From Bugula neritina (Eukaryota > Animalia > Bryozoa), in contig OZ037767.1 of assembly GCA_964035545.1 (NCBI GenBank), positions 4,914,707 through 4,978,706 on the forward strand: DNA of 64,000 nt, given 5' to 3'. The notes beneath the pieces were generated by a model. That model did no database searches, had not been told where the DNA came from, and was given only the letters and a program-made list of their open reading frames with translations. Below, piece by piece: positions 1-64,000 of the stretch (its first letter is position 1; each line of letters opens with the position of its first letter). Both the position numbers and the translations under genes were made by a program.

Positions 1-745
1 AAGGCCTTAATTTGCCATGTTGTATGGCAAAGGTCTCTTACTGACTAACTTATTTGTAATTATTTAAGAACATGAGTCGACCAATCACAGCTGACACGTG
101 CACTTCTCCGATACCACCACCGCTACTTGTAAGATTTTTGTTGTTAGTTCGTTGTTTTAGTCTTCATCAGACATATTTCTACTGTAACATTTTCTTAATT
201 ATATAGTCTGCTATTTCAATTTTCTATGACTATATAATTAAACACTAACAATATTTACAGCTTTTCGTGGAAATTCTTTCTTTTTTTTGTTACTTTGGTA
301 TTGTGTTTTAAAAACATACGAAACAAAGATCGTCTCTAATAAAAAGCAGCCCTGGACTAGATTCTGAGTTTTTAAAATTGTGGGATTAGAAATTTTTACC
401 TGGAGTCCGAAATGTTTATTAGACATTAAATACAGTTACTTTTGATACCTAATTGAGGAATGTGATAAAAGACTTTTACATCTAATTCTCATTGAAAAGA
501 CAACTTCAAACTGAAAAGTTCTACTAGTTACTTTCACCAAGTTTTTCATCTCGTCATAATTTCTCACCTGTCAACATCAATCGAGTGCTTCTCAAGGAAA
601 TAGACTTTAGATGTAAAAAATAATATTATAATCATGATGTGATGAAAGAACGTGCTTAAATGATGCAAAACTAATGTGTGTAAATAAGTTGGAACGTTGT
701 GCACTAACAGTTGGCAGGAGTTAATTTTTCTGTTGCATAATTCAG

Positions 746-3700
746 GAGAAAGAAGAAGGAGAAAATGCGCTGAAAAGACAGGCGCAGGTGTTGGCCGCCA
801 ACAAGTCTCCCACTCCAGATCCCACACCTACACCTGATAAAGCATCTGTTCCTTCCCGAGGTGACCTCACTCCTGAGGTGGAGGTAACTCCTGACGAAGA
901 GTTGCTGCAGCAGACGGATGATGCAAAGGTAAGACAACTACTAACAGAATGGTGTGTTCTTAGAAAACTGCAAATTAGATCTTTACACTAGGGGCTTTAT
1001 TTTGTCCAATGAGCTGTCTATTAGCTTAGAAATTTATATTCTTATTTCTTTCATTAGTGGAGCTTGTTTTAACTAGCATTGGTTCTTTACAAATACTCTT
1101 TGAAATGTAAATCAATGTAACTAATTGTACAAATTATTATTTGGACATTTTGCTTGCCATATTTTTTCACTTCTGTATATTATTTGCTGCAATGTATCTT
1201 TTTCTTCTCCTATGAATGTTGCTTTCAAATGCTAGCCCTTATTCTTGCTTGCTGTATAAATGACAGAGCTTAAGGCAGGAGTCTGAGGCGTCCCCTACCG
1301 TGCCTCTCATGCAGGTGATGGGGTCTAATGGGGTGATAGATCAAACAGACTTTGTTGATCCGTCTCCCAAAGTTGAGACTTATGATCCTAGTCTAGAATT
1401 TGATCATATCACGCCTCTAAGATCTCAGGCTACACCTTTAGTGTCTGAGGCTACGCCTGGTAAAACTGATGAAGAGGTATTTTTGCACAGAGTGGTTGTT
1501 TCCAAAATCAAAACTTTATAGCTGTACTATTGAAGTCACAGTTTAGTGTCCTAATCGCACGCCAATACCTACACTTTGTTATAATACACAGTCTACTCAT
1601 TGTGTTTAACAAGCACCACATATTCACATTCACATATTCTACTAACAGATGTGTATGCTATTTCCTATACTGTACATTGTCATGTTAGAGTTGTCCATTC
1701 TCTTTTCATTCCGCATTACTTCCTTGCTACTTCTTTTTGTATGTTATATGATAAGTCCTAGTCAGCCTCTAAACATAAACAAAATGCTGCATTTCCTTGT
1801 AAATAGTGGATCATTATAACTGTAACATATATCATGTTGAATATGGTTATACACTCTAAATTATATGTTTACTTTGATTTTTAGGCAGAGTTGAAGAGTC
1901 GAGATGGCCAGGTAAGAAAATAGTTGAATATAATAAATTATTAAACTTGTTAAATTGTTGAGCTCTCAGTATTTACAATTAATTATAACTTTACTCTTTG
2001 GAAAATGCATCAAACTTCATGTCATCTGCTTTTAAACAATTATTTAGTTCAGATTGTAAAAGAGTTGTCTTCTTTTTAAAGTATCTGATCTGCAATAATA
2101 ACTATTATTGTACTGGTGAAACGCAGGCAGTTATTTCTAGTTGGTTCTAAAATTTTATTTGAAATGCAAATATTCTTGTAAATTAGACACTAATTACAGT
2201 GCATTAACCTTTTTTCTGTTTTAGATGTGTGTTTTATAGACTGTGAAGTGCTAATTTTTCAAATTTACTATTTTAAGTAATATGTATAGTCTGCTTGATA
2301 TTTTGTACAATATCTAATTAGGATGACTTTTAGAATTTATAGATATTTGTTTGCTGCATTTCTTTTGCTAAATATTTTCTACAGTCGGCAGCGTCAACTA
2401 GTAGAAAAGGTCGAAGGTCAGTAACATTTAATGAGGATGTTTCCGACATCAAGCGATTATCTTCTCGGGAGTCGTCTGTTTTATCAAATCGACATCAGAT
2501 TTTTGAGCGAGTGATTTCGAACATCAAAAACATGATGGCCGAGGACAGCTTGGATGTGGTTCAGCAGAATGCGCTGGCTTTACTCCGGAAATCTTTCAGT
2601 GCAGACGTAGAGGAAGTGGAGAGTGGTGAGCACTCGCTTGCCATGTTCAGTTTGGCCTCCCAGATCTCTGCCGAGTCGGTTTACCTGGGCTATAAGCCAG
2701 ATAGTCTGTTCTCTACTATTCTCTCGATGTACTACCGGGCCGTGGAAGAGTATAGCCTCAGTACCAGCAAGCCGTCTGCGGATGATGACTCATCCGGTCC
2801 CGTTATTAGCGATCTGACTAAACTGTTGGCTGCAGAACACGCAAAGTCTCCTGGAGTTGTCTTCAAGGTTTGTTAGTGTTTCCGTGGAGATGCTGTCACG
2901 GTCTGCTTTGTGTCTTCCTTCTTCGGTTCACATAAATGTATTAGTTTGCCGTTTTGTGATCTTTTGTTGTATTTGTTGTGCTTATGGTGAATTATGTTTG
3001 GGAAGTTTTGTGGCCTGTGTTCTTGTGTTATTTATGTTGTCTTGTCTGGTTGTCTAGTCTGACGCCCCGCAGCGTTTCTCTCCAGAATTTGATGAAACGG
3101 ACTCGGCTAAAGTTCGGTTCGCGTCTGCAAGCGAATCACTTCCTCCCAAGACCTCTACAACTAATAGTTCTGCAACTGCTCAAAGGACTCCTGCAGAGTC
3201 CGAACTTGAGGTAGAGGTCGTGTTACGCTTCCTCTAACAGCTGACTCAAAGCTTGAGTGAAGATAAACTCGTCTACATCTTGAGTGTGTTTGAACTACAA
3301 AGCAGCAAACTCATTGCAGTCGCTAGCAGCTTTGCACGAAATAATCTTACAGTGTGTTTTAGCAAATTAAACGGTCATATGGCATACCAACGTTACATGC
3401 TCAACACATTATGCTAAGTAACGGCAGCGTGACTTGGTGTATATGTGACTTTATAACAGCTTCGTGTGACTAACATTTAAATAAAGCAGTGTAACATATT
3501 GTATATCAGATTTCAGTTCTAGTGTGCATATAACTGTAGATTTGTTGTTTGTGGAAATATTTTTATCCTTATATGTTGAGGTTTTGTGTGTTTTGCTTTA
3601 TGCTTTGTCTAAAATAGGCATACCCTCATATGCTCTGTTTGCTGTGCTCATTTGTTTTATTGCAAATTAAAATTTTAATTTTAATCTACTAGTTCAGTTT

Positions 3701-6700
3701 GATACTAATGTAAACAAATTTTATTTTACTAAAGCAAAAAATGTCATTAGGTTTTCAATTCTCAAAAGCCATAGGAATAGCAAAAGTTGCATATTATTGC
3801 CTATACTCATTTTTCATAATGACACTAACAATACTTTAGCAAAACTTGAACTTGTGGCTATAAACAGTAATAGTTTGAGATATTTAGAGTAATACTTTTG
3901 CTTCTAGAATGACAAAGCTGAGAGTGGTAGATCTACGCCCCACTCTCGCTTCTCCAATAGGTTTAGAACTAACTTAGAAATAACTAAACAGACAATGGCT
4001 GAGAGAAGATCTACCAGCCCCCGGATTGTTGTGCCGGACAAAGCCAGCTTTGAAGATGCCGAACTAGATGAAAATGCAGAGTTGGATTTTGACGAGCCAA
4101 GTAAGGAGTTTATAAATAATCAGAAAAGCTAAAAACAATGGTTGATGTTTGGGGAGGGGGGCATGTCGCACCTCTTCGTATCTTATAGCTAATCACTGGC
4201 TATAGGAATTTTGTGAACCAGGCTAGTTGGTAAATTGCTAGAAGCAGCACCAAGTTGGTGGTTACAGAAAGCATGAGTTCAGGGGGGGGGGGGTGAGTTT
4301 GAAGTTTGAGCAATGATGTGTATACAAATACTGTACTCAATAACCCCAATTTAGTGCTGCTTCTAGCAATATTCAGCTAGTTATGGTTAAAAGTTGTTCA
4401 TTTCTTGCATTTACAACTAACATGAAGTAGTGGCTATCTTTTAAAAGTCAACATTCGGACACCAGTTTGTTTGTTTTTATATAATGTTTGTTTACAGTGT
4501 TGTTGTAATTATGTTGGTTGAATCACATTCTAAAACTACATTGTAGAAATGAACAGAAGTACGTCTATAGGCAGCAGTTTGAATGCAGTGGCAGCAGATA
4601 GTGGATCTGTGGCTAAGTCTGCTGCCAGAAGTGGAACTCAGACTGGGTTCAGTAGTTCCAAGACAGCATATTCTTCTGTTGACCCTTCAGTTCCCGGAGC
4701 ACAAACCATGGTCTGTTGAAAACTAAGTTTGCTAATCTGGTTTTGAGATAGGCTGCTACTACAAGCAGTAATGTATCAGTTGTATTGTTGTGTAGGTAGT
4801 TTAGATGTGTAGGTAGTTTAGATGTGTAGGTAGTTTAGATGTGTAGGTAGTTCAAATATATCAACAATGCACATAAATAGGTAAACATACCTCTAAGTAG
4901 AACAGAATGTGTAGGTAAAAGGACAACCTGTAACAGCAAAGATGTAGGAGCTACTAACATGTTGGTAGAGCAAATGTATATACCGCGTAGGTGTATAGGT
5001 AATGAAAATGCTATAAGTTACTACAATTGTATAGTTAATGCAGATGTGTAAAAGATGCCAACTATAGGTGATACATGTGTCAATAGTCATAGTACAGGAC
5101 CAGTTGTAATGGGCAATAAAATAGAGTGCAATGGAAACTGTGTAACCCAACTATATTCTATTCAAATTAAGATTACATTGCAAATCTTGAAATACACAAA
5201 AGACTTGCAAAATATACTCAGCTGTATTCCCTCAAATGATTTGAAAAAAATTTAGTCCTGCAGCATAACTATATTTTACAGTAGCAAAATTTCATGAAAA
5301 AATATAAATTAAAAATAAGTAATTTGTTTTAAAAACATGTGTTGCTACTAGACAAAACCTGGTTGCAAACACGCTAGATGACAGCCCAATGGTTGGATAT
5401 TATTTTCTATCTGTCTATGTATCCTTGTTAGACACCGCATGCTCCAAGTCTGTATGAGAAAGGGACGTCTATAACCCCCCTCTCTGTAGCTGATAGACCC
5501 ACCAGCTACTCTGTGACCAGATCTCCTGGAGAACTTGTGTCTAGGTAAGCATATACTGTCTCTTATTGGACAAACAACTCCTAATTTTTTCACGTATCAA
5601 TGATACTGCTGTATATAATTCAAATTAAGGCAGTTATTTCTATACCGTAAAAAAACTTACTTAAAGTATCCTAACATATTTGTACCTGCAACATGTTTTA
5701 CCTGCATAGCCTTAGTAACATTATCTCTGAGAACAACGAGGATGATGTCCCGCCAAGGTATAGTCTGTACAATGTTTATCGGTTCACCTGTTGACATCAA
5801 TGTATTTAGTTCTCTAACAAACGTTAATGCTTTACATTTGTTTAAAGTTACTTTTAAATTGATTAAGACATGTAACATTATACCCTCAGTTTCTTCATGT
5901 GCTAAATTATATATCTACGCATGTACATATATAGTTGTTTGTGTGATACAGAAATGTCTTTATGTTATAACGGGAAGAGTGTCGGCTTTTATACTAACAA
6001 TCATTTGAAACTTTGATCTGAAGTGTATTTTTTAGTAGTATATATTATGTTTGTCTATAAATTAAGCTGTGAGCACCATGGTAATGTTTGTAGTAAATTT
6101 GTATTGAAACTTATATGTAACAAGTATTGATGTTAATGGAGCCTTCATCTTTGAGAGAGAGTAAAGTTCAGTCTTGTATTACAGTGAAGCTGCTACACAT
6201 TTCCCTGGTGAACCACTTGTTACAGAGTACCTGAAGTTGTACAGCTCTGTTCTGGCTTTTAAAGACGGTTTGGCCAAGATACTGTTAGATAAAGGTATAG
6301 CACCTTGTCTTCACTTCTGTCATATGTATTATATATATAAGGCCGGTGACATTTAGATATAACCATGCAAGCAACAATCTTTTATCTTAATGTAATCTAT
6401 AAACCAATAAATTCAATGCCAATTTCAACCTTTGGTTATTTCCCTGTGCATTCAGGGCATAACGTTGAGAATAGTTGTCAATTTTTGTAAAACTTTAACC
6501 TAAAAAATAAACAAATTTAGGCATATAATAATGCAATAGTGGATGATGGCAAAGCACTTTAATAAGCAACCTGACAACTGTATTACGTAGAGTTACTGAA
6601 TAAACTAAATGTAGTTATCATGTTATAACAAACTATTAGTTCAGCCGGGAGTTGCTTTCTTTATCATAAAAATCCATTGCGAGTTTAATCTTTACCAGAT

Positions 6701-9700
6701 ATGATGTCATCTAGCCAAGTGTTGTCGGAACTTGAAGCTAAACACGTCGACATTTCTCGACCAATCATTCCTCAGATTGAGGAGCTGAACCAATCATGTG
6801 CTCAGTTACTTGACGACTGCGGACTAGTTGTTTCGGATGCTCTCACAGCTGCTTTCAGAGAGGTACGACCAATCATAGACTATGTTTCAATTTGAATCAA
6901 TCCAATAGGCTAACTTCTGCCTCAGTTTAATGCATTAGAATCTAAACTAATTTCTTTTAAATGTCATCCCATGGTTTATATTTGTTTATACAACTAGAGT
7001 AAAATTAATTACTTTAAACTGCAATGCTTTTTATTGTACTGTTGTATATAATCACTGCAATAGGCTATTAGTTTGAGACCAGATCCCTTATACTGATATA
7101 TAACATGTAGTTGAACTGTATTTGAGAAGTTGTATTGAAGTTTAAAGTTCAGTATTTATCCAGTGTGATATTTAACATAATATGTACAGGGAGTGAACGC
7201 AGCAAGGGTGCACCCTGCTCAATTGAGCATGGCACTAAAGAAATGGGTGAGAGTTTTCTCCACATGCTGAAGCTTGTTATTGGTTTATTCAAATCGAACT
7301 AATTTACAGCATTTGCTAAAAGTGGTCGCTGCCACAACATGAACTTGGAAATTTTGTACTATTTGTCTGTTCAGTGTAATATGGACGACTAGCAAAGTCT
7401 AGATTCTAGAAGTTTCTGCTGCTTTTGTCTAAACCAATACACAAACTTCATAACCCCTTTTTATAGAATTCATTGTTTTGCTATTTTTCCTATGAAATCG
7501 CTGATGCATATTTCAACTTGCTTTTTTCTCTGAAACAGGATGTATTCTTGAATGTATATTTCCATACATTGCTCCTCTTGGAACCACATTTTTAGACAAT
7601 TGGCTTTTGAACTGCTAGTCAGATTATTATCAAGTTTAATAATTTTAAATATGTCTTATAGAGTGAATAATGGACAAGTTACAGACATATTCGCTTATTT
7701 CAACTCGTTGCTTGCAGCAAAATATTATGCCACACCCCTATCCTTCTTGGTTATATTACTGCTTACATTTTATCATTTACCACAACAAGCTCTGGATTGA
7801 TTTCTCACCAAAATTTATATTTGTTCAACTTCTATCAGAGATACATTGTTATTGTATTCTTCAGGTTATTGCATGGAATTTTATAGTTTATATTGCTGAT
7901 AGTATACACATGATCTGGTGGTTACTGCATTTTCCTAATCAATCTTTTCACTTATCAAATCTCTACATAGTTTTTTTTCTGGAATTTTCCACACACGTCT
8001 CAGTCAGACATGGAATTTGTTATTGAAACAAACTCACTTTTGAGATATTAATGTTGAATTTTATTGTTTTGAAGATACAAAAGTTTTATTCTCTTTGTGA
8101 AAATTGATCCAATTTTTTAAAATTAGTACTACAAAGTAACAGACATAGAATTACTTTAAAAAATCCTGTTTGTAGTTCCATTCATAAAAATATCTTGTCT
8201 ATATTACATTTCTACTACTGGGATTTTAGCTAAATTATTGTCATTTTTTATTAACAAACCATTTGGTTTTTTCCATGTAACGGATTGATACATAACATAC
8301 GCTACTAATATTTATCTATATTTTAAAACTAAGCTAAATTACTATTCTAAATTATTCTTGCAGCTTTGGGTAACAATTACTTACAATGCTCAACATCCTT
8401 TACTTTTACCTGCTAGTTTGGTATTTCTAGGACTATAACGTATCATCAGTAGTGTCTGGCGTCACTTCTTACGTGGGTGGAATCAGGTCAAGGTCAGGAA
8501 GTTACGGAATGGCTCCCGCCCCGCCCACTACCAGCCCGTCAAACAAACGGAAGCTCTCTCCTGGTATTAAGAACACAACTCCACTCAGTGTTGCCCGTCA
8601 CACACCCGCTGACACAGCCAGCTTCTCTGAGCTGCAGCAGACTCTACGCAAACTGTAAGCTGGTTTCTTATTGGTTGTTACAATAAAGAGGTCAATATTT
8701 GAGTTAACTTGTTATAATGTAAGGTTCAACAACTCCCATGTGGGTATGCTTGCTCAGGCTGGCTGCACAGTAGCTTAGGAAAAGGCACATTGTTTACATT
8801 TACAAACATCATGTGTTTGCAAGTTATATGTAGTGTTCTAAGATTTCTATTCATGAGTATTTTTGTGCGCAGCTGTTAAAAACATGTCTAAGAGGACTTG
8901 TTGGATTATGACTGCTGATTGCTTCGGCAAATTTTTAATATAAAGTAAGAAATGGAAATAAAATTTTTAAAATCATAATTTTGTTGGTTGGTTTTAAAAC
9001 CTTTTCATAATGCTTTTAGTGTAATGCTGTGTTGTATTTTATACTAAAGTTATCTGGGGTTTTTTTCAGCACACACAAAATAGTACATTTATTTTGAAAA
9101 TTTTTTCTAATTTATGTAAGACTCAAGAAGCATTTTCACATACCTGCATAAGCATGTCTCTAATAATCAAAAGTACATTTTTAAATCCTTCTAGACAAGA
9201 AGATTTCGATGTTGAAGTACAAAATCATCAGGATGATGTCAAGTGAGTGTTTCATGTGCCCTTAAATCTATATCTCTATGGCTAAATTTTTTTAATACAT
9301 TTTATTTTCTGTCATTCAAAAATAAACAATAGCCACTATGTTATACTCATTATATATTTAGTTTTACTCATTATACTGTCTACTCTATATTCAAGTCATT
9401 ACACTGTCTACTCTATTCTCAAGTCATTACACTGTCTACTCTATATTCAAGTCATTACACTGTCTACTCTATATTCAAGTTATTACATTGTCTACTCTAT
9501 ATTCAAGTCATTACACTGTCTACTCTATATTCAAGTCATTACACTGTCTACTCTATATTCAAGTCAATACACTGTCTACTCTATATTCAAGTCATTACAT
9601 TGTCTACTCTATATTCAAGTCATTACACTGCCTACTCTATATTCAAGTCATTACACTGTCTACTCTATATTCAAGTCATTACACTGTCTACTCTATATTC

Positions 9701-12700
9701 AAGTCATTACACTGTCTACTCTATATTCAAGTCATTACACTGCCTACTCTATATTCAAGTCATTACACTGTCTACTCTATACTCAAGTCATTACACTGCC
9801 TACTCTATATTCAAGTCATTACACTGTCTACTCTATATTCAAGTCATTACACTGTCTACTCTATATTCAAGTCATTACATTGTCTACTCTATACTCAAGT
9901 CATTACACTGTCTACTCTATATTCAAGTCATTACACTGTCTACTCTATACTCAAGTCATTACACTGCCTACTCTATATTCAAGTCATTACACTGTCTACT
10001 CTATATTCAAGTCATTACACTGTCTACTCTACATTCAAGTCATGACACTGTCTACTATATATTTTCAGTCATAACACAGCCATGGTGATGGAGCTACAGG
10101 ACACTGTTGCAGAACTGAGAAGAGAGCTGGCGATAGTGAAGGAGCAGGCTGAAGCAAGAGAGTCTGCAGAGCAAGCTAGTGTATGTCTAAGTGGTGGTTG
10201 TGGTGGTGGTTGTGGTGGTGGTGGTGGCAGAGGTGGTGGTGGCAGAGGTGGTGGTGGCAGAGGTGGTGGTGGTATAACTATAGTTTAATGTAATAGTAAA
10301 ACTTGTCGGAGTGTATAGAAAGTTTTATTATAAATTTTCATATATTTATTTTATTTCCCACTCACGTATAGCAAGTTGACTTTATTTTGAAATTTTAAAT
10401 TGTTTTTTATGTTGTATTAAATTGTTGACCTTTTGTCCATAAGAATATAGCTTTTCACATTCAATGGAATCTTTTGTCGAATTGGCAGCACTTAGCAGCA
10501 AGAATTTGACACTTTTAGTTTAAATGCTATTATGTTGGTTCATGGGGCAGTCAAGGTTTACTAACACAATAATTCATCTGTTATACATAGCTGTAATGTG
10601 AAATTATATCTACTTAAAGACTGAAGTGTGTAAACTTTTAATACTATACAAATACATTGGCCAACCTTTGTTATTGGTGATTGAATGCAATCAATTAGTG
10701 CCTTATTAGTATTATAATATTCCATCCAGGATCAGGACTCGTCTATAATGTTCACTCGTTTGGATGCTGAGAGAAATGCAAAGAATCTGAAAAGAGCCGT
10801 TAACAATAACAAACTGACAGAAGAGCAGTACAACGAGGCTGTCGACAAAATGGACGAGTACGTGTCACTTCCTGCTAGGAGACTGTCGGAACTCGTGAGA
10901 AAGTTTGTTCACCACAAGAATATGATGCGGATAGAAGGTAGGCTGGAGGATAGCTGTCAGCTGCAACTCTGTGTTTCAATAAACATTCATTTTAGTAAAA
11001 GCAGTGAAGTAAAATTTTGTATATCCAAGCTGGAGGTTGACCTAATTAGGATTTAAAAAGTGTAGAGGATGATATCATTTTCTGTGATCCTGTGTTTGAA
11101 GCGCCACTAAATATTCATTACTTAAACATGGATGTACAATATTTTGACATTTCTCTTTCTTTTCTCAATGAAGTCTACTGAAGATTTTAGTTAAAAACAA
11201 AGGCTTCCGATTTAAGTTGCGTTTATACCTTCACGATTTTCGATCAAAATTTCAATTTGGCCGGGTTGAAATTTCTCCGAGTTGCATTGCATTGTAAAAG
11301 CCACTCGTTGAAATTTTTGTACTGTGATAACTTAATCGGCCAATTTTGGAATAGGAGTAATAACTCCTTGTAAACATCGTTATTTAGTTATTACTTTGGC
11401 GATTATACAACGTACTTATACGGTTATAATTATATAGCCTGCGCTTTCTCAATTATCGCTTTTATGCTTTCCGCTTCACTAATTCACGACATTTACAAAG
11501 GGCATCAAATAGCTATTATGCGAGTCAAATTTCAATTTCAGAAAGTGAGCAACCGCATCAATATGATTTCAACGAGTTTAAGTTTGACTATAAAGGGCTA
11601 CCCAGAAAAGCGTTAGTAACCTAAACTCGGTACTTTTTTCAGCAGAGGTATAAACGCAACTTTACAGTAAATCAGTCTTAAAAATGTAGTTGCACTTTCA
11701 CCAATAATCACAATTTTATTATAGTACAAGGATCATTTAAACTTAAGTCTCATTCACATACACTACTAGTATAATATTAAGGCTTGTTCGCATCCAACTG
11801 TAATGTTACGTTGATTAACGTATTCTACGATATAACTAAAAGGTAATGACATATTTATATTACTTGTAATTATTTCAGATATTATTAAAAACAGAGAAGA
11901 TTTAGATGAAACCGATGTAGTCATGCTGGAAAAGATGGAAAACCTGCAGAATAAAGTACGACATATACAAGTGCTTTCAGTTTCATTTTTTAATTTATGA
12001 TAACTTTTTTGTAAGAGCTGAAACAATGTGTGCTTGGTAGAACATTACTCATGGATCTATTTTATGTAAAAAATATGTTTAGATGTCAATCGTAATTTTT
12101 TAATTTTGAGACACTAAGTTTTCACTAATGTTGTAATCATCAACTCCTATTTATGGTGAATCGATAATATTTCAGCGAACTCAAAGATGGATGAACAAGA
12201 TGGATGCACTGGCAGAGAAGAGAGCTGAGTTGGCGAATGAACTTATGATGTCTCTTGAAGATTTAGAGCAAGAGTCTGGGATATTTATGATCAAACCAAT
12301 GTTTTCCTACAGAGGGGCCATGTAAGAATACATAACTCCAAATTTGCTGTAGATTTTGGCTCAATAAGCTATAGTAGATGAATTAACTAACATTCTTGTT
12401 GTATGTGACAGTTGAAATAGAGTGTTATCTGTAGTGTGAATCATACATGTAGAATACAAATCTGCATTGGGTATTTTAGAATAGTGAAAAGTTGGTATAT
12501 TATTATCATGGATAATTGTTTTGTCAAATTTACTGTATAGTTCCAATGCAAAATTATATATAATTCATATGTTATGTTTATATAATATTTTAATATAAAT
12601 TTAATAACTCCAGAATACAGCATACAAGTGTATAACCTAAGTGCTGTATTTTGCCGGCTGCATAATTTAATATATTTTTAGCTTTTCAAATGCAAAGCCA

Positions 12701-15700
12701 TTCAGAAGCCAAAAAGTCAAGGAAGGACCAGCTACAAGGATGGGGGTACCTGTACCCTCCCAGCCTGAAGAAGCGCCTAGTGCTAGATTTAATCCTCAGA
12801 CAGCCACAGATGCTCGCTGGGCTACTCTACCAAAGAGAGGTTAGCTGGTACCTTCAGTGTGTTTATACACTCTGCTTGTCAGTTTAGAAATACACTGCAA
12901 TAACATTGCATGTAAAGTTTTTTATTATAAATTGAGTTTTGATATTCTAACTAGGGATTCATTTCAAGAGAAGATAACTTTGCCTCAAAACTTTCTACAA
13001 TATACCTATTACATTAGTGTTACTTGCTTTATAAACTATATCTTGTAACCAACTTTCCAGGTATGATGGCAGGTGAATTTCATTTCACTGCTTTTTATAA
13101 GCAGTCGTATTTTTCTTAAGCTAGTATTTTAATCTAATTTAAAACACAATATGATTTTAATTTTAAGCGTTTGTCCCATATAACTATATTATATAGTATA
13201 TTTTTATTTATGGTAATGATTTTCAACAATCATTCTGATTACTATGTAGATGATGAAAAATTGCTTCTGAAACCCAAAAAGCTGACTAACAGTAATGGTT
13301 GGTATTTTCAGAATTGTGGTTAATGCATAATGCACCATTATAATTATTGAGTAACTGATATTGGTGAAACTCTTTTCTTTGGTTGCATGAAGAATCTATA
13401 AGTTTTCACAGTTTGATTATATTAGTTGTGTGTAACTTCTCACCTGTACTGAAGTATGGCCAATGTGAATATTCACTAAGTTGTAAACTCCGCAATTCTC
13501 CATTTTACCAATTCTAAAGTATTTAATCTAAATACGCAGATATTAAGTTTATTTCTTATTTAGTTTATTCTTACAAAGTTTTGTAGTGGTTTTCCAAGGA
13601 AGTATAACTCTCAACATTGGTATTATTTTTAGTCAACATCATATATGCTCTGTAAAATTTCACTGTAAACTGTAGTGCAGCTGCATTGTTTTGGAGTCTC
13701 ACACTACATAAATTGTACGTGCTGTATGTGGGTTATACGGCAACACCAATTCATGCTTCTGCATATCTGTAGATGTAAATATAATATTACTAGATGTATT
13801 ATTGAGTATGTAATATACCAATATTGCTATTAATATTGAATACTAACTGTTTTATAAATGATATAATAGATATAGCTGGCTCCCTATATTTGTCTGTAGT
13901 CTATGTAAGAATACATAGTAGATGTTATGCATTCTTAGACTTAGCTAAAACAAAGTCCCTTATTGTTACTTGGGTTACTATTGTATAAGGCTGTAATTTG
14001 GGTGAAATCTGAACTTTGAACCCATATGGCAGCTTACAGTAAACAACCTTGGTCTGGTGGTGAGTGAATGAGGGTTCATGTTATGTCATTTTGTAAGCTG
14101 GTGTCAGCAGTAGTTCAAACTACTATGTATCTGTCAGCATCACCTAAACATGCTACTATTGCGTGTAATAATATATACTGTGTGTAGGAGGTAGAGGGAG
14201 AGAAGGGAGAGGCTGTATGTGGGAGGAAAAGGGGAGAGAGTGTAGTGGGGGGAGGGAAGGGAGAGGGTATGTGGGGGTAGAGGCTGTGTGTGGAGGGGAG
14301 AGGGGAGAGAGTGTGTGTGATGGGAAAGAGTGTGGGGGGAGAACGTATGGGAGGAGAGGAGAGAGGAGAGAAGGGGTTATATGTAGTTTGCATACTTACT
14401 GTATATACTTTAGCTAAGTTTGTGTATTGACTGTATATACTTTAGCTGCAGGAACATGGAACTTGGCAAGCTCAATGCCCAGTGCAGATGATGCAGATAT
14501 AAGTACAGTAAACATTCCCAGAATTCTAGAGCTGGATGTTAACAGAATGATGTATGGGCAAAACCAGGTATAAGCTGTTCTTCTCTCCGTCTAGTCATGT
14601 AAAGCTCTTCTGAAAGCACTCAGGTTATAATTAAGAACACCCTTTCCTTATTGGGTTTTTATTTACGAGTCTCGTAACTTTTGTGCACCTGTATGATGCC
14701 AAGTTTATTCTTTTTGTTTTGCAATACAAATTGGTACTAGCTTTTGTGACCTAATTTGTGGTCTACTTTGACTACTTGCTATTTGATACTTGCTGTTAGA
14801 GAAAGATCAGAAATGGAAGCAATAATAGGAAGTACTGATCTGATCACCATGGTGATTATTTTGTTTATTTGTAGGTATCTGTTAAGAGCAGTCCTCTACT
14901 TAGTAATGATAGATTAGTGAATGCTGCCAACTCTAGCACGAGGTCATACGTTACGGTAAACAGGCCGGCAGCCAGCTACACCAGACCGGCATCTAGCGGT
15001 ACGTTGATAACATCACAAGCTATTAATATGTCCACAGGCAGCGTACTATGTCAAATAAAATTGTAAATATTGTTTTTTTCAAAGTTCAATTACATAAAAT
15101 AGTGTCGTATAACTATGAAATTATTCTCTGTTTTTTTGAAAAACTTAAAAATGTCAGACAGTTAAACTCTAGTAACTTTATAATGCTTATTGAAAGATAT
15201 TTTTAAATGTTTCGTTTGCAGCGAACTTGCTGCAAGACACAAGCTAGATACTGCTGCCTAACTGGTTTTCTGTTAGACAGGTTTTTTTTCCCAATAAATC
15301 ATCCAGTTTGATTAGACAAAAACTTAAACAAAGAAAAACTTCACTGGTTATAAAATAAATTCTGTAATCATTGTTTATAAATATTGAAAACCTGCACTCT
15401 CACATTGTATAGTTTTGAACATAGTGAGGGGAGAATATAGGTAAGCACAGTAATAGAGAAAAGCCTGTGTTCTAGATTACAAACGCAACAGACAATTTAA
15501 ATGTAACAAAAATTTTAACCAAAACGTTTAAGAAAACCAAAGAACTCAGACTATAGAAATTTCTCCATTACTTCAGTTAAATGGGAGAATAACTCTACTC
15601 TTCTAAGTGTGTTTTAACCATTCAGTCAAACTAGTTATATCATATTTACTTACATCACTTTTGCCTGGTATGTTTGATTCATAAAAACTGGCAAGGAATG

Positions 15701-17753
15701 TATAAATATTTTATATTTATTAGCTAGAAGATGATGAAGTTCTATTTATAGAATGTGTTTTGTTTTTATATCTGACCAATACAAACCAAGTGCTAGGAAT
15801 TTCTTACACTAAAATCATAAAATATTTATTATATTTTTACGGCTGTGAGATATAAATAGCTACAAACACTCGGCAGGAAAAAAAACATGTTTGTGTCTTG
15901 TACTAAAGTATCTATCAAACCATTTAATATAAGATACTCACAATGGTATATTAAATACATAACTTATCTATCAAACCATTTAATATTGTGGCGTACTAAA
16001 TACATAACTTGCTATGGAATGAACAGCTAGTAGTAAAATACTGTTAGCAGGATATTAGATTATAATAGTGTAATGCATCATTAGCACTGCTAACTATTTC
16101 TATATACTCTGTACAGGTGTACCTGTGACCTCTAAGTCAACAGGAAATCTACCTGATGGTGCAATGAAAAGATCAGAGAGTGCTGAGATGAGTGGTAGAC
16201 TGCATTCTATGCCCCCTCTGCCCCCCATAGCTCGCACCAATACACTAGCCGCCCCTGACACAGCAGAAAGATTAGGTAAATCAGCTGAAGTCATTTGAGA
16301 ATTGTGGGATAAAAGGGTTTGGCCAATTGCCGTCGGAAACATTTCACATTCTCATTAGCTGATGTGCTAACTGAGTCCATTATTACTTAATTCAGTGTTT
16401 ATGTAGTTAATGTGTGTCCCTCAAGACTGCTCAACATCTTTGTAGGTAAAAGCTGTTATAATGTAATTGGATTATCTCTCGATAGTTGAGATGTAGATTG
16501 TATTAAGATGTGTTTGAATGATGTAATAACCATCTTAGATACAAGATGTTTCTTCCTTAAGTAATGCTACTGTTGCAATTAACCAAACATCAATACAATA
16601 GGATTACTGAAGCCAATATAAATGTTTATAGATTACACAGAAAATAACTGTATTTTGCAATTTTTGCTTCTTAGATACAAGTGTAGGAAAATAGTTTCAT
16701 GTAGTCTAGAATCCAGCTTGGAGTTAGGATATCAAATGTTACATGTAGTACCTATAAAATGCTGCACTAATAATAAATAGAATATTTGGCACATTATATT
16801 AATTATCAACATATTGTAGCCTCTTTTTAAGCGTAATGGTAAGTAGTATTTGAACATGAGTGACCCAAATATCATTATTTTATGCCCCATAATTTACCCA
16901 AGTGTCATTATGTTTTTGTATTGTTCATGGGAATTTTAGCTGCCAAAATTGCATTTCCTTTTAAGTATATTTTAGTGGTATTTGTGTGACCCACTTGTGC
17001 TTTGGTTTAAAGAGTGACCCAACTATGCATTCTATATGATTCAAGCTGTGTCAAGGAGTGGTTAATCAGTTAGTGGTTCAACAGGAACAGCCAAAGTCTG
17101 GTTTAATGAACTTTTAATCAAATTTCTGTAATATTTAGACTTTAGAGATTGATTCAGCAGAGTTGTTGATAACTGACAGCTCAAACAAAACCAGCTCAAA
17201 AATTATCAAAAAAACAAGTTTTATTTTTCCAAACATTTTCTCTAAAACCATGTTTTTCTCTACCCAAGCTTTTATTGCTTCCTTATAAAACATTTAGCTT
17301 TTCAAAAGCTACAAACCAACTTTAAGGAAGTATAATAAATAGTAGCATGATTTTGTATGTTATAGTCATTTGTATAGATATTAATTGCTGTTGCATTCCC
17401 AAAATATAGCTTTCTATGTTTTACAGGTCATCAAACAATAGCCTAATAAACTCTCATATATGTCTACTATGTATCATATCATATATATTAATTTGTGGTC
17501 TAATTTCTGTTTTCATTACATATATTACCACTATTTCATATATATTACAACTACATCATGTATATATAATAAGCACTGTGCATATATATTACAACTGTAT
17601 GATATATATTACACAGACACCGGGAGAGACTCCTCTGTCAACGCATCACGTTTAGCCCGAGAGTTTACTGACGACTCCATACACCTCCTACCTACACACG
17701 TGACTCGTGTGGTCACTAAGTCTATCAGCAGTCACAGTCTAGTACAAGAATAG
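746..17753 (+). CDS. Multi-exon FAM186A/B-like protein (low-complexity N-terminal half, coiled-coil C-terminal domain); start codon not identified
   Basis: GT-AG exons at approx. 746-928, 1267-1476, 1885-1911, 2384-2868, 3058-3209, 3908-4100, 4547-4710, 5432-5544, 6185-6294, 6700-6862, 7190-7246, 8431-8654, 9195-9242, 10069-10179, 10730-10937, 11878-11955, 12176-12321, 12682-12839, 14452-14567, 14876-14998, 16117-16275, 17617-17753 (ends ...SHSLVQE*); phases checked at several junctions. The segments IMFTRLDAERNAKNLKRA, LEKMENLQNKRTQRWMNKMDALAEKRAELANELMMSLEDLEQESGIFMIKP and IPRILELDV resemble the FAM186 C-terminal domain as I recall it. Confidence 0.6.
4238..4366. mobile_element. Small MITE-like foldback element
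   Basis: Imperfect terminal inverted repeats ctagaagcagcaccaagttgg ... ccaatttagtgctgcttctag; the same left end (agcagcaccaagttgg) recurs at ~28418. Confidence 0.55.
4790..4852. repeat. 17-bp tandem repeat (gtgtaggtagtttagat) x~4
   Basis: Seen directly in the sequence. Confidence 0.9.
9375..10068. repeat. 28-bp intronic minisatellite (tcaagtcattacactgtctactctatat) x~24
   Basis: Near-identical tandem units; they explain the repetitive ORFs 9488-10088. Confidence 0.95.
10192..10273. repeat. (GGT)n-type microsatellite at intron start
   Basis: ggtggt/ggcaga runs directly after the donor gtatgt at ~10180. Confidence 0.85.
11214..11662. mobile_element. Non-autonomous DNA transposon (MITE), ~450 bp
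   Basis: 17-bp perfect TIRs aagttgcgtttatacct (11214-11230) / aggtataaacgcaactt (11646-11662); the interior is CpG-richer than the host intron; no ORF. Confidence 0.75.
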
Positions 17754-19539
17754 TAGAGCACCAGGTTGCTAATGGAGGAATTGAGGGGGTTGCTGATGGA
17801 ATAGGAAAATTTTAGCGAACTGTATAGAACAGTAATAATCTTAAAATGTCAATCAAGTTTTTTTCGCCAGTTCAAGACCAACAATGTTGGCATTACAGAA
17901 CACACATTTTATTATTCTTCTATGTTTGTCAAAGTTTTGTATAGTATGTTGTGATAACTTAATTTAATAAGTAAATGCGTTATCTAGTTTGATATATTCT
18001 AAAGACTTGCCATGCGTTTTATGTTAAGCTGAGGTCTTATATAGTATGTTTCCCCCAAACCCTCACCCACTTCAGTTATGTAGGAACTTCTACTATATTT
18101 CCGTCCGTCCTTTCTTATATGCCGTCCAAAACAGTATATGTTTTATAGAATAATCTCTTTTTGGAATTATGTGCCTTTTAATATATTTTACATACCGTAA
18201 TGTATTGAGAGTATTAGTGATAAATATTATTAACCAGTATTTTCTAACAAGCTCATGACTGTGGTTTTAATATTGCTTTTAGTGCATGTGCGTTCCTATG
18301 AAATATAATATGTTTATGAAATTAAATAAACAGTTTTTGTTTATAGATTTTAATAAGGTCTAGCCTCTTCAATATATTACCATACTTGTTCACAAACTAT
18401 ATGATCATATAATATGCATTTGAAGCTCTAGAATTCAATATACAACTCATCTGTATAACATGCCTTGATAGATATGTAAGCACCTTGATTAGCTGATGGA
18501 AAATGGTGCTACTTGTTTCTAATTGCTTTGAAATAATATAATCACATAATAACTGAAGGTAGATCATCTTTAGCCTGTGCACTACGAAGAAAAATGCTAT
18601 CAATTAACATTACATAGTAAGCTAGCATTTGCTGCAATGTGGGACAGAGGTTGTGGTGACCTATGAACTCTAGATTAGAGTTATCTCCACGTGTATTGAG
18701 AAGTGAAATATGGTAGTATTATACATGTTGCTGATGAGACAACATTGAGTCACTGACAGCTTTACATTCCTGCCAAGTGGTAGATTCACTATCTAGTGGA
18801 CAAGACATACAATGCCAAAGTTAAAGGTGCCAGTCATTTCCAGAGAGATTACTTTAGAATTTGGTGAGCAAAGATTTTCAAGCAGCAGTATTGCTACATT
18901 GTACTATTGTAATATATTTTACCTAAGATGTACTATTGTAGAAAAAACTTAAACTTATTAGTGTTACTAATTCTAGTAGCATGTGTAAGTTTTCACTAAT
19001 GATAACACAAGTTAGGAATTAGTGTTTTAGTTACGATTTATGAGTGATTTTATTATTTATGAATAAACCAGCAAGCAATGTAGAGTATATTCATTGTCGG
19101 CCTACTCTTGTCTTGATCTAGCTATATGGCAGTAGACAGCTAGTCACAGCTGTTGTCTACCACGTGACTAAGTTAGTTACTATAATAGATTTGGAAACAT
19201 GAAATAATCTATTTTCAATTTAAGATAATATCCTATATTTTCACATCACAGTCACTACATTTCTAAGCTTCAATCTGTGGATTTTTCATTTATGTTACAT
19301 GAATAAAACTAAAATCACAAGTTCCTCCTATGAGCATTCATTTAATGCGAAGCAATGGAAACACAGCTTGTAGCTAGTTTATCACGTAATTATTATAAAC
19401 TCAAGTAACTGTTTAGACTACAGTTATGCTGTTAGAAATTTTATGATATTTTATGATCCTTTGCTGCTATACTAAGTACACTGACACAGTCTTTGCTTGA
19501 CATGATGTCTTGAAGTGTGGTGTTGAGTTTACCCATGTA

Positions 19540-19610
19540 GTGCCCTTGGTGTAATAGTTTACTCTTCTGCTTACGAGGCTGAGGTCTCAGGTTTGAACCC
19601 CAGGGAGGTT
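19540..19610 (+). pseudogene. Degenerate tRNA-like sequence or tRNA-derived SINE head
   Basis: A-box-like tggtgtaatag and B-box-like ggtttgaaccc at tRNA spacing; the cloverleaf stems are imperfect, so it is not called a functional tRNA. Confidence 0.45.
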
Positions 19611-20011
19611 GAAAGTTTTATTTAAAGTCTGGTTGGTCTGCCATTATGCCATTTACAAAAGGGGTGTGGCCTAAAGTCTTGTATATTTACAATGTTAACT
19701 AAGTCATCCAGTTTTAAAATTATTGCAATTTTGTTATATATTATACTTGCACTAAAATTTATGATTATTATAAATACATTTGGCTTGCTTCTATAAAGTG
19801 TCTACTGGATGCTCTCTTTGTATTGCCAAAATAAAAACTCCGAAACTTTATAAACTGTCTTCATTCACAAACTTTTAAAATAATTATAATTTGGAATGTG
19901 GAATTTGAAAACTTTAGTGCAATTATTTTTGAAATTCTGCTTCATGCCTGGATGTTTTTTGTTATTTCTTCATCAAAATATACAAAACCATTCATTGAAC
20001 ATGGACAAGTT

Positions 20012-20017
20012 TTTATT
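20012..20017 (-). terminator. Candidate polyadenylation signal AATAAA of the orphan - strand gene
   Basis: tttatt on the + strand, ~115 nt after the stop codon and just beyond the GC-rich antisense block. Confidence 0.5.
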
Positions 20018-20054
20018 TACAAAAAAACATAACAATAAATAACAAATATATTTC

Positions 20055-20806
20055 GCGGTGGCGAATGCCGGTGGAAGTGGTTGCCCGCAGGGTGACCAAG
20101 ATCTTCTGGGCTGAGACGAGCGGGTATGCTGCTCAAAAGAATGTTTTATAGGCAGCATACCCTAAGGCAGTGGCAGCTAGACCCACAGCAGCACAAATAC
20201 CCACTTTTTTAAGTGTGCTGTATTCCTGTAAATAAATTAATCAAATTACTACAAGGTGCAAAAGTATGATAAAACAAAACAAAGTAGCGAGTGAGCAGTG
20301 ATATAAGATATGCAGAAGATAAAAGCATACTCTTATACTTACTTCATGGGTCTGCCACTGCCTCATCTCTGCTCGTCTCAGCCGGCCACCCTGCTCGATA
20401 GATCTTGTGACAGCTTGGGCTGTTTCAACCACTTCTACAAATATTGAGATACACAGTTGATACACTAAAAGTATACTAACATAATACTAATACGAATACT
20501 ACATGAATATTTGAGCATGGTGACATACTACAATATTTTCCTCTCATGCATTTGTTATCGATCTAATACATTCAAGTGCTGTTACTTTGTTAGCATGTTC
20601 CTATCAGCTTGGTATCTCAACAACATAACTATTGACTTACCCACTGTTGTGGGAAGACACCAGACTGGTGTACCCTGTCTGGTGTGGTGACTCATGTTTA
20701 AGAGTTGATCTCTCATTTTCAGAGGGTACACCAGTCTTCCTTCTTCCCACAATCTCCAGTGCAGGTAACGCTTCTTGATTGCCTGCACTGTGGCATTCGC
20801 CACCGC
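20055..20806 (-). other. Large nested RNA secondary-structure domain in the spliced mRNA (exon 3 to 3'UTR)
   Basis: Nine complementary pairs of 9-15 bp, perfect except for one G-U, in nested order; coordinates are given in the findings. Confidence 0.85.
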
Positions 20807-21399
20807 ATCCATATGGGTATCTACAAGATCACAAGATCATGGAGTGTCATCTCTGGGAAATACTGTACATGTTTAAATGTGAATATTCATATCAACATAC
20901 TCTGCAGTTAGCGTGATGGTTGTGCCATGGCATGTTCAGTGCTGTTAGTTTTGAAATGTCTTGAATACTTACCATTATGGTTTAATGACCAAATCTTATC
21001 CTTTAGGTTTTCTGTGGAATCCACTAAAAAGAAATAGTACATATTAAAGCACTGCAGCTAAACTCTTTAAGCCCAATGAAACAAGTTAAATACGTATGCT
21101 TGGGCCAAGAGAATTATATACAGTCTATATATAAATTTATTGAATTTTTTCGGCATTTCTCATTTTAAAATATGCATTCTGGGGCCACACCATGTATAAT
21201 GAATTCGGTTTGAATACAACAACTAATATTATAAACATAGAATCTACTTACTGTAATAGTCTATGTCCGACGGTGGCCTTCTATCTGGGACAATAACGTA
21301 CATGTCTTCACTGTTTTGGTGTAATTTCCAGTCCAATTGACTCTCCTCCCTTATCACTGGTATCATACTGGGCTGAATTTCTGTAGTTACTTCAGACAT
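20133..21399 (-). CDS. Orphan 187-aa protein with a C-terminal tail anchor; 5 exons
   Basis: Exons 21399-21252, 21023-20973, 20820-20641, 20434-20343, 20225-20133. All four donors are GTAAGT, acceptors are YAG, and phases 1/1/1/0 join without stops. Product: MSEVTTEIQPSMIPVIREESQLDWKLHQNSEDMYVIVPDRRPPSDIDYYMDSTENLKDKIWSLNHNDTHMDAVANATVQAIKKRYLHWRLWEEGRLVYPLKMRDQLLNMSHHTRQGTPVWCLPTTVEVVETAQAVTRSIEQGGRLRRAEMRQWQTHEEYSTLKKVGICAAVGLAATALGYAAYKTFF*. Confidence 0.85.
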
Positions 21400-21460
21400 C
21401 TTTTAAATTGTTTCTCTGTAGTCTTTCTAGCTGTAGGTATGGTTTTGACAATTAAGCTCG

Positions 21461-21580
21461 ACTGATTTTTCATCAAAATCTGCCCCCTTTTATACGAAAA
21501 AGAACAATCGGAAGACAATCGAAACTTTTTAATTGGCCGGTAATGGCTTCATCGCTAACTTATAATCATCTTATTGGATA
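21461..21580 (-). promoter_or_regulatory. Pol II core promoter of the orphan gene: TATA box, Inr, CCAAT boxes
   Basis: On the - strand: TATAAAA at 21494-21488, TCAGT initiator at 21465-21461 (A+1 at 21463, 31 nt from the first T of the TATA box), and CCAAT at ~21536-21532 and ~21577-21573. This implies a 64-nt 5'UTR. Confidence 0.7.
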
Positions 21581-23068
21581 ACAATTTTGGTCAAGAATTT
21601 TTTGCTCGTGACTATTTATTCGTGATACCACAAAATAATTAGAACAATGCTCAATTGTCATAAGTTTATGTTGAGGCTGCAGCTTCAACATAACATTGTA
21701 TGAATATTAAACATTTCTAAAATTATTTTGTGGTTTCAGGCATTTCAAAATTAACCAACAAATTTATTCCATCTATTTTAGCTATTTATTTTTATTTTTC
21801 TCAATTATACTGAGCTTCTATCAACAATTAAAAATATAATAATACCATAAACAATGCTGTATCCAATTTCCATGGAAATAAAAAAGAGCAATTTACACTC
21901 CTTATAGCAAGTATTTATTTTCTATGATAATGGTTACGCTAATTTCTGCATAGTTGAACTGTTAACAATGGGAGGTTAACAAAATCGAGAGTGACAACGA
22001 AAACTGCAAACATGTAATTAATGTAGTTTAATAACTTTGATTAACCAAGAATTTTTTTATGTATTTTTAAGCATGATTTTACAAAGTTTGCAATAAGTTC
22101 TACTAATCTAGCAATATGTACTGTGCAAAAAATTTCTCCTTTTTTATTTAATATAATCTCCATTGTGTCGAGAACATTGCTAGTTTCCTGTGTTTTCATT
22201 AATCAAATTTTCCATTAACAGTGTCACGGTGTAAATGGGTTCTTACAACAATAATGTCAAACAGACTGATAGATATTAACGTGAAATCAGTAGAATGCTA
22301 CTTTGTCTTCTTCATAGTCTGAGTCATGGTGAAAGAGAATCCAGTCTCTGAATATTTTTATTAGTAGTTATTGTGGACAGGCAAATCCTGAAATTCTTTT
22401 CAACTCGCGAATAGTTTTATCTACTTTTATTTACCTGCATCATTCTCTAGCTTTCACAGAAAGAAGTTTTCTGAACTTATATAGGCCTATTCACTGTGAT
22501 CAAATCTAGTTATAATATTTTGGAGTTATCTTCTCAATGATTTTATTAATTAGAAAATTGTCTTGTTGTGTTACTGTAAAGAACATAATGATTGTTTGAT
22601 ATTGAACTAATTTGCATGTAAATTTAGGCGTTCAATAAGTTCAAGAGTGTGCAGAATATTAATTAGGTAATTATATTAGTATTACATATATAGAAACACC
22701 TAATCATTCAGCATGCATCTATTCAATGGTTTAAACAATGCACTTAAGTGGTTAAAACCAATCAGTTCTTAAAACTCAAACTATAATGTTGGCTAAATAT
22801 CACAGTGCATTCCATTAACATTCTCAAGCTGTATGCATGGCTGCAACTTATTGTTTGATTCCAACTAGAAGAATGCCTGAAATAGAGCGAGTGAGAGTGT
22901 TACACTTTCAACAAGTGCATGCTAGTGTCTAGAATGTAGAGAACTTATGTTACTGATTGAATATGAGGAAGATTTCTATATTCTACACTTATCCAGGTCA
23001 GATATACTATGTTTATGCTGCTACAAAATTAGAAATATACTTTTTTAGATTTGTTAGTCAACAAATTC

Positions 23069-23076
<8 letters not shown>

Positions 23077-23143
<67 letters not shown>
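23077..23143. repeat. (TA)n microsatellite
   Basis: ~33 perfect TA units. Confidence 0.95.
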
Positions 23144-23145
<2 letters not shown>

Positions 23146-23429
23146 GCTGTTATTTATAAGTTGTTAGGGTATATAGTCTGTTATCAAAAGTTTAAATTAC
23201 AAAGCAAGCAAATATAAGTCAAAACATTTTAAAAAAGAAAAATCATCTAGTAAATTATTATTTTACGCAGAGCAAAACCTGCATTATTCCACATGCATGT
23301 CAGCTACCACGTAATTGTCTTTGCTTTACATAGGATAACGAAGAATATTTTGTTAAGCTATCATAACAGAAGCTTTATTGTAGACCCAACCCAATGCTGA
23401 ACGCCCCTCCAGACTAGGCCATGTTGAAT

Positions 23430-23525
23430 ATTCGTCATTTTCCAGATGTCATTTTCCAAATATCCGTTTGCTAATTGTCTATTTCCCAAATGGGTGTTTT
23501 TTAATTGTCATTTTCTAAATGTCTG
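23430..23525. repeat. Degenerate short tandem repeats (tgtcattttccaaa-like)
   Basis: About six diverged units of 13-16 bp. Confidence 0.55.
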
Positions 23526-24235
23526 TCAGGAGAGGCTAGTACTTCACTTGTGTCCAAGAGTTCGTTGACCTTTGTCTAATATATGCTTCTGTAGATTGAA
23601 TGGAATCCATCAACAGGATATTAAATGCATAATGAGTTGTAGATAATATATATGTGTGATGAAATTGTTTTGAGAAAGTAGATTGAAATATAATGATTAC
23701 TTGAAGCTCATTAGAAAGCTTAAATTACGTAGTAGCATGTCACTATCTGAGGTGAATGCAGAAACCCTGGCTTTTAGTCTTTTTAGCTTGAGTTTCAACC
23801 ACTATTTTTAGCATGTGAGAGGGTTCGGTCTCAAGTGTCCAATCTCCTGCAGACAGACAATAAAACGAAGGCTAAAAGAAAAGCAAGATTTCTGTAGTTT
23901 TTATCTTTTTTATGCATAAGTGTTTTACAATGCTGAATATGTATATGAAAGTGCTAACAAAGTTAGCATAAGGTCCAACGGGCTTGTGCATAAAACTTAA
24001 AGTCTTTATTTAATACGAGATGACAGTTTTGCCCATGGAATTTCTCTCTAGTATGTTCTGGAATAGACCTGAAAACTCCAGTTCGATATTTGGTTATGAT
24101 TGTATGAACAAATGTAGTATAGATGGACTATAAACTAGTAGACTAGGATATGTCACAGTGTCACAAAGTATTACCTAATTATTACTCTCCAGGGGACACA
24201 AATAACCTCATCCCTCTTCTTAAATACATAAACAG

Positions 24236-25205
24236 AGAGCAGCGGTGGTCTAGGGAACACTAGCGTAGTAAACACAAGGTCATAAGTTCAAACTCTGGCA
24301 GAATAATTAGTGATATCAGGAAGAGCATCTAATAATAGTAGTCATACACCGGCTTTCCATGTACCGATCTCAGATCGATCTCGCTGAGATCGATCCATGG
24401 AAAGACGCTAAAGATCGATCTCAGTCGTTCTGAGCTGGTCGGTCTGTAGAGCTCGAACTCAGATCGATCTCAAGGCAATAAGGTCATGGAAAGACGAAAG
24501 TTCGATCTGAGAAATAGAAAAAGACTGTTCGCTAAAATGTCGCCGCTAATAAAAATGATAATTTATTGGTAATTACTAAGCAAATTACTTAATAATTACT
24601 ATAGCCACATTTTCAGATGCCAAAACTTTGACTTTCAGTACTATGATTAAACAAACTCAATTATATAAAATTATAGACGGTAGAAGGTGGAAAAAGTAGG
24701 AGCATTTAAATTGAATTTAAATGGCTAGTAAAACTTACTTTCATTAGTTATTTGCTGCTTATTTTTAAGCCCAATAGTCCTGTAAGTTTATGAATAATCT
24801 GCACAACAGCTATTAATTTTATATAAGCTGTCAAACTAAAATATTAAAATGAATTATCTTAAGTTGGCTAAATTGCTTCTTACTAAAAGCTTTACTGCGT
24901 AGAGTTTATAGCTGGCACTGAATTTTAGACTATGGAAATTTTGTTTTTTCAAAAGCATTAGCTTGAATCACCCAGGTGGGTTAAAAAATATAATATTAAA
25001 GTACTCTTCACTTAAGAGGAGGCAACTCCGCTAGATCGATCTGACACTCTCATGGAAAAACGATCGATCTGATCAGCACATTTCTCAGATCGATCTCAGC
25101 GAGATCGATCTGAGATCGGTACATGGAAAGCCGGTGCTTGTGTCACAGCATACGCAGCAGTAGCCTGTTTGCCATCAGAGGTTTACACTGGGAACTTTAA
25201 ACAAA
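24236..25205 (+). mobile_element. tRNA-derived SINE copy interrupted by a MITE
   Basis: 24236-24330 resembles 48404-48505 (gtggtctaggg...gttcaa...ggca...gtgat...aggaagagcat); the similarity resumes after the MITE (ccatcagaggttt...ggga.ctttaaac). Confidence 0.55.
24347..25136. mobile_element. MITE / non-autonomous DNA transposon, 790 bp, perfect 49-bp TIRs
   Basis: caccggctttccatgtaccgatctcagatcgatctcgctgagatcgatc (24347-24395) is the exact reverse complement of 25088-25136. Subterminal gatcgatc and catggaaa motifs are repeated; no ORF; no clear TSD. Confidence 0.9.
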
Positions 25206-25930
25206 TGTAAGTTATTATAAATGCATCAAACCAACTTTTAGCCTAATTTAAGTAGAGTTAAAGCTATATTTTAAGAAGCTGCAACATAGCTACTTGTTTG
25301 AACATGTAGTGGCTACCAGTAAGTATCTACAAACTGATCAGTATTGTTGGGAGGTTTTGCAGAGGTAATAGTACTTTCACATTTTACCTTCAGCAGTACT
25401 AAAACTTGGGCATTTGTAGAAATTTGCTAAAATTTTAGTAACAAACTCTCAAAAAGCCAGAGTTGAAAAAATAAATTATTCATTCACCTCAATGTAAAAT
25501 ACTAGTCATAGAAGTTCTTCAAGCTTCTAAAACCTACAATGTTGAAGTTCTTCATTGCTTTGAACGAGCAGTTTTAAACTTTTGTAAAGACAGTAGCAAG
25601 CTGAAGGTGCAGACATAGCATTTGCACAGGTAGTCTTAAGTTTTCAGTTGATTGTAGGGAATTAGATTTGAAAAAGTATCGTAATTATATTAAGCTATAT
25701 TAATCTATAGTCACAACTTCTAAAAATATTCAGCGTCTGTTACTATAATCTCAACATAATATATATGCTTTCTTTCATACTGTAGAGGTTTGAACTTTGA
25801 ATATTGATTTGCATAAATACAGATATTTATAAATATGTCATGTCATCATTTTTCTTTACCATTGAAATGTTTGATTTTTTTGTTACAGGTTACATAATAT
25901 AATATAAAGCAGCTTCACAACCGCTACTAA

Positions 25931-28900
25931 ATGGAGGAAACATACCTCAACACCACAGAGCTTACTCCAACTTCAATAGCTGGCCCTAACCAGACAATAG
26001 ATTGGGAATTCCAACAGCTATTGGCAGAGTTTGAGAAGTACTCAGAGAAGATACAAAACTTGACTCACTATACTGGAATAGCGTTGTTTATTATTAGTCT
26101 CATTGGTATATGCTCTAACACTCTCAACATTGTCATACTCTCCCAAATAGTGAAGAAGAGCAAACTTCCTGTGTACAGATGCTTTCTGGGATTGGCCGTG
26201 GCAGATTTATTGGTGAGTTTGTAACTATTCAACACATGTGTCTTGTAGAAGTGGCAGTTTATTAGAAAGTACTCTATGTTTATATAGTGGGAAGATTGTT
26301 TATATTGCTGGTGCATATCTATACCAAAAACTGTGGGTGGAAACAGTGTGATGCTCTGGTAGTACAAAACTCAAAGGCTATAATGATACCAGTTACTAAA
26401 CACAATTGTTCTCTGCTTTGAATGTTTCTAAAACTTCCTATTTATAGGTAATGATAAATTTTCTATGGTCTAAAAGTTGTAATTTTGTTGATGAACTTTG
26501 GTTTGAGATGTGGGCTGAAATTCTATAAAAACAACTTCTTTAGCTCTACATTTCTCTTCTAGAAAACAGGCATTTTTCTCCTACTTCAAAATCTTGCTGT
26601 TACATTCTTTTGCTGATAGTTTTCACCTATAGCCTTCAAAATAAACTGTAAAGTAGCAGGTATTGCTAATAAGTTGTTATATAATATATACAGTTCATCC
26701 ATCAAAAGAGCTGTGAATCCTGTTACCTATAGAGGGTGCAAGCAGATAAGGAAAAGTAAGCATTGCAATGGGTCATTGAATATCAAATAAACATTAAATG
26801 ACTCATTACTCTAAAGGGGAAGAAACTCTAGTCTAGGATATAAGATCACTCAGTTATGATTACATTTCTACATACCATTCTATAATTATTATTACACTGT
26901 ATAATAACACGTGTTGGTATCATGTAATATATAATGGGTACACAATAGTGTAAGGATATTCATTCAAACTACAGTTAGTATTAGTCTATTGCATGGGTAA
27001 GACAAGCTTAACATAGTAACATCACCTCCACAATTACTATTGACATTTTCTGGAAAAAGCTTACATAATAAACAACTTTATTGCAATTCATAAATCTACA
27101 TTTTGATAAAAGTTAATGAATAACTTTGTACATGTGATAAGCTGCAAGTTCCTACAGTAAAGCAAAAGCAATATTTCCAAGTTAAATGCAGGGTATACTT
27201 CTTCCTGCGTTCATCCTTGAACAACCGTTTCAAAATCTGTCCCTCATCAACATAGAGTACAGCACCACTGGTATAAATTTGTCTTTCAAGTTCAAATATC
27301 TTTTTTAAATTATAAGATTGAGAAAATCACAGGCTGGAATATTTGATTTTAGAAAACTTAGCAAGATATGAAATAATGTACCAAATAATTTTATATCTGT
27401 TCTACAAATTTGTACATTAAGAAAATGTGGGGTATGCAGTGTATACATCAGTTGAATTAGACTTAAGAGTTAGTACAGCGATTACTATGCCTTAGGGAGA
27501 ACTCATATAGTAACTGCATATATAAGAAATATATTATGCTGGGTGTGCAGAATATACAGCCTTCAATAACTCATAAATTACACCATTCTCTGAGTTTTAC
27601 TTTGAAAATAAGTTACCATTATATAAGTATTGGAACATAGTTTACAAAAGTTAAATTGATGTAACTCAGGTGGATTTAAAATCTTATGCTGCCAATTATA
27701 TGGAAAATTCAAAGGGGCCTAATCAATGCCCCCCCCCATTCTTGTAATCTACAGTAAATAGCCTGCTTAACAGAATGTAGGCTAAATGGTTAAAAACCCA
27801 AGGCTATAATCTATCTTTGATCTGGAAGGTATAGATTCACTGCTCTACTATAGCATGTAGCACAGCCTATTAATAGTCATAATAAAGCTCCTAATTATTG
27901 TGTGCATGTGTCTTTAGTTACTGCCCCTGATGTTACATAATATGGAAAAGTCTTATCATTCATCAATCATCTTCAATTATAGACAGATAATAGATATGCC
28001 TGATATCATGGCATAGAAATTAAGAAGGCCTGTGTATACAAACTGTATTATTGATGTTCATTCCATATGAAATTGTGTGTACTTAGAACATGTGCAATAA
28101 AATATGTATTATATACAGTATATATTATATAACATACATTATTTCACATGTGCATGTAATGAAAAATGTTCATCAATAAAAAAACAAACCATGAATATTC
28201 AGATAAAACCCATTTGTTATAAGCATGTGGTTGACTTTATAAATATTTAAATAACCTTTACATGCAATATGGTAAACATATAACAAATTAAGTGCAATAT
28301 AATATAATAGAAAGTTGCATAATGTTGCAAAAAACTGCATGATAAAATTTTAAACTTTTTAATTCTATAATCATAACATCCATTCATGATCCTAAGCTTC
28401 AAAGAATTTGTCTATGAGCAGCACCAAGTTGGGGGTGACTGAGTGCAGTAGTTTGGGATTCTGGAGTTTGGAGTTTAAGTCGGAACTTTGAACCTCAACT
28501 CTAAACTCAATAACTCTAAACTATTGCGCTCATTCACACTCAAATCATAGCTGCTAATAGTGAAATTTGCCTGGAGCAGTCTTTGGCCTGCTCAGAGATG
28601 AGTGCAGGCTAGGGAGAGGAGAGTATTTAGAGGACAAGGGCGGTGATGACCTAGACTAAGATTTAAAACAGTTTTACCAAATTTGTAGGTGATGCTACTG
28701 ATGTCTATAGAAAATGGAGTACAATATTTCCAACTCTCTAATGTGATCACTCACGAGGAGGCCATGAGTGAGAAGTCCAAATCGTCGGCCATATTGAACT
28801 TTGTGTTTGAGCTTCTTCCTCACATACTGAATATAGCGTATGCTGCCTCGAACTGGTGTGTCGTCTCAATGAGTCTACTCAGGTAACACTAAATATACCT

Positions 28901-31900
28901 ATCAGATTTTGTGTATAGAGTTGTAAACTCTACAGGTAAACTCTTATGTATATATAAAATAATATCTTAAACTCTATCGAAAGCCTCAACAAACTGTAGA
29001 GGTGTGTCACTGGTGCATGGAAATTGTAATTAGAAATGTGTTCTAATCATTAATACAGGTTACATCTCATTTAATAGAATTTAAGCAATAATCTTAGCCA
29101 GACTAATATCAATTCATTATAAATTGCGGAGACTACTTCTAAATTATTAGTATGATTTTTGTATGGACATTAAATTGAATGCACCTTTTTCATATAGGTG
29201 ACGCAATGATTCACTTAAATGGATTCTTTTTTTCAAAAGCAATCAACTATTGGCTAACAGCAGTAAAGTGTTATATGATTGAACCATCTCACTTAGTATT
29301 CAGTTTACTTGCTGGCTATAGAAGTTGCTTTCACATATATGACTCAAATATTGTCACTAATTCACTACCAGCAAATGACATGGTGATATATGTATATCCA
29401 AGTGATTAAACACTATTTGTATTACCATCATTATTTCATTCGTTTGACACAATTTTCTAATCTTGCACTTTACATCTGCAGAGATTAAATAAAAACAGGA
29501 ACAATATCAAACAAATAAAATTTTGGAGTTGCCTTCACTTTAGAACTTGAAGCTTAAAGGATTGCTCTATCTTAGTTTATTACAATCACATTATAATTAT
29601 GAACTATAATCTAATGTGTATGCAAACAATTGTGACTTTGCAAAGGGATATGTGCCTAGAAAACAGCTTTTCAAAATTCCAATTTTGAGGGAGGTAAAAT
29701 TTTCAGCCATGAAAAAGAATAGCCTAATACGTGACGTGTGAACACCAGTAACTATGCTGCACGTGCTAACTATAACGCTAGTATTCAAGGTTGCTGAGCA
29801 CAACATCAACCAATAACGCTCAAGCAGTTACAGTGCGCTATATAGGTCAGCTTTGGTGCGCCCGTAATATTGCACAATCTGACCTAGTTTAGATCGATCG
29901 CAGGCATTCATCCTAAAGAATGCATGTTTTTGCAATGCTTTTTTCTAATGTTTACAAGCAAAATATGGCCTAATGTTATCACATACATGTTATTTAACAT
30001 GTCAAAAAACTATAGATTGAGATAATTCACATTTGCACTTCTATAAATATACAAATTACGAGCTGAACGATCACATCTCACAGTCATATTTCTATAGTTA
30101 TTCATTTGTATAGTCACGTGACCAGCAGGAATGCTGGCGCTGTTACGTCACATTTCCCAGCTCATTTCAAAATCGGCGTTTTGGCTGTTACCAATCTACA
30201 CCCTCAACTTCAACTAACTTTTTCTACCTTTGGTCAAATGCTTTTTGTCGATGCATGCTTAGAAAAACACAATATTATGTGTGTTTGACCTAAATGGCCA
30301 TTTATTAGACAAGATAGAGCAATCCTTTAAATGAAGGTTTTTATTCAGATTCAAACATGCTTGAGCCTAGAAAAGGGAAAGCAAACTTGTCAAACATAAC
30401 CGTTGAATAAAGCAATCATTTTATCTGCATGATTAACAAAACCTATCAACTACCAGCCAAGTAAATTCTCTTAGCTTAAATTTCATTCAAATTGAATTGA
30501 GCGAATTATTTATTTAAATTCTGAAACTTTTGGCCTCATCATAACAAATATGCAACTTTTCTCTTATGTCCAACAGAAATAAAGCTCTTCAAATCAAAGA
30601 AAAATGTCAGCAAACTTGACTTGCTCTAGTCATGACAACTGCTTAAATTGTCTGAACTATTTTCCAATGCTTTTAGTTTATATTTATAAAGTTAGTAGAA
30701 ATTGTTCCTTTAAAACAATATTTAGTTTTTTACCCTGCTACAATCTGTGTACTTATTTTATAGCCTATAATGGGGCGATGTAGCAAATAATTTGTGCAAT
30801 ACGTTGTTATTATAGATTTGTGGCTGTGTTTTCACCCTTGCAGTATCAAAGGCACTGCACTACTGCCATTGTCAACACTCTAATATTCCTAGTATATGTG
30901 TTTGCCATCATAATGAATATACCCACATTCCTCACAATTAGGTAAGTTACATTCCCTGTAAGGTAACATACCATTCTGTTTGTGAATCATTGACACTATA
31001 CTTGTATCTTATATAGTTATGTACAAATATTGTATAGATATGATATTGTACGTATAGACATGGTATCATATAGGTGTGACATTGTATAGATATGATATTG
31101 TATAGGTACGCCATTGTATAGATAGGTATTATATAGATACCTACAGTATTGCATAGGTACAATATTGTGTAGGTAAAATATTGTATAGGTACCTACAGTA
31201 TTTTATAGGTGCAATATTGTATGGGTATGATATTGCATAGGTACAGTACTGTATAGATATGATATTGTATAGGTATGGTATTGTGTATAGGTACGATATT
31301 GCATAGGTACAATGTATTGTATAAGTACCTACAGGATTGTATAGTTACGGTATTGTATAGATATGATGTTGTTTAGGTACGACAAAACAAGGAAGTTTAG
31401 AACGTTACAACCTGAAGAAGTTGTCAAGCAGCTGGGATTTAGCACAGGTTCCTTGACGCTGATTGTTCAGGTGGTGGTGCCGATGGTGATAACCAGTGTT
31501 CTGTTAGTTCCGCTGCTCATCAAGTTATGTAGTAGCTCCCCCATCCAGCGGTGAGACCACTTTCTATGTTTTGATACTCTGCTTATATGTTTCTAGTTTC
31601 TGAACGACAATATTATTATTCTTCATATTGATTTTAATATTTTATAGCATACACTAGTTTGTGTATTCTTATTCTGTACATTTTTATTTCCTAAATATTA
31701 CCTACTTTGCACAATATCACATGCGATAGAGTATAAACAGTAAGGCAAACTTCTTAGGAAATTGGTTAAATAGTTGTCTTCTCTTACATAAAAACATGTT
31801 AATATTATAGCAGCTTTGTTCCACTGGCTCTAATCAGGACTATATAATATAGGTGTAATTGAATTTTAATTTAAATTATCTTTCTCCCTTTTCTTATAGC

Positions 31901-34528
31901 TTTTTGAAGGTTAAAAGACCATTTTTAACATTGATTATATACATGTGCATAGAGATGTAGTTGAATGGCGATCATAAAATCAGTTTTGTGTCACATAATT
32001 GTAAGTTTCCCACTTGTCAGCTAACATCCATTCTTCTATAAAAAGAAAATAGGTTTATGTTTGTTTGTTAAAATACTTAGAATAATGTAAACTAAACTAA
32101 TATTTCTAAACTTTTGTAGCTCTTCGTCGAATGCCCAGTATAGAAGGAGAGACAAACTGCAATCTTCTATTACTCTAGTCAGCATATCTGCATTCTTTGT
32201 GATTTGTATGTTACCAGATGTAAGTATATATGTGTGTCGCCAGGTGTAAGTATATATGTATGTTACCAGATGTAAGTATATATGTATGTTACCAGATGTA
32301 AGTATATATGTGTGTATAATACCAGATGTAAGTGTATATGTATATTACTAAATGTAAGTATATATATGTATCTTACAAGATGTAAGCCAAATTGTACATA
32401 TGTATGTGTATTTGTACATATGTATGTATATTTGTGTAGCAGTAGATATACATATACTGGCATGTGTGTTTTCAAATAAGGAAGCTAACAAATCTATATC
32501 CAATACAAAATGTCAATAATCAATATTAGTTAGCAATAAAGAGAAAATACATTGACCTTCCATTATTCTGCACCAATCTTTATTTTATTACCTGAATTGT
32601 ATTAAAGCCATTCTATAATGACATTTAACTTACTCCCATATCGCCTTGTAGATCATATACTATGGACAGGAGCACTTTGGCAACCCGGCACCATTATGGA
32701 AAGACTATAAACAAGCGTATGAAAGAATTAGATTTGAAACGGCTGTACGATTACTGTTAGCTATAAATTATGCAGCCAACTTCTTCTTCTATGTCATGCT
32801 AAATGGTATGTACGTCGTGTGCCAGGTGTGTGTGTGCATGTGTACAGCGTAAGGTGTAGTGTTTTCATGGTAAGATTGGACTATGGAGTTATTCTTTTAA
32901 TGAGGGAGATAACTCCAAAGTCTGAACATACAAATATCGTATGGGACACAGATGAAAATATAACTTCAAAGCAATACATGGTTTTAACCAAACATTTTGT
33001 CAAAGGTTTTCAATAAAAAAATTATAAACTGTCCAAAAATAGTTAACTCGCTCGATATTTATAGATTTTTTTATTATCAATAACTTTAGCTCAAAATTTA
33101 TTTTCCACCTAATCAAATTTACAACAATGATTATATATAAACTTATTAGTGTTTCAAGAACATTTTTAATGTAAGATATCTGTTTATCAATTGCTCTGAT
33201 ATATTATATTATCTAAATGGTGACTTTCTTTACTCGCTAAGTAATGTTTGTAACTCTTTACAGCTCGTCTCAGAAAGAGGCTTCTGCTGCTTCTACAATG
33301 CAAAAGAATCTCAAGAAGAGGCTCTCAACACTATAACACACAGCAGTCTTCTTTCTCAGGTCCTAAGTCTATATACAACAACAACATCATTATCTTTCCT
33401 GCACGTCAGCAGTATAACTTAAAAGTATAACCGATGTGGGTTAGAAAACAAGACTACCTACAATATAGTATATAGTCATGCGCCTTCTAGTATTAACATG
33501 GATTCTCATTTATAACTATGCTGTTATTTAGGAGTCGGACTGACGGAGAGGAATCCTACAAGCATATCTCGAGTTAGGAATGGAAATGGTCCTTATTGCG
33601 GCAAAACCTCACAGGTTAGCTATAGAAATTAAATTAAAAATACTGCTGAATTTTAAAAATGTGAACTTGTTATTAAAACTAATATAAAACTTGTGTAAGT
33701 ATGAGATTAAAATAAGAACTAGACTGGAAATGCATACATCATTTAAGTTTATACTGATGCTCTTTTGCTCTGCTAAATTCTGAAAGAATTAAATCTCTGA
33801 CTGCCGTGACTACATTAGTATTGCCATAATCTATGTTTTGTAGGCTAAGTTAAACAAAAATAAGCCAGTATACTGCAACAATTGTACCGAGTTACATTTC
33901 ATTATATCAATGCAACATGGTATAATTATCTATTTCTGTTCCATTCAAGAAAGTTAAATCACATCAATAAAATATCATATTATATTGTGTGTGTACATGT
34001 GGTTACATTATTATATATAATAATATAACCAAAAGTGTGTTTGCATTTTCCTACTTTTAATGACTAAATATTAAGTAAGTAGTGTTAAATATATGGCAAA
34101 GACTTGACTATAAGAGATAGTCAACATCTTTACAATTTTACAACTAGTATTATTATTCTCTCATAACTTTCTGTTAGGAGATGAGAAGCAGATTATCAAG
34201 GCAGAGATTGTCATCCTCCACAGTGAACAGACAATTCTCAGCCGATGTGACTGACGGGAATACCAACGGAAATCTCCTTGACTCTGAGGAAACGAAACCT
34301 GATGAAATCAGCAACTCGAAGCACTTATTAGAAGGCAGTTCACAAAACTCAGCAGAATGTCTACAACTTATAAACAAAGAGGAGAACAATAACCTCATAT
34401 GTCAGAATAAATCTTCATCCTGGCAGCAGATTGCTGACTCTGATAGTGACATAGAAATCAACGCAACAACCCACACTATGAATGACTTGAACCAAGATGA
34501 CAGGAGCTCTCTTGATTCCATCAATTAA
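25931..34528 (+). CDS. Rhodopsin-class (class A) orphan GPCR, FMRFamide/sex-peptide-receptor-like group
   Basis: Nine in-phase exons: 25931-26212, 28689-28882, 30816-30941, 31377-31550, 32120-32219, 32652-32805, 33264-33359, 33532-33613, 34178-34528. Motifs: TM1 IGICSNTLNIVIL, TM2 LAVADL, TM3 SNWCVVSMSLLRFVAVFSPL, TM4 MNIP, TM5 VVP, TM6 FVICMLP, TM7 INYAANFFFY. Confidence 0.9.
28417..28560. mobile_element. Foldback MITE-like element related to 4238-4366
   Basis: Starts agcagcaccaagttgg; the internal arms tgagtgcagtagttt / aaactattgcgctca and gagtttggagtt / aactctaaactc are imperfectly complementary. Confidence 0.55.
29558..30326. mobile_element. Non-autonomous TTAA-targeting DNA transposon (Kolobok-like termini)
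   Basis: TTAA on both sides (29554-29557, 30327-30330) and 16-bp perfect TIRs aggattgctctatctt / aagatagagcaatcct; lies in GPCR intron 2. Confidence 0.8.
30995..31380. repeat. Degenerate ~16-bp tandem repeat (atattgtataggtac)
   Basis: Fills most of GPCR intron 3 up to the acceptor. Confidence 0.8.
32205..32388. repeat. 26-bp tandem repeat (tgtatgttaccagatgtaagtatata) x~7
   Basis: The first unit straddles the GPCR exon 5 donor. Confidence 0.85.
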
Positions 34529-37092
34529 TGTACATGAATTCACACAATGTGTGCATAGTTTTATAAATACCTGGTGAATGAATATACAGGTATTGGCTTT
34601 AAGCTAATAGTCAGTAGCGGCTTGATAGTGTATAAATGTTTACATTGTTGGGCATTAAAATAAGTTAGTAAACTTTTTGACAGTTTTATAAATGCAGTGT
34701 ATATTTATAGTCCTAAATTTTTATTTTTATATTATGATATTTTCAAACATCAGATAGCATAATCAATTTGAAACCCAGTCCAAAAATTTGAGCTGTCATG
34801 TAATGTAATGTAATTAGTTTATATAACCATTGTATATATTATGATTTAGATGCAGTATTAGTAGACCTACTGTGTTTAAGTGATTTATTTGTTTTTAATC
34901 AAAATATTAAATCTTTTTTATCATGACAATCTAAAAGTTGTACATTTGTTGTACCTATGTAGTGTGTGAACATTTTTGATTAAAATAATACAAAAAACTT
35001 TGTCAAAATTACCTAGATTCTATTTTTAAGTCTAAAATCTGTTCACATTAGCAGTTGTTTGTGAAAACAAGCTATATAGCTAAAATTGAATCACAGCAAC
35101 CACACATTAGTCAAACTCATCATCTCTTTTCATTTGAGTTGATTTTTACCTTAATAATCTGTCCTGACTTTAGCTAGATTGAAATCAAATTTCTCACAAG
35201 CCAATACAAAGCTTCTATAAACAGTTGAATAGCAATTTTTGAATGCTAGATTTTAAAAAAATGTGCAGCACAATCTGGAATGAATACACTCTATTTCACA
35301 ACCAACAACCATTTTGCCGATGAACAGGCATATGATTCTTATATCAATACTGAAACAGGAGTAAAATGGCTTCTCTTCTTTGAATCAGAGTGCTTCCTAA
35401 GTTGTTCCAAGTTCTTTGGTACTGGAGACAAACTAAAAGGAGTCCAGAGACGTTATCTGTGAAAGTATACTGTTAGAGATAAAAAAGCATTTCTACAGCT
35501 TTTCTCACCAAAGATGAGTATAAATTATAAAATATTTTAGGAAAACTTGTATAACCTAAATTATCAAATCTATATATTTGTAATGGAATCACACAGAAAA
35601 TACATTTTGCTGCTTAAGTTTGTTTAAAGGTAAAAAGCAGCTGCTGTTTGTGGGTTAGGTTACTAAAATGCAAGAAGTTTTGCCATAAATGCTTATTCTG
35701 AATTTTCACATTTTATGCCAAATTTCAGTAAGCATAGTCAGGAATGCATTCAACTATTAAAACAGCTGTTTTATCATTTATATAAACATATGACCATATT
35801 ATACCGTCAGTTATACCAAACTTCTAAGTGTTTATACTCTATTAGTAATAATATTAGTATGAAAACCTCGCAGTTAAAATCCACTGTTCATTTGCTCTAT
35901 GGGTCTATCATTATTAGTCATTATCATTTTATATATCAGTCTGTATTAATATTGATCTCTATCACTGAGATGGTAACTGTAATATTTATGGTATTGTATT
36001 ACCATTTTAGCATTATGCCTATTGTGCTTACTGTAGAGTAGATTGTCTCTATCTCATGCAGATAATCTACAATCAGGATTTGTCTCCCTTTGTTACTAAT
36101 CTAATAATCTTGAGTGTAATCTGTCAGCCATTATTAGCATTATCTGGGAGAGAATATCTCAACAACAATGAATAGATAATTCATTTAAAATAACAATGAT
36201 AAGTGGTATAAAAACACCGCAAAATAAATAGCACAAATTGTCACAAATAACAATTAACAAATCCAATAATAGTTGGTGTAAAAACATCAGATAAAAACAC
36301 AAACTAACATGAGCCCTGCTTTGTTATAAAATTTGCTTTTCTCCTGTTGTGTGAATTATTTCTGCCACTACAGTGATCAAGTACCGTGTAGTAATGTTGT
36401 TACGTGTGTTTGCTGTATATATAAACTATAGCTGCTCCCATACTGTTCTCTACTTCTTAATTTAGTTCAAAGACCCTAGCTGATATCCTGCAGCGGCATT
36501 TTCTCCACTTCATTAAACTTGAAGAATGCTGCAATTTGGTAGTTTATCTGGCAGTCTTGTGCTAATAGTTTTGATTGAGATTTCACATGAAAGAAGCCCA
36601 TTACTGTTAGGAGTTACCCACCCTTAAGACAGTAATCGCACTTGCAAAGTTTTTGCCTCTCACACTATATTTGATCTTTCATTTTGATCTTTAGGAATAT
36701 TTTCAAGGTCATTAGCTAATAAATTTTACGAAGTAATTTCTAACTTTGAATCTAAAATTACACTAAAATTAAAACGATTTTTTATTAACCATATAAAAAA
36801 CACAAACTTTTTTATTTCACATTCTGTTGCATTTTATGAATTAATGGCTGATATTGAAAACTTTAAATTTTGAGATTTGACATGAGCTGCAGCACTGAAT
36901 ATTTATGCAAGTAGTTTATTATTTCTCAATTCTAATACTTCACCAGGAATTGTATTTTATTCAGTCTATACACGACAAATAGTTGGCACAGATGCCCTAG
37001 CTCTCGTATGCGATGAGCCGTGTCAAGGTTATATTTAAGTATTTGGTTGACTGAACAATCTTTAGTATGCAAAATACTTGACGGCCAAAGAG

Positions 37093-51854
<14,762 letters not shown>

Positions 51855-53342
51855 TTTATATCCTGTCTTCTGTAAGCAGGTGCTTGTCACCTTCTCATCA
51901 GAGTCTGTCGGTCTGGAAGAAGAGATTTATCCGCAGGTTCTTGCTCCCAAGGATCACCCATCTAATGTACAATTGTCTAGGCAATATTATCTTTACTTAT
52001 TGTGAGTTCTGTAGTATAATGGGTAATGATCATGTTCTACAATGAATAACTTTATTATTTAGTAAGAAAGTTTGATTATTTTTTATTTCTTTGACTTCTG
52101 CTCACCTAAATATTATTTTTACTTTTAATATTTTTGTGACTACTGGCCAAAAACCATCAGCATAGATATTGCTTTCAGTACGCTATTTTTCTGTAACACC
52201 TATTCTCCGTAAGACCATCTCAAGTTACCAGGAATGTGAAGTCTTTGGCTGTTCACATGTGGATTTAGTTCTAAGCAATGACATTAATTTTCTCTAGTAC
52301 TAAAAGACAATAACTGCATACTATTTAATCACAGCTAGTCCAATAATCCTACATTTTTTAAGCAGATGTTTAAAATGCAGTTGCAAGACTGTTAAAATGA
52401 AAGATAAATTAAAATGACTTGGGGAAAGGAATTCAGTTTGTGGAATTATATGCTTCTAAATTTTGTCTGCCACGCAGTATATCTTGAGAGAATATAATTT
52501 GTATTACAGTATTAACACGTATTTGCACTGAAATATACTGCATACAACATTGTTTGTATTGCGGCGTTGCAGTGTTTCCTGGTTGCAAGAGAAATAATTC
52601 ATAGTATGCTGGTTTTGCTAATTATTTCAATTTTATTGCTGCAAATTAATTTTGTTCTCCAGTGGAGTTTTTGCTTAATGTTACAGCAACTCATAGCTGG
52701 TAGCCTTCTACTTGGAGTTATCTCACTCAGTTTGTTGCCTCTTTAATCAAATAGCAGAAATTGTTGAAAAGCAAACCTGAGTAAAAGTTGGAAGTGTAAA
52801 TTCAGTTTTAGCTTTTTAGATGAAGTATGTTTTCAACTAAAAATATACAATAAAATGCTTTAAATTTACACTTGTATGTTTATAGAGATTCAATAATAAA
52901 ATAGAATAGTCCTAATTTATACTTTGTGGATAATGGTCAAAGTGTTTCTAAATACATTGAAGGGCATACTTTTATTTGAATAAATGTAGAGTTGTCTTCT
53001 TTTAGTTTATGAATATACAAATTAGTAAACATGACCTTAGCACTCAACTTCTTGAGTTATGTAACAAAATTTGGCGATGTCCTTATTGGGCTGCAAAACT
53101 CTTTAAACTTTCAGGCTACATCATGTAACCCGGCGTGACACTGTTGGAGGCTGCTGTTCACCTTTATTTTACTTCAATTTTAATTTTAATTTCAAAAGTT
53201 CAGATTATTGCTATCTTTATGAACATGTTTATGTGTTAGGTTAGTTATAAGGATACATTCTGTTCAACCAAGAAAATCTTGGGTGTTACACAATTCCACT
53301 GAATTAAGTGCTAAAGATAATAGCTGCAACATTTTTTATCAC

Positions 53343-53420
53343 ACTCATAGTCATACGCATAGTCATAGTCATACTCATACTCATAGTCATACTCATACTC
53401 ATAATCATAGAGTATCATAG
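53343..53420. repeat. Hexanucleotide repeat (catact/catagt)n
   Basis: Seen directly. Confidence 0.8.
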
Positions 53421-54311
53421 CGTTACACTTACTGTTAATGTTAGGCAAAATGAAAATGATTATGGAAGTAAGATATTGACAATCACAATCAGTATCACAA
53501 TGAATATGACATTAGAATTAAATATTAATAACTATAACATTAACTATAACTATAAGTAAATATTAAATTTAATAACTAACTAAAAATTATCCACTTGAGC
53601 TAATATTTTCTGTTTTCATATTTAGACATACATTTACAATTTCAATTACGTGATAGTCATAGTTGATACTCATACTGCCTACTGGTCTTAATTTTCAATT
53701 TTTTAGCTATTGCTTTGAGATAATATTAATTATAATAATAATTTTAATTATATTATTGAAAATTAATAAATTAAGCCATACTTCTCAAGCGCTTTATTTT
53801 TTTATTGGGCAACTTTCGAGTATTAATATCCCGGGATTATCATTAAAAAAGCTTAATAATAATTAGTAATGTTGACGCATCTTTAATTTCTTTTAATTTT
53901 TTTTATTCAGAGCTGAAAGCCAACATAAATGAGTAAATTACTTATATTCTAAAGCTACTCTTATTCCTAATTTTGCCTGTAAAAATGTATCACTATTAGT
54001 ATTAGACTAAGACTTGCTACTCAGTGTAACAATGTTCCTTATCGATAATAGTCTTTTCAAAGTACACAGAGGTGAATTGAAAAAGTTTTAAATTGAATGA
54101 AATATGCCAATATTTACTTAAACTAAACTCCTTGACCTCCTAATAAATTTGTAAATTTGAAATTAAATTTGTAGACTTTGAGCTTTCAGCACAATTTGAG
54201 ATTTCAGGTCTATTTTAACTGATTGACTAGAACTTTAAATTGAGATAACATGTTTTCATTTACTATGTATAGTCAACAGTTTCATTATTATAGGAAAATG
54301 CTAGCTATATA

Positions 54312-57300
54312 ATGGGATTAAAACGACTCACTAAACTCTTAGCTGGTGGAGTCATCGCCCTTGGTGCTGGTGGTACTGCAGCTACTCTAATAGTTCACGG
54401 TGACGATGCAGGTTTTTTGCGCTTTGGTCGAGCAGCAATGACAGTAAGTTTGAGTTTTACAGAAATAATGTAGTGCAAGAATCTAGTCTTTTCAAACTTT
54501 TACCCAACAAATGTAGTCTTTTTACTGTACTGTGAAAGTGTTTGAATTAGAACCAATTTTTTGTACACAATAGAATGCTGAAAATCATTTGATGGACTTT
54601 TCTCTTGCATAGTACTTTTCTGAAGTAGTCTAGGCTACTAGTTATGATTTGATGTCAAACTGACTTTGGTATCTTACAGGGCATTGCGATAGTGATAGAC
54701 TACAAAATGTCAATGAGAAATTTGCCTCCAGAAAACAATGATAAATATCAATCCATTATGTCACTGGTAAGTAATATTTTATCTTTATAATTTTACAATA
54801 ATTTGCTTGAATAGGTATGGGCAGTTTAGTGTAGGTGCCCAACTATAAGAATTTGCGTTGGCTAGTTATCTTATTTAATTTGAGTATTTATTTATGTCAT
54901 GTAATTTAATTATCACTCACTTGGGGTAATAGGTATATATTCAGTTTGTATTAGTTATAGACAGATTTATTGGTTGCTATACGTAATGGTTTTGTAGGTA
55001 CATCAGCGCAGTGCGTCAAGACTACTGGAGTTGTGCTCTCGTAACGGTGGTTGTTTTATAAAAGTAGGTCAGCATGTAGGTTCTTTGGACTATTTACTCC
55101 CTAAAGAATATGTAAACACGCTGAAAGTGCTGCATGACAAAGCCCCAGAGACAAGTAAGGAAGACATTTTCAGAGTGATGAAAGAAGACTTGGGGGAAGA
55201 GGTGGGTCTAAAATAGTCAGCCACGGTTTATGCATTGATTTTTACACAAAAAAAAAGAATTTGTATTACTTTAAGCTTTCATTATTTTGAATAGTTTGAA
55301 ATTGAGGCATTTAAATAAACAGCTTCAGTATTCTTGTAAACATTTATATAGACTTTTATCATGTTCTTGTTAAAATAGCTGCAAAGGTTATGTTTTTTAT
55401 TTCCTGTTTTATATTAAATGAAGCTGATAGGGTTGACCAGTTCCCTATAAGCTAGCTAATAGTAAGGATTTGGTTGGCAGAGTAAGGATTTGGTTACTAA
55501 TAGTTGAAAATTCCAACCACCTGTCCGTGCTAAATAGAGTTTAGCTATTTTGTCCAAGTCTGTGTGTTTCCTCTCCAGATATTATCTGAGTTTGAAACAT
55601 TTGAAGAGCAGCCAATCGGAACAGCATCTCTAGCCCAGGTTCATAAAGCTGTTCTTAAGGATGGGACGGTTCTAGCGGTAAAAGTACAGCACCCTAAAGT
55701 GAAGGCTAATTCTTTTGTAGACATGAACACCATGGAGGTTAGTTCAAGTACATCTGATGTTGTATGTATATAACTACACTCTGCAGGGTGTAGTTGGATT
55801 TGAGCTATTTTTTAAATAAGCATATTCGTTGTTACATTGATTAAATTTGTTTTTTATGATGTTTAACTCAGCATTTATCTAAACAATGGAGTAATGCATT
55901 ATTTTACACGGATCTAGACATTGTATTGTGTATTGTGTCAGTCAGTGATTGTTTGAGTATCGCATTCGGTAGATTTTGGTGAAAACTGTGGCGTGGATAT
56001 TCCCCAGCTTCTCTTTCTTGTGGCTGGCTGATGAAACTAAGAGGAATTTGCCTCTAGAACTGGATTTTGAGTTTGAAGGGAAGAATGCGGAGAGAGTTAG
56101 TTCGATGCTGAGTTATATTCCCTTTCTGAAGGTATGGAGCCTTACTTGTATATGGCAATTACCATGTAATAGAGTGTGTCAAGCACCACGTAATAGGATG
56201 TCACATACACCATGTAATAGAGTGTGACAAGCACCTTATACTAGAGTGTCGCAAGCATCGTGTTATGTGAAATGCATGACATCCATATTTTAATATACAT
56301 GGCTTTGTTCAACTTTTATCGTGAAATTTATAATAATAGTCTAGACTTCTTCCAAAATAGTAGCAAATCTAGCTAACTGACAAGAAAATGTTCAAGCTCA
56401 TAACCTTGAAAATATCTAGAAAAAATATAAATAGAACACCTTATATTATGACTTGGAATCTATGAAATATCTACATACTAACTGTACTGTGTTAGCAGAA
56501 GGACACCCCAATAAAGAAATTAGTGGTACTTTCCAGTCTAATTGCTATATAGTGCAGAATAATGATATCCACAGGTTCCCAAGATATACTGGAAGTTTTC
56601 TTCTCCACGAGTTCTCTCCATGGAGTTCTGTGAAGGTGGAAGAGCTGATGACAGATCATATATGCTTGAGCATAACATACCTGTGGAACAGGTATGTTAT
56701 ATACGGTGATTGTCTGTGCGGGGCAGATGCTAATGCATATGCAATTTTGCAGCAGTAGTTGTTCTCTCCTGCTATCTGGTGTATATACTAAGTACAGTAG
56801 TTGTTCTCTCCTGCTATCTTGTGTATATACTAAGTACAGTAGTTGTTCTCTCCTGCTATCTGATGTATATACTAAGTACAGTAGTTGTTCTCTCCTGCTA
56901 TCCGGTGTATATACTAAGTACAGTAGTTATTCTCTCCTGCTATCTGGTGTATATACTAAGTACAGTAGTTGTTCTCTCCTGCTATCTTGTGTATATACTA
57001 AGTACAGTAGTTATTCTCTCCTGGTATCTTGTGTATATACTAAGTACAGTAGTTGTTCTCTCCCCTTGTATCTGGTGTATATACTAAGTACAGTAGTTGT
57101 TCTCTCCTGCTATCTTGTGTATATACTAAGTACAGTAGTTGTTCTCTCCTGCTATCTTGTGTATATACTAAGTACAGTAGTTGTTCTCTCCTGCTATCTT
57201 GTGTATATACTAAGTACAGTAGTTGTTCTCTCCTGCTATCTTGTGTATATACTAAGTACAACAGTTGTTCTCATCTACAACACCAGTCTTCTCTATGTTA

Positions 57301-59221
57301 CACACAATACCTGTGCTCCATCACTCATACCTTAATTGTGTTATATTAGTAGTTATCTTCACATATAATTTATTTTGAGCCCGGAATATTATTGTCTACA
57401 ATGTTCAATTGGAGTTATTCTCTTTAATTCTTGCAGTGATTCCGTAATGATCTTTCAATTGCTATACATTTGTAGTTATCCTCCCTTATTTATAATCCCT
57501 TTATAACTGTGTCTATGTCATTGCAAATCAATATATTTGCTTGACTGGAGTTATTTACTCCTTCATCAACTGTAGCCTCAGAGTCAGCCTTTTACTGAAC
57601 ACAATGCGTGTGGTCCTATCACTGGCCCACAACATAACTCCTGGTGAAATACATTAATATGATGTTACAGGTGAGTAACAACCTTAGTTTGTTATACAGT
57701 GAAATGATATTCAAACATGGCTTTGTTCACTGTGATCCTCACCCAGGGAATGTGCTGGTAAAGACAACTCCCCAACATAAAGCTCAAATTGTGCTGTTGG
57801 ATCACGGGCTGTACACAGTAAGTTGTATACCATGTTGATACTTACGCTAACATGAAACAAAAATTATTCCATCATTAAAATTATGTTATCCGACTTAATG
57901 CAAATCACATGTTGGAAAGTTTGTTAAAAATGCATATGGTGATTTAAACTGTAATCCCAGTTTCAATCATATGAAATTGTATTTTTAGTTGTAAATTTTC
58001 TCATTGTGACAGTATACATGTATATTCATACATGTATGTCAAGTTGTTGTCATTTGACTAGTTTGAACAGCTTTGCGTTACCTGCCAATAACTCAGTATG
58101 TAGTTATATATAAGAGTTGATTGTTTTACTCATAGACACTGACGAATGAGTTTAGAATAAACTATGCAAAGCTATGGATGTCCATCATCAAAGGAGACGA
58201 GGCGGGTATTAAAGAGCACAGTTATGCAATGAACTGTGGCGAGTTATACGGACTATTCAGCTGCATGGTGGCTGGCAGAGCCTGGTCCTCTATCTCTAAA
58301 CAAAAGCTGCAGACTGGAGAGGTCAATCCCAATGAGGTCTGTATTTCCTGCAATGGTTGCCTCTTTTAGGTTGAAATTTGCTGCACCTGTGTGCAGGTAA
58401 ATTAGAGATGTACCAGTTTGTAGTAAACTGAGCTACATCTAAATAGAGCAAGGGTAAGCACAGCTCTGCTTCTAAACCACTTGTTGGTTACGCTGCAGCT
58501 CTAGTACCCACCTTTATTACGTTGACTCGGGATTACAAGTTTCCTTCACGAGTGTTTCCTAATGATTGTGGTTTTGTCAGCACAGCAGTGACTGTAGCTG
58601 CATGTCTTATTTATATGCAATAGAACTTTGGTAGTTGTAATAACTTCGGAATTAAGAGTTGTTCTTCCATGACTACTAGCTTCTAAATTCCAGTCTCGCA
58701 AATTCATTACTAAATATGGGACATTTTTAAAATGAAAAGTAAAGCTAATAACTAACTGATTTATGGTAAAAATAGTTTTAATGTCGAGAAGTTATCCTCT
58801 CTTGGAGAGTTTACAGCTCAACAAACACATTATTAGTCCACTGCTATGTCTCTAAGGTCTGTTTTTACTTTATGGTTTTTATCTGTCGTTTCAGGACAAT
58901 GAGATCCAAGAGAATGCAGCCAACCTGATCCAGGACATGGTGCACGTCCTGAACAAAGTGCCCCGCGAGATGTTACTCATATTCAAAACTAACGACTGCC
59001 TCCGGGGAATCGACTCCAGACTGAAAACTAGATTCCGGGCCAACGCATTCATCAGTATGACTAAATCCTGCACCCAGGTTGTGTTTGAGGAGAAGATTAA
59101 ATTGTCAGGTAGCTGGGTGGGACAACTTCTACTCAAAATACAAAGAACTTTGGCTATATTAGCCATTGAGTTCACTCAGCTTACACTACAATATTTCTCA
59201 CACAAAGGTTCTCAGTCTTAG
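54312..59221 (+). CDS. ADCK1: AarF/ABC1 (UbiB) domain-containing atypical kinase 1
   Basis: Exons at approx. 54312-54443, 54680-54766, 54998-55201, 55580-55737, 55973-56131, 56575-56691, 57671-57817, 58137-58336, 58895-59221. Motifs: NGGCFIKVGQH (KxGQ), PIGTASLAQVHKA, LAVKVQHP, LPLELDF, GFVHCDPHPGNVLV, LLDHGLY, KTNDCLRGID. Confidence 0.93.
56753..57272. repeat. 42-bp intronic minisatellite (cagtagttgttctctcctgctatcttgtgtatatactaagta) x~12
   Basis: Tandem units; they explain the ORFs at 56694-57349. Confidence 0.95.
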
Positions 59222-59366
59222 CATTATTTTAGCAATTTAGGAAATATCAAACAAAAGTCACGCGACTCCGAATTAATACTAGGCAATTTATTTATTCGTT
59301 TATTATCTTTTTCTATTTATTTTTTGATTGTAAACTAATGCTAAATTATAACTCAAGACTCAATTA

Positions 59367-59652
59367 GTACTGTATTACTGTATATACAGCACTGTATTAC
59401 TGTATACACTATACTGTATACTGTATACACTACACTGTATTACTGTGTACCCAGCACTGTGTTACTGTATACACCGCATTGTACTACTGTATACACTGCA
59501 GTGTTATACTGTATACATAGCATTGTACTATTGTATATACAGCATTGTATTACTGTATACACTACACTGTATTACTGTATACACTACGCTGTACTACTGT
59601 ATACACTGCAGTGTACTACTGTATACATTGCAGTGTACTATTGTATACATAG
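59367..59652. repeat. Degenerate ~21-bp tandem repeat (tactgtatacactgcagtgta-like)
   Basis: Seen directly, downstream of the ADCK1 stop. Confidence 0.85.
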
Positions 59653-60068
59653 CGGTGAAGGAGATGTCACCTGGGCATGTCCGATTTATTTTGAGAATTT
59701 GGATTGGAAATGTTGCTAAATATCTTTCAACTTATTAGGTTGTGTTAATTATAATGTATGAAGCAAGTATATTTTATTAGTGGTTGTTACTAGTGAAATG
59801 CTCTTTGAAATGTATTAAAAAGTTTGAGTTTTCTTCTAAAAATAGGAAAATAAAAACTGTTTATGTACTTGACCAGAGTTATCTTTCCATTATTCCAACG
59901 ACTGGCATTGTCTACTCGATGCCGCGCATTATTTAACTGTACTGTGCTTGCATAGCTCTATAATATTTCGTCACGCTCTTTGCGATTCCCCTGATGGCCT
60001 ACGTAAAGTAATGCCCTGTCATATTCAAATATCAACTCCACTGATATAGAGACTAGCATGGCTGTATA

Positions 60069-63000
60069 ATGACTTCAGGCAACAGTAGGGTAGTTACTAA
60101 GTTAAAGGAAATCTGGTATAGTCCATCAGACCAGTATACTATTCTGAAGATTCTGGTAGCCTTGCCTATAGGGCTCTTATTGGGTGTGGGTAAGTTTACA
60201 GTCAAATTCATATATATTTGGTTGTCACGCATATTAAAATACTCAACTTCTGCTTATATTTAATAATAATTTATTGCTTAAACTTGAGACAAACGTGAAA
60301 AATTATTGTTTATTTGCTGTAATATTTATTGCACATTTATGAGAAAACCTTTAATAAATAAACCTTTGAGAGTCTGCAAACTGATCGATTTGTTTGTGGA
60401 ATGAAAAGAGCACATTTCTTATGCCAATATGCTTTTTTCTTGAGATTATTCTAGAATTATAGCCTTAGAGAATAAGTAGTCGTTGAACAGTTAGTATATA
60501 ATTGATAGGGTATTACTATGCTGGAGTACACAGGCTACAACTAAGGAGAGAAGTTGATCTGGTGGTTGGTACAGGTGTAGTATCAGGAGTGGCTGTAGGA
60601 TGGGCTATATCTCAGCAAGTGAGGGCCACGTCCCTCCTCATTATACCCACAATGTTCACTAAGGAAGGCAGGCTATGGCTCACCACTTTCTCCTATACAC
60701 TTATCCTCGAAGGTAATTTACCAAGTCCTTATTTTTTCAATCTGGTTTTTGCCTCCAAGGCCGGGTAAAAGGATATATTAAAGTGTCGAAGGACTAAGGC
60801 TATGAAATATTTTAATTGAAGCTGCTTGTGTAGAATATAATCTCAATGAAATCAACTGCAAGTGATACTACTTGTACAGTGGCTGTGTGTATCAACTTAG
60901 AATGTATTAGGAGCAAGTTGCCACACAAATGGTAACATTTTGATTGATTTCCCTGCAAAAAAAATTTTGAATCGTTTAGAGCATATTTGTTAAAATATCG
61001 ATTTATCTTATATATTATGTTATATTTTATTATGCAGTACTCTGTTGTATTATCTTATGGTACATTGTATAATATATCGCATTATATTATGGTATATATT
61101 ATACTTTATTATGTTGTATATTATATGTTATCGTGTGGTGTTTTGTCATATAATATGTTATATTGTATATCATATTGTGATATGGTATATTATGTTTTAT
61201 ATGAGTCATACTGCTGAGTTATATTCTTAAATATTGCAGGTCCAGTTGAAAACCTGATCACTAATACACAAGAAATACTTCGAGGTATTTCCTGCAGGTA
61301 CTGTATGATATTCTGCACATGTTATGTAATAGTGGCAGGTAACTTGCACATGATGCTGCTGACAATACTATTAAATATTTCGCTAGTTCCATAAAGTGTT
61401 AATAGTTTGTATGTGTATTTCAGCCTCACATTTGTTGCTGAGACCAAAGCAGAAAAGGTAAAACTTTTAAATGGACCTCTAGAAATATTTGGGGCGAAGA
61501 TGGATAAAGATGTGAGCTCGATGGACAGGAAATCCAAGGGGCTGTTCCTCCAAGTTTCTCCCAACCAGTTTAAGGTAGACTGTCTGGTAGTAGCAAGAGT
61601 TTCGAGGCCGAAAAAAGGTTATCTACTTCTCATTTTATAACCAATACATTTTTATGACGGCATCAATACTTATACTACAGAGTACAGTAACTAAAGTAAG
61701 CTGCAATAAAAAGCTAATCGAGTAAGGATTATCTTAGCTAGCCATAGCTTGCTTATTGTAACTTTTGTTTATAAGTTGATCGCAGTTTATATTTTTCTCA
61801 CCTTTCACCGCCTTGTCCTGATCAGGTGGCGGAGTTTGTTTATTATATATTTTTATTAATTTATAATACATAATAGAACATTAGTTTCCCATGAGAGCAA
61901 CAAATAGACAATTATAATGGTATATCTAATTGTATGAGACATATTAGCTATTAATGAGGTACAAAGGAATATTGTATTTTATAATAATTCATTACAGTTT
62001 TTTTTGAGGTGTAAAAATATTGTGTTTTATAATGATTCACTTGCTAAGTTATTTTTTATTATAAATCACTATAATACTATAAAATTTCTAATTATTTATG
62101 TTGTAGAAATCAGATGATGAGCTGACATTGGAGGAAGCTATGTATATCAGTGATGCCGCAACCGAAGAAGATGTTGACGCTGGTGACAAGGACTCGGCAG
62201 CAGCTAGCGATGACAGAGTAGTTGGCCATCGTAAGACTTCGGAGGAAGTCTCCTCCCACATGGAGGAGAACTGCAAAGGTATGAAACTTGGGATTCGTCT
62301 TCTCACAGCTCAGTTGATGTAGAATACTTTAGAGTAGTTTAAAGACCTTATACTCTGGTAAATGTTCTTTTTTTTACCGAAGAGTTTATGATTTTGATGA
62401 AAAGCGGAGCTTTAACTCAAAATGTGCTGCAGGAATAAAATAGCTCGACAGATTTCATGTTTTTCTCTTAGAGACATCACATTTGACTGAACGTTTTATG
62501 CAAGATGTGGCCAGTTAATATTTAAGTTATCAGGATTCCCTATTGTTTTGCTGCAAAACAACAATTGCTCGTGCTGGTGAATTTCTATTGGATAAACCAG
62601 TGTTGGGCTGAGGCTGGATACATTATACATTGTTAAACATCTGAGCAGATGAAACCCATTTAGATGAAATTGAGATAGCCTAGCTCTTTAATTTTGCTAT
62701 TAAATTTTGGTTTGGGGTTCGAGGTGGAATTCTTGCGATAACATAGCTTCTTTTGCTACATGTCTAATCTAGAACACAGGCTATTACCAATTTCTCCATT
62801 AGTGCACCTACCTCGTGAAAACTGACACAGTTCATATCGCTGCCAGTGTGATTCATATCAGCTGACCTTGCGTGGTAGAGTAACTTCTCAAAGTATCTTG
62901 CTAATTGTGTGCAAAGCAGTACAGCAGTAGAGGGTTGGCATTCATTTGTTACCATTGTATATTTTTCAATCCTATAAGGTTCTCATAGGTCTAAATTTCT

Positions 63001-63833
63001 AGTTAGTTATAAACTTTCTATTTTCTGTTGTTTATTTAATTAAAATAATTACATAATTATAAATATTTTAAATCCGAGAGTTGCTATTTTTATTATGTTG
63101 TAAATATTATTTGCATGCAACTAACACAATGCCATGCCTTGGCTTACTTGTGGCTCAATCACGTCTGCTTATGAACAGATTGATATATTTTCTAGAGATG
63201 AATAAAGAAGCAGTGAATAAATGCAAAGCTAAAGTTCAAAATGTTCAAGACAGGTGTGTTAACAACAAGCAGGAGATATTTCAAAATGCCGACTTCGTAG
63301 TTCCCAATGCTTGTGATCTCTCACCGGACGACAGCGAATGTGATCAGATGGCTTGTATGTTATATATAAGTATCGTGATGTAATCCTATGATAGTTGAGA
63401 TATAATTTAGGTGACTAAGCCTATCATAATGCTCGTCAGTTTTTTTACAAAATAAGATGTAATGTTGTATTACGGTATTTTAATAAAATGTAGCATTTAT
63501 GTAAACTTGTTTAACATAACTTCTTCTGAATGAGATAGGAGCAGTCGAGTTTTACATGCATTGTTCAAATAGGAGAATTTGTTAGCCCGTGTACATTGAC
63601 TCATACAAGTTTCTGCTGCTAGCCGCAACATCTATTATAAATTCCATGTCGCCCAGGCTAATAGTTGGTGTCAGATCTGAATTACCTCTGCTTTTACAGC
63701 TAAAGGCGATGTTGATGCCGAGTGTGACGCCTCAAATCGAGGAGCCGACCTCGGCAACGCTTTGGAAGATTACGAGAATGTCGTGTCCAGCAACGAGGCG
63801 GGAGTTGCTGAAGAAGTGAAATTTTCTGTCGAG
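60069..63833 (+). CDS. DC-STAMP-family membrane protein, DCST1/DCST2 (sneaky/SPE-42)-like; 3' part lies beyond the window
   Basis: Exons at approx. 60069-60189, 60509-60712, 61240-61297, 61424-61574, 62107-62278, 63196-63354, 63700-63833. The segment SQQVRATSLLIIPTMFTKEGRLWL...LEGPVENLITNTQEILRGISC matches the family N-terminal pattern and is followed by a Cys-rich ectodomain. Confidence 0.8.
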
Positions 63834-64000
63834 GTAGGACAACTCCATCTTTTCTGTGTGGTACTTAGAATAGATGTGTTTAGTTTGAATGATTGAATAA
63901 GATATTTATATAAGAATGAAATAAAGTTTGATGGCAGGGGAAATTAGTTGTGACTCCATTGAATACTAAATACAGCTCAACTTGATGCATTTGAAAAATG

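Follow-up and report, generated by a model that had tools for sequence, protein, structure and literature searches.

The window analysed here, a 64,000-nt stretch of the Bugula neritina genome, carries on its minus strand a five-exon gene whose coding region pairs with its own 3'UTR (Table 1). The TATA-like box and the polyadenylation signal are read from the sequence, and the transcription start and cleavage sites are putative. In L004, one of the paralogues, the promoter and 5'UTR region (21444-21674) shows 85% conservation. Splicing of exons 1 and 2 follows a sequence model, RNA support being confined to introns 3 and 4. Both exons are found again in L002 and L004, and exon 1 also has a homologue in L003; the exon 1 of L004 is very diverged.

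Table 1. Coordinates of the gene, its RNA elements and related copies (positions refer to the window unless a distance or another contig is given)
Feature	Position	Strand	Description
Gene	21399-20133	minus	Five exons; all introns GT..AG; one 187-codon frame with TGA stop
TATA-like box	21487-21494	minus	CCAAT upstream at 21532-21536; putative start site
Exon 1	21252-21399	minus	ATG 21399-21397; 49 codons + 1 nt; frame continuity and GT donor; predicted unstructured
Exon 2	20973-21023	minus	51 nt; AG/GT boundaries and frame; peptide conserved in paralogues
Exon 3	20641-20820	minus	180 nt; 5' arm of outer helix A (20792-20806); last 4 nt in helix B (20641-20644)
Exon 3 internal hairpins	20757-20790 and 20647-20752	minus	
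Exon 4	20343-20434	minus	92 nt; part of helix B (20426-20434); both splice junctions in the spliced contig
Helices C and D, exon 4 arms	20371-20394	minus	Single 24-nt run
Helix E, 5' arm	20346-20365	minus	Exon 4; pairs with 20163-20186
Exon 5, coding part	20133-20225	minus	Stop TGA 20135-20133; codes the C-terminal hydrophobic segment
Helix E, 3' arm	20163-20186	minus	Exon 5
Helix 1, 5' arm	20152-20162	minus	Exon 5
UTR box 1	20122-20132	minus	With 20152-20162, exon 5; 11 bp, perfect; kept in all intact copies
UTR box D	20109-20121	minus	With 20371-20383, exon 4; 13 bp, perfect
Bulge between helices D and C	20098-20108	minus	11 nt, unpaired; only large bulge of the UTR strand
UTR box C	20087-20097	minus	With 20384-20394, exon 4; 11 bp, one G-U
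UTR box B	20071-20083	minus	With 20641-20644 + 20426-20434, spliced exon 3/4 junction; 13 bp, perfect
UTR box A	20055-20069	minus	With 20792-20806, start of exon 3; 15 bp, perfect; closes the whole domain
Polyadenylation signal	20012-20017	minus	AATAAA; putative cleavage site
L002	73 kb away		Inverted; 98% identity to the window; exon 3-5 frame open
L004, L005	1.33-1.37 Mb away		Inverted pair; exon 3 only 69% identity; exon 3-5 frame open
L035	936-nt DNA contig		Another sample; ~93-95% identity; exon 3-5 frame open
L003	~0.88 Mb away, same contig (C3)		86% identity; in-frame stop; box array deleted apart from box 1
L006-L010	C5:10.30-10.37 Mb		Tandem arrays; 71-74% identity; stop codons
Distant cluster	C5:14.56-14.71 Mb		45-48% identity (exon 3 peptide); no exon 4; stop codons in most copies

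The 187-aa product combines a fast-evolving N-terminal part with a C-terminal hydrophobic anchor. Residues 165-183 (mean Kyte-Doolittle score 1.64), flanked by Lys, form its only strongly hydrophobic segment; in windows taken every 12 residues, only 121-139 scores positive (0.58) outside the C-terminal 31 residues. By these in silico features the protein looks like a tail-anchored membrane protein. The four exon peptides, scanned separately, match no Pfam family, and the sole match of any kind, MitoNEET_N on the hydrophobic tail, reaches 12 bits against a cut-off of 23 bits. An exhaustive HMMER search with exon 3 through 1.84 billion representative proteins returned seven hits: three true ones, which are unspliced fragments of this gene family belonging to the same organism or one very near to it, and four spurious ones to low-complexity repeat proteins. 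The searches were run exon by exon rather than with the joined 187-aa protein, and at that scope the orphan status assigned in the initial annotation is borne out.

The 78 nt past the stop codon (20132-20055) contain 64% GC against ~32% in the window, confirming the GC-richness pointed out in the initial annotation, and belong to a 3'UTR of ~135 nt. The same annotation had claimed five strictly nested pairings of this segment with the coding sequence, 63 pairs in all, and each was found where it had been placed. Five tiled antisense boxes pair in turn with exon 5, twice with exon 4, with the exon 3/4 junction and with exon 3; four are exact and one, box C, contains a single G-U, which is a G-C in L004, L005 and L035. 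Helix 1 forms a hairpin with a 19-nt loop that encloses the stop codon. Exact complementary words of at least 10 nt cover 52 of the 78 nt, as compared with a mean of 0.48 nt and a maximum of 21 in 5000 dinucleotide shuffles of the segment. Stop-codon readthrough was considered and rejected as a description of this region: the frame stays open for 39 codons beyond the TGA, but substitutions in the boxes among paralogues lack any coding pattern, and indels that shift the frame are present beyond them.

The spliced exons 3-5 with the boxes, joined from the window sequence into an RNA of 443 nt, fold with a minimum free energy of -239.4 kcal/mol, compared with -137.6 +/- 5.2 kcal/mol for dinucleotide shuffles (z -19.7). 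Synonymous-codon shuffles of the domain give z -11.2, and shuffling of the 78-nt box array by itself gives z -14.7. The RNA is an extreme outlier against both dinucleotide and codon-preserving controls, in keeping with the large structure first described. Its minimum-energy fold is the nested multibranch architecture, with two hairpins inside exon 3 and a helix (E) that joins exons 4 and 5; together with the box pairings, these elements enclose ~365 nt of coding sequence. The longest perfect helix measures 15 bp and the longest imperfect helices 24-30 bp, and the average unpaired probability is 0.30 versus 0.41 in shuffles. Exons 1-2 fold unremarkably (z -0.1, unpaired probability 0.44), which leaves codons 1-66, start codon included, open. 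A cmscan of both strands of 19000-22500 against Rfam, at E up to 1, gave no match, which agrees with the view that the element belongs to no known RNA family.

The unspliced RNA (20055-20820, 766 nt) forms the same nested closure at -301.2 kcal/mol (z -14.5), both introns being extruded as self-folded inserts. The fold might accordingly be read as an aid to splicing on the pre-mRNA, in which box B, flanking intron 3 exactly, would hold together the exon ends on either side of that intron and helix E would link exon 4 with exon 5, so that introns 3 and 4 are looped out and their removal is assisted or regulated. Such a role is very improbable. Transcription reaches the box array last, by which time the introns may have been removed. 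U1 binding would be hindered where an exon's last nucleotides are paired, as those of exon 3 are; helices A, C, D and 1 are unrelated to splice sites. Box B finds 12 of its 13 positions matched in unspliced DNA, and in each of the five intact copies it pairs better with the spliced junction than with the end of the intron.

Transcript evidence comes from public sequencing runs, four of which hold a matching stretch, all as contigs. Runs X1 and X2 behave as DNA because both contain introns and promoter-upstream sequence. Run X3, with a recorded metatranscriptomic source, holds a 332-nt contig on 20055-20224, 20342-20434 and 20641-20707, in which introns 4 and 3 are gone at the predicted GT..AG sites, the joint 20434/20641 confirms the exon 3 donor, and the box array is attached. 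The spliced transcript predicted across the UTR and exons 5, 4 and 3 is thereby found, exon 3 in part. Coverage in X3 is exon-only, and the RNA status of the run is flagged uncertain. The contig could instead derive from a DNA retrocopy, a less likely reading; no intronless copy is seen in the 216-Mb assembly. A second X3 contig shows the exon 4/5 splice and runs on into an exon 4 end like that of L005; on this evidence another member of the family also looks expressed.

The X3 RNA contigs also bear on the possibility that the fold is a double-stranded RNA substrate, through which ADAR recodes the protein or Dicer yields small RNAs that regulate the family. The RNA contigs share with the DNA contig L035 the same 22 differences from the window, identical in spectrum, and no A-to-G change separates the two at the consensus level; this comparison is between different samples, and contigs hide partial editing. 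The editing proposed in the initial annotation thus gains no consensus-level support, the 22 differences being those of the DNA allele itself. The imperfect helices of 24-30 bp do fall within the size range of site-selective ADAR substrates, and a multicopy, fast-evolving family with pseudogene arrays resembles families policed by hairpin RNAs. For Dicer, however, a longest perfect helix of 15 bp is short, and the joint retention of frame and fold is more in line with a translated mRNA than with a precursor of small RNAs. A substrate role of either kind is judged quite unlikely.

The comparison with hairpin-RNA loci can be drawn more closely. Such endo-siRNA loci are inverted, sometimes retroposed, copies of a target gene whose long near-perfect arms lie in a non-coding transcript of their own, from which small RNAs arise. 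The Bugula neritina gene shares with them an antisense copy of sequence from the gene itself, possibly in spliced form, within a fast-evolving multicopy family. It differs in that the antisense part amounts to 78 nt, is divided into boxes of 11-15 nt and lies inside the same coding mRNA, and its longest helices fall well short of the near-perfect arms of ~100 nt or more that mark hairpin-RNA loci.

Related copies are abundant in the 216-Mb assembly, where they form a genome-specific multicopy family with many pseudogene arrays. The nearby inverted copy L002 might suggest a large chromosomal palindrome, but the duplicate is gene-sized, ~1.9 kb, and runs only from the promoter as far as the poly(A) site. 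The distant cluster at C5:14.56-14.71 Mb was set aside as a source of covariation: with exon 4 absent, stop codons present and pairings decayed, it is uninformative.

The family supplies its own controls for the fold. All five copies with an open exon 3-5 frame (the window, L002, L035, L004 and L005) fold at -234 to -246 kcal/mol, with z of -14 to -17, 52% GC and unpaired probabilities of 0.28-0.32. Four copies with stop codons (L003, L006, L007 and L008) have lost the fold (z -2 to -3), with 44% GC and unpaired probabilities of 0.39-0.45. The intact paralogues keep the fold by compensatory change. Among the 63 UTR-CDS pairs, L004 leaves 60 unchanged and shows one one-sided compatible change, one double change and one broken pair. 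A compensatory C-G to U-A replacement in helix A (20799/20062) is found in L004 and L005, and in both copies a change on each strand lengthens the box B helix, across the splice junction, to 14 pairs.

A permutation test, in which partner states were exchanged at random within each pair type, found five double changes in L004 against 0.97 expected (p 0.001); L005 likewise has five against about one, p being 0.001-0.003 across the two copies. Pairs kept in L004/L005 number 138 of 156, compared with 128.9 +/- 1.7 after permutation. The same test on the pseudogenes L003 and L006-L008 detected no coordinated changes (p 0.4-1.0).

Synonymous change in the intact copies is about tenfold lower in paired than in unpaired codons. 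Between the window and L004, synonymous divergence is 0.17 in fully paired codons versus 1.89 in fully unpaired ones; between the window and L035 the values are 0.06 and 0.80. The contrast also appears, less strongly, against a pseudogene (0.36 in paired versus 1.34 in unpaired codons), so part of it may be compositional. Overall dN/dS of 0.24-0.66 indicates that the protein, too, is under some constraint.

Two features of the family temper these comparisons. Between the window and L004, the 3' part is 90-100% identical, intron 4 included, alongside highly diverged exons 1-3. Because intron 4 reaches 91% identity versus 76% for intron 3, the 3' half (~20050-20390) looks gene-converted between paralogues, which would inflate the conservation of boxes 1, D and C and their partners. 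In addition, L004 and L005 count as one lineage, leaving about two independent intact lineages (window/L002/L035 and L004/L005), so the covariation rests on a handful of events. With these limits, stability, transcript and paralogue pattern together support the initial annotation's reading of a ~430-nt multibranch RNA domain superimposed on coding sequence: paralogues that keep the frame retain the pairings with compensatory changes, and those with stop codons have lost them. The fold is very probably a selected RNA structure.

Another case of a UTR copying its own coding region was noted in the PEX11 gene (C1:25.99 Mb), where a 48-nt antisense copy of an upstream coding exon, 92% identical, lies ~70-117 nt past the stop codon. 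Antisense copies from UTR to own coding sequence thus arise in at least two unrelated genes of the Bugula neritina genome.

How the boxes arose is a separate matter from why they persist. Template switching reportedly can generate perfect inverted repeats, and what look like compensatory changes, in a single event, and is a route to inverted repeats beside their source; it is plausible for helix 1, with its 19-nt loop, and for PEX11. The other four helices pass over introns, with 235-722 nt of DNA between their arms. Taken further, the boxes might be a neutral relic, either a shrunken inverted cDNA copy or the products of template switching, that is now functionless. The better fit of box B to the spliced junction than to genomic sequence resembles a cDNA-derived copy, PEX11 illustrates that such copies do arise in this genome, and a single template switch could mimic compensation. 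A relic should nevertheless decay uniformly, whereas the stop-codon copies have lost fold, GC and coordination and all intact copies keep them; synonymous sites in the helices are strongly conserved. The two arms of helix A are separated by 722 nt of DNA, a long way for a short template switch, and still carry a compensated change. The boxes are therefore improbable as a mere relic. An inverted cDNA-derived copy or template switching is a plausible origin, and neither accounts for maintenance.

One part of the array stands outside the helices. The bulge between helices D and C contains the 8-nt palindrome AAGATCTT (20098-20105), conserved in nearly all copies, old pseudogenes included, and speculatively a dimerisation or protein-binding site. 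The fold could on these grounds be a localisation, packaging or dimerisation signal, in which the multibranch fold and the exposed palindrome are bound by a dsRNA-binding protein or allow two mRNAs to kiss, and the message is transported to a specific site or stored there. The imperfect helices of 24-30 bp are of use to such a reading, as is the character of the protein: co-translational targeting is closed to tail-anchored proteins, which would make RNA-based targeting sensible for a product that looks tail-anchored. Against it, AAGATCTT occurs once in the window, which is the chance expectation, its conservation in pseudogenes may reflect shared ancestry only, and five helices with 63 bp exceed the needs of known localisation elements. 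A signal of this type is unlikely.

On balance, it is probable that the gene produces a spliced five-exon mRNA that is closed by its own 3'UTR boxes under selection and that acts in cis, as mature mRNA, to give a throttled or stored message. Initiation would be free, and a ribosome or helicase would open the helices from the outermost (A) inward before reaching the stop codon. The untranslated boxes could then re-pair behind the ribosome, which would cap ribosome load and leave most of the coding region double-stranded. The expected outcome would be a message that is long-lived, throttled or stored. Translation and lifetime control may tentatively be named as the main job of the fold, an assignment that falls short of an even chance. 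Stable helices are unwound by ribosomes, so a strong translational effect is not assured.

Protection from hydrolysis might contribute to a long lifetime. For designed mRNAs with a high double-stranded content, the predicted resistance to hydrolysis scales with the fraction that is paired (PMC8499941). The Bugula neritina domain resembles such 'superfolder' designs in its double-stranded coding sequence, low unpaired fraction and very low energy, with a compatible open start region (PMC8499941). The designs, however, recode the coding sequence and reach unpaired probabilities of 0.13-0.20 (PMC8499941), whereas here a non-coding tail supplies much of the pairing and the unpaired probability is 0.30. 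A hydrolysis-resistant 'superfolder' is thus a partial fit only, and such protection cannot be the whole story.

Among cellular messages, yeast HAC1 offers a near likeness: long-range pairing between its intron and 5'UTR is reported to silence translation (PMC5114014). Both are cellular mRNAs in which distant segments pair in cis, in a sequence-specific and selected manner, and would control the mRNA's own translation or storage. HAC1 uses one helix that blocks the 5'UTR and is relieved by splicing, while the Bugula neritina gene sets five 3'UTR boxes on its coding sequence, leaves the start open and reaches its fullest fold after splicing. With the start codon and exons 1-2 outside the fold, the arrangement is not a HAC1-type block.

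RNA virus genomes and LINE RNAs also close large domains through short distant boxes kept by covariation. Their cyclisation serves the replication or reverse transcription of a mobile genome and uses one or two boxes. The Bugula neritina gene instead yields a spliced cellular mRNA, with introns, a promoter, a polyadenylation signal and five colinear boxes. Literature searches for a described clamp from the 3'UTR onto the own coding sequence of a cellular mRNA found no equivalent.

The comparisons suggest that the element belongs to a known kind, cis-acting long-range mRNA structure, and that an array clamping its own coding sequence from the 3'UTR is an undescribed way of mRNA control. In cellular mRNAs, long-range structure tends to be weak and statistical, and linking it to selection is difficult, whereas this clamp is discrete and very strong, in a genome where intact paralogues and pseudogenes serve as internal controls. 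The effect of a clamped coding region on an mRNA is directly testable with the 78-nt element, and the clamp is a natural counterpart of the highly structured mRNAs engineered for therapy. Hairpin arms make pairs of peptide segments co-vary, so RNA-level selection can constrain the protein.

A bolder proposal, doubtful at present, is that the 3'UTR boxes act as 'guides' that evolve in step with the coding sequence of the same mRNA and close up the spliced message, defining a new class of self-clamping mRNA that would be opened on demand by a helicase or by the first ribosome, for example in messages stored in larvae or dormant stages. The PEX11 fold-back hints that the principle of self-clamping may be used by other membrane-protein genes in the lineage.

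The exon 3 hairpin of the gene under study is symmetrical enough that its antisense strand encodes a peptide similar to the sense one (E 0.003 in the genome search). As a consequence of this RNA pairing, two segments of the protein must co-vary. At the other end of the coding sequence, an 11-bp hairpin is predicted to hold the TGA stop codon in its loop. Beyond this codon the frame stays open for 39 codons, across the entire array of antisense 3'UTR boxes, and ends at a TAA inside the poly(A) signal.

Elsewhere in the genome, partly truncated pseudogene copies of the same family form two tandem clusters. Units of one cluster start at the exon 3 acceptor; those of the other lack exon 4, but UTR box A (the box that pairs with the start of exon 3) is nearly intact. 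The PEX11 mRNA, unrelated to the gene under study, is a second candidate fold-back mRNA in this genome: its 3'UTR carries, about 70-117 nt past the stop, a 48-nt antisense copy (92%) of a coding exon upstream. PEX11-like matches were also found on small contigs, where they contain in-frame TAA/TAG stops. The source of these matches may be a different organism, one that uses another genetic code and was co-assembled with the host.

Features of the window and of the assembly searched (G000; C, contig; L036, the PEX11 locus)
Feature	Location	Description
Exon 3 hairpin	window 20647-20752	
Frame past TGA	window 20007-20135, minus strand	
Exons 1-2	within window 20973-21399	
Promoter/5'UTR	window 21444-21674	
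Short element	window 23063-23158	matches, on both strands, overlapping copies clustered at G000:C9:9240297-9240494
Repeat	window 24339-25142	~795 bp; terminal inverted repeats ~75 nt
Dispersed repeat	window 29554-30331	~780 bp; >25 copies genome-wide, 96-99% identity
PEX11 locus	G000:C1:25993442-25996906	the two complementary segments: L036:1354-1401 and L036:2681-2728
PEX11-like matches	G000:C39:29182-29750; C42:6140-6676; C66:297432-297967	
Pseudogene cluster, units from exon 3 acceptor	G000:C5:10302845-10374729	
Pseudogene cluster without exon 4	G000:C5:14565206-14712206	

Repeats also lie within the window. The one with terminal inverted repeats has 10 or more copies, spread over many contigs and 99-100% identical, and for this reason looks like a MITE-like DNA transposon that was recently active. 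The short element is possibly a repeat of palindromic or satellite-like type.

The window gene and L004, one of an inverted pair of intact paralogues 1.33-1.37 Mb away, are 85% identical in the promoter/5'UTR, and the 5'UTR of L004 has one additional intron. Exons 1-2 are too diverged for detection at the DNA level and share ~30% amino-acid identity. The pattern between the paralogues is one of conserved ends enclosing a hypervariable N-terminal half.
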